From: Octopus sinensis
Taxonomy: Eukaryota
DNA length: 64,000 nucleotides
Direction: 5' to 3'
NCBI RefSeq assembly: GCF_006345805.1
Contig: NC_043008.1
Location: forward strand, 46,376,001 to 46,440,000
Shown here: positions 1 through 64,000 of the stretch, piece after piece
Layout: each line of letters starts with the position of its first letter
How positions within the stretch are numbered: position 1 is the stretch's first letter
Translations under genes and position numbers: made by a program
Notes under the pieces: generated by a model
Databases searched by the model: none
Told to the model about the DNA's origin: nothing
Seen by the model: the letters and a program-made list of their open reading frames with translations, nothing else

Positions 1-1501
1 GATGCCAATACAAAAAAGTCAACAACAGTAAATTTCGCAGATATTCTTCGCCAGAAAAAGGAGATTGTTACATTCACAAATGAAGAGCTCATAGAAACAA
101 GAGCTCTCTTTACAACCCGTGGACAAGATTTAGTCCTGCATACACCTCAACATATAAAACAAGAAATAGAAAATAAGACAATTGTATATAAAATTATTAG
201 AAAAAACAAAAAACCAAATGAACAGATTACAAAATCTGATGTGGAGAAATGTTTAAAAAATATAATGAAAGAAAAAGAGTATATAAACTGGGGTCCCCAG
301 TTTAACACAGTAGTGGTCCGCTTCCCTAACCAGGAAGTGGCAAAAGTTCACTCTACTGAGTCTCTGGGAAATGATGAAATCATCATGGTCCCTTATTATA
401 AAAACCAGAGGGTGAGTAGAATTACTATCAGAAATGTACCCCCCGATATGCCGAACAAATGGATAACGGGCAATCTGTTACCACTTGAAAAAGATCAATA
501 TTCTAGAAACAGCCGTGTACCTAAACGACAATTGGGGTGGAAAAACAGTAGTTGTGACCATCCAGATTGAGGGGGCTTCTATCGAGAGCCTACCCGACAA
601 GATATACTTGGAGAATGGGCAATGCCTATATGTTATGGCAGAAGGCAAAAAGCCTAGATGCTACAAATGTGGCAGCCCCGAACATTTGATTGCCAAGTGC
701 GATCTGGTACAGAAAAAACAAGAAAGAACAATTCAGAAAACAAATAAAATCCCTTTGTTGCCAACACCAACACCAACACACTCAATTATGGAACAACGCC
801 AAGAAAAACAAAAAATCCCAACAACATCACCAAGAAAAACAGTACCAACACAATCACCGTTGACGTCACAACCAATTAAACTTGTTGAATCTTCAAAAAA
901 TCGACCCACACCCACACCCAGGACGACAATTAAAAAGACAGAAAACACTGACGAGAAGACAAATGCTACCCCTAACACCACAACAACACAAACACCGCAC
1001 AAAACATCAACAATTTATACAAGCATACATAGTGATCCTGTTCTTTTTCCTCTACCCCATACTGATACCTCGGACGACGAAAGTTCGACGGAATGGCAAA
1101 TAGCCACAGGGGGTAAAAGAAAAAGATCCAAAAAATCCACCAAAGAAGGAATTAAAGCAGGGAGATATCTCACTCAGGACAACATTCCCCTAGACAATCA
1201 AAAGAGTAATGAACCCGTAAAACCACACACACAACTAACTGCAATAGACACAGACAATAAAGAATTAATGGACTACATCAAATCTAACATGGTCGTCTGT
1301 GAAGATGATTTTAAGACTAACAATCATCCGCACACCACACCACCGAAACACATCAGAATTTTACACATAACACAAGCACAACACCACATACTGAAAACAT
1401 TATTTCCGAATGTGGTAGGCGGGTATCAACGATACCTGTCGAAAAAACTATACAAACACCTCATCAAAAACGATACAAAAGAAGAAGAAGAAAAAAATTA
1501 A
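1..1501 (+). pseudogene. ORF1 (gag-like, CCHC zinc knuckle), frameshifted near 470
   Basis: Frame 1 is open from base 1 (DANTKKSTTVNFADILRQKK...) to 570. Coding-like sequence continues in the 485-1501 frame (AICYHLKKINILE...CYKCGSPEHLIAKC, then T/P/K-rich tail). Start codon is upstream of the window. Confidence 0.8.
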
Positions 1502-1588
1502 ACTTTTAAAATGAGTAAGTGACCTCACTTCTTGCCTCTTGTCTCTTCTAATATAGTGTGTAAAACACAATTTTCGTAATTGTCAAGT

Positions 1589-4500
1589 ATGCTTAAATTA
1601 GGTTGTGTGAATGCGCGTGGCTTGGCGTCGGCTTGGAAGCAAGGTTACCTTCTAAACGACATCAAGTCACTGGACGTGGATATAGTAGCTATCAGCGAAA
1701 CCAGACTCAGTAAGCCGCGGGCCCTCGAGTCCATGTTTGGCAATCAATTTGACATTTATTTTTCTCCCTGTCTGCCGAACATGGGTGGTGGAGGTACTGC
1801 GGTGCTTTTTCGAAAGAGTCTAAAGGTAAAAGTAAGAGCAATATTCCTAGACCCGGAGGGTAGGCTGGTTGTCTTGGACGTGGATGGCAGAAATGGGTGT
1901 GCATTCCGTCTGATGGCAGTTTATGCACCGTCCTTAACGGGTCGGGCGGATTTCTTCAGACGTCTAGAGGTTTTCCTGGGTACGTCTAGACCTTTACTGT
2001 TAGTAGGGGATTGGAACGCTACCTTGGACACGCATCTAGATTATGTGGGAAAGGATAGGAATAGAAGGGGGTGTAAGAGCCTCAAAGACCTGCTCAGACG
2101 TTTCCATTTGTCTGACAGGTTCCGACTCGACCATCCGAACGTGCCAACGTGGACTTGGACAAACCGCGTCGGATCGTCGAGATCTTATCTAGATAGAATT
2201 CTATGCAGGACAGCGGATAGGGATAGTGTAGGATGTCCACAATTTAAAATAGTCAGCTACACAGATCACAAATTTCTTACGTGTACGCTCGACTTAGATA
2301 AAACACATAGGCAGGGTCCCGGTTACTGGAAACTGAACACGTCGCTGTTAGCGCGACAGGTTTACAGGAACCGGATTAGCGAGTTAATTAAGAGGGCGCT
2401 GACGGGAGCGGTCGTTAACAACCGCTGGTGGTACGCCCTGAAAATGGCAATAAAATCGGAATCAATTAGGTTTAGCAAGGAATTAGCGATAGAACGAAAT
2501 AGAGTAGAGGGAGACTTAGTTAAGAAACTAGAAGAGGCACTTACCACTGGCAGCGCAACCAACGTGCTAGCTGCGAGGATGGCCCTCGACCAACACCTCA
2601 ACGCCAAGCACGAAGGTTGCGTCGTCAGAGCTAAAATGCGTGCCTTAAGGAACGAAGGGATTGAAGCTGCGCGAGAGGCCCGGGTAGCGGAGGCGCAGCG
2701 TGGCAACAGATCAACCATTCGGTCTCTAATAGATCAACAGGGATGCAGTTTACTCGAACCCGAAAGGATGTGTGAGGCCTTTCAACAGCACTTTGCTCGA
2801 CTGTTTGGTGCGAGTGGTGGGTCGGAACGAGGGATGGATTTCAGTGCCTACCTGACCGACCTGCCGCGGCTCTCGGCAAGAGAGGCGGAGTGTTGTGAAA
2901 GTCCCATCACAGCCGCTGACGTGTGGGATGCGATGGCGGGCTGCGCGAGGGATAAGTCGCCTGGATTGGATGGTTTACCCTACGAGCTGTATTGTCGAAT
3001 GCCAGACTTGTTTGGCGAACTCTTGGCATCAGTCTACTGCAACTGGCAACAAAACGGGAGAATCCCCGGTTTCGTGAGCCGAGGTGCAGTGACGTTGCTG
3101 AAGAAAGACTCAAACAAGGGGAATTTTATAGATAATTTCAGGCCCATCACTCTGCTCAACGCAGATTTGAAAATTTTGGCCAAAGTAATAGCCGAGAGGT
3201 TGGCGCTTGTCATTGGTGGGGCGCTGATAAATTTGGATCAGTCTAAAGCCTTCGATAGGGTCGACCATCGGTACTTGGCGGCCGTCCTCAGGGCGGCTGG
3301 CTTCGGTCCCGTCTTCCGCGGTTGGATCGCTGCCTTGTATAGCGGCATCCGATCGGTGATTCGGGTAAACGGTCACCTGTCTAAACCGTTTGACATCACG
3401 CGTTCGGTCCGTCAGGGGTGTCCCCTGTCGGCGCTTCTGTATGTATTGACTCTCGAGCCGCTACTGCGGAAGCTGGCGACACTGAGGGGCATCCCACGGG
3501 AACTGGGTTGCGGGACGAGCGTGTCGGCATATGCGGACGATGTCACCGTCATAGTGTCGAGCTACCAGCACATCGAGCTGGTCGGCGAGACACTAAGAAA
3601 ATATGAAACGGTGACGGGAGCAAAGATTAACCCGGAAAAGTCAGTGGGTTTGCTACTCGGCACCTGGAGAAGCAAGCCCATGCCGTCCGACTGCGGCTCA
3701 GTAGTGGGACGCTGGACGGACGGACCGGTTAAATTGCTCGGGGTCTGGTTCAGTCCGGACCTCCAAATGGATAAGAACTGGGACGAGATCACGAGTAGAG
3801 TGGTCGCTCTCAGCCAAACATGGGCCGAGAGAAAGCTGTCTCTAAAAGGCCGGGCGGAGGTGGCGAACGCGTACATCGCATCCGTCATCGATTACCGCCT
3901 GACCGTCGTACCTTGTCCCGACGCCACCATCACCAAACTGGAACGCATACTCTTCCGCTTCCTGTGGAAGGGTGGCGTTCCGATGGTGAGGAAGTCCATT
4001 TGCTGTCAACATCCGTTGAATGGAGGACTGGGCATGCCGTGGTTGATGATGCGCAGGCATGCGCTGAGGCTGCGACATCTCTGGAAATTCATCGTCGACG
4101 GTGAACAGGTGTGGGCGCCGTTTGTGAGGCGCGACTTCCCGCAGCTCGTCTCACTAACCGAACTGCAAACGTGGATCAAAAAGAGACCGAAACTGGGCGA
4201 TTGGCACCGAGAGTGTCGCCAAGCTCTACAGCAGCTCTGCCGACCGGGGTCAAACTTGTGCAACTTCCAAACGACTAAAGAGTTCTATAGAGGACTAGTG
4301 GAGGGGAGGTCCGACGACACACTCGGGGCAAACCTGGGCGTCGACGAGGAATTCCTAACCCGCCTGTTCAGGACGACGTTCGGGCCGGGGCCTATGGATA
4401 ACTTCCAGAAATCCCTGGCTTGGCAGTGCTATCGAGACGCACTACCTGTTCGAGAGAAGAGCTACAGACACGGTTCGAAAACCATCACCGGACCGACCTG

Positions 4501-4918
4501 CCCGAGATGCGGTCAGAGCGACGAAACCGTTCTGCACGCACTCGTGCAGTGTCCAGATATTTCAGAGCTGTGGTCCTTCGTCGAACAGCTGTTGTCACGT
4601 GTAGGTCAGGCTCGCCTATCGGCCGAGTCTATTGTGAATATTGTTCCACCACCTTCCTTTAAACGGGAAGGGAAAACGGTTTTCGTTACGCTGATGGCTA
4701 TGGCGAAAGAATGTGTGTGGTGGACGCGTTTGAAAGGACTGCAAACAAACACCTTCCTCTCTGGTCAGTCTCTCGTCAACTTTTTCAAGTACCACTTGAA
4801 AAGGAGGATGAGAATAGAGAGGAAGGCTTTGTCGAACGAATGTTTTAATAAAAAGTGGGTAAAAGTGGCAAAAATGGTCAGTATGAAAGACGACACTATT
4901 TTAAGCATAAATCTGTAA
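1589..4918 (+). CDS. ORF2 polyprotein: AP endonuclease, reverse transcriptase, zinc finger (RT has an apparent in-frame deletion)
   Basis: APE motifs NARG, ISET, GDWN, YLDR, TDH, GYWKLN; RT motifs SPGLDG, NFRPITLLN, LDQSKAFD, QGCPLS, YADD (3530-3541); C-terminal CPRC...ETVLHALVQC. First ATG at 1589. Confidence 0.93.
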   Translation: MLKLGCVNARGLASAWKQGYLLNDIKSLDVDIVAISETRLSKPRALESMFGNQFDIYFSPCLPNMGGGGTAVLFRKSLKVKVRAIFLDPEGRLVVLDVDGRNGCAFRLMAVYAPSLTGRADFFRRLEVFLGTSRPLLLVGDWNATLDTHLDYVGKDRNRRGCKSLKDLLRRFHLSDRFRLDHPNVPTWTWTNRVGSSRSYLDRILCRTADRDSVGCPQFKIVSYTDHKFLTCTLDLDKTHRQGPGYWKLNTSLLARQVYRNRISELIKRALTGAVVNNRWWYALKMAIKSESIRFSKELAIERNRVEGDLVKKLEEALTTGSATNVLAARMALDQHLNAKHEGCVVRAKMRALRNEGIEAAREARVAEAQRGNRSTIRSLIDQQGCSLLEPERMCEAFQQHFARLFGASGGSERGMDFSAYLTDLPRLSAREAECCESPITAADVWDAMAGCARDKSPGLDGLPYELYCRMPDLFGELLASVYCNWQQNGRIPGFVSRGAVTLLKKDSNKGNFIDNFRPITLLNADLKILAKVIAERLALVIGGALINLDQSKAFDRVDHRYLAAVLRAAGFGPVFRGWIAALYSGIRSVIRVNGHLSKPFDITRSVRQGCPLSALLYVLTLEPLLRKLATLRGIPRELGCGTSVSAYADDVTVIVSSYQHIELVGETLRKYETVTGAKINPEKSVGLLLGTWRSKPMPSDCGSVVGRWTDGPVKLLGVWFSPDLQMDKNWDEITSRVVALSQTWAERKLSLKGRAEVANAYIASVIDYRLTVVPCPDATITKLERILFRFLWKGGVPMVRKSICCQHPLNGGLGMPWLMMRRHALRLRHLWKFIVDGEQVWAPFVRRDFPQLVSLTELQTWIKKRPKLGDWHRECRQALQQLCRPGSNLCNFQTTKEFYRGLVEGRSDDTLGANLGVDEEFLTRLFRTTFGPGPMDNFQKSLAWQCYRDALPVREKSYRHGSKTITGPTCPRCGQSDETVLHALVQCPDISELWSFVEQLLSRVGQARLSAESIVNIVPPPSFKREGKTVFVTLMAMAKECVWWTRLKGLQTNTFLSGQSLVNFFKYHLKRRMRIERKALSNECFNKKWVKVAKMVSMKDDTILSINL

Positions 4919-5220
4919 CCAAAAGAGACAACGAGAAGTAAGGCGACTTACTCATGTGTTCTTTTTCGAATTGCCTGAGGTGACCTTGGTCTTTTTTGTA
5001 GGTTTTTCTTTCCAAGACAACACCTAAACTGTGAACCTTATATATATATATATATATATTGCTTTTTTATACACCACACAACCCACAGATCCCTATTGAT
5101 CAAACGTTTTTTTTTTTTTTTTTCTTGCCCCACCCATCCCACCTCGAAAAGAAAAAATTCTACATTGTATTTCGTCCATTTTTATTCTGTGTTTAGCCCT
5201 GTGTGGCTACAATAAAAAGT

Positions 5221-5257
5221 TATCTATCTATCTATCTATCTATCTATCCATCTATCT
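5221..5257. repeat. (TATC)n microsatellite abutting the Tx1 3' end
   Basis: Tandem tatc units begin 4 nt after AATAAA. Confidence 0.9.
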
Positions 5258-5495
5258 GTGTGTGTGTATGTATGCATATACATGTGTGTGATTGCATTTA
5301 TGTATGCATGTGTTTACATACACATATCTGTGCGCGAGAGTGTCTTTGTCTGTGTGTGGCCAACTGCTTGTACATATTTGTGGATCTGCCAATAGATATT
5401 ATAAATAATTGGAGTTTGAGAGGTAAAAACGCAGATGAAGTTTGTTGCAGGATAAATTCATGAAAGATTGAAAGACTATGATTACTGTGCTTCTG

Positions 5496-5533
<38 letters not shown>

Positions 5534-7189
5534 GAATGGATTGAGGTAGGGGGAGGCATATAATCTAGAGAGTAGGAAAATGCATTAAATGAAAATAATA
5601 TAAAAATGCAGTAAGTAAAATTAGGAGGCAGAATATGTGAGTAGTAGTAGGAGGAGAAGCAGATTGGCGAATAGAAATAAACGTGTTGAATGAAGATTTT
5701 ATGTGATGGTTAAATGGGAAAAAGTTTGATTGGACAAGTTTGAAATGAAGGGGATTATAATTATGAAGCCGAAATTAATCGTGTTAATGAACTTATGTAA
5801 AAAGATTTTGGAGATAAAACTAGAGAATATGGAGGTAGAGGAAATATGAAATTGATTAATCAATATGTTTTAGCAGATTAAAAGCTTTGGAAGGGTGATT
5901 AGGGATCTATTTTTAATGCGTTGATATATAAACAAGATAATAAATGTTTTGGAGTATATGATCTAAGTAAATTGTTTTATAATTATATTAAATAAAAGAA
6001 CAGATTAAATCATTAAAACAAAAATTCTAATCAACATAAATAAGCTTAAAGCGAAAGGAAATTAATGTAACTTGTGTTAAAATGTGAAGACATGTAGGTA
6101 TTAAAATAATATTATAAAGGAAAGGTAGGAGATACATTTTATGAGGAGCCACTTAAATTATGCGTATGGATATTGTATAGAGTGTTCTGAATAAGTAAAT
6201 AAAACAAAGCACTCAAGAGTTATGATGGCAAAGTAAACTGAAAATATTAAATTCAAAGTTTCAAGTGACATGATTAAAATAATAAATATTTAGAGGATGA
6301 TAAATATACGAAAAGAATTCACGCTAATCTATTACATGTAAGATTTCAATATATATAGGAGCAATATATAATCATTTCTGTCAACTATATGTGTGCGTGT
6401 GTGTATTCATACACGCATACAGACATATATAAATTAATAACAAGGCGAAGAGATTTATATATCCAGTTTTATTCTTCTGACAATCGTACCTTTCGAATTC
6501 TGCATCTACATATGTTTTCTACAGCAATTTCGTGCACTCTACAAAATTTTGCTTCTTGGTGTGTATTTTGGTATTACTTGTCGCTTCTTCGGGGTATTAA
6601 ATACACCATTTTGGAATCCATCTGAACTAAAGAGTTGTGCAACCAAAACGGCCATACAAATGGTAGAAGTAATCTAAACATAACCTTCAGAAAACCAAGT
6701 GACCGGCTGTCCAAGAATGGGTCAGTCATCACCAAATGCATTTTTCCTTGGAGTGGTGAATGGTATTATATTTATTATCAGGTTACTTAGTGTATGTTAT
6801 TGTCGTTACTATTGTTATCGTCCCTATCGCTGCTGCTCTCATTACTACTCTTATTAATGTTATTGTTAATAACGAGCTATTGTTCTATTTTTTCATTTAC
6901 TAATTTTACAATTAAATTTATGCATATAGTTAATTATGTTCCCTTTTTCCTGTTTAATATTCATTAAGTTTATTTTTATTTATATTTAATCAGCTACTCT
7001 ACTTGATATTGTTTTCTTGACTTCTATTAAAATTTTAGTATTACACCTCATTCAATCACTTAATTCTATTAAATATATGTTTTAACTAATGAACACAACG
7101 TTTGCTCACTGAAGTCTATGGTTTATTAATTCGTATTTTGATGTATTTAGGGAATTTCTTTAACACATAATTCACACCGTTTGCTTCCA

Positions 7190-8750
7190 CTACTCAATGG
7201 TTTGGCTCTACTAAATGTTTCCCAGGTAATTTGCGGTTCTGTATTTAATTGTCTGCTTAATCAAAGTGTTCGTAACAGCAGATTATTATCAGTACAAAAT
7301 GTCAAAAGCACTTCTCCATTTTATCACATCTCCCATCTCATATCGTCCTAAAAGAGGCCATGAAATGTAGACATTTCCAACTCGTGCATTGCAATCTTCC
7401 AATATGACCAGAAATTTGTCCTTTCATTAATAATTGTGCTGATTCATCATAAAACTACGGTTTTATTAGGAAGAGAGGATCTTTACCTTTTGAACGGCAG
7501 ACAATTTCTAGTTAACTAAACATTTTAAAACTTCGTATACTGGTAGAATGTATCAAAACAAAACAATTTTTTCTCTTGGCTTTCTTGAGAAAATTGTAAT
7601 TTATTTGTTTAACGTAGTTTAATTTTTCAAATTTTAACTAATCCTATGCTCTCTTTTGAGCAAAAATCATTTGCTGCGTCTAAAACTGAGGTAACATCCT
7701 GTAACTAACCCTCACCCAAACCCTGATTTTTTTTCTTAATTGGTACACTAATTTAATTGTTACGCGTGTAAAAAACACTAAAGCAATGGAAAATAATTTA
7801 AACAATTAACAAACAAGATAATTATTTAATTTTATACACACGCTTTCCGTACGTATACGGAAAGCGTGTGTATAAAATAGAATTATTTTGTATGTTAATT
7901 ATTTTCCATTGCATTAGTTTTTTTTACACGCGTAACAATTAAATTAATTTAACAATTAAGAAAAAAATTTAGGGTTAGGTTAGGGCTAGGGTGAGGGTAA
8001 GGGTTAGTTACAGGATGTTATCTCAATTTTAGACGCAGCAAATGTTGTTTACCTAAATGGAGGTAATCGATTGGCTAAAATTGCCGAAATGCTCGGATTT
8101 TTAGACGGAATATCTTACAAACTATAGAATTTTCTCAATAAAACCAAGAGAAAATGATGTTTTATAAACACATTCTACCAGTATACGAAGTTTAAAAGTG
8201 TTTAGTTAACTAGAAATTGTGATGACATCTGCTGTTCAAAAGGAAAAGATCCGGAAGAGACTTTGTTGGTTCACAAAAACTGACAACGGCAAGAAACCAA
8301 CCTTTGTTTTAGTTTTATGTCGCATGACATAGGTCGTTCAGATTTACAACTTGCAGAGGATACCATGGAGGATACCAAGGAAATCTTGAGTGCACACCCA
8401 ACACCAGATTCTCTACGCTGACCCTCAGGTAGCCCTCTCCAGAAGATAATATATCCATGTGTAGGTTCGTTTATATGACCCTCACAGGAGAGACGATTTT
8501 CAGAGAGCGCAACAATATCAAACGAATACTTTTTTGAACTCACGTGCAAGAAGTGCAGTAGGACTTTCTGATCTTCTTTTAAAATAATCATCTAAGATTG
8601 TGCGCACATTCCAACAGCCAAACTTCAGAGGGTATTTATTCTGTCTTCGTCTTGAAGATAGTTTGACCACAGTGGTAGGAAGACAGCCTGACCCACCCCG
8701 TGACACACTGGGTACGTGCCAAGCCAGATCTGTTTCCCTGACGTTCATAC
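7190..8750 (-). mobile_element. Degenerate RTE-clade LINE 5' part (endonuclease), interrupted by the 7477-8252 palindrome
   Basis: Right part: LKFGCWNVRTILD...TALLARE...DIVALSENRL...GYIIFWRG...RRESGVG. Left part, read manually: FLVILEDCNARVG...WPLLGRY...NGEVLLTFC, matching the RTE GDFNARVG...NG.LL..C segment. Confidence 0.8.
7477..8252. mobile_element. Palindromic (fold-back) non-autonomous DNA transposon, 8-bp TSD, possibly Merlin superfamily
   Basis: Ends GGATC...GATCC; perfect TSD GGAAGAGA (7469-7476, 8253-8260); arms fold on a centre near 7852; internal CCCTAA/TTAGGG-like tracts. Confidence 0.88.
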
Positions 8751-9447
8751 ATACACAAAAAATAAAATAAAATAAATATAAAAGAAATGACTGCCTTAGG
8801 ACACGTGTGAGAATAACTGTAATTTGTGAAAGTACTTAACACAATGCAAAACGTCATTCAGAAAGGTCCTTGTCGTTCCATTTTTGTTTTTTTAATATTT
8901 ATATTATTAGTAATTTTCAGTTACTGGCTTTTATACATGTGTGTGTGTGTATATATGCGCGCTTGTATGGCTGTGGGTGTGTGAGGGTGTTTGCAGTGTA
9001 TACAAGTATCATAATTGCATAGCGACATTTAAAACTAGAAGCCGTATGAGAAGGCGTGATGAGTATGTCATCAAATGAAATCTCATTGAAGCAGGACGGG
9101 TGGGGGTTGTCAACTCATGGGAGTATTTAGCCACTGAGTCCAAAGGATGGCACCGGTCTACAAACTAAGGTTCAACCTTTGCAAGGTGGAAAACATGAGT
9201 ATTCTGCAATCTGTGTAGTAACGCTTGTTGCTGTAATATTAGATTAAATTCTTACGAAATAAGTAATTCTCGTTGATGAAGCTACATTTTGTTTGGAAAA
9301 ACTTTAAGTCAGTAAACATTAATTTGGCCAAAGAATGGTCAGCAAATTAGGAGGATCGTCAGCAGTTACGTGTTCTGCACTGGTGATCAGGTAAGCATTA
9401 TTGCAGCTAATGCTCACTTCTCATGTACAAGTGAAGGAACTGCATAA

Positions 9448-9745
9448 GTCTCAAGTGGTTAGAGCAGCGGTCTCGCGGTTGTAGGATCGCGGTTTCGATT
9501 GTTAGACCCGGCGTTGTGAGTGTTTATTGAACGAAAATACGAGGCTCCGTCAGTGGGGGGGGGGGCGGTGTCGATCCCTGCTGTACTCTTTCGCCACAAC
9601 TTTCTCTCACTCTTTCTTCTGTTGGCCTGCTCCCTTAGCCAGTGGGGTGACGTCATTTGAAGGCTAAAACAATGCCAAGCGCATTGTGACAAGTGATGTG
9701 TAGCAACAGCTGATAGCCTGGTTGGTCACAGTGGGCACGGTGATA
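9448..9745 (+). mobile_element. tRNA-derived SINE (degenerate)
   Basis: A-box-like agtggttagagc and B-box-like ggtttcgatt followed by a GC-richer body. Confidence 0.6.
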
Positions 9746-11039
9746 CCCAAACCACAGAATAGTAACAACGTTTGTTTTTCCCTTCCTAGTTTTTGTTATT
9801 CAAATCTATTTGAATCTGAATTTAGCAGAGGAATGGCTCACAATATTACTGCATTCACTCACAGCCAGCGCTAGTGGACGTACTGCTATCTAAATACCGC
9901 CCCACCGACTCTTATTTCAGCATATCCTCTTTCAAGACAATTGTTCTTATAAAATCTTGGCATTTCAAATTCCTCTCAAGCCCGATTTCCTTCTCGGTCG
10001 ACCACCATCACTGGTGTTTTTGTGCCTCCGTGCAATGTTAACAGAGAAACGTTCAACAAATACTGGCTTTAGACTTGTTGTTTACAACTGGTGTCTTCTC
10101 TTTTTACTGCAGAAATGTTAATAACTCTCGTAACTTCGGTGATGTTACAGATTTAATAGGATGATGATTTAGTCCGCATCAGCCTGACCGTGTACAAGTT
10201 TCTACTGAATCCCATAAAGTATGAGAATCTCTGGACATTAATCCATTTCCGTTTGAGAATAATTCACATCATTTAGTTCCAAATGAAATAGAAATATATG
10301 AGAAACGCCAGCAACCTTTAACTGGCAAGGAAAACGTATAGAACCTACCAGCCGCTCTTTTGTTTTGGTTTGTGATTTTATTATTTAATTAATGCAAGAC
10401 TTGTCTTGCCTATGTGAAATGTGTTTTCTATCATGTACATTCGTGTATATATTTGTTTAGTTTTCGCTATGAAAATCCTTTAATGGTGCAAAGTCTCACA
10501 GCATGAGAAATAGCTCGTCCAAATCAATTTATTATAATCTACTGCTCGTTTACATTAATCACTATCCTCTTCGTCTCAACTAACCTAACATCATCCATTT
10601 ATACTGTGCAGCTGGAAACCAAATATTCTCCATAAATATGGTTGAGAATCACAATAAATAATGAAAAAAATCACAAACACGCTCGATGAAAATATCGACG
10701 CATCACGGAAAAAAAAAAGATTCTGTCTCCCCCTCCGGTAAATCTGAAAACTTAAATTATGTTGAGACAAAGGGGAAGAAATTGATAAAGATGTGTGAAT
10801 CCCTGTAAGGATGATAAATTAGACTTCAAAACAATAAAAATCTCACCTCACAAATCAAAGCCGGAAATATTTGAAGACAACTTAATCATGCTTATAAAAG
10901 CCCCAGAATCTATAATTACAGAAATATTTTCAAAATGAATAAAATTAACAATCAATGGCCTTCAGAATATTGGCAAAATATTCCTGCGTGTTGATATGAC
11001 GAATTATGTTGTTTACGAATGAATCGTCTTAGATAAATC

Positions 11040-11546
11040 ATTGAATGTAGGATGGTAGTTTTGATCATGTGAGAAAAGAATCCCAACGAGATAGATTTAT
11101 AGTAAGACCCGAATGCTTTAGCAGCAAAGGAGATTGGTTTAGAACTGTAGAATATTTAGTTACACAATTCATCCAACTCTCGGGATTTTGTAATCGTGAA
11201 ATACTGTTTAGGTTCTCTTAGACATCAACACCTCTTTGAACGAATTGAGCGAAATTGCCGATTTATGAATCACCTGTGACACAGAACAATATATTTTACC
11301 ATTGAAGATAATCCTTTCAAAGCCAGATATACGCAGACTATCTAGTTAACAAAACGTTTTCCAATTCATTGGCAAACTAATCTAGCAGTTGAAGAAGACT
11401 AAAGTTATACAAAGACATAAGGTTCTTTAGAAGATGGGGGCAAACGCTAGATATCGTCTGCATAAAATATAAGACAAAACATTGAGAGCGATTATATTTT
11501 GGCGTGGAAGTGAACATGTAAAACAAATTATTGAATTAGACACGTG
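11040..11546 (+). mobile_element. Highly degenerate mariner-like remnant
   Basis: Faint similarity to a mariner C-terminus and TIR-like end aattattgaattagacacgtg; no open frame. Confidence 0.3.
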
Positions 11547-11634
11547 AATGTCATTTTTAGAGAACTATAGATATTCCAGTATGAAATCCTTGTTCATAAT
11601 CGATACGTAAAATCAATAATAATCTCGCATCATT

Positions 11635-11674
<40 letters not shown>

Positions 11675-12574
11675 TCATGCACTAAATAATTAATTCCTCC
11701 TAATTTCTTGCTCCTTTCAACCACATATACAGTGGCAAATCCATTATAGTTTGTCCACATAAATAAAATAAAAAATTTGTGGAAATAACAAGTTGCACAC
11801 TAGGAGAAAGCAAATTGAGGTATTGCTGGCAAAGTTAAAGACTCTCCTAGGCAACTCTATACACAGTGAATTCCCTATGAAACAGTTGATGACAGGAACC
11901 GATTCTCTAGTTTTTGTTATATCGATAGAGTAATGCCACTGACATTCGCATCGTGTATCTCTGATAGCATATGCACATACCTTTTATTCTATTGATGCAC
12001 ATCACATGGTAATACAATCCATACATGAGCGTGCAAGGCTGACTGCAGTGATCTGCACCACTAGAGTGCATGTATATATTCCATCAGATATACACTCTGC
12101 TCATTTCAGTGGTTTTCCTTTACATAGAGGGACCTGTTTGGGTTCTTCGTAAATATCCGAATAATTCAGAATGTATTGCTTCATTGAATTTTCAACTTAA
12201 ATCCTTTAAATTTTGATGGTGAGGGCACATGGTACTGAAATTCAAAATAGAGAGCAAGACTCGGGAGAGCTACAATAAATGGCTACGTATAAACTCTGAA
12301 CTTTAAATAATTATTTTCAATTTCGTATTATTTTCGCTTCACTGATTAAATCAAGTCTCTTCAAAATCCCGGGGCTTGATTTTTACATGCCTTTTTTCTA
12401 TTCTGCACTCGTTTAATATCAATCATGAAACGAAGCTAAATTTCATAAACCGCGAACCTTTCCATCATTAACTATTCTTGTGTTTCAATCAAATTTTTGC
12501 TGCATTCACAAGTCTGCATTTAGAAAATTACTATTTGCAAATCTCACAACGAGAGATATTGAGCAACAGTACTT

Positions 12575-12757
12575 TTGAGTAAAGATTATTTACCAACATA
12601 ACATGGCAGTCCTAGTTTAGCAAGAATGTTGCTGTAATTTAGCCACAGGAGACATCGTATATCCAGCTGGAGACGATGCCTCCTGGGGCTAAATTACAGC
12701 AACATTCTTCCTAAGCCAGGACTGCTATGTTATGTTGGCAAACAATATTTCCTCCAA
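12575..12757. repeat. ~180-bp palindrome / MITE-like element
   Basis: Arms ccaacataacatggcagtcct...aagaatgttgctgtaatttagcc and ggctaaattacagcaacattctt...aggactgctatgttatgttgg, centred on tccagctgga. Confidence 0.8.
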
Positions 12758-13342
12758 TTCTATATTTTCCTAATTGTCTCTCATTGTGGTTCTTTCCTTT
12801 ATGATTCCACATCTGTTAACTCATATTCGTAGGCGTGTGGTTCTGACTGATCGCATGTGAGGGTATGACAGAGTTCGAACATGAAAACATCTGCACACAA
12901 CTGTGTATCCGTGTATGCTTGTGTGTACGTGCTTACAAATATTCAGCGTTGCGTATATATGTGTGTGTTGCGTCAGTGCAAGTCACTTTATCTATGCCCG
13001 CGCATGCGTGTGTATGTGTGTAGATGTGCTTGGAAGTATATGCATAATGTGTATTTGTGCTTATATGGATATGTGTTAATTCCAGTTTGATTTAACATTG
13101 GTTTAAACGGATTTTTTTATGAAATATCTCTAACTTCAATCCCACGCATTTTCTGCAACAGTAACCTGTCACTCTATTGGTCAAAGTGAAGCCTGTGGAT
13201 TTCGCTTTCTCCATATATTCTATCTACTGTTACCTTAAAGATTTCGCTATGGACCTCAGAGGAATATGTGCGTTGCCATACTGAATCTCTGGGAAATCGA
13301 AATTGGCTCACACACACACATGTATATTTCTTTCTTTATTCA

Positions 13343-13410
<68 letters not shown>

Positions 13411-15983
13411 TGTGTGCGTGCGTGTTTGTGTCTGTGTACGTGTTTTCGCGTCTGTATGCGTACTTGCATGCATATATACATATATACACGTGCATTCACA
13501 TACATACACATGCATTCACATACATACACACAAACACAATCACACATAAGACAGGATGCTTTCTCTGGAAATATAAAATGCACCTCTGAAACTTGCAGCA
13601 AGTGTAAATATGATGAATCTGACGACAACATCGCTTTGAGACCGAAATGAAAAGTCACCAACAGCCACCGAATGCGGCGGAGATGCTTATGGACAACAGT
13701 TTTAAAGTTTGCAACACCCCCTTCTCTCTCTCTCTCTCTCTTCCTCTCTTATAAATTTGCATTCATGCCAATCGTAATTGGTACAATCAGTTTTGTATGT
13801 AAATATGCTTATTCCACAATCTGGCAGAGAAAAAAAAAGTGGTAATTAAGAAATTTGGAGATACAATTTGAGAGTGGAGGAGTACGAAATATGGAATATA
13901 AACTTTACACATCATTTTATTGCAGTTATCGTTGTTGCAATCCAAACTTCATTGTCAGTGCATTTCTTTGTTTGTTAGAAACCAGGCGAAATTTGTCCGG
14001 GTTGCGATTCAAGGAAGCGGGATCTTTTCCTTTTTGTTTTGGGATAATGTTAAATAGAGCAGGGCGTGTTGGGAGAAATAAATTGTGTTGCAGTGTATTT
14101 GTATTGTAAGCTTGAATTACATATGGGGCTAATGAATTTTGTATATAGATACTAGGAAATGGAAAATATTTGGGTTGCTTTGAGCTGGAGGAAATTAAAG
14201 TATGAGTGGGTGATTTTCTTGATATGGAATATTTACACGGAAGTTCTGCTTATATTTATGGGATTGTTCTTTTATTCCATCTACTCGTTCATTAAATCCC
14301 AAACAAGGACATTGAACAAATAGGTATAATTGGAACGAATAGTAATCCTGGAATAATTATCGCTGTTAGAAATTTATTAAATTGTTAGGAGGTAATATTT
14401 TCTCTCTTCTTTGCCGTAGAAACCATAGCCGGATTTATTTGAAACAGCACCTTAAATAAGGACGCCCCGCTTACGAAATGGATTTGTCTCTTATTCGATA
14501 GTGAACCGCTTCGTTTCCTGACGTCTTCGTTATTTCAGGTGGCAGCGGGTAGTGAAGTCTCTTTGCAATATTAGAAGCTGTATTTTAGAAATATAGTAAT
14601 GAAGTAATACAAATAATTAGGAAAACCAATTAATATCTCTCATTATCTGGATTAACATGGAGACAGTGTACTTTTCATGACGAGTGGGACAATTTACAGC
14701 GCATTAATTCGCTAATAGATATATGTTTTATTTATATAAAAGAAATCAGTCGTAATTGATAAGAATCCTGAATAAAAGTCAATCAGATTTATTGGATAAT
14801 TAAGCAACTTACATCCATATTGTGAATGGATAAAATTTAAGTGTCATATTTATTATATTCAGAAGAATGTCTGTACATCTTAATTTGCTCAAAATACAAT
14901 GGTTATTGTAAAGAATACTATTTTTCAATTAGAAACATGTGAAAATGACAGAAATTAATGTCTTCCAAATTGCATTACATTATCTTACAGAAATATAATA
15001 TACCATCTTATAATTTACTCAATATTTTCTTTTTCGCGTTTAATTTATTCTATAACCCGTCTTTTTAAATGAATGTTATAGGTTATTAATTTTCCAGTAT
15101 TTTGAATACATTCTTGCATTTCCATTTTTATAAAAATGCTTTTCATTATCAAAAAATATTGATTACGCTCAGCACATCTGTGTGAATGAATGCTAATTAG
15201 ATTTAAATGGCAGAATTAAGTTTAAAGTTGTCAGTTTATAAGAAAAAAAAAATCATAAATTTTAGATAATGTTACGACACTATTAAAAAACAGCATATAA
15301 AATAATTCTGTTAGTGTTCCGTATTTTTTGTATGTTTTGTTTGTATTTTAAAGAGAAATGTCAAACGAGAAGTCAGTTACTTATTTAGAAGTAACTCAAG
15401 TCAAACATCTGCAACTCTTTTCTTAACTATTTCATAAAGAATCGGTCATGCTGTGAACTGCTCACTATTTGAGGAACGTGCAATACAAAAATGATTTAAT
15501 AACGAAGTAGCTAACTGAATATATAATTGTGTCTTCCTGTATCACTGGGTTTATCTTCATTTATCTTATCTTAACGGTTGATAGAATCGGAATGATGTAC
15601 GTGCTGATGATTAAAATCTTCAACTTCAAAGAAATGTTACACTGGAACATGTAGTGACAGGAGGGCCAGTCTACTTTTGGCAATCATAAATATATATGAC
15701 TAATGCGGCAAAACAATGAACTAAAGAATGGGTGCATTCACTTCTGCTTAGCATCAGGTGTACATTGGACGTAAAACTTTGTATCTATTAAAATATACTC
15801 TTAGGACGAAAGAATGCAAATCCAGTGGCACCGACCCCGTGACGTCATAGTGATACCAACTACCAACTGATGACTAAGTCGGAATCGAATGTTCCTTCCA
15901 TTGTGTTTTTTTGTCTCCTTTTTCTGTCCGTCTTATTTTCACGCAGTTTCGCTCTAGTTCTCCCTTTTCTCTTTCTCTCTCTT

Positions 15984-16031
<48 letters not shown>

Positions 16032-16229
16032 ATATATATATATATGTGTGTGTGTGGGTGTGTGTGTGTGTGTGTGTGTATGTACAATAGATTGGAAATA
16101 AAGCAAACTCAGTTACCTATCAGTAAATTATTATCAATGTTACTGCCCAGGAAGGGTTTTATATCTATCTATCTATCTATCTATCAATCTCTCTGTCCCC
16201 CTTTCTCCGTCTCTCTCTCTCTCTGTATA

Positions 16230-16295
<66 letters not shown>

Positions 16296-19200
16296 TGAGA
16301 GAGAGAGAGAAGGAGAGAGAGGGCGAGTTTTGATACGTCCGTCGATATTATCGCCTGTTTTTCTCCGAAATATCATCGTTCGAATACCTCAGTTGGTTTT
16401 GTTGCGAATCTTGAATAACCGAACGCCATAAGACTCAACCCATCGGTCATCAAGGAATAATCAAGCTGCATCATATCGGTTTGATTGTGTGTTTATGAGG
16501 TCACCAATTAACCACTGTCACACATGAATAACAAATAGTTATTGAATTCTTAAAACACCATGCGAATATGACCACATGGCATTGTTTAAATGCTCAAGCA
16601 ATATTCTTCTGATAGCTTAGAATCTGTATTCTGTTTCTAGAATACATATACTAAGCTATCAGAGGCTAAGCTATTTCTAGAATACAGATATATCAATGCA
16701 TTTTAAGTACTGTTGCTTTTATAAAATTTCTTTTTCACAAATAATTTATGTAACATAATATTCATAGTGGAAATATAAAATTGAATTAAGGTTCAAATTT
16801 TAAGGCACAACGCTCCCTAAAGTGTCATAAAAACTTACATGAATGACATAAATATGAATCTTTATTTCACCTTTGAATATCTGGAATATTAATTCTTGTC
16901 AGCATATTCCTTCGAGCAAAAACAAAGTATTTCATATGCAGTGAATAAAACTGGAAGGCTCGCGGCTGAAGACATTTCAACGGTATCCGTTTCTCACTCC
17001 AGAATATCAACATTGCAGCTCGCTGAATAATCAATCGTATGAATAATAACTAAATATATTTCAGTGACTTGAAATCACTCAACATATCGGAGACGCATTT
17101 TTGAGAATAATATATAGAAACATGTGGGGTATTACTTCAACCACCCAGAGACACCATCTTGACAGGGAGATATAAACCATTTGTTGAAATGTTCTCTTAG
17201 AATCTGCCAACGCACAAACATTTTCTTATGATCTGATGTGCTTCAATTCTCAATTGTCATCAATTAAATAGAACGAATACTTGGAAATATTGTACAATCA
17301 AATAACATCATATCAATGTTTTAAACAAATACAATAGGTTTCAATTTTAACTCGTGTGGCTTGCCGTTTACTGGCTACGGAAATATTTAAGCTAAATCCA
17401 TCAAAAGCATAAATATGGTATCACTATATAAATGCAGTGTAATGCACAGAAGGCGATATACTTCATAACATTCAGTAAAGACCTGTGCATTAGTGATTCG
17501 TACGTTTGACACATGATTAAAAGTTTGTAAGCTCTATTCCATGTTAGGGTGGCGCATCATTTCCTGTTGCTCTAGTCTGCGCATGTTGCCGGTAGAACCC
17601 AACCTTTCTTCAGATGTCACAATCTAAATGTTTTCATTATTTAAATGTGATAGGAATGAGAATGCTACGATGTCGGCTCAGGAGACCGTAAGCAGACAAG
17701 GCATTTCTGGAAACCACGGTTCAATTAATACGCCCGTGCTCACTCGTGGCGGTTGGCTGACTCTGCCCCAACAATATCTAAAGTACTGCCATAGACAATA
17801 GTAAGAAACAGTGTATGTTACAAAATACATAGACGCGATAGCTTGATCGCAACTGCTAAATGTCAAATAGTTGAATGTCTATAGAGACATCTATATAGGA
17901 CAAGAAATAAGCCAGAACACATATAGCGTAGAGACGGGGCTGATAAGAATTATGAATGGAAAGAAAATCATACCAATTGCTCTAAAAATCTAGTAAACAC
18001 GAATAAGGTTAGAAAAATATACAATACATGCAGGCATATTTTAAGTAATAGGAATTCCTGCACAAGATACTGCAATATTTATGAAATAAAAAGAAATGAG
18101 TTCAAAGAGATCTTGCTATGAAGATTTGTTTGAACTACAAATGTTACAAGAGAGATTAGTTTAGGATCACGCTAAATATCCCGACGAATCTGAAAATCAC
18201 CAACGAAATGAATAATATAATGCACGACGCTCAAATAATCTCCTCATATTATAAGAGGCTTAGCTATATTTAGACACAACAGATTTTATTATCTGTAATC
18301 AAAGACTCAGATCTAGATCTACAATAAAGCATTCATAAACATCAAAAGCATTTCAACTCCATATCTAATGAAACAGCTAATGTTGAAAACAATTTACATC
18401 TGAACTTCGCGGTTTCGTTACGGATAACTTTCCAAAGAAACACAAAATTTGGTTTTCATAAATATATACATATTTTTTTAATTGAAATGCGAAATTGCCT
18501 TTAGGTATATTTATTAAATAGATCAAGTACGAAAGAAGATGGTTATTTAATGGGTAATATAGAATATGTATGCATTATGGAATAACTAATGGCTAAATAC
18601 ATATTAGCAAAGATATTGATATGTAGCATCGAGTTATAGACAGTAGCGGGCGATATATGTGATGTCTTGTAAAGATAGAGAAATAAAGCTTCATGCTATC
18701 CTTTTTGTTCTGTCCAACTATCTCCAACGACGAATGTTGCGTTTATGGCTACATGTATGGCAAAGTAATTATCAATAATATATTCCAACCTTATTTATCT
18801 AAAAAAAAACTGTGGAATTTGTTGATTATTTTTATAGAAAAGGTTTATGTCCTTATTTGTGTCCTTGATAGTATATTGCCTTTTTATTTTGTTTCATTTT
18901 GTAGCAGCTTCTATTTATTATGCATGTTTCATTGTTAATCAGAATCGTGGTCTTCTTCGTATGTGTATAGATATTTATATACGCCCTTTTTTTATTGGAC
19001 ATTGTCTCTTCTGTGTAAACACTTTAGAAGATATAATTAATCATAGCAACCATAGAATTTCTTTGACTCATTGGTAAAACACACGTGAAATATGAAAGAT
19101 ATCGTAACATGAGAGAACGAGAAACCGTGAAATATTTTTCCCGAACTTTCTGTTGATTGTTTCAGCGATCGGTAGTCTGTAAATAATGGTATCGCAGTCG

Positions 19201-20375
19201 GTTTTTAAATATCTTGGTGTTTAAGGATCATTATAATAATGCCAGTGAAGCTCACCACACACACAAGCTCCTATCCACCCACTCACACACATATACATGA
19301 ACCGAAATGCTAAACAAATAAACTTGTATATTCTCAGAGAAGAAATCTACCCTCATATTATATTGTTAATGACCTACCTATTTGTCAGATCTTGCCATGT
19401 AACTTCAGACCTGACACAGCCTGTTAAAACCTCTTTTCTTTCTTTGCTACTCATGAATGATGTAGTTCTTACTTCTTAGGCCCTCCTTTTGCTCCATTTT
19501 GGTGGATATAACTGTTATCATTTTCGTTTGAAATTTCTCTTTAACCTACAGTATAAAACACTGAGAATAACGACTAAATCTTTCGTGAAGAGCGATTGTG
19601 CCGGATCAAATTAGGCAACTGCGTCATCAGTTATATGATTAATACTTTTTTTGTCCAACACTGATATTCAAATCCGTTCAGATTGATCACTCCATATAGA
19701 AGAAACTTGAGAATCCTTTCAATTTATAATGGCGTTTGGTCTTTAAGAATTTTACAATTTATTAAGAAGTATTCTGAAGAAAAGGAAAATTAATGAAGTT
19801 TAGCAATGAATTGATTAGTTTCTGTAAAATTGGTATAAATGGAAGAAGGCCTCTTAGTTTCCTCCCTTGTTCCGCTCACTGAACACCAAAGATGGCTGTG
19901 AAATCATTATTGATACGTAATAATCTTCGATAACTAGGAGCAGATTCTAAAGAATTGTGGAAATTTTATTATGAAAGATCGTGTTCTTCTTGTTGTAGAA
20001 CTTGATGAATGATAGGAAGACAGTTCCGATACGGAATACATATAAGTTATTATAAACACGAACACTTTTATGGAAAATGCGGCAAACGTGAAATAAAGAG
20101 CATTTCATGTGAACGTATTGTGAATAAACCGATCCAAATTGAAAAGGGGGCGGCGTAAGGAGATGTGTAAACATTCAGTTTCGTATGTACAATGTCTGTA
20201 AGGCTTATTATAATAATTTCGTTATTATGCAATGTATTAAACAAAACTTGTAACGCAAAAATAAGATTGCATACGCACAAACATATACATGACTGTGTGT
20301 AAGTATATGCATATACACGCACATACATGTATGTATAGTGCGTGTATGTGTGTGTGTATGCATACATACACACAC

Positions 20376-20413
<38 letters not shown>

Positions 20414-21181
20414 GCACACATGTATATAGATGAAATGTTTTCCTGAGAACACGGTGTACTCAACCGTACCTTTGATGGTGCGAATAGATTAGTTAACAAC
20501 TGAGTTATGGCATCATGTTCAGTGTTACAAATGAAGTATAGCAGAAATCGTATTTCTTTTATTGCAAAACTCTATATTTGTTTGTATTTAATAATTCACA
20601 AATTATTGTTTTGCCGAAGTGTATTAATAATCAAAGATGGACTAAAGTGACTCAATCATACATTTAATCTAATTCTTATTTAATCTGATAATCTACAAAA
20701 CATATTACCAGACATGAAAGTTCCTTTTTGTAAACATGTCATATACCTCAATTTGCTTCTAATATCAAGAACATTTTACAAGCCTCGCAGCTACTGATAT
20801 CCCAAATTTGAATATTGATGCAATATTTTATTCATTACACGATCTGATACATTCTTATGAATTATACCGGAATATAACCGAGTGTAATGAAAGATATAAA
20901 AAAAAGCAAATACAGTGCGTACCAGTATATGTGTTGACTGTTATTAATCTGAGTTCAATATCCGACTGATGCTAATATACACATATAATATTCCATTTAA
21001 GTTTATCAATAAATATTAAAATACAAACATATGTAATCTTCATTTAATCTTCTTTACACTGACCACGATATATCTTCTGTTTAATTTACAATTGTCTGCG
21101 CTCTGTGATTTGCGGGTGGGCGTAACACAATGAGTTGTACTTACAATAGAGCTTTCACGCGAATACTTGCAATAGACTTAC

Positions 21182-21250
21182 CTCACCTGCACTCAGGCGC
21201 AGATCAGACAGCAAAAGAGAAGACCGGATAAGCCTTCGGATTAACGGAAA
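21182..21250 (-). other. Candidate 69-nt exon of an unidentified host gene
   Basis: Minus strand tttatacttttgtAG|tttccg...gcaggtgag|GTAAGT; GC-richer than flanks; one open frame FPLIRRLIRSSLLLSDLRLSAGE; no recognisable homology. Confidence 0.35.
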
Positions 21251-21417
21251 CTACAAAAGTATAAATCCTTTTCTAAACTTTATCTAACATCTTGGACAAA
21301 TGTCTGTTAATTCGATGGATCTGAACATATTTTGAATTGTTTTTCTATTGAGGATTGCAGATCAATATGAAACAATTAATTTCGAAATTATATCCTTTAT
21401 TTCGTAAAGGCACCGTT

Positions 21418-21568
21418 ATTAGTGATTAGAGTATTCGTTTCACGATCCTGAGTTCGTGTCCCGGAGGCGTGTTGTATCTCTTGAGCAAGATATTTTATTT
21501 CACATTCCCCTCAGAGGATAAAAGTGAGTTACCCCTGTAATTCAAACGACCCGATTGTCACACTCTCT
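21418..21568 (+). mobile_element. Degenerate tRNA-derived SINE fragment
   Basis: tagtgattagag...gagttcg head followed by ttgagcaag CORE-like segment. Confidence 0.45.
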
Positions 21569-21613
21569 CACTTACACATATACATACATTTGCATACACA
21601 CATACATGCATAC

Positions 21614-21681
<68 letters not shown>

Positions 21682-21683
<2 letters not shown>

Positions 21684-21995
21684 CAATCGCAGCGTGGAAG
21701 GTGTTTATAAGCCATTTAAGAAACACACAAAAACCGTTAGATTCACTTCAACATTTAAATTTAATTTGTCAAAATATTTTCGTCGCTTTGAGACCACGAC
21801 ATGTTCACTGACAAACTTCGCGGCCTGAAAGCGACGAAAATATTTTGACACAAATTAAATTTAAAAGTTGAAGTGAATCTAACGGTTTTTGTGTGCTTCT
21901 TAAGTGGCTTATAAACACCTACCACACTGTAATTGTTTTCGTTCCAGCACACGATCTCAGATCAAGTCACTCGCTATGCAAGTACATCTCCGTAA
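21682..21995. mobile_element. Short Penelope-type non-autonomous element with inverted duplication, inserted in (TA)n
   Basis: Inverted arms 21682-21800 and 21817-21937, plus single-copy tail to 21995; (TA)n on both sides; tail also present inverted at 33432-33486. Confidence 0.7.
21763..21817 (-). ncRNA. Type I minimal hammerhead ribozyme motif, G3:C8 variant
   Basis: Minus strand: ag-uuuguca GUGAACA u gucgu(ggucucaaa)gcgac GAAA auau UU ugacaaa-uu; stem I 7-9 bp, stem II 5 bp, palindromic stem III AAUAUU. Confidence 0.65.
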
Positions 21996-22270
21996 TATAT
22001 ATATATATATATACACGTCTGACTTTGCCTTCTTTTTTGCATTATTTATTACAGCAGATAACATTCGACTGAATGACCTCATGTGCGCGACAGAGAAGAC
22101 ACTGGATTGTAACGAGACAATCACAATGCTACGTGACAGACACCAGGTGTCCCTTTTGAAGTAACTGCATTACTCGAATAATTCAATTCGTTTTATTTAG
22201 AACCTCCACTATTACAGCACCCGGGAGTTGCATGGCATATCTGAATCTAATGCATTTGATCACCGAGTTT

Positions 22271-22301
<31 letters not shown>

Positions 22302-22489
22302 TTACATACATACATACAAAGAAATATACATATATAGATAAAAATGATGGAGAAAACTGGTGAATCTATTTTAATATAAATATTGAAAATTTACTACAAA
22401 TTTGTTCCATTATTGGATGTACAACAAAGAGACGCATCCTTCTATTGCACATCTATTAATGTTATATCAAGATTTTTACTCACTTCCCG

Positions 22490-23095
22490 GGGCTCCAAAA
22501 ATTATTGGCACTACTACCACCTTTTCAGTGACCACAACTGCTTAAACTCCCAAGCTAACCTGTCTTATGTATTGACTTTTCTTTCTTTCTTATCGCATAC
22601 ATTGTTGTCAGTTTGGCATGCTATATCTATGATCCAGCAAAGCTTTCTTTCTTTCTGAATTAAAGCTATATCCGGCTTCCTATTCCGTATCTCATGGTCG
22701 CAATGACTCATAAACTCCCATAGGATCTTTGCTTTATCATTTACGATTATGCCTTCGGGTTTATGTTCGTACAACTTATTTTTTGCTCTATCAAGTCCAT
22801 ACTTGTTGCAAAGTGTCCAATATACACTGCTTGCTATATTGTTATGACGTCTCTTGTATTCCTTCTGGGCTAGTGGCATACTCTTGTATTCCTTCTGGGC
22901 TAGTGGCATGGTAACATGCCATACGGTATCATCATTTTGTTAAGATATTCTGCACTTATCACTTTCTGCTGTGTTGTCTATTCTGTATTTGATGTAATTC
23001 GTTCTTAATGCTTGCTCTTGGGCAGCGCAGATTAGAGTCTCTGTTTCCGCTTTTAAATCACTTTTAGCCATCAGTTTTGTGTGTGTGTCTGTCTT
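22490..23095 (-). mobile_element. R4/Dong-like (restriction-like endonuclease) LINE 3' fragment
   Basis: SDLKAETETLICAAQEQALRTNY...KCR; YKRRHN...KILWEF...IRNRKPDIALIQK...IIDIAC (PD..D motif); internal 30-bp tandem duplication at 22851-22909. Confidence 0.85.
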
Positions 23096-23344
23096 ATCTT
23101 CATTTGGTTTCGACGTTTGTCTTGTACTTGAGATAATCATAAATATGTGAGGGTCGGAGAGGGTATTAGAAATAATAGTAGCAGCTTCGTAAATAGACCA
23201 TATTCCACAGGTCTCTAAATAGGTTCGGCAGATGGTGAGAAGATCAACAATGATGCTTCGCTTCCCTGTGCAATCCGGAGACAATGAAGCATCACACCCT
23301 TGCGGTCAACAGAGATCAAATGTGTTTACTACAACTAGCGATCA

Positions 23345-23400
23345 ATGAGAGCGCTGACCTTGGCCTTGGTTATTTCCAAGGCCAAGGTCAGCGCTCTCAT
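23345..23400. repeat. Perfect 25-bp hairpin
   Basis: atgagagcgctgaccttggccttgg-ttattt-ccaaggccaaggtcagcgctctcat. Confidence 0.95.
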
Positions 23401-23559
23401 AACCAATTTACCTTGTTCTGTTTTTAATTACTGATAGTAAAAATAATCATCTATATACAAGTTTACAAGCTGAATTTTTGAATATTTTCTTTGATTTTTT
23501 GAAGTGTTGATGAAGTTTGCAGTTTCCGTAATTGTGCAGTTTGTATGTAATAGCAGGTG

Positions 23560-24560
23560 CATATCTCCTTACGGGTCATTCTTCAAGAACCCTAAAAAGA
23601 ATTCTTACAGTTCCAAGCAATGCTGAGTTTCGCACCGATTTCTTTTTAGCCATGTTGGTAGTTGACCACCGATTCTTCCAAATGCACCAATTGCTCTCCC
23701 GTCAACTCTCTTCATTGGCCACAACCTTCCTATTTCCCACTTCAAATCATCATAAGTATTTATTTTTCCTTCTTTCCCAATGATTCTCTTATCAACGGGC
23801 CATGTTATGTCGATCATCATACAAGTTCTTTCTTTGTTATTCACAAAAACAATGTCCAATTTCCGATGTTACACTGGATCATTACATCCAACAGGATCTT
23901 GCAGTTCTCGTCTTCGGTGACTCCTTGGGGGGGGGTCATACCATGTATTTGCTCTTTGTAAGCCGTGATTTCCACAGAGGTCCCAATGGATCATTCTGCC
24001 ACATTGCTATGACTAATGTTCTATTAATGGTTTGCTAATTTCGGGCGTTCTCTAACGATGTGCCACCCCTCTCACCACACATACTGCATTTTCTCTACTC
24101 GGAGTTTTATCTATTCTCCACTTTATACAGTTGGTCCTTAACGCTTGTTGCTGAGCTGAGCGTTTGAGTGCTGCTGCTTCTATCTTCAAGTCACTCCGCC
24201 CCATCCATAGCCATCTCTCCTCATTATTCACATCTCTTGCAAACTGGCCGTGCATTTTCTTTTCATTTCATGGTGTTTCTCTTTTTTATTATTTTTGTTC
24301 AATTTCTGTCTAAATTGTTCTTTCGTTACACAATTTTCAGTTTTGATGACACCAGCATTCTTCGTGTGTTTCAACATTGGCTCCGCGGCATTTGAATGTA
24401 GGCTGTTTTCTTCTGTTTCGACACATCCTGGCAACTAATCAAACCTCCCCCACACTTTCTTCTCAATAATTACAGCCTATCGGTGTCACTCTTAGGGTGG
24501 AAGGCGGAAATTCCACTCGTCACCTTGGTCAACATTGTTACGCAGTAGATTGCCGTACTA
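23560..24560 (-). mobile_element. Second, more divergent R4/Dong-like LINE fragment
   Basis: CVETEENSL; MHGQFARD...WLWMGRSDLKIE...AQQQALRTN; DIVFVNNKERTCMMIDIT...YDDLKWEIGRLW; many frameshifts. Confidence 0.8.
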
Positions 24561-24603
24561 ATAGCCTGGAAATAATGGCCACCACTTTCAGCATGAAGTG
24601 TAA

Positions 24604-24637
<34 letters not shown>

Positions 24638-24647
24638 GTGTGTGTAA

Positions 24648-24676
<29 letters not shown>

Positions 24677-24678
<2 letters not shown>

Positions 24679-24860
24679 GTTCAAATGTATAGAAAAATAA
24701 AGTTTAAGACAGTTGTAGGAACGACAAACAAGTGTATTAGTTTAATGCTCGGAAAAAAGAACTCAGTCTTTTACGTTTCGAGCCTACGTTCTTCAAGAGA
24801 AACGAATAAGAGGAAATAAACAAAGAGAGAATGAAAAAACGTGTTGAGTTCAGTGTGTGT
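24677..24860 (-). mobile_element. Short Penelope-type repeat with decayed hammerhead-like motif
   Basis: Next to (TA)n; minus strand ...ctcttga-a-gaacgtaggctc-GAAAC-GTA-aaag; core mutated. Confidence 0.4.
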
Positions 24861-25876
24861 ATGTGTATTGGTAATATCTTATTTATCATATTCCCTCGCC
24901 ATATATCGAGTATTACAAAGTATATGTGTGCCACTAAGAACCGCATCTAAACAATAAAATCCGATTTCTAATGATATCTACGCCAATTGCTGTGGACAAT
25001 ATTTTGAAAGTTAGTAAATCACAATTCTGGTCTGTTTGAAAGTAATAGAGATTTTAATTCATAGATAAATGCTTTTAATCACTTCATCAGACCAGACATT
25101 CATACTTTAATGGGCAGAATTGTATTCTGCTAAGCCAAACTACAGCTCGTCACATGAGACTAATATTTATAAATCACTGTGCACATAAAAATATAATAAA
25201 AGATACAATCATGAATTTAGTTTGAAAATCGCCTACTTTAAATAATTTTTTATAATTATAAAATCATTGAAATATTTTCTAATCTCTGTTTATCTAATTT
25301 GAAGCGCTTTCATAATACTGCACTTTTTTTCTCATTTTAATTACCTTATTAATCTTTCATCCTCATTTAATCTGCAAATAGAGAAAATGCCACATAATAT
25401 ATACATTTTAATAAAATGATTATTCGTAAATAGATATATCCATTTCAAATGCAAACAGAAGGAACCATTAGTATAAATTTAAATGTTTTATATATATATA
25501 TATATATACATACACATACATACATACATACAAAGAATTTGTATGAGTTTCGAGCTAGTTTAGATATGTTAACTTCAGTTTTCATTAGGAATTAATTTAA
25601 GATTCTCATTTCAAATAATTATTATGAACCTATTACAATTTATCGTATTCGATGGTAAACAAAAAATTAAAATCTGATACAAATCTTATACAAATTCCCT
25701 GTGGGAATTTTATCTGTTTATTACTTTTGTTCATTAAATTTACCTGAAATACGGATTGCCTTTTATTTATGAATTATTCAGATAAATTGTCTGCGATATC
25801 AGACCCAATTGTGAGTAATATAGCAAATCGAAATACGAAGGAAAACAAAACTAATGTAAAAGAAGAAAAATATAAA

Positions 25877-25908
<32 letters not shown>

Positions 25909-26840
25909 GTGTGTGTGTGTGTGAGAGAGAGAGTATAGATGCAAACGTGAATCTGGGGTAAGAAGCATCTTTCCGGTTTCATACCTAATGCGTGGCATCG
26001 AAAATGTTTGTCTTCGTAATCATATGGACTGAACGAAAGAAGGTGAGTCACTAGGGGTTACACATGATGGGAATGACTGACGGGGAAAATGAAGAATGAG
26101 GTGAATTCTAAAGCAGAGTGAAAATCATTAACGCAGAAGGTGGTGTCAAGTTGCGGGCGAGAGTGTAAGAAATGACTCTTTGAAAGTCTTTTGTGTAGCA
26201 AATAGGTTGACGACGGTGAAGTGTGAGACAATCAGTGCCTCAATATTGCCAATGAGAGCACAGTTACGGTTCATTCTGATGGCCAATGCTACTAAAATGT
26301 AGTGTAATTTAAAATACCTTACCAGAAGCAATCAACGACGAGTTATTATTATTTTTTTTAGTGTTGAAGAGTAGCGTTGCTAGAATGGAATTGTCAAAAC
26401 GTCGAGAACAGTTAATAGGAAATATAATTACTTACACCTAAGTTAGAATGAATGGCAACACGGGTTTTACTTTTTCTTGAATATTGGATAAAGTTCTTGT
26501 GATTCATTACACAATAAATCTTGCTTGATGGTTTTCTTCATACAAGAAATTATTTCAGAATAATGTTGCTTCTCTCTCGAGAGCGAAAAGTTATATAACA
26601 ACATCTATTTGCACTTCTTTGGAAATATTTTTGCTTTAGCAATAATCTTGGGTATAATTACATAATTTATCTGAAGATGAGAAAAAATCGCTCTTTAAAT
26701 TATTGCAGATATTTTTTGCAACAATCATCTATAAATAACGAACGTTTTCAAATCATTAATGACTTAGTGTTCATGTATGCGTTCGGTTATTATATACGTA
26801 AATGGGGAAAAAACAGGTGTTTTTGTAGAAGTTGATCCAC

Positions 26841-26952
26841 ATTATATTAAACGACCACTGATGAAATTTCCACCATATTGCAAATTATATATATGTAAAA
26901 TCGCAGTACATACATTTTGTCATTCATGTAATATGCTTTTGAGTTTTCGACG

Positions 26953-27006
<54 letters not shown>

Positions 27007-27338
27007 CTTCGATTCACCATCATATTCATACAAATTCACGGAAAGTTTGCTGAAATTTTTTTGAGGCTCCTCACGGTAACTTCAATAGAAGCTTTATTTT
27101 TAATATCATATTACTAGCATGTTCAAGCGCACATGTTTATTGGTTTACTATTGCAAAGTGGCAGCCGTCTGTCAGGCTGTCTAGCTACCTATCTTTCTAT
27201 TTCTTCCAATATATATATATATATAAGAAAACAAATATGTGAATTAATGATGACTTATCTTGCAGTCAATATTTCGGGGTTATGACCCCATTTTGAAGAA
27301 ATTGACGAATTTTGCCGATGCGCGTGAGTGTGAGCGTG

Positions 27339-27402
<64 letters not shown>

Positions 27403-27627
27403 ATATTTACTCTTACTCTTTTACTCTTTTACTTGTTTCAGTCATTTGACTGCGGCCATGCTAGAGCACCGCCTTTAGTCGAGTAAATCGACCCCACGAC
27501 TTATTCTTTGTAAGCCCAGTACTTATTCTATCGGTCTCTTTTGCCGAGCCGCTAATGACGGGGACTTAAACACACCTCCATCGGTTGTCAAGCAATGCTA
27601 GGGGGACAAACACAGACACACAAACAT

Positions 27628-27666
<39 letters not shown>

Positions 27667-27958
27667 CATATATACGACAGGCTTCTTTCAATTTTCGTCT
27701 ACCAAATCCACTCACAAGGCATTGGTCGGCCCGGGGCTATAGCAGAAGACACTTGCCCAAGATGCCACGAAGTGCGACTGAACCCGAACCATGTGGTTGG
27801 TTAGCAAGCTACTTACCACACAGCCACTATATATATATATATATAACGTCGAAAACACTAAAGCATATTACATGAATGTCAAAATGCATATACTGCGATT
27901 TTACATATATATAATTTGCAATATGGTGGAAATTTCATCAGTGGTCGTTTAATATAAT
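26841..27958. repeat. ~114-bp inverted repeat pair (26841-26954, 27845-27958)
   Basis: attatattaaacgaccactgatgaaatttccaccatattgcaaatt...tttcgacgtt matches its reverse complement with few mismatches. Confidence 0.85.
27406..27828 (-). mobile_element. tRNA-derived SINE family A (internal microsatellite, AAGAGTA-type tail)
   Basis: Head agtggctgtgtggtaag...ggttcagt, cttgggcaagtgtc body, internal (TA)/(TG) tract; near-identical to other copies in the window. Confidence 0.9.
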
Positions 27959-28480
27959 ATATATATATATATATATATAATGCGTCAACGGTTTGTTTTG
28001 CAACGGTCATTTTTAGGACATTGAACAATTGACTGTCATAATAAATCAACATATTTGCACAAGGGGTACCGCTATTGCATCGAACTCACGATGACGTTGT
28101 TACCAACATAACTTCTTAATTATACTCCCATGCATGAACTCTAAGATTACCACATTCTACTTATGTCTTTCATAAGATATATAAATATATATATATATAA
28201 CATTTCAACGATTATAAACATTGGTTTGTATTTCTAATTCCAAAATCAGTTTTTTTTGTGACTAAAATGATAATTTCACAATTGTCGTGATTCTGAGCAT
28301 TGTAAGAATCCTTTATACATATATGTAGCAAGCATTCAATGTAATCACATTTAAAAATCAGGAAGACAAAATTTGGACAATCAAAGAACATTCATTCGAT
28401 TATAACACATGGACAATTAGTCTCATTAAATGTCATCTATTGGACTCACGAAATCAATAATTACGGAAGACATGAGTTTT

Positions 28481-28895
28481 AATAATAATAATAATAATTG
28501 TGTACAGTGCTCAGGTGCACTACAATTCATCTAAAGTGTATATATAATCAGGTGTAGTTTCGACGGATTTCGGGAAGCATGAGGGCCTTAAAGGATGCAG
28601 TGTCATGGCAGTCAACAACTGATGCAGGCAGTTTATTCCACGCTTCAGCAACCCTGAGCGTGAAAGGATGTTTCCGAAAGTCATGGGAGCTGTGCTGTTT
28701 TCTGACTTTGTAGGCATGTCCACGTGTGTTAGACACATGGAGATCAAAAAGGTGTTCAGTGTTGTTGTTGGTGAGATGGTTGATAACCTTGTGGGTTTTT
28801 ACCAAGTCCGTCGCCAGACGCCGGAGCTTCAGTGAATCCATGCCCAGGGAAACAAGGCGCTCAGAATATGGTAGGTGTCTGATGGCGGGTATGCG
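28481..28895 (-). mobile_element. CR1-clade LINE 3' fragment with (ATT)n tail
   Basis: SLKLRRLATDL...TRGHAYKV...FTLRVAEAWNKLP...SFK; tail attattattatt at 28481-28498. Confidence 0.85.
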
Positions 28896-29387
28896 TTTTC
28901 TCCCCGTTTACCCTCTACCTCTCTTCCCATGGAGCCGTTGCCACAAATTTCGGACGTATGTATCAATGAAAGGCAGTCAGTAGCCGCTCAGCCTACCAGA
29001 AATAACAGTCAAATGTTCCTCAAAGTGCACTTGAATACCTTTTTAACAGAGGTCAATCAGTACATTACGATTGAGAAATATGCAATTTACTCTTTCACCA
29101 TAGTCACAACTCTACCTTGCCATGACCGACGAGGGAATGTGAAAAAACAGCAATAAACATAAACTCATACGTAATGAAATTGAGTGGAGTGTGCAGAGTG
29201 TGAGACATATTTATACTAACACAACGCAGATCATAAGACTATTCATGGTTTATCGCAGTGTGAAATATATTCTCTAGGTTCTGTAATGTATGGTACAGAC
29301 AGTTCTATTTTTAAGAGATGAGAAATTATGTACCTTATTTACATTATTTACATTCTACGGATATTTGACCTCATCTGGTTTGTTGTT

Positions 29388-29433
29388 AACACAACGTTTC
29401 GGCTGATATACCCTCCAGTCTTCTTCAGGTGTC
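29388..29433 (-). ncRNA. Type I minimal hammerhead ribozyme motif
   Basis: gacac CUGAAGA a gacug(gaggguauau)cagcc GAAAC GUU guguu; intact core, one stem II mismatch, palindromic AACGUU stem III. Confidence 0.7.
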
Positions 29434-29576
29434 GTGAGGAAATTTCGAACCTGGGTTCTCATTCCTAAAGTATTCTTCGATGTTATTATTATTATTGTTT
29501 AGGTCACTGCTTGGAATCGAACTCGGAATCTTGGGGTTAGTAGCCCGCGCTCTTAACCACTACACCATATGCCCAA

Positions 29577-29622
29577 GACACCTAATGAAGGCTGGAGGGT
29601 ATATCAGCTGAAACGTTGTGTT
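29577..29622 (+). ncRNA. Hammerhead motif copy with G5>A core mutation (likely inactive)
   Basis: gacac CUAAUGA a ggcug(...)cagcu GAAAC GUU guguu. Confidence 0.55.
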
Positions 29623-30749
29623 AACAACAAACAAGATGAGGACAAATATCCGTCGAATGTAAATAATGTAAAATAATGTATGGTACATGTTGAACATTAT
29701 ATTTGTCTACCATAAAGTCAAGCAAAAGGAAGGCATATAAATATATTTTCAAAGGCAGTTTTTGAATTAGTTTGAACACGTCTAACTTGGGATTTTTATC
29801 AAGAAGGAAGAAACAACGAAAGTAACAACAATCGCAACCTCAACCCCCATCCACCAACTGCCCGGTTATTAGTTGAACTTCTTTATCAAATTTGATCTGT
29901 CGGTGAAAAACAACAGACTAATATATTAAATGTTAAATATTAGAAAAATAATTATGAACAAGCATGTGATATGTTCATTATCATTTCTAGAATAATTATT
30001 CATTAACATTTTATATTCACAGTTTTTACTTCTGTTCACAATGTAAACTATTATGAAAATAGGTATTTTTAAATAAACTCGTATTCGTCTGTTACATTGC
30101 TACAGCATCACTTTGGGGCCTACTTTAGTTAATGGTGTGTATTTCATTTTGTTGTTCAATGAATATTCATTATGAATACCTTATATTCTATAAATATTCA
30201 TTATGTTAATCACATCTATTCAAAAAGAAAATCGTTACTTTCAGATTTGTAATGACAAGGTTGAGATTGAAAGCCTAAGGAATATAATTCCGGTTTCTCA
30301 TTCTTTGCAAAAGGAACAATATAATGACTTGAGTTAAACGGTCAAAAATAGGAGAATGTCTGTGATTCGCTTCCATGCAATTAAACTGCATATACTTCCT
30401 AGTAATATACGGTATAAATTTGTTTTAATCAGTCAGAGGTATAAAAGAAATTCAGGTATTATAATGAAGTTATTTAATTCGCACACCTGCGTCTTTTATT
30501 CATAAGTGTCATGAAGTGAATGTAGTAAAACGCTATTATAACTTTGGCAATTTCGGGTTATCCAAATGCACCCTGAAATCAAAGAGGAGGAAAAGCCAGG
30601 GAATGGGTTCGCACGGATGGTATTGTTTATTCAGTTTTCCGTCTTTTAATTTTTCTGTAGTTTCAGCTCAGAGCTGCGGCCATGTTGTTCAATAAATATC
30701 TATATTTTAAATATTAATTTTTGTCGAATCTCTATACATACATTTCTAC

Positions 30750-31185
30750 CGCAGGAGTGGCTGTGTGACAAGTAGCTTGCTTACCAACCACATGGTTCCG
30801 GGTTCAGTCCCACTGCGTGGCACCTTGGGCAAGTGTCTTCTACTATAGCCTCGGGTCGACCAAACCCTTGTGAGTGGATTTGGTAGACGGAAACTGAAAG
30901 AAGCCTGTCGTATATATATGTATATATATATATATATTATATATATATATATATTATATATATATATATGCGTATGTGTGTGTGTGTTTATATGTGTTTG
31001 TTCCACCAACATCGGTTATCAAGCGATGTTGGTGAGTTTACGTCCCCGTAACTTAGCGGTTCGGTAAAAGTGACCGATAGAATAAGTACTAGGGTTACAA
31101 AAATGTGTCCTAGGGTCGATTTGCTCGACTAAAAGCGGTGTTCCAGTATGGCCGTAATGAAATGACTGAAACAAGTAAAAGAGTA
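30750..31185 (+). mobile_element. tRNA-derived SINE family A
   Basis: gcaggagtggctgtg...ggttcagtccc...ccttgggcaagt, internal (TA)n, tail acaagtaaaagagta. Confidence 0.9.
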
Positions 31186-31323
31186 TTTCCTCTGACAATT
31201 TCGATATATTATGGGTTATTTAAATGTATTATAAAGATAATATATTTTTCAACAAACAAAGAATAAGAATGCTATGAGTGTGCGTGTGTCTGTGTGTATG
31301 AGTGTGTGTGTGTTTGTATAGAT

Positions 31324-31440
31324 ACAGGCCTAAGTGTGTGATAAGAAATTTGCTTCTAATCACATGGTTTCGGTTTCAGTCTTTTTGCGTTGCAACTTTA
31401 GTTGATTTAATTGATGGAAACTGAAAATAGTTTATCGTAT
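31324..31440 (+). mobile_element. Degenerate SINE family A head fragment
   Basis: cacatggtttcggtttcagt...gatggaaactgaaa similarity to family A. Confidence 0.5.
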
Positions 31441-32576
31441 AAACGATTACAAACTACATACATCCGTGTTGCAGCTAAATGCTTTTTCGTAAAATTCTAA
31501 CATTGTAGCTAAAATAATCAAGAGACACGAGTACAGTAATGAACGGATTTAGGTGTCTATTTTCTATTCGTCAGCTTTCATCTGAAAGCTCATAAACGAA
31601 TAAGGAACAACGACAAACATTATTGAATAATTGTCATTTTACGTAAAGCAATTAAATTATTTCCGATGTTTAATATCTGCATTAACAAAAGCCAAATGAA
31701 GCGATTTATTCTTCTGCAAATCCTACTTGACGGCACTCAGAAGCGGTGAAAATGTTTATGATGTATGAATTTAAGTACAAGGCGATTAACATGTCTAGAC
31801 CATAGCAATGTTTACCAGAAGCATAAATAAATGTTTTGTTAGAGGAAAATTATGCCAATTCAATTATAAACAGCTTCCGAAGTATTTGAAGTAATAGGGA
31901 AAATGTTTATTGCCTTTGTTTAGGTGTGTCTCTGCAGTTACTACGATATCTGAGCTACATGTGTCTAAGCAAACCAATGATGGATTCGGCCAGCAACCAT
32001 ATTTAATGGTCTCAGGTCTCACAAATTAGTGTGTTGTCTCAAGACACGTTTATTCACCAACAGCTTTTCAGAATCAAGATTCATTCACGCGTTGAATGAG
32101 TGGCATTAAGCATATGCTTACAGCGGGAAAATGTCTTCGATCAATCCAGGCTCGAATTCGACGTCGTAATATTAAACTATTTTTCTACATATCAAAACAG
32201 AGCTGTATTCATATGGCATGCACGACTTTTCCAGCGATGTAAATACTGCCAGCCGGATATTTTAAAAGTGTTCCATAGTAATTTTACAGATGATTTGAAC
32301 GTATATGACTTGAAAATAAATATGAAAGAAAGAGTTAATTGAAGAGAAGCATTATTACTCGTCTAATCATAACTATTCGACAAATGTTTGACCAATAGGC
32401 ATTTTAATATTTATTGTACAACAAAAACTAGGAAGCTGCAAGAATTTTGTAATCAAGATTACTTGAAGTGAAGGACTTCATGAAAAGTCAAAGAGGGTAC
32501 ATTTAGTTTAACATCTCCCGTGAGATAAAAACAGTTTAAGTACATTCTCTGCTTCTTAGTTCTTAATTTAGAAGCT

Positions 32577-32577
<1 letters not shown>

Positions 32578-32661
<84 letters not shown>

Positions 32662-32690
32662 CTTCCTTCATTCCTTCCTTCCTTCCTTCG
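32578..32690. repeat. (TATC)n followed by (TTCC)n
   Basis: About 21 perfect tatc units, then ttcc units. Confidence 0.95.
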
Positions 32691-32914
32691 TCTCTCTTAT
32701 TATCTGTTCGCAATGCAGTTTCAAATGGCTCAACCAAATCAAATTAAAGTTTACATAGAAATACTATCAGACCCCGTGAGTATCAACATGTAAATTTCTT
32801 TGGATTAAAATAATACAACATTGGCACTGGTTCCGTATTACGTGTCAAAACTCAAAGAATAAAAGCGAAATAATAAATTCTATATTGTAATGTGATATAT
32901 TGTACTTTATAGTT

Positions 32915-33365
32915 ATACTTTCAATTCTAACCATATCGACGACGTGTGTGAGTGTATGAGTGCATCTATGCCTCGCAGTGTGTATGTGCCTTTCCGCGCT
33001 AGGTACGTTATTAAATATACAACATATATGTGAGAGCTGGTTAAGCAAAGACGAGGAAGTCGACGTCACATTTTGTATATGACTATGTATCTGTCTTTGA
33101 ATGTATGTGTATGAGTATATGAATGTGTTTATAATACACGGTGTGTGCACCTTTCCGCGTTAGGTACGTTACTAAATATACTCTATCACTTTTTACTTTT
33201 AATTCTAACCACGATGACGGCGTCACATCGTGCATATGACGGTGTATCTGTCAGCGAAGGTATGTGTGCGAGTGTATGAGTATGTATATGCCTCACGGTG
33301 TGTTGTGTATTCCGCGTTAGGCTCGTTATTAAATACACTGTATGTACGTGAGGGCTGGTCTGTGT
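32915..33365. repeat. Degenerate ~160-bp tandem repeat, about 3 units
   Basis: Core TTCCGCGYTAGGYWCGTTAYTAAATAYAC at 32992, 33153 and 33310. Confidence 0.75.
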
Positions 33366-33884
33366 CGATGCGAAATATTGTTTTAATTTCGATCAAAACT
33401 ATACAAAATTTCATAGAAATAATCTTTCTTTTACGGGGATTTACTTGCAAAGCAAATGACTTGGTCTGAGATCGTGTGCACGGAACTTATATATATATAT
33501 ATATATATATATACACGCAACCTTCGATGGAGTAACAGTTATATATACAACTTGAAGAGATACATATATCACTGCTTAAATATACAATTAATCTTATTCG
33601 TTAGGAATAAAGACCACATGTAGTTGCATACATACACATTTATAAATGTGTCCCTAATTCGTAATCAATATAAAAGAGAGTGGGACAGCAAAAAAGCAAC
33701 GCCTGTCAGCTGAGAAAATAAATGGCGATGGATTGAATAAGGAAGCGTTAACCAAATCAAAAATTCAGTATTTTCCGTATCTCATTTTACCTCTGTAAAT
33801 TCTGCTTAAAATATACGATTGAGTAAATTCCCTTTATATATTTCACCATTCATACACAACTTTTCATCAATTAAACTATTATTT

Positions 33885-33932
<48 letters not shown>

Positions 33933-35344
33933 GAGAGAAAGAGATATGATTTTATTTCTTTCTTTGGTGAGAAAATTGATCGTATATATAATTCCTTAAT
34001 GATTTAAATGAAAATGAACATAGACCATCTAGATACATGATCCCAACTTTCTCCAATAAGGGAGAAATATTTTTTCATATGTTCTCTCACGCATAAGAAA
34101 AAGACATCGCATAATGATAAAGCAAAAAAAAAAACTACCCGGAGTTGGTCTCTCCCCTTGAGGGAAATTTCTCCCTCTCCTCTATTAGCAAACTCTCTTC
34201 ATCCTAAAAAGCAACCGTGGACGATAGCACCGACAGTCACCAGTCAAATTTCTCATGGATGTGGGAATAATTCTTTAATTATATTTAATTCGCAACTGCT
34301 GCGATAGACTTGATCCGTAATAAACTCTTACGTAAAATGTCAGTCGATATCATGTCATGTTATATGTATAAATCTATGGAGGGGTACCTGCATTTTACAT
34401 TTAGACACTCTGTGTCTATCGAAGTGTCTATGATACACATGATTTACGTTTCTCTTTCATATTGACTACCCTGCTAAAATCCAATATCACAAAAGAACCT
34501 GTTAACTTAATAGCTTAGCAATGATTTATTTTAAAGCCTAAACATTCATCTACTTCGCCAAGCTTTACTCCAAAAGCCCTAAAGGAAATGATAATGATTA
34601 CATATTCCTATAGATATAAATTTTTGCAGGTAAATTCTAACTAGTAAAAATATTTTCCTATACTAATGTTTATATCAATTTCTGGGAAATTGACTTCTTT
34701 AAGATTATAATTAATTGTGGCTTCGACGCCTCGCTGTAACGATTCTGCCAGCTCACCGCTTTGCTCTACGTAAATAATAATGCTTATTACGAATATTTAT
34801 AGATTTTGCATACAATATGTCAGAAATTTTGAAAATGTGCTGTTTTTGCATAAAGTAAATCTGCTGTCGCTTGAAAAATGTGTATAACTTGTCTGGAAAC
34901 AAATTTATCCATGTGTAAATATGCGTTGATTGTGGTAGAGGACACACAGACACGTACGGTTGTGGAAGTTGCAGGAGTATTTATTGTAGAATAACACAAT
35001 GTAGAATAAAGTGTGAGTCATTGACTACACCATACTGCACATATTAAAAGTAATTGAAGCCTGTATAATATTTTGGTTAATGATAAACATAATTTGCTTA
35101 TTTTGCGGTTATTTTTGCATTTTTATTTACATCGACACACCCTTAGTAGCAACTTGCATCTTGTACATTTTTCAACAATATCGCCGACTGGAAAAATCGA
35201 ATATTCTTTCATACAACCCAAAACGTAATTATCACTAAGTTTAGTAAAAGACTCATTGCCATAATTGAGCGCTCGGCTGCTCTCGTATTTATATACAGAA
35301 TGCACGTTCGTGCACACACGCACACACACACACACACACACCAC

Positions 35345-35375
<31 letters not shown>

Positions 35376-36083
35376 AACACACACACGCGCACACAGAGTT
35401 TTATATGCTGTTTTTGTAGTTGTTTTCGAGAAATGAGGTATTTGGATTGATTGTAAAGTTGTTAATATAAGTGAATTATGTGACAATTTTATTACAACAC
35501 GTGACTGACCGTAAAAAATCGATTAGTAAGAGACGTATTGATTTGTGCTAGGATATGGGGCAAAATGTATCCAGAAAAAGATCACACGTTCTGCAGAAAA
35601 CTGTATATATTTAAAGTTAATTTATTGTATAATATTCCTCCATTCAAGTATTATAACACGGAAATGTGACTTATTGTTCGCTAAAACTTCAAACGTAATT
35701 ATTTCAATCGTAGAAATAAAACTGTCATTGCGGCTTGACTGAGATTTTCTGCCTGGCTGCCTGGCTGTTCTTATCACAGCATTGATATGTGTAGAAGGCC
35801 TGTATCAATGGAGTATCACGGATAATCGGTTTACTACTTTTTGCATTTACATTTGCCTTCCTTCGGTTGTAAAGGCAGAAATATTCTCCTCGTATACAAA
35901 ACACTAGTTCATATTTGTGTGTGTTTTCTGTTTGTGTGTAAAAATGTGGGTGCGTGCGTTTGTGTGTGTGTAAGAGTGTGCGCGCGTTTGTGTCTGTGTG
36001 CGCGCGCGTTTGTGTCTGTATTCCTTATTTAAAATTATTTTAATGAGAAAATGTCAGTATAAATGAATGACATATTCTCACGC

Positions 36084-36120
<37 letters not shown>

Positions 36121-36129
36121 GGTAAATAC

Positions 36130-37200
36130 ATATGTATACGTGGGCACAGGACATCACGAAACGTGTACAACACGTCATTGTTCACGGTACAGTCACACTC
36201 CAAAATACCAAGGAGAAGGTGGGTGGTGTCACTCACAAAAAATATCGCTGTAACTTTATGTGGAAAATTCTGGACACGATGTGTGACACGATTCAATATA
36301 GTTCGATCCGTTATTTCCGAATCAATCTAACTTTTGCACATTTCATTCCCCCACAGAGAAGAGTAAGTTTCCACTCTTCTCCCCTAATCGAGTGTCCACT
36401 GCTGATATATCCTCTCCGTCGTCTACCAAAGTCTTGCCTCGTCTATCAAGTATTTTGACCGCAGTCCGTTTACGCTGTAAGCTCAGGGATTGCGTGCTTT
36501 TTGTCTGCACCAATAAATTCATTCATTGACGCAGGATTTGTGTCATACATTATAGTCAGTCTCCTTTCAATTGTTCTTCTTAAACGCTGGTTTCCTCTTC
36601 TTTAAAATTCTTCATCCTTTTGTGTCTTTTGGGATTTCCTATTGGCTTAACTCCGCATCTAATCTGTACATCTTTGTGAACGTTGGGAAACCTAAATAAT
36701 TTATTTGTCGGCAATTCCAGCACGCTGGCAAGAACAGGGTGAAGTATGCTTAAAGGGGATAAGTTAGTCTACGTAATGGTGCAGTTTGAAAGACGTATGT
36801 TACATAAGTCATGCTCATTTGTGCTTTTCTCTCGGAAAACTGTAAAATATTTAAGAATATATTACCAACAATAAAAACATATGTGTGTACACTATGACAG
36901 GGTATTTCTGCTGCTTATTTCTTTATTAGTTGACTCATACAGCATTAAGACTTCTTGTTAGCAAAAGGGTCTGTAAATTTCTGCCCGAAGGTGCACAGAC
37001 CTGGAGAAACTTTAGTACCCATATCGTAGAGCAACAGTTGTCCGTGTCTACAAATATCTATGTGTGCTACCATTGCTCTGTCTATGGGAGAAGCTGTCTG
37101 ATGGATTTTAGCAACAGCATCGTTATCTAAAGGCTGATCATTGAACTCTTCTTTCTGATTTAGTAACAACTCCAAACCTCCAGGACCGCATTTGATTTCG
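36130..37200 (-). pseudogene. Possible Merlin (IS1016/IS1595-like) DDE transposase fossils, two segments
   Basis: Manual translation across frameshifts: IDEA-FGRRRR...ITDRTIL...IFFVSD...TVNN...FRD...IH (36130-36460) and WRFGVV...RQLLP*TEQW...VDTD...KFTDP (36945-37200). Confidence 0.4.
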
Positions 37201-37837
37201 GGTGTATTTGAACTCATAGCGTATGTTTTGAAACAAATACTGCAAGATTTTTCATCCAATTATTCATACATACAAGCGCACTCATATATCAGCATTCACA
37301 AAAACCAATTCATACACGCACATATATATAAGTTTCGAAAGAGAGTAAGATATTCCACGGCATATTAATACTATAGACATGCTATTAATATTCTGAAAAT
37401 CTGCTCTCACTTGGTTGATGTATTAGGGAAGAAGGCGTAGCAGCATTTAGACATTCAATAATCATAAAATATAAGTCAACATCCAGTAAAATTTATGAAT
37501 ATGTTTGTTTTTTTAGTTGTTATATTTTTGATGTCCCATAATTGATTAGCAAATATGATTATAATAAATATAAAAATTATTTCCGATATACCATTTGGAA
37601 ATTTATCGATGGTTGCTATGTACTTGAATCTCAACTGCAACTTAGCGGTGAGTTAATGTGAGTGAGATTGAGAGGGAATATAACGGGGAATAAATGAGAA
37701 AGATAACATATTCTATCCACTTGCTTTTTCTGAGTAAACAGAACTACCTTTCACATTTTCCACACGAGCAATATGCCTTTCATTTCATCACGTACACACA
37801 TACCCCGCACACACACACATTTATATGTTCATATATA

Positions 37838-37849
37838 TATATGTGTGTT

Positions 37850-37907
<58 letters not shown>

Positions 37908-37936
37908 TATATATATATAAATATATATATATAAAT

Positions 37937-37967
<31 letters not shown>

Positions 37968-37984
37968 AATATATATGTATAAAT

Positions 37985-38017
<33 letters not shown>

Positions 38018-38042
38018 AATATATATATATAATATATATATA

Positions 38043-38093
<51 letters not shown>
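37838..38093. repeat. Long (TA)n tract with periodic TAAA interruptions
   Basis: Direct inspection. Confidence 0.95.
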
Positions 38094-38096
<3 letters not shown>

Positions 38097-39099
38097 CTTA
38101 AGGTGAGATCATTAATTTTTGGTTGCAAAAAATATTAAGTTACAGTACATTAATTTACTTCAAATTATTTTCATCGTTTACTGCTGTCAGCATATTTGGG
38201 GCAATGACGTCAAGTGTCATAGCAATATACAACCACCTAAATATACAGTTTGACATGCATTCGAATGTCAGCTGCTTGAGACCTGATTCGATGCAATTTG
38301 CAGGGAAATGTAGCTCTGTTTCAAAGCTTGTCGTCGCAGTAGGATTCTACGATAACGATAAATTGACATTTTTTTGGTCTTTGCTTATAATTGGTTTGGA
38401 AAAAGACATTTGTTTCTCTTGAAGGACGAGAAATTATTTGATATACAGGACGATACACTGCCATGGGTTTGTTTACAACTACTCTTAAAATCATTAGTCT
38501 GTGAATAAATCGTGTGTTTAGTTGCTCAAAATAAAGTTCTCTGTGTGCAAATATAAGGTCAAACTATACAATTTCACTTGCAAACGGATTGGATCGCAAC
38601 TATTTTCTTCGGCCAATACAATCCCACTGACCAATTTTCATAAGTTTGGAAACTAATGAGAGAATTTGAGACAGAACATATCCGTTAGCACCCTTTGAAG
38701 AAACTAAGGTCGTGCATTAGCGAACCCTGGAGATCTTTTTTCTCTTCGAATTAGAAATAGTCTGGTAGAACAATGACATTATGTTTTTGTGCTGCGGGAA
38801 ATAAGATTTACTGAATCATTGAAAATATAAAGATTTATTTACCTTAATCTATAGATGTAACGCCAAAGAATATACAAATAGAGAACTGAGTCAAAAGACA
38901 TCACATTGTCCATGTTGTCCTTTAGAATGAGTAAGCAATATTTTTCTCCCTCTCTCCTTCCCCCTTCTCTCTCTCTCTCTCTCTCCCTCTTTCTCTTTCT
39001 GTTTGTGAAGACTGAGTGATATGTTCAGTAATGAAAAGCTTGTAAAGCTAGCCACCAGTGAAGTCGCTCTTAACTCCTTAAGAATCTGACCGTTTAATG

Positions 39100-39780
39100 C
39101 TGGGTGGGAATAAGCATACATTTATCCTCTCCATCCACCACTATTGCTGGGAGTATCGTGGGGATAGGGTCTTCAGGTACCTTCAACATAAGATTCAGTC
39201 AGAAGTAACTGCCATTACTCTTGGATTCCACCTGGATTCCTCCCAAGCATGACCAACGAAAACTATGGCCATGATCCCAACATCTCATTATTCGTCTACT
39301 TCGAGGTCAATTGCCGTTTAGCTCAGCTTTAAACATCCTCCTTGCCATTCTTTCCTTCGACATTCTAATCAACTGTCCATTATACTGTACATATGACTTT
39401 TTGTGTAGCATAACAGTGGCTCCATCTGGATTCAACCGAGCTAAGCTTGTTGTCAAGTAACGTTATTCGAACGATCTCTCGAAGGCGTCCCATTCCCGTC
39501 ACTCGTATTCGCGATCGAAATCTCTCTTACTTTCATCGAGCACTCATTATCATAGGTGAGGATAGGTACGAAGATGAAATGGAAGATAGTAAGTTTTGCT
39601 TCTTTGCCAATCTCTCCTCTTCTTAGATTCAAATGCTAGAGCTGATGCCTTGCTGTACCAGCACATTCAGTCCAAGAAGACAATTTAGTCTCCTGTTTCC
39701 CATTACTCGCGAATACGCACCGGAGATATGTAGACTCCGCTTCTTGCTTCGGTAATGTTTCAGGGTCTACTGGGAAGACT
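39100..39780 (-). mobile_element. RTE-clade (Expander/Rex3-like) LINE 3' fragment, degenerate
   Basis: STYLRCVFASNGKQE; EAKLTIFHFIFVPILTYDNEC; EPLL... match RTE RT C-terminal motifs. Confidence 0.7.
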
Positions 39781-39980
39781 TCCTTGAGAGGACCCATGTC
39801 TCGGTCGTCACGGTGCTAATTCTTATCCGTTGCCTTGCAGTTCCCTGCAACGTTCCCATTCGGTGCAGGCTGAAACCTCCTTTTGACGATCCAAGCAGTT
39901 CTCCGTGTCCCTAAATATTAACCAACCGACCTTACCACTTTATACCCACATTCACAGGTGCAATCTCTCTCTCTCTTTAC

Positions 39981-39981
39981 C

Positions 39982-40065
<84 letters not shown>

Positions 40066-40121
40066 GTATGTATGTCTGTCTGTCTGTCTGTGTCTGTCCG
40101 TCCGTCCGTCTCTCTGTCATT

Positions 40122-40163
<42 letters not shown>

Positions 40164-40185
40164 GTATATCTATCTATCTCTCTGT
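39981..40185. repeat. Compound (TATC)n/(TGTC)n/(TC)n microsatellite
   Basis: Direct inspection. Confidence 0.95.
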
Positions 40186-40239
40186 ATGTACGTATGTGTG
40201 TATCTATATGATATAGACGTAAATAATTGGTTATATGCG

Positions 40240-41472
40240 TTTATTTATTTATCTGTTATAGGCTCAAATCTACTTCAGAGGCGCATTTAGGTGCGCTCCT
40301 TGTTCTATAATATCAGTCGCTTGATCAACTGAAAATATAGGGAACGATCCTTACAATGATATCTTCGTTAGAGATACACCAAGTCAACGGCCCCCACCAC
40401 CTCCACAAAAAAGATGTTGGCATTTGGTCAGTATGGCATTAATACACAACCAGGTCGCTTACGTCTAGCCATCAACTAAGCTTTTTTTCTCTGTTACCAC
40501 GAGTGAATAGTATTGTTATCCATTAAAGGAATTTGATATTCCACAACTTTTTTAAAGATAGCGGCAGGCTTTTGGCATTTACTACTATTTATTTGAACAT
40601 TCTGTGAGGGCGAAGTATTTGTACATATATAAGTCGAAAGGCATCAGTGGTACTGATAAATTATTGTAAACTGGGAATATCTAATTAAGTAGCAGGAATT
40701 CATCAAATACAAAACAGTTGACAGAAATATTTAGAACTCGTAATCAGCTATAAATAAACTATAACTGATAAATTAACAGCAGGACTAGGAAAATATGCGA
40801 TCATAAATTATAGGCCCAGGCGTCATTAGGAATCTTAAATAAGTTAGTAGAGTAAATTAGACGGGTGCTAAGTGACGATGATTAAGAATCGATTAAAACC
40901 CAAAGAAAAAGAAGCAACAAAGATGGATGTTTATGTGTGCGCGTGTTGTTTGTCTGAGTCGTCTATGAGTCTATAAGTCAGGAAAAGTATACTCGTGTAT
41001 CTGACAATAGAGTGGGAATATTATCCGAATTGTACAGTAGTATATATCCATTACGGCTGCCTGATCTCATCAATTCGTTTTGCGCTAGGGATTCGACGGA
41101 ATGTTAAGTAACAATTCGATTATGTAACTCTGCATTCATCAGAGCTCATCAGAAGTAACCGGTTTAGAATGAAATACGACGACTGCTCTATTTAGAAATC
41201 AGCTGATGGCGAGAAATAAGCGACCTAGTTCTGTATTAATTCCACACTGACCAATTCCAACGTCTTTGTTGTTGTTGTTGGTGGTGGTGGTGGTGGGGGG
41301 GCAGGGCTATTGACTTTGTGTGTCTCTGACGAAAATATCATTGTAACAGTCGTTCCCTATATTTTCAGTCGATCAATCAATCGATTGATATAGTACGACA
41401 AGGAACGCGCCTAAAAGTGCCCCTGGAATAGATTTGAGCCTACAATAAAGAGATAGCAGATAAATAAATAAA
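40240..41472. mobile_element. Old non-autonomous element with long (~240-270 bp) diverged terminal inverted repeats
   Basis: 40240-40477 (taggctcaaatcta...ctgaaaatatagggaacga...gccatcaact) is reverse-complementary to 41201-41472; TSD not clear. Confidence 0.75.
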
Positions 41473-42420
41473 TAAATGCTCTCTACAGAGAGCAGTCGCC
41501 ATATTTCATTCCGTATCGGCTACCTTGATGAGAGCAGGGTTACATAGTTGAATTGTTATATAATACTCCGTTGAATCCCCAGCGCGAAACTGACGGGTAA
41601 TGTTGGCGATGATAAGTAAATAATATTGTACACTTCGGAAAATATATATATGCGTAGAACATATAATGGAAGCATTGGGAAAGTGCACGGAAACTAAATG
41701 ATAGAGGTTAAATTGTTCTTACCTGGAAGCGGTCAGTCAGTCTCTGTCTCTCAAAGTGTATCTATTCAATTCTAAACAACATAGTGTATCTATTCAATTC
41801 TAAACAACAAATTAAACTGCATTCTAAATTTCCTAGGGACAATCCACTGTTTTTATGTCTCTCTATAAAGTGATACCTCATTCGCTTCTGTCTTATTGAT
41901 ATATGTATATTCTTATAAAGGTATGCATGTGTGTGCGTGTATTTGCGTGTGCCTCTATGTTTGCGTATGTATGCGTGTATTTGCGTGTGCCTCTATGTTT
42001 GCGTATGTATGCGTGTAAGTAAATCTCAAAATAACGTGCGGATAATCACGCAACGTGTCAGTTAGAGTTTATAACGAAATACCTGAGGGAGTTAATCGTT
42101 TCTGGATATAAAAAGGAGGATTGCGTTTAACGTTGAAATAACTCAAAACAGACGCTATAAAATGGCTGATCAGAAGGAAGCACATTTGTAAAGAAGGGAA
42201 TTATGATATCGTAAATATTCTCTCACATCCTTGCAAAATTCTAATGCATCTTTACCGGAAGCTTTTAACGTCCAGATAAAGACATCATAAATAAAACAAA
42301 ATACAATATTCAGAGCCTATAATTGTTTACATGATTAGATTTATAGATGGTGTTTGTTTTATTCGTACACCATCTATCATCAATATGGTCACCAAATGAC
42401 ACACGTGTATATATATATAT

Positions 42421-42594
42421 GTGTGTGTGTGTGTGTATGTGTGTAAAACACGGTTTATAAATATGCAAACGTAAACACACTCGTAAACTGGGAGTTTACT
42501 TGTGCACGTGTGTGTGTGTGTGTATGTGTGTAAAACACGGTTTATAAATATGCAAACGTAAACACACTCGTAAACTGGGAGTTTACTTGTGCAC
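42421..42594. repeat. Perfect ~87-bp tandem duplication bounded by (TG)n
   Basis: gtaaaacacggtttataaatatgcaaacg...tttacttgtgcac at 42443 and 42530. Confidence 0.9.
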
Positions 42595-43829
42595 GTGTGT
42601 GTGTGTGTGTGTGACTGATTTTTTTTAATGTTATTCTTCTGACATGTATGTTTGTATGTTTGTAAAAATCATATTCTTGATTTTCGTAGTTAATAGGGAT
42701 TGCGAGAATTACACACACACAAACATGTATAATATATATACTTATATAGAGAATGTGAGTGTGTAGATATGGGTGTTTCTGTATATGAGTTTATAAGCAT
42801 GTCCGTGTTCCAATTTCTGTCTTTATCAGTTTATGAGTTATTGAGCGTGTTTCGTATGTAACATGATTACCGTGTCTTCTCGTGTTATTAGATTAATGTC
42901 CTGTTGAAGCTAGTACATTAGCTGCCCAGTACATACTATTTTCTCCATGATTCTTATCTAAGTTATATATACAATTTATCTCAGATATATCAACATTAGT
43001 CTGTTAATGTCTCTAGTCTAACGCATCATCTTAATAAATGTTTGAGCGCATAAAAGCAATTTTCAAGTCAAAGCCACAATATTATAATCTATCTCAGTTG
43101 ACATATTGCAACACGAATTGTGATTATTTGCCTCCAAAAATTTAATAAAATTTACTCTTAAATTTTCTCAACGCACGTTCATATCATGATAAACGGTTTC
43201 TTTCTGAAAACATCAAAATTCGATAAAATAACAAAGGACTTTTAATGCATTCAGTGATACAACCAATACAGTGCTGTGTATAGTGTGGATTGAAATCGTA
43301 TTAGCTTATCTCTATTTCACTGAAAATATATAAAATTATCAATGTGGTTATCTAATCCAATGATCCTGTCACCAACCAATGATGGGTGACATGATTTGCA
43401 CATTATATGACACTAATCCTAAATATTTCTTAGACAGGAATAAAACTTTGTACACGCAGCACAATTTCGTGCATATATTCTTCATTTTTAGAAGAAAAAA
43501 TGGTGTTCACATCAGACTGATGAAATATATAAACATTTTACATGTTCCAAGTAGCTCGAAGTGTTTTACTAAGCTTTAAAAATCACGGGTAATGAATGGT
43601 TGGCGTAAAGGGATAAACACCGATGTCGAATGTGATAGGCCTGACAATCGTTGAAGTATTTCGTAAAATGAAACCTATGGTAGCCTTGATACACAAATAA
43701 AGAACATTAATCAACTAATGTGGTGTTGCGTAATCAATCTCATTGTTCGATATTTACGGGTGTATATATAACATCCTTAAAATCCTTTAAAATGTTTTAG
43801 CCCGAAAGGCCGCGGCCATGCTGGACAAG

Positions 43830-44125
43830 TTGAAGATTCCCTTCGATCATGAATGACCATGGGATTGCACCTAGAATGTTCCACTCTCAGACACAAGGCT
43901 GGGAAAATGTGCTTAAGGAAGACGAGTTGTCGCCCATGCATAGCAGTCTGTCCTCTCCACGTAACCAATCTTATCTAAGAGGATACAGCTGGACACCAGT
44001 GACGTCGCAACTCATTTCTACAGTTCAGTAACGTAAAAGAGTAACGTAAAAGAAATTATCTTGCTGAAGAGCACAACACACACAACCTCATGATTGTGAC
44101 TGAACGCTCTAACCACTGAGCTATG
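43830..44125 (-). mobile_element. tRNA-derived SINE (degenerate)
   Basis: Head catagctcagtggttagagcg; cttcagcaag CORE-like segment; tail gtgcaatcccatggtcattcatga. Confidence 0.6.
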
Positions 44126-44159
44126 TCTTCACTACACACACATGCGCACGCATGTGTGT

Positions 44160-44300
44160 GCAGACTTGGCTTACTAGTAAGAATCTTGCTTCCCAAGCAC
44201 GTGGTTTTGGGTTCAGTCTCATAAGTGGTAGGTTCGACTGGTACCTCTTACTATAGCCCCGAGTTGACAAAGCTTTTTTTACGTGGATTTGGTAAATGAA
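44160..44300 (+). mobile_element. Degenerate SINE family A head
   Basis: gggttcagtc...ctatagccccgagttgac...gtggatttggta. Confidence 0.55.
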
Positions 44301-44348
44301 GGCGCGCAATTTATGTACGTGTGTGTGTGTATGTGTGTGTGTGTGTGT

Positions 44349-44388
<40 letters not shown>

Positions 44389-45120
44389 GTTTGTGTGTTT
44401 GGCGAAATGTTTCTGCAGTGAAGTCCTCGGTGGATGACAACGAAATTTTGCAGTTAGCAATTATTATAATTCAAATGTTTTCTAGATTAAATTATTGAAA
44501 CATCAAATATGACAAGACCACAAGATACAACAGGCAAACGTTTTGTTTAAATTTTTTAATAAATTCCTTTGCATTGTTTTTATTTTATATTTTCTTATCA
44601 ATGTTTGCCACTCTTCCACTCCAGAGATCAATACTGTTTTAGACTATTACAATAATAATAATAATAATAATATTAATAATAACAATAATAATAACTAAAT
44701 AATACTAACATTAACAATTATACCTGTTTCAATATTTTCAATCATATCAATCCTAACTTGATAGAATCTATGCAATACCTTTTGCACTAACATTAATCAA
44801 TATCTCTGAAGTTATCGACTTTATTGATTTGGCAGAAATTCACTAAAAGTATATATTGTTTGAATGTTCCTATTTTTATTTCGAAATAGAATTTGAGTGT
44901 TTCCAAGTTTGCATTTTCTAATGGACGATTCTGTAAGTTAGGAATATTTTGAATACGTCGGAATCCTCAGATTTTCCTGGTAATGCGGTCACATTGCAAT
45001 AAGTTTGCACGTGAAAACAAAAACAGGATTTGTAACTGCAATTTACAAATACTTCTAGGAAAATTCAGTTACATTATGATTTAAAAAATGTACAGATGCA
45101 TACATAGATACATGCATCTG

Positions 45121-45684
45121 CACGAGTGGGAGTCAAAAAGTAATGCCATTTTTTTAGGACAGGTATAATTACCAACAAAAGAACATGTATCATACACAAA
45201 ATTAAGCTGGTCTTCGGTGGATCACATCCATACTTCTCAACATAATCACCGTTTCTCTCAATAGCAATGTTCCACCTTCCTATGAGAGCATTTATCTCTG
45301 CCCCGTAAAATTCTGTTGACTTATATTTGAGCCACTTTTCATTACAGTTTTCACTTCCTCGTCACTGGAATAATTTAGCGCCTTCAGACTATCAACTTTT
45401 CGGCCCCATGAGAGAGGGATTGAGAGGCAAACATTTCAGTGACGAGGAACTGAAAACTGTAGTGAAGAAGTGGCTCAAAGAAGAGTCAACAAAATTTTAC
45501 GGGGTAGAGGTACATGTTCTCATTCGAAGGTGGAACGTTGCTATTGAGAGAAATGGGAACTATATTGAGCAGTAGGGATGTAATTCACAAGGTACCAGCT
45601 TCATTTCGATGTATGATACATATCCCTGTTTTGGTAATTATACTTGTTCTAAACAAAATGGCATTACTTTGATACACCCTCCTC

Positions 45685-45687
<3 letters not shown>
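45121..45687. mobile_element. Fold-back mariner derivative (two inverted 3' ends)
   Basis: Ends CACGAG...CTCGTG then TA; right arm encodes NLAPSDYQLFGPMREGLRGKHF...RWNVAIERNGNYIEQ; left ~250 bp is its reverse complement. Confidence 0.85.
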
Positions 45688-45740
<53 letters not shown>

Positions 45741-45742
<2 letters not shown>

Positions 45743-46117
45743 TCTCTTTTACTCTTTTATTTGTTTTAGTCATTTGACTGCGGCCATGCTGGATCACCGC
45801 CTGTGGTCGAGCAACTCGACCCCGGGACTTTTTCCTTTTTGTAAGCCCAGTACTTATTCTATCGGTCTCTTTTTGCCGAACCGCTAAGTGACGGGGACGT
45901 AAACACACCAGCATCGGTTGTCAAGCAATGCTAGGGGAACAAACACATACACATACATATATATACAGCAGGCTTCTTTCAGTTTCCGTCTACCAAATCC
46001 ACTCACAAGGCATTGGTCGGCCCGGGGCTATATCAGAAGACACTTGCCCAAGATGCCACGCAGTGGGACTGAACCTAGAACCATGTGGTTGGTTAGCAAG
46101 CTACCTACCACACAACC
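45741..46117 (-). mobile_element. tRNA-derived SINE family A
   Basis: Near-identical to 27406-27828. Confidence 0.9.
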
Positions 46118-46360
46118 TTAGCATATTTCCCGCATGGATGGAGGTTCAATAATGTGGAGGATATTGAAACGGATTTAGAGAGTTTTTGCCTCGAAACAAG
46201 CCAAATATTATAAGCGTGGAATTGAGATTCTGGCAGAATGGTAACCATAGACAATAAAATACCATGGGATATATTTTGGTGAATAAACGCATTTCGTATG
46301 TAATTTTGTGACTATTGACTTAAGCTTGAGATAAGAAAAACCTTCTCACTCAACCTGGTA
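46118..46360 (+). mobile_element. Mariner 3' fragment
   Basis: GWRFNNVEDIETDL...FASKQAKYYKRGIEILAEW...HGIYFGE*, followed by TIR-like caacctggta. Confidence 0.65.
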
Positions 46361-46722
46361 CGTATGCACACATATGTTATCTTCTGTTTTGAGATATTCT
46401 TCTGGGGCAAAGGGATAGTTTCTAGACATGGTACAAGGCTTCATCGTGGAAAATAGGTAACAAAATCAAATTCTCATTTTGAACTTTAGAAAAGTTTTGC
46501 ATATAATTACTACTGAATATATAGACACTATTTCTAATGTGTAAAAACCTTAGCTCATCCAGAAAGTCATTTCGGTATTTGCTCACAAAAGTAAGAGCTT
46601 CAATTATTTAGAATAATGTGTATTTATTATCTGGGTAGTTTTCGAATCAGTAGCCCGCTATTATCTACTCTGCTTTTGATTTCCGACGATATATTCTCCC
46701 CAGGAGGAGGGCATATATATAT

Positions 46723-46797
<75 letters not shown>

Positions 46798-46971
46798 ATT
46801 CTCTATATGTACGTATGTACTTTTTTATATATGTATGTGCTAGTATTTCCAAAATGTATCAGTTCCAATGTGGCTTTGTTATATTTTGTAAACAGAAGCC
46901 TCCAAACTACTGAGTAAGAGGAAAAGGACGAAGAAAAAGAATACATTAATTTAATGAAACTTTAAAATATT

Positions 46972-47193
46972 GTTTTCTACTCAAGGCACAAGGCCTGAAT
47001 TTTTTTTTTTTGTAGCGGGTGGTAGTCGATTGGATCAACCGCGGTACGTAACCGGTACTTAATTTAGCGATCCAGAAAGGATGAAAGGCAAAGTCGACCT
47101 CGGCGGAATTTGAGTTCACAACGTAACGGCAGACGAAATACCGCTAAGCATTTCGCCCGACGTGATAATGTTTCTGCCAGCGCGTCGCCTTAT
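46972..47193 (-). mobile_element. tRNA-derived SINE family B with 15-bp TSD
   Basis: Head ggcgacgcgctggcagaa...aactcaaattccgccgaggtcgac; TSD AAACTTTAAAATATT at 46957-46971 and 47194-47208. Confidence 0.88.
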
Positions 47194-47518
47194 AAACTTT
47201 AAAATATTACGGCCTCAGCAGTTCCAGTTTGCAACAGTTTTCTTTCTATTTCGCTTTTCTCTTTGCCTGTCATTTACTTTACTGCTGATTCTTAATGTAA
47301 GGCCCTCTGCTGAAGCCAAATCTTTTCGCACAGCGTGAAAAGTATTCCTCAAATACTAATATTAACACACATGTTAGCGTCATTACTTCGAAGTTCTTAT
47401 AACTTATAACCTGCTATTTCTGATTGTGAAACTACGACATATTCAGCATTCGCACCATCAATCAATATATCACGAGTTGTAAATTTTAATGATATTAACT
47501 AAAACGATATTAACTAAA

Positions 47519-47672
47519 ACGTTCTGAGTTCAAATTCCGCCGAGGTCGACTTTCTCTCTCTCTCTCCGTTTCGGAGTCGATAAACTAAGTTCCAGTTGCG
47601 TACTGGGGTCGATCTAATCGACTGCCCAACCTCCCCAGAAATCTCGGGCCTTGTACTTAGAAAATAAAAGGA
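47519..47672 (+). mobile_element. SINE family B, 5'-truncated
   Basis: gttctgagttcaaattccgccgaggtcgac...ggggtcgatctaatcgac...ggccttgt. Confidence 0.8.
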
Positions 47673-48382
47673 AATTATAACAGCCGCATCGCTTTGCTAT
47701 AAAACATTCAGATACGCACACATAGATACAGATTCAGTATGTATTTATCCCTCTGTGTGTCTACTGGAATGGGTGTTGGTGTGTGCATGCATGTGACTAT
47801 GTAATGTAAACGAAAGCAGTAAGTGTGCAATTTCACTAGAATCCCAAGTGCGATGATGCTTTGTTCTGTCAGAGTTTTGGTAAAATTGAAAAGTGCGCCG
47901 TTTAACACAATACCTTGAGAATAACATGGTAGGAAAATTGAAAAATAATTATTGTAGTTTCGGTATGTTTCTATTAAATACGGGTTCGTGATTCCCAATA
48001 CTCAAATCAAAAGCAAATATTTTCTGCTGATAACCGAATAATCATAATCAATTATATCATCTTACGATTCACTATCGACCCGAATGCACTTTTCTTGCTA
48101 GGTTGCTCCCGTGAGTAAACACTAAACACTGAAGCGGTTTTAAATATCCTAATGTAACCGAAACTTCACAAGACTCTCTTCTTTCAACGAAGTGTGCAAT
48201 ATCGCAGCAAAGCAGCCGTGAATTTTGATGTTGATATCTGGGCCCATTCATATAAAATCACCAATAAAGGCGTTTATAATATACTACACGTGAGAGAAAC
48301 TAGATACTGGGTATCGTTGGCTGGCTCTATTTATATACGTTATTTATATATATATATAATTATATATATTATTATCCATATA

Positions 48383-48383
<1 letters not shown>

Positions 48384-48439
<56 letters not shown>

Positions 48440-48465
48440 CATTATTATTATTATTATTATTATTA
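48384..48465. repeat. (TTA)n microsatellite
   Basis: Direct inspection. Confidence 0.95.
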
Positions 48466-48480
48466 CTTTAATAATAATTC

Positions 48481-48635
48481 TTTCTTTATTGGCCACAAAG
48501 GCCAAAAATAAAACATACGAGGGACAGCGAGGTTAAAGTGTAAACAGCCAACAAACAACGATTAACAAAGAGATTAAATCAACAATATGCTTCCCCAATG
48601 CTGGGGAGTTCCGACCGTAATGTGACCCCATGCAC
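48481..48635 (-). mobile_element. Probable Tx1-type 3' UTR end
   Basis: Minus strand ttggcc-tttgt-ggccaa overlapping AATAAA, then gaaa and an adjacent (TAA)n; same terminal architecture as 5189-5218. Confidence 0.5.
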
Positions 48636-48639
48636 TTTG

Positions 48640-48902
48640 GACCCCTGCTATAGTTTCGTGCCAGCCAAAGCCTCCTGAGTGCATTCGGTAGACGGAAGTT
48701 GAAAGAAGCCCGACGTATATACATTTATATATACGTTCGTATTCGTTTGTCTGTACTTGTCCCCTCACCATCGCTTGACAACAGAAAAGAAACCGAGAGA
48801 ATAAGTATTAGGCTTACAAAGAATAAGTCCTAGGGACGATTTGTTCGACTAAAGGTCGTACTCCAGCATTGCCGCATTCAAATGAGTGAAACAAGTAAAA
48901 CA
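48640..48902 (+). mobile_element. SINE family A, 5'-truncated, diverged
   Basis: ggtagacggaagttgaaagaagccc...caaagaataagtcc...ccagcattgccgc...aacaagtaaaa. Confidence 0.75.
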
Positions 48903-48911
48903 ATAAATGAA

Positions 48912-48950
<39 letters not shown>

Positions 48951-49004
48951 TCTTTACTCTCTTTTTACTCTTTTACTTATATATATATATATATATATAT
49001 ATAT

Positions 49005-49188
49005 ACTCTTTACTCTCTTTTTACTCTTTTACTTGTTTCAGTCAGACTGCGGCCATGCTGGCGCACCGCCTTTAGTCGAGCAAATCGACCCCGGGACTTA
49101 TTCTTTGTAAGCCCAGTACTTATTATATCGGTCTCTTTGCCGAACCGCTAAACACATCAGCATCAGTTGTCAAGCAATACTAGGGGGA

Positions 49189-49284
<96 letters not shown>

Positions 49285-49446
49285 GACAGGCTTCTTTCGG
49301 TTTCCGTCTACCAAATCCACTCACAAGGCATTGGTCGGCCCAGGGCTATAGCAGAAGACACTCGCCCAAGATGCCACGCAGTGGGACTGAACCCGGAACC
49401 ACGTGTTTGGTTAGCAAGCTACTTACCACACAGCCACTCCTGCGCC
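49005..49446 (-). mobile_element. tRNA-derived SINE family A, full length
   Basis: Head ggcgcaggagtggctgtgtgg; tail duplicated at 48949-48978. Confidence 0.9.
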
Positions 49447-50188
49447 TATAATATATATGAGGATAAAGGGATGTATACCAAATACCATTCAACAATTATT
49501 TTCGCTTCGATCGACACATAAATAAGCGTCTTAATTCCAAATGTGAACCCCTCGTTGAGAAGTGATGGTAATCCCCCGTAATGGCATAAAATTTCTTTCT
49601 CGATTACCATGCAACCGATAAAGAAAATGCAGGTTAATTTTTCTGAAGAGAAAAAGACAACTCTAAAAAGAGACATCACTATTAGCCCCTATATCTCGGT
49701 TTCAGGTGGGGATATGTGGTTAACTTCAGTTCCTATTTTAAATGTGTACCAATGCAGGTAAATGTTTATTTTATGTTTCTGAAAATGCATGAGACCAATC
49801 TTTGAAGTTATGCAAATGTTTTCTTATCAGACATTCTTCTTTATTTTATATCACAAAACAACATTGTAATTTTTGTCGCTATGAAAACTTGCCTTCGATT
49901 GAAAGTAAATCTATCAGCAAATGAAATGTGAATATCATTAATTATCGTTTCAGTATCTGACAGCTACCCGAGGCTTGTAATATGGACGTGTTTCGTCTGT
50001 ATATTGAAATTTAATTTCCTGTCTACTTTAACCCATCTCCTGTTAAATATGTTAAAAGACAGTCATATTGATCATCCCGATATTATCGTAACACACAGCA
50101 AATCACCGAGTATCCAATTCATCTACGGTGAAGTTCAGTTTTTCTATCGGTTATATTTATACATACATACACACACATATATATGTAT

Positions 50189-50229
<41 letters not shown>

Positions 50230-51684
50230 GTGTGTGTAGGGCTGTGGCTGTGTATGAATACGTATGTATGTGTGCGTATAGTGAGTTGAGAAGGATATAT
50301 TATCTGGGCGTAAACCGTGGTGGCTCTCAGTTATGGTCCAGGTTACAGCTAACCGTATTATTTACTATTTAACATCTATCACTACTATGAGTTGTAAATT
50401 TCTCCGATAGGTAACTTCGTTCTCGCTTCTCTGGATGGTAATGTTTTCTGGATCACATATTAGCAATAACTCTAACGATACAGAAAATGATGAGATGGCC
50501 ATCCTCAAAATTCATTTCTCTTTATTCTACAATTTCATAACATATTTTTTATGGTTATTACGACATACACATGTTTATACTGCGCTGTGTCTGGACAGTT
50601 GCACATCCAGCCGGGCATAATTTTCTGTGCAGCTTCGTTCACGTTCTGTCCACGTATGTATGTATGTTTAAGAAAAGGCATAAATAATTGTCATTGTCAT
50701 GTATATCGCTCTGTGTAAAGACCAATATATCTGAAACACAACCATGTATTTACAACTAAGAATGAGTTATATATGTAAGAATTCTAACACAGTGCTGAAT
50801 TGTAGACCCGGAATTTTCAGCAGTTGTAAGGATATGGCTAAGTTCCTGTTGACAATTTGGAAAATGCTACCTTCTCCAGACTGAACATTGGCAGCACAAA
50901 CTCTAAGCCACTATATTTTCAGCCTTATATTTTACAATCACAGGGGAAATAATTCTCCGCCCCCGGTTTCACTTCGTTATGTTTTGTTTTTCGTTTTACG
51001 GTCTTTCAACTTTTGACCTTTTATATCTGCTCCTTTCTCGCCTTTTCTAGATTTTCTCTCATCCTATCATTCCTTTTTAGTTTGTTATACTATGTGGCAG
51101 TACCTGAAGTTTGTGCTGAGATACCAGAGGTGTTGAAATGTACTCTCTGAGATGCTCATATCATATGCAAAACATATTGTGTTTATTAAATAATGTTTAC
51201 TTTTCACCATAGAGATAAACCACTGAATAGCACAAAATACATGATGCATGTGTGTGTGAATGTATAAATGTGTGTATTCATGTATGTAAATGTGTATGTA
51301 CATATGCAGGTGTGCCTATGCATATGTGAGTGTGCGCATGTATGAGTATGTACACAGCAAAAAAGAATGAAGATTACACCACACAGGACCAACGATCGTT
51401 TCTGCTGTGTCAGCATCTTCTGGTGTGTAAGTAGAGGCTCAAAATACTAATGAATCAAATATATGCGCGCATAAGGGAAGCGGACGATTATTTTCAGAAT
51501 TTAATTATATTCACTGGATGTTTGGCATTCTTCTCAGCGCCTTTTGGATTTACTCATACCGGAGAATTATCCTTGGCTGTTAATTCTATTTGCATATTTT
51601 GGTATCTGATCGCTTGATGGAGTTAACCAAGTCTATCCAACAACTGAATGCTTTCTAGATTTATTATTTCGCATTACATGTCAT

Positions 51685-51715
<31 letters not shown>

Positions 51716-52599
51716 CATCCATATATATATATATATATATACCCATTTGTATGACTATGTATATTGTATCTATACATATATGTATTACACATGTGTGTGT
51801 TGATATATATACACACACACAATCATATACAAGTAAGTTGAAAACTGTGTTTCTTTGTGTTCAATATCAAGAAATATTTTCTACCATCAAAAAACCTTTG
51901 TTTCTAACAGAATTGAATGGATTGTCTAATTTTTAATCTACCAGAAAAACCTTCTTTCATTATTTTTGAAACGTTGTCGAAATTAAGATTACACTGGTTT
52001 TATAATTAAAAAATAATTCTTCAATAAACGAAAGGTGGCTTTGTGTAGATGCACAATGAAGACCTATTCTTCTTTCGACTTCAAACCATTATATAGATAG
52101 TGACTTACTTTTTACAATGTCCTTGAATTAAAACGTTATGAAAAATATCGATGTATTTATGTAAATAATATGATTTCCTAAGATAAGAACCTACATATAT
52201 ATTAAATATAATCAAATCAATATTGTGTGCCGTTTAAGACAATAATGTTCTTTGTTTAATTATCTTAATGGGATGAACAAAGAATAAAATGTTGAATTAC
52301 TCTACTCATATTCAATGGTAATAGCATGGACAACGGATATTATATTACATACGAGAAGTACTTAAATAATAGATATTATCGTTAGTATGAAATTGGTGTC
52401 AACACTTACACAAATATAGCATTTTATCAATTAGACACCTCCCCCCACTCTCTCAGTCAATTCTTGCTTAGAGTGCACACAACTGGCCTTCTCTTGACAC
52501 CTTTTATCCACTTGGTTTGCAACCTTTCAACATAATGATTTCAAATTCTCAAGTACCAGCGTATGATTCGCCAAGCCTAATAACTGCTCTTACTGCGTT

Positions 52600-53830
52600 G
52601 CATGAATATCGTTTGCTTTTTCATTTTCTGTTTACTTTTGACAGAATGTAAGAGTTGGACATCCTTCAATCTTTGTAATTATGAGAAATGGTCATATAGC
52701 ATTAATCGTTTTCGTCTCCCATGAGGTGGGTGGAGGAGAAAGTTGGGGTTTATTGATTATTGTTTCTATGAGTTTGTTGTTGTGTCACGAGTTTGGTAAT
52801 GTTTACAGGCAACATATTTAATCTTTCCCTCGACCTCACTTTACAGGTTTTTCGACAATCCTTAAGAGTATCCGTAACCGTCGTTGAACAGACATTCTTA
52901 CTGCTGGAATAATTGAGATGTTGCGGCAGCGTTAATGAGTTACAGTTGTTGATGTTGTGGCTACAATGTTGTCGTCACAGCACGGCCGGTCAGTGTTGCT
53001 TGGAATTAATTGTATATAGAATATATTATGTTGGTTTTCGGTGCATAACCTCCCTAACCTAACCTCTACTCTAACGTGATTTAATGCGTTATCTTGGAGA
53101 TCAGTTTTCTCAGCGAGTTTCGCCCTCTTTTCCAAGTGTAAAGATATCAGAACTCCCCAGCGAAATGCAGATCAGCAGTAATTCTTCCCGTCCAATATTG
53201 AATTTTCTCTTTCGGCAACGATACATATATTTACCTCTGATAACTCATCATTCGCCTCTCAGCAAATCGACGATCCATGTCAGTTAAAGTGTGAATTCCT
53301 GCCATTTTTACAGGATATTAGAGTGTCTGTCTGTATGTTATTTCTAGAGGATATTCCTGTTCATATCCACACATTATTTCGTACTTTGATAGGTTTTAAG
53401 TCGTCCACATTCCAATTTGACAATCCGAAACTTCTATACCTATGCAACTTAAACCCTGTCGCTTTTACCCTTCTCTAGTATTTCAGTGTTAAGTCAACTG
53501 ATGACTGTAAGAAACTTTTCGCCCCTTCACCACGAAAAGTCTTTTGTTTTCACTCATAGAATCTGCCGTTTCCCGTCGTGTGGCTCTTGCTTAGATCGCT
53601 TCTTATTGTCAGTCGAACAAAAGAATGAGCTGCTGGTCCTGTTCTTGTAGCGTTTAGTCATGTGGCTACTTTTGTCGATGCTCGTTTGTCGGTTGCTGAA
53701 TGATGCCTGTTGTCACATTGCATGTGGCAGAGATAGCTTCAATATTGCTGTCGTTGAATCGTCGATATTACTCTGACATCATGTGACCTGCTCATTTTCC
53801 AGCCGCCATCACGGACTACCTGCGCCCATC
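52600..53830 (-). mobile_element. Possible very old LINE 5' remnant (CR1/L2-like)
   Basis: Weak APE-like peptide QLIPSNTDRPCCDDNIVAT; many stops. Confidence 0.25.
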
Positions 53831-53908
53831 CATTCAGAAGCCTGCACAAACTAGGCTTTGTATGAAACCTACGAACATTTAAGCCGCCGAAACAAACCGT
53901 TTTAGAAA

Positions 53909-54790
53909 TTTTTTTTTTTCTAAATTAACTTTTTATTTCCAGTTTTTCCTGTTATAATATGAAACAGCACGGCCAGGGGACCATGAACTTTTGTATAGAA
54001 CTAACGGAGAATAGGACCGCTTTTTTAAGAGGACGAAAGAAAATTACTAATACAGTAAAAAAAACAAAAAAGAGAATAGAGAGGAACAGGATGAATAAAA
54101 AATAAATAAATAGAAGAAAAGAAAATAGACTACAAACTCAATCGTCAATCACTTATAGAATCTGAATACAGTTCTACAAGAAGTTACACTAGAGGACTGC
54201 CATGTGTTTACAAACTCAAAGTAGAGCCTCCGTGTTTTATAAAATTCATCTTGCTTGCTTTCATTGTATGATCTGTTATTTTTATTTCAATTAGATATCT
54301 GTCGTGCACAAAGTTTCTAAACATTTTGAAGCTGACAGTGTTTTTTGCCTCTTTGCTCTTGTATATAAAATATTTTGCTAATAATATTAGCAAAAGATGC
54401 CATCAGTATGTGTGTTTTTTCTCAATCCGAATATAATGAGCTGTGGGTCAAGTTTCATGTTGCGAACATGTATGCAATTTCTATTCAGCAAATCTAAGAA
54501 GCATTGCCAGAAGACTTGTACATATTCACAATACCAGAAAGTGTGTGACACCGTCTCCACCTCACGTTCACAAAAAGTGCACAGGTTGCTTTCGGCCAGT
54601 TTAATCTTGAACAATAGAGAATTAGTAGGTAAAATATTGTGTATAATTCTAAACTGGAACCATCATAACTTGCTATCTGTTGTTGTCTTTATTGGTAGTA
54701 AAAATATATTTTCCCGTTCCGTTTCATCAAGTATATACTCTTCCCATTTGCGTTTAAATATTAAACAAAGTCTAAACATTGTTTAAAACA
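53909..54790 (-). mobile_element. 5'-truncated L1/Tx1-clade LINE with poly(A) tail
   Basis: FQFRIIHNILPTN...CTFCEREVETVSHTFWYC...VFW...LILLAKYFIYK; AATAAA at 53932-53937 and A-tract at 53909-53919 on the minus strand. Confidence 0.88.
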
Positions 54791-54859
54791 TAATAGTATC
54801 GACCTACTAAAATTCTTGGGTGCGTCGTTCTTTCTTTCGACCTTTCACTCGTATAAGTG

Positions 54860-54923
<64 letters not shown>

Positions 54924-55042
54924 AATTAATGGAATGGAGATATAATACCCTGCATATTTCCCGTCTGTTTTCATTCCTCCACTTCACTCTCTATTTCATA
55001 TCTTATATAGCATATTTATTGCTTAACCATTTTCTCACGCCG

Positions 55043-55087
55043 TCTACGATGAAGGGATATATAAAATATCCCGGAAATAGCTGTAAG
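55043..55087 (+). ncRNA. Decayed Penelope-type hammerhead motif
   Basis: ucu ACGAUGA a gggauau(auaaa)auauccc g GAAA uagcu GUA aga; perfect 7-bp stem II, core positions 3-4 altered. Confidence 0.45.
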
Positions 55088-55285
55088 AACTTCTGTTTAT
55101 ATAAATGTTCTGAAATCTTTATAGCCTTGGATCTTTATCTCATTCTGTTATATATATAGCAAAATGTGCGTACACGCACACGCGAGGTTAGGTGCACTCG
55201 TAATTACAAAGCGAGTTAGATATTTAGTAGGTGTTTAGATGAACGGGGAAGTTTAAATTAAATTTAAGTCATGCATACCTTAAAA

Positions 55286-55760
55286 TTACAGATATGGTAA
55301 AATTAACGGTTGCTCAAAATTCATTCTCACTGCATTGTGCGAAAGTACATTTATATGCGTGTAGGCATCTCGATAGTCTTTCGGAAATTCTATTAAGAAT
55401 CTTTTCGTTAGTCCACAGAATAGACAGGGATTCTTCGGAGCAGAGACGGCATCTCCTGGAAATTGCACTGTATGGTTTTGCATGTCTAAGTGACGTATTA
55501 TTTCGTATTAGCCTCCTTCAGTCGCCATATAAAATTTGCCAAAGGAGTCGAATGTTTCTTATTGATTGACCTAAAGCTGGTGACATGATTACGATAACGA
55601 TTCTTAAATGAATCAGCCGTCAACCCAATGCAAACGCAGGGCCCTCCCCTTGTGTGCACGGGCCACTTATATACAAGATTTGTACACATACAGAGATCCA
55701 TCAAAGGATATTGTGATTTATCCATGCATGAGCATTCATCGTTTTTATATATCAACATTC
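55286..55760 (-). mobile_element. Penelope-like element fragment (GIY-YIG endonuclease)
   Basis: CSC...YPL..LC...NLVYK...CIGLTADSFKNRYRNHVTSFR...STPLANFIWRLK...CLFC. Confidence 0.85.
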
Positions 55761-56055
55761 ACACACAAACGTATGCAAATTAATAAATCAGAAGTTGCAA
55801 CGATACTGTGTCCCGTTACAGGAGGATTTTGCTAATGCATGTATGAATATATTTATATGTATGTGTATGTATTTGTGTATATATATGTGTGTGTGTATAT
55901 ATGTATGTATTATGTGAATATGTATGCATATATATGGAGAGAGAAAGAGACAGAAAGAAAAAAAGAAAGAGAGAGACTATAGTCCCCGTGAAGATGAATG
56001 GCAATACACCGTCAGTTGTCACTAGCTAATGATGATGACAATAATAATAATAATA

Positions 56056-56090
<35 letters not shown>

Positions 56091-56742
56091 TGTACATTTG
56101 AACTGTTGTAATGTTTGAAACCTGTCTGTTGCCATTTTTGCTTCATATTATCACAGACAAATTAGATGCCATATATACTTCTTCCTTTCATATCAAGATG
56201 TTGGAGGTAAATTCTATAAATAGTTTCAAACGTTATTTAAGTAGTTTGTGTCGCTTTTTACATATTAGATATGTCTGTTGATAACGATTGTTTTCTTTAT
56301 ATAATTATGAATCTAAATGGTTGTGCTGCGAAATCTGAAACCCGAAGTACTTTTCGTTAATTGATTTTCAATTACTGTTTATATGGTAGATGTTTTCCAG
56401 ATTGTCTAAATGTATGAAACATTTTATATTGATAACCTTTTGTGCATCGATTGGCTGGGTGCATATGTGCGTGTATGTGAGTATATATACTATTATGTAT
56501 CAGAGTGGTATATGTAAGTGTTTATGTGTGCGATGAAATGTTATCGTTTCGTCTCTTTCGGGAAAGAGTTGCATCGATTATTTACGTTCTAATATTGCAA
56601 GGTCTAAAATCATCGAGGTTCGTTTTCAAAAGTCGGTCCCGGAAACATTTTAAGAAGTTCTTACAGTTGTTGAGACTCTGATGAACATGGAAATTTCAAA
56701 CAAAATCGAAGTTCCAAGCAACTTACATATGCATACATATCT

Positions 56743-56787
<45 letters not shown>

Positions 56788-56993
56788 ACACACACACTCT
56801 CTCTCTCTCTCTCTCTCTCCATCAAGCGCATACACATTCACATACCACTGCATGCTGACAGACAGTCACACAGTCACACACACACACACACACACACACA
56901 TGCACACACATATGCACATATGAAATCGTATTTTAACGGTAGAAGCCGAAGTAGATAAATCTATTAATAATACATTGCTAGCATATAAATATT

Positions 56994-57227
56994 TATTTCT
57001 TTATTGCCCACAAGAGGCTAAACATAGAGGTGACAAACAAGGACAGACAAACGGATTAAGTCAATTATATCGACCCAAGTGCGTAACTGGTACTTATTTA
57101 ATCGACCCCGAAAGGATGAAAGGCAAAATAGACCTCGGCGGAATTTGAACTCAGAACGTAGCAGCAAAAGAATTAGCGCTAAGCATTTCGCCCAGCGTGC
57201 TAACGATTCTGCCATTTGACAGCCTTA
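56994..57227 (-). mobile_element. tRNA-derived SINE family B with Tx1-like tail and ~15-bp TSD
   Basis: Family B head/body; TSD TAGCATRTAAATATT at 56979-56993 and 57228-57242; tail tctatgtttagcctcttgtgggcAATAAAg. Confidence 0.88.
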
Positions 57228-57459
57228 TAGCATGTAAATATTGAGACAAACCTAATCTCCATACATTATGAATTTCAAACGCTGGCTACCAATTTCGTTT
57301 CCGTCCGTCTTTGCTGCAATTTGCGTACTTACCAGGTCGATCAAATCCTAATTAAATAGATTTGGTAAACGGAAAGTGAAGAAATTTCGTCGTACACATA
57401 CACGCGCACTTAAAAGCACGCGCGTGCACACACACATACAGACATCCACCCACATACAT

Positions 57460-59229
57460 GGAATTAGGTAAAATGGCACAGGTGCAAATGTCACAAGTGA
57501 AAAGATGGGTAAAAATGGCACAATATGCAAGATTACTCGAAAAGTTTGGAACGTACATTGGGACAGCTTGGTGAACTCTGGAACGTATATCAAGCTATCC
57601 CAATGAGTCCTTACCAAAATAAATACGAAAGCAGTAACTCTGATTGCTATTTATGTCAGTGGTTCTATCACAACATCATGGAAGGCATAGCGAGTAATAT
57701 AAAGGAAAAGATATCTGCTTCTATGGCTACATGTATACAAAACAGATTTTTAGATCAACTACTTTCAGATGGAGATGTCCACCAGCCTTGATACGACTGT
57801 TCTTGTCCAGCTAATGAATGACCACAACCACGCTCCTGATTCTGCAGATATTTCAACCACGAAATGCATCATGAACATGAAGAGACAAGCAGCAGAAACA
57901 AGATAAACTCAGCCAGATTTACAGCAATAACCTGAATGACATATCAGCTTAAAGAAAGACGTTACTTCCAAGTGAGGACATCACAAAGAGAACTTTGCGT
58001 AACCAAAGATCAAAACTCTATCGACAAGTACCAGAAATACTCGAGGATCTGAAACTAACTGGAGAATGGACAACTACTGCACCACCAAAGCGCAAACTAC
58101 TTTTGCTTTTCAATAATGGACGAGAATCTAGAAGCGACATCATTGTGTTTGGTCCTGGTGAATCACTGCGTTTGCCTGCTTCGGCTGATGGATGGCCACT
58201 ATGCAATGGCTCCACTAGGATTTCTACAGCTTTGCAGTATTACGTAGTTTCTACTGTTGTTGCTTGTTTGCAGGCCAGAACACGAGATGAATATGAAATC
58301 CTGCTGCAAGCAGTCATGGATCGTGGCCACGTGACTGAGCTCTACCAGGAGCCAACAACCATAATTGTTGAGTTTGAGCAGGGGATCATGCAAGCTATCA
58401 ACAATGTTTTGGAACCGGAAACACGCATACAAGGTTGTTTCTACTACCTGACACAGAGTACCCGGAAAAAATAGAGGACCTTGACCTCACCAACCACTGC
58501 AAAGAGAGTGAGGACTTACGTCAATTCTGTGGACAGATTGACTGATTGTCATTTATACCAACTGAAGCTGGTCCAGCGGAAATGCAGTTAATCAAGGCCA
58601 AATGCCCTGTTGACGCTGCTCCCCTGCCAGAGTACGTCGATGAAATCTATGTTTCTAGTACATATCTTCAGATAAGAATACGGAACTCCTAGCCAAGCAT
58701 TCCAGCAAGAACTTTGGAACGTACATCAAGCTACCATTATTGGATGTCCAAGAACCAACCACCTATGTGATGGCTGGAACAACTTTTATCATGTTGTTGG
58801 CTACCAGTACCCATCTATCTTGAAACTTATAAGAACGATTCAGAAGGAAGAGGCTGTTGTGAGTGCAGTGATAGCGAAGGACTCAATAGGGGTGCCACCC
58901 AGGAAGAAAACAAACAAAGTAAATGTTGATCTACAACAAAGAATAAAGAATTAATGCAAAGACTACACTGGGGGAAGAGAAAAGCGTGATCAAGTGTTTC
59001 GTGGACTTGGTCACAACATAAGATTCTAGTTATTAAATTCGGGTTTCAAAGGTTGATATAAAACGGTTTTTCCAGGTCTAAATATCTATATTAAGAAATG
59101 GAGGTTATACAGGTATAAAATAAGAAAGTAAATTTTATTCAAAACCAGTTTTTATATTAGGCGAACTTTATTCTGCTTCTTTTGCAAATAGTGTGGGCCA
59201 TTTTTACCTGTCATTATTGCTGTTCACCC
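57460..59229 (+). mobile_element. Degenerate Mutator (FLYWCH-MULE) DNA transposon
   Basis: Termini with GGTAAAAATGGC / GCCATTTTTACC; FLYWCH-like GYMYTK...FRWRC...DHNH; IIVEFEQG...IQGCFYYLTQS; WNVH...PRTNHLCDGWN; ends RGLGHNIRF* near 59029. Confidence 0.85.
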
Positions 59230-59819
59230 ATATACATATATACTTATATGTACACATATACATACATATCTATATATATATACATATATACACCTACATA
59301 CATATACATGTGTGTGTGTGTGTGTGTGTGTGTAAGTAAAATGTTATTTGATTAAGTTCAAAGGAAGATTCTGGCCAGCTGTTTATTGATTTGGATACGT
59401 TCTGTTTAGGATTTACCGATAGTCGCCAGGTTTAGTCATGTGTTAAATATCAGTGAAGTCTAAATAAGATTAAATCGGTCTCTTGCTAGACGCTTGGGAG
59501 ACAAGTCTCTTATATCGCCATATCTGTACCCTATTACACTTTTTCTTACTCAAACTTTGATGCCTCCTGTCTCTGATTTATTTCTCCAAAAAGTTTTTAA
59601 CTTAGAAAGTGGGTCACGACAAAATTGTATGTACATGCGCAAACATACACAAATATTATTATTGAATATATGAATGAAATTATTTAAATGCAAGTTTTAA
59701 TTTATTAAGTGTTTCGTTTTGGAATAATTTGAAGAATTTAACAACTCTATATTTCATGAGATTATGCTGGTTACAAACAAATGGTGTGAATGTTTTATCT
59801 TTGCATTAAGATATATTTT

Positions 59820-60699
59820 GGATCTTTCCTTTTGAACGGCATATGTCAACACAATTTCTAGTTAACTAAACCCTTTTAAATTTCGTATACTGGTAGAATG
59901 TGTTTATAAAACATCATTTTTTCTTGGCTTTATTGAGAAAATTCTATAGTTTGTAACATATTTCCACTTTAAAATCGAGCATTTCGGCAATTTTAACCAA
60001 TCAAATACGTCCATTTGGAGTCAAAACATACCGTGCTGTATGAATATGTCCCTTGTTTAAGAAACAGATTGGGTTTATTTACATTTGCGAAGAAAAAAAG
60101 ATACCCTTCCCCCACCCCTAACCATAACCCTAAACCTAACCCTAACCATAATTCTAAATCTAACCCTAAAATATATTGAAATGCAAAGATCGATACTAGG
60201 GTTATAATTATGGGTGACAATTTCATACGACACCGCTACAGAAAATGGGATTTTTTTCTAGCGGTGTCAAATCAAAATGTCACCCATAATTATAACCCTA
60301 GTATCGATCTTTGCATTTCAATCTATTTTAGGGTTAGGTTTAGTTAGAGTTAGGGTTAAGGTTAGAGTTGGAGTTAGGGTTAGGGTTAGGTTTAGGGCTA
60401 GGGGTGCGGGAAGGGTATCTTTTTTTCTTCGCAAATGTAAATAAACCCAATCTGTTTCTTAAACGAGGATATATTCATACAGCACGGTATGTTTTGACTC
60501 CAAATGGACGTATTTGATTGGTTAAAATTGCCGAAATACTCGATTTTAAAGTGGAAATATGTTACAAACTATAGAATTTTCTCAGTAAAGCCAAGAAAAA
60601 ATGATGTTTTATAAACACATTCTACCAGTATACGAAGTTTAAAAGTGTTTAGTTAACTAAAAATTGTGTTGAAAACTGCCGTTGAAAAGACAAAGATCC
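59820..60699. mobile_element. Palindromic non-autonomous DNA transposon with the same termini as 7477-8252, 8-bp TSD
   Basis: GGATC...GATCC; TSD TATATTTT (59812-59819, 60700-60707); near-perfect ~430-bp arms centred near 60248; telomere-like tracts at 60103-60169 and 60328-60415. Confidence 0.92.
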
Positions 60700-62679
60700 T
60701 ATATTTTCTATTACGAATATACTTCTCGGATTTAAAAGCAAAATATTAAAATTTCGGCTATTCGGTTCGAGTTATAGGATTATAGGCACATTTCAGTTAT
60801 AAATTAAATATTATCTAAATTTCTATCTGGAAATTTTAAATTACTTCAAAGCGTACATAGTATTCCCTTGGCGTAACAATTATTATCCTTTCTATATTAA
60901 CTAAAATTGTATTCCAAGAACCTGTTTGGCAGTTCATAGAAATATTCATACAACACCATTTTCTGCTGCGATGAGTTAAAAAAAAGCAAAGCATTAATTA
61001 AACTATTATACACGAAACATTAATGAGACCGCTGGCAGATGTTGTAACAAGATACCAGCCAATTAATTAGATGGTATGTGCGGGGATTGCACGCTGTCTC
61101 TGATACTAGTTTATGACTGTGGCCTATATAAATTCACATAATTTAACGCCCCTGCAATGATGTACTGGTTTAGGTTCAGACTAAACCTTTTCTCACCACA
61201 ACTTTACATATCTTGTGCTACTAGACAGCTATTTATATCTACTTCATCTAACAGTGTTACCTATATTAATTACTCTTAGAAATACAACGTAATATACCAT
61301 GTCTAGCCATTACCCCTTCTCGAATCCGCCTTTCCCCAAATTGTCGTGCATACTATGTTTCGTATCCTGAATCCAGCAGTAATTATAACGGATTAATTTG
61401 GCGAATAAATACACCAATCGACGACTACCTACCTTCCACGGTTTAGAAGTAGGTAATACTATACAACCGCACAAACAAACATTTGCTAGTCGATATTTTC
61501 AATGGTCGTGGGCGCAGAATGCTTCCTGACTCACTTCTACAAAAAAAAGACAACTTTTATAACTCTGAAAATGAAAATATTGCAGATTAAAGAATATAAA
61601 TTGAGAAAAAGTCATATGTCACGAATTCATGATACTTTTCTTTCTCAAGTATGCTTCAGATTATAGAGACATTCATTGACATCACAATCTTCAAAGTTCT
61701 ATAATTTTCGACTTCAAAATTTATATACTTTCATAACCACCGATGTCTTCGAGTATGGAATTAAACCCGAATTAATAGACTGTTATCGATTGTGTCACGT
61801 TCCGGTTAAACTTGTGATTAATATAGTTTATTTCCAGAGCTTCCAAAATATCGCAGTCTGTACTGAACATAGCAGGAAAATTATGAAAGTAAATTTCCTT
61901 CCATATCCGTAATTTGGGATATATTTGGACTTAAAGTACTTTAATTATTTAACGAAGTTCTAATTAGACATAACAGCAACGAAAATTATATAAGCAATAC
62001 ACACCTCACACGTTCCACGCGCACAAACATGCACACACACACACAATGGAACCAGCAGCTGAGAGTGGAGTGCCTTTGGCATCACACTCTTTCCTCCTCC
62101 TCTCTGGGATCTTAGGCTCCAGCCGTACACCCTCCACAGCCCATCCCATCTTAATCGGTATGCACTCCAGCCTGGTTTCCTTTCAGCCATCGCCAACATG
62201 TAATGGTTTCGCAATACACTTATATACGATGACGACCAAAACATAGTCTTTGAAAAGAAACAAAATCCGAACATCGATCGCTAAAAGAAGTCTTGTACAC
62301 ACGCACGGCAACATCGAATGTTAGGTGGAGTTGTCGTTTTCTATTTAAAGCTAAAGGCGAGAGGCAGCTTTGAATGTGTTTATAATTTCTGTACTTCTTT
62401 GCCTGGCAACTGATGAAGGGGAACATTCTTTATGTTGCATGTCGTGTTTCTCTGTTTTTTTCCTTGTTCGAAAATAAAGTTTGTTTTCCATGTTTTTGTT
62501 TTTATGTTTTCGTTTCGCATTATGTTCAACGTTTTCTTTTTGTTTTCTGTTACCCATCAATGCATGTATATATACAGATATACATATATATGTAGGTATG
62601 TACTTATATGTATGTATATATGCATATATTTATATATTATTATATAATCGAATCCCACGCCTCCTTTTCCAAATATGAT

Positions 62680-62758
62680 TTATCTATCTATCTATCTATC
62701 TATCTGTCTGTCTGTCTATCTGTCTGTTTGTTCGTCTGTCTTTCTGTCTGTCTGTCTC

Positions 62759-62825
<67 letters not shown>

Positions 62826-62924
62826 GTCTGTCTGTCTGTCTGTCTGTCTGTATGTCTGTCTGTCTGTCTGTTTGTCTATCTATCTATCTATCAATTCATC
62901 TATCTATCTATATATATATATATA
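62680..62924. repeat. Compound (TATC)/(TGTC) microsatellite
   Basis: Direct inspection. Confidence 0.95.
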
Positions 62925-63100
62925 AGGTTAATCCAAACGGGAAAATAGACAAAACAACAACACAAGGAGGTGGAACAATTAAAGTATTATTATTAGGCGC
63001 TCAGGAAAAAGGGAAGAAGGAGGGTATGACGTTTCGAGCGGAGCTCTTCGTCGGAAACATAAGAGAAGAAAAAGAAAGATCCCGAGGTGGGCGAACGTAG
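62925..63100 (-). mobile_element. Short Penelope-type repeat with hammerhead-like motif (U4>C)
   Basis: Minus strand guuu CCGACGA a gagc(ucc)gcuc GAAAC GUC auac; adjacent to (TA)n. Confidence 0.5.
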
Positions 63101-63139
63101 GGAAAAAAAAACGCGACTGATTTTTACGAAGTGGGGAGA

Positions 63140-63300
63140 TGGATGACTATGTAGTAAGGGGCTTGCTTCAAAGCCACTTAGATTTGGGTTCAGTCCCACT
63201 GAGTGGCACATTTGGCAATAGTTGCCATCTACTTTAGCCTTACGCTGACCAAGGACTTATGAGTGGATTTCGCTGGCAGATACTAAAAGTAACACTTCGC
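63140..63300 (+). mobile_element. Degenerate SINE family A head
   Basis: gggttcagtcccactgagtggcac...atgagtggattt. Confidence 0.6.
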
Positions 63301-63332
63301 ATGCATGCATGCATACATACACACACACACAA

Positions 63333-63588
<256 letters not shown>

Positions 63589-64000
63589 TAAAGGTGAAAA
63601 TTGAATATTAATTTGGTTAATATCAATTTAAAGCCAGTGGCCTATTGAAAAATCTGAAGATTCAGAAAAATTATATTACATACATATAAGTCGGATGACC
63701 ACTAAGTGGAGATCCATTATGCTAGAAGTAGACTCCATATTGTCTGACCACTAAGAAAATATTGTTCTCAAGAAAATTCAGCAAACGCCAGAACATAGGC
63801 GTGCGAGACAAATGAAGAGATACAAAATATAAAGATTAAACACAAATCCGGTTTCATTGTTACCACTTACATAATACTTACGTTCAATGCTCAATATTCA
63901 CTCTCATGCGGACGTCCCGTTTATAGTTCTGCATGTTATATTTTGTTCTGAGAATCACACTGATGAATTGCAGACATTTAGGTAAGTATTACGTATGTGG

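Follow-up and report, generated by a model that had tools for sequence, protein, structure and literature searches.

How LINEs make many ORF1 proteins and very little ORF2 protein (ORF2p) from one bicistronic RNA, and how ORF2p comes by its cis preference, are long-open questions, and the solutions described for LINEs, namely stop-start coupling and 2A peptides, are local. The element at the start of the window (by which we mean the whole 64,000-nucleotide stretch of DNA analysed here) raises the question of whether a fold on the scale of an entire ORF is under selection and whether it could serve this kind of control. The initial annotation had pointed out that the spacer between the two ORFs is complementary to the 3' UTR. 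Our comparison of related families identifies the two segments as the outer stem of a predicted set of nested long-range complementary helices kept across the Tx1-like lineage, and we consider it very probable that this fold is real and selected. That the predicted fold loops out ORF2, hides its start codon and keeps ORF2p scarce is a serious possibility, which we rate as somewhat short of probable.

The element and its outer stem

The element has the features of the L1/Tx1 type. ORF2 combines an N-terminal APE domain (PF03372), a reverse transcriptase (PF00078) and a C-terminal zinc finger (PF13966, with a score of 27.1 bits just below the cut-off of 27.5), and its closest solved structure is human L1 ORF2p (E 1e-55); a separate ORF1 lies upstream, LTRs are absent, the 3' end has a poly(A) signal or tail, and 5'-truncated copies occur. 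Intact copies encode an ORF1 protein of about 622 aa, in which the match to a CCHC knuckle is weak and under the Pfam cut-off. The window copy carries a frameshift in ORF1 near 467-570, and its ORF2, shortened by a 111-nt in-frame deletion between 3164 and 3251 that is private to this copy, measures 1109 aa. In all 12 representatives the A content drops at the ORF1/ORF2 boundary: it is 34-43% in ORF1 and 22-27% in ORF2. Target-sequence preference is common in the Tx1 clade, if not universal, and most of the full copies that we viewed (by informal inspection) were flanked by (TATC)n or (TTA)n, the former microsatellite in families A, C and D and the latter in B. Rfam covariance models gave zero matches within the element; sub-gathering miRNA matches at 5253-5329 were driven by the microsatellite.

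The 5' arm of the complementarity was first described as starting 10 nt after the ORF1 stop, with a mini-ORF (ATG AGT AAG TGA) whose AUG the duplex might mask. The TAA at 1499-1501 on which this description relied is a nonsense change private to the window, the codon being GAA in 29 of the 29 other copies; the GAA form of the motif is found exactly at 121 genomic places, and several copies have an ORF1 C-terminus reading ...ETFKMSK. The family-wide ORF1 stop is TGA at 1520-1522, so the arm overlaps it, and the supposed mini-ORF consists of the last codons of ORF1 in each of the 29 copies examined. An upstream mini-ORF with its own AUG past the ORF1 stop is thereby rejected, and the masking of that AUG is unsupported since it lies within ORF1 as an ordinary codon; the paired AUG is the one that starts ORF2.

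The pairing, on the other hand, proved to be as annotated and more extensive. Between 1511-1547 and the reverse complement of 4923-4955, 29 of 33 paired columns are identical, with a 4-nt bulge; by eye the four non-identities are G.G, A.C, C.A and one U.G, in agreement with the single G-U reported, and the 3' arm does begin directly past the ORF2 stop. The energy of this duplex is -37.9 kcal/mol, and its complementarity score was matched by none of 5000 spacer x UTR shuffles and by 1 of 200 whole-element shuffles. Further pairing is found at 1552-1556/4913-4917 and at 1588-1606/4890-4909, and the extended duplex joins the ORF2 AUG with the last ORF2 codons. In this predicted stem the AUG is internal, and the ORF1 stop falls on the outer edge or close to it. 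The entire set of helix 1 pairs is found in the minimum-energy fold of 1300-5220, and either arm folded alone locally is unremarkable (z -0.05 and 0.18). Table 1 gathers these features together with three that had been overlooked in the initial annotation: a donor motif in the 5' arm, an acceptor past the 3' arm and the nested helices of ORF2.

Table 1. Positions of the ORFs, predicted helices and sequence motifs of the element (helix pair counts come from predicted folds in mixed registers)
Feature	Position	Strand	Remarks
ORF1 of Tx1-like LINE	1..1522	+	start lies some 340 nt before the window
Helix 1, 5' strand, outer part	1511..1556	+	first-noted arm plus 1552-1556
GTAAGT, predicted 5' splice-donor consensus motif	1515..1520	+	fully paired by the 3' arm in family A
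Helix 1, 5' strand, inner part	1588..1606	+	holds ORF2 AUG 1589-1591; partner 4890-4909
ORF2 (APE endonuclease, RT, zf-RVT)	1589..4918	+	stop 4916-4918
Helix 2, 5' strand	1836..1890	+	within ORF2 coding; partner 4589-4646; 47 pairs, -59.8 kcal/mol
Helix 3, 5' strand	1930..2006	+	within ORF2; partner 4295-4374; 63 pairs, -81.0 kcal/mol
Helix 4, 5' strand (moderate support)	3498..3560	+	partner 4095-4152
Helix 4, 3' strand (moderate support)	4095..4152	+	
Helix 3, 3' strand	4295..4374	+	
Helix 2, 3' strand	4589..4646	+	
Helix 1, 3' strand, inner part	4888..4917	+	final ORF2 codons with part of the stop; partner AUG region
Helix 1, 3' strand, outer part	4923..4955	+	first-noted arm; last 10 nt pair with the donor motif
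Predicted 3' splice acceptor	4961..5001	+	branch-like TGAC, pyrimidine tract, TAG 4999-5001; families A, B, C, D and D2 only
AATAAA, then (TATC)n microsatellite	5211..5250	+	(TATC)n at both ends of family-A copies

Retention of the pairing across related families

The comparison covered nine related Tx1-like families with 55-83% ORF2 identity, and all positive data come from the single genome in which they reside. When the 5' and 3' segments were combined in all 362,880 family permutations, the cognate pairing had the lowest energy under two window definitions. In the register fixed by the AUG and the stop of ORF2, 74 of 84 cells pair in A, C, C2, D, D2 and D3, against 18-32 in slid registers, and both sides have changed in 5 of 14 columns; for group E the corresponding figures are 59 of 68 cells and 13-32. 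Near the stop, the ORF2 AUG is paired in full or in part in families A, B, C, D, D2, E, F and I, in a survey that left out row B2 (its stop was mis-set), and helix 1 is seen in the global minimum-energy fold of six of the seven families folded, H being without the stem. Retention and covariation across families, the check that had originally been proposed, are both observed: the pairing is kept in diverged families that differ in sequence and survives two-sided changes, as judged by family permutation and column counts, which supports the idea of a selected long-range duplex that brackets or loops out ORF2.

Some of the data are weaker. In the wide window, G and H were not significant (149 and 156 of 1000 shuffles), and the narrow AUG window was weak for A, I, H and G (64, 150, 37 and 14 of 1000 shuffles); family G consists of one frameshifted copy without a clear ATG and was excluded from the codon alignment and from the scans for ORF2 helices. 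Older subfamilies of family A have a weaker middle helix with one-sided changes, and the sense strand was better folded than the antisense strand in only 8 of 12 cases, with no clear separation of the energies. For more distant relatives, a first metagenome scan returned nothing and a second yielded 80 loci, 55 of which were dropped (45 had no ORF of at least 950 aa, 8 had no start motif and 2 lay too near an end); among the 25 distant L1/Tx1-like elements, each window test had one that passed the threshold for the stem, and two carried the donor.

Nested within helix 1, helices 2 and 3, of roughly 45-60 bp, also covary. A scan of all windows (2211 window pairs in seven families, cognate minus deranged) gave z -8.5 for helix 3 and z -4.6 for helix 2, the largest opposite value being +3.4, and the same scan on five unrelated elements, used as a control, ranged from -3.5 to +4.2. 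Each of the two helices ranked first of 40,320 permutations, and each was the best partner within its own ORF2 in most representatives (9 of 11 for helix 2 and 10 of 11 for helix 3). In an ungapped 12-bp scan, helix 3 came 11th and helix 2 was absent from the top 15. The pair counts should not be taken as independent events because the families are related. Two further candidates, at alignment columns 1200/1850 and 50/3250, were weakly supported and set aside. The element appears to be a rare case, in a cellular genome, of a 3.4-kb coding region under dual constraint from protein and structure, and this sequence-defined, covarying fold on the scale of an ORF exists in nine natural versions that lend themselves to direct strand-swap and compensatory tests.

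Proposed control of ORF2 and alternative readings

We propose that the helices form in vivo by zipping from the inside out as transcription ends. The closed stem would repress scanning and internal starts at ORF2 and allow only low-level reinitiation, such that ORF2p would be made rarely, when a ribosome terminating ORF1 loosens the stem; the ORF2 ribosome would then reopen it on reaching the 3' strands. The donor motif may bind U1 on the nascent RNA and thereby guard the A-rich ORF1 part from early 3'-end formation, and in A, D and D2 the 3' arm would later cover the donor, keeping the full-length RNA unspliced. The net result would be many ORF1p and few ORF2p per RNA. If this is true, chimeras that join the 5' end of one family to the 3' end of another should lose control.

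GTAAGT is the consensus of a 5' splice donor, and the chief rival to a fold that masks ORF2 is a splice switch yielding an ORF1-only mRNA. ORF2 would here be a retained, self-folding spliceosomal intron (1515-5001) that sets the ratio of ORF1-only mRNA to full-length RNA, with the nested helices either bridging the donor at the end of ORF1 to the acceptor in the 3' UTR or masking the donor; we regard this as possible but doubtful. In 11 of 12 representatives a GTRAGT is situated no farther than about 10 nt from the ORF1 stop, the exception being family C with GTAACC; the background is 0.8% per 25 nt. It occupies at least three positions relative to the stop, lying past it in H, and its variants keep the consensus (GTGAGT in E1, E3 and two family-A copies). 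Tandem stops (TAA G TRR) do not account for the motif, as E and G have no second stop and the motif of H lies beyond the stop. By a simple pyrimidine count, candidate acceptor elements (branch point, pyrimidine tract and YAG) are present in five of five representatives of the A-D clade, where the tract and YAG|G lie 86-111 nt past the ORF2 stop and C/T varies at -3, but a comparable acceptor is absent from all seven E-I representatives, and there is no strong shared acceptor inside ORF2. Splicing would leave ORF1 open for a few codons longer; a search with the ORF1 protein, aimed at a spliced C-terminus, gave zero homologues of any kind.

Neither spliced RNA nor an ORF2-less copy turned up in the material covered. 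Contigs from four runs (three presumed RNA, and one large run of unrecorded kind taken as a DNA control) were compared with one copy. Contigs of two sets read through the donor unspliced, and none of the 15 joints listed out of 101 is a splice junction; one probable-RNA contig stops at the donor G, a weak hint in favour. For family A, with 121 unspliced genomic matches, no ORF2-less or spliced copies were found, nor were any for family D, the other family covered, where the sole match is a short local duplication; likewise, zero copies lacked a candidate 5' UTR intron. Searches for ORF2-less copies have low power because an ORF1-only RNA would be without ORF2 in cis. In its full form, the retained-intron reading has nested, covarying helices zip up 3.5 kb of coding RNA, with a closing stem that would keep the splice donor and the start and stop of ORF2 in one place. 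The structure would then act as a single switch, giving either a message for ORF1 alone or a genome-length RNA clamped against translation; we regard this as possible rather than probable. Should it be correct, this would possibly be a LINE that uses splicing on purpose.

It is unlikely that the fold serves retrotransposition, compacting the RNA and gathering the ORF2 start, stop and 3' UTR for cis-binding of ORF2p, for stop-to-start ribosome recycling or as an aid to reverse transcription. In most families the predicted helix places the partner of the AUG no more than about 13 nt from the stop, and nested helices spanning all of ORF2 go beyond what masking of one codon needs; yet such a role leaves the donor motif unexplained, and long helices should impede reverse transcription. 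No copies jumping across the stem base were found, and the truncation points at the stem are too few and too selected for a verdict on a pile-up.

Very improbable is a duplex that acts as an ADAR editing substrate, for example one in which the A of the family-A ORF1 UGA, set against a C, is edited to permit read-through. By eye, the A of this stop does lie opposite C beside a G.G mismatch, and 12 exact matches carry a variant of the 3' arm with G in place of A. The mismatch and the in-frame arrangement of ORF1 and ORF2 are not common to all families, however, and the variant, which brings back a C-G pair, is for the most part a trait inherited within a single subfamily. In the 3' arm 3 of 14 A sites show A-to-G changes, against 31 of 379 outside it, at best a slight excess as judged informally.

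Finally, an origin by chance, or as an inverted repeat at the DNA level (for instance the termini of a DNA transposon that had taken up ORF2), is scarcely credible and largely refuted by the cross-family tests. One whole-element shuffle did match the score, and the sense and antisense energies are not clearly separated, but the arms vary in sequence by family and still match their own partners. On both sides they run into coding sequence, and they contain bulges and wobbles, unlike the near-perfect shared ends of terminal inverted repeats; the inner helices, moreover, covary.

Relation to known systems

We found no description in the literature of a fold bracketing ORF2 in LINEs. Masking of the ORF2 start by the fold, the reading that we prefer, recalls the RNA phage MS2, in which long-distance pairing hides the replicase start until ribosomes on the structural gene open it. 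In both, the start of the polymerase gene would be hidden by a distant strand, as predicted here; MS2 differs in its bacterial initiation and in a masking strand that lies upstream, in the coat gene, rather than at the 3' end of the masked ORF. The coupling structure of SART1 is local to the stop and start, whereas in the present element the partner strand is found 3.4 kb downstream, by the ORF2 stop, and the stop-start spacing and frame vary among families. SART1 ORF2 is reached after ORF1 termination with a contribution from downstream RNA structure, and human L1 reinitiates at ORF2 after ORF1 across a 63-nt spacer (PMC5972666); we propose that ORF2 is likewise reached past ORF1 termination here, where the spacer is 66 nt in the window family.

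The Tx1 clade of non-LTR retrotransposons includes the microsatellite-targeting Kibi and Koshi (PMC4494074), and the present lineage shares with it two ORFs, an ORF2 with APE, RT and zf-RVT, and copies flanked by microsatellites; neither an end-to-end or nested ORF2 fold nor a donor at the end of ORF1 was found described for the clade in our searches, and the 25 distant L1/Tx1-like elements are without the pattern. Splice sites also occur inside human L1 RNA, whose splice products and SpIREs are described as dead ends (PMC5860796), unlike the donor considered here, which is conserved across families and for which no spliced copies were found. In plant Ty1/Copia elements, splicing produces a short GAG message and U1 controls termination (PMC5580714). 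These elements resemble ours in having a conserved donor close to where the structural ORF ends and, as we propose, in an excess of structural over catalytic protein and a U1 site with a splicing-independent role; they are LTR elements with a short intron and early termination, whereas the candidate intron of the present element would hold all of ORF2 and has paired ends. Complementary strands near the donor and the (predicted) acceptor are also a feature of the zebrafish (AC)m-(GT)n introns, in which strands just inside the two splice sites join them (PMC4691745). The zebrafish bridges are simple repeats in non-coding introns, whereas the present helices consist of unique sequence that is also constrained by coding, and a start codon lies within them.

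A predicted stem joining the two ends of ORF2

The window, on contig C12 of the 2.72-Gb assembly G000, carries an element of the L1/Tx1 type, a candidate member of the Tx1 clade in the narrow sense (PMC4494074). Human L1 ORF2p is the best solved relative of its ORF2, and the ORF1 protein (L066:1666-3531, from another copy) has a weak CCHC knuckle match and no homologues at E 1e-5 in a set of 5.8 billion proteins. Two genome searches each gave 95-100% identity for the 40 best-scoring matches, and the exact ORF1-end motif occurs at 121 places in G000. In the window's own family, A, the two ORFs share a frame and are separated by a 66-nt spacer.

The initial annotation described complementarity between this spacer and the 3' UTR, and the two arms stand as described, with 29 of 33 columns identical, a 4-nt bulge and an alignment score that 0/5000 local shuffles and 1/200 whole-element shuffles reached. 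The pairing is longer than reported there: an inner segment places the ORF2 AUG opposite the last codons of ORF2, and all of the pairing is present in the predicted minimum-energy fold of 1300-5220. A mini-ORF (ATG AGT AAG TGA) was also proposed at the start of the spacer arm; since GAA stands at 1499-1501 in all 29 of the other copies compared, these codons are the end of ORF1, and the mini-ORF is an artefact of the window copy, which is broken by this private stop, an ORF1 frameshift and a 111-nt in-frame RT deletion. Within family A, hardly any variation is seen in the 10 bp covering the splice-donor-like motif or in the 9-bp inner helix; older subfamilies have a weaker middle helix, which a one-sided change strengthens in a young subfamily. 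By eye, a small TGTGT/ACACA hairpin bulges from the stem in the spacer, similarly in C2 and D2 and without counterpart in C and D. Most family-A copies carry an in-frame ATG right after a TAA, 9 nt 5' of the conserved ORF2 ATG, where the window and several other copies read TTG.

Features of the element and its surroundings, in window coordinates (helices as predicted)
Feature	Position	Partner	Remarks
Non-LTR two-ORF element, 3' part	1-5220		element 5.8 kb, start ~550 nt upstream of window
Helix 1 (stem)	1511-1606	4888-4955	
Helix 1, arms	1511-1547	4923-4955	
Donor motif GTAAGT	1515-1520		at start of 5' arm
TGTGT/ACACA hairpin	1557-1569		by eye
TTG at extra-ATG site	1580-1582		
Helix 1, inner segment	1588-1606	4890-4909	
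ORF2	1589-4918		matches to endonuclease, RT, zf-RVT
Helix 2	1836-1890	4589-4646	z -4.6 in all-window scan
Helix 3	1930-2006	4295-4374	z -8.5 in all-window scan
Helix 4	3498-3560	4095-4152	z -4.0; moderate support
CCCYTGTGG-like motif	~5197-5207		by eye
Inverted repeat	7716-7979		

Pairing across related families

Three outside proteins, used as queries against G000, yielded nine related families (A-I, 12 representatives), with ORF2 identities of 55-83% among the eight compared (G versus A, 62%) and widely divergent ORF1 C-termini and spacers. When the windows were anchored on the donor motif and on the stop of ORF2, none of 362,880 permutations had a lower summed energy than the one pairing each 5' segment with the 3' segment of its own family; the observed energy was reached by 0/1000 shuffles in A, B, C, D, D2 and I, by 1-6 in E1-E3 and F, and by 149 and 156 in G and H. 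Uniform AUG/stop windows again ranked cognate pairing lowest of 362,880, with at most 3/1000 shuffles in 8 of the 12 representatives (G 14, H 37, A 64, I 150). A, C, C2, D, D2 and D3 share a register that pairs the AUG at stop -8 to -10, with 74/84 cells paired, against 18-32 when slid, and two-sided change in 5 of 14 columns; group E, in its own register, has 59/68 (slid, 13-32) and two such columns. Retention and covariation are thus borne out by the cognate pairing and the two-sided columns; G and H are weak, and the stem, present in the global folds of A, B, D, E1, F and I, is missing from that of H. Chance is a barely credible account of the stem.

The global folds also contained other long helices in homologous positions, which prompted a scan, cognate versus deranged, of every pair of 70-nt windows (2211 in all) in a seven-family codon alignment. 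Two nested pairs, helices 2 and 3, stood out; the largest opposite z was +3.4, and z ranged from -3.5 to +4.2 when five unrelated elements (four of them 54-69% identical) were scanned in the same way. Another pair, at alignment columns 1000/3000, reached z -4.4 with weak energy. In helix 2, 52 pairs recur in 5 or more of 11 representatives, 20 of them changed on both sides, and 496/572 cells are paired (slid, 196-262); helix 3 has 32 pairs common to at least 6 of 11, seven two-sided, and 311/352 (slid, 117-176), counts that come from predicted folds with mixed registers and ignore the relatedness of families. Among 40,320 permutations, helices 2, 3 and 4 ranked 1, 1 and 33; in a stricter ungapped scan, helices 2 and 3 were poorly visible. 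ORF1 contains 34-43% A versus 22-27% in ORF2, in 12/12 representatives, and the boundary of the fold is therefore also one of composition. Taken together, the comparative evidence indicates a real and selected RNA structure, larger than first reported, in a known kind of element, whose function we infer.

Among 80 distant L1/Tx1-like metagenome loci, 25 had a usable full ORF2; since the stem threshold was reached by 1/25 in each of the two window tests, and the donor is present in 2/25, the feature looks lineage-specific. Nearer outside relatives (proteins P0003-P0009) are 37-68% identical, and Rfam gave no match.

Splice-like signals

GTAAGT is the textbook splice-donor consensus. In 11/12 representatives, GTRAGT is found no more than about 10 nt from the ORF1 stop (background, 17 in 51,600 nt), at a position that varies between families and is 3' of the stop in H. 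In A, B, C, D and D2, which cluster on one side of a quick, midpoint-rooted tree, the 3' arm is followed by a pyrimidine tract with YAG|G, lacking in E-I; predicted pairings have the donor fully covered by the 3' arm in A, D and D2, and covered in part or left free elsewhere. The 15 joints shown, of 101 from contigs, included no splice junction, and copy searches found no spliced genomic copy; both tests are weak, because rare forms are lost from contigs and an RNA with ORF1 alone would rarely be copied. Contigs of two runs pass through the donor, and one contig stops at the donor G.

Close to the 5' end, a donor-like motif occurs in A, B, C, D, D2, H and I (L061:3493-3655 in A, just upstream of the window), and in family A an AG immediately precedes the ORF1 ATG, suggesting a further candidate intron, a small one, or a U1 site close to the promoter; the copy search found no copy spliced there. 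In family I (L192-L196), a second perfect donor motif overlaps the ORF2 stop codon. By eye, each of the families viewed has a C-run/loop/G-run hairpin shortly 5' of the ORF1 ATG, and a similar CCCYTGTGG-like motif lies just 5' of the poly(A) signal.

Possible functions and insertion features

The most widely common feature is a stem joining both ends of ORF2, with the AUG within it and the ORF1 stop near its outer edge, and we therefore favour, tentatively and at a little short of even confidence, a translational clamp. The stem would hold down ORF2 translation, ribosomes ending ORF1 might open it for a short time, and the donor would be a U1 site, afterwards covered by the 3' arm in some families. 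In MS2, long-distance pairing masks the polymerase start; the element's stem may be likened to this, a distant strand putatively masking the start of a polymerase. Parallels are offered by U1 control of the short GAG of copia (PMC5580714), intron bridging (PMC4691745) and SART1/L1 reinitiation (PMC5972666), and a case for keeping ORF2p low is argued in PMC3894237. A splice switch yielding ORF1-only mRNA comes close behind as a somewhat less likely account, and in the A-D clade it may act in addition to the clamp. A role of the stem in cis binding or reverse transcription is improbable, and ADAR editing more so. An octopus repeat annotation from 2026 (PMC13282606) names 13 L1-Tx1 families as recently active, and 'splic', 'intron' and 'ORF2' do not occur in its main text; searches of literature listings that cover few subscription papers or Repbase reports turned up no description of a fold of this kind in LINEs.

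Several copies are 5' truncated near the ORF2 start (L108 -45, L152 -3, L105 +52, L086 +102, L123 +246) versus two within ORF1, in a small sample selected for long ORF2. Target microsatellites are (TATC)n in A, C and D, (TTA)n in B and (TC)n in the single copy of G, and copies from different families are frequently arranged in tandem within one array. Downstream of the element lies an 83-nt inverted repeat (90%) around a 32-nt hairpin, MITE-like and unrelated to the LINE.
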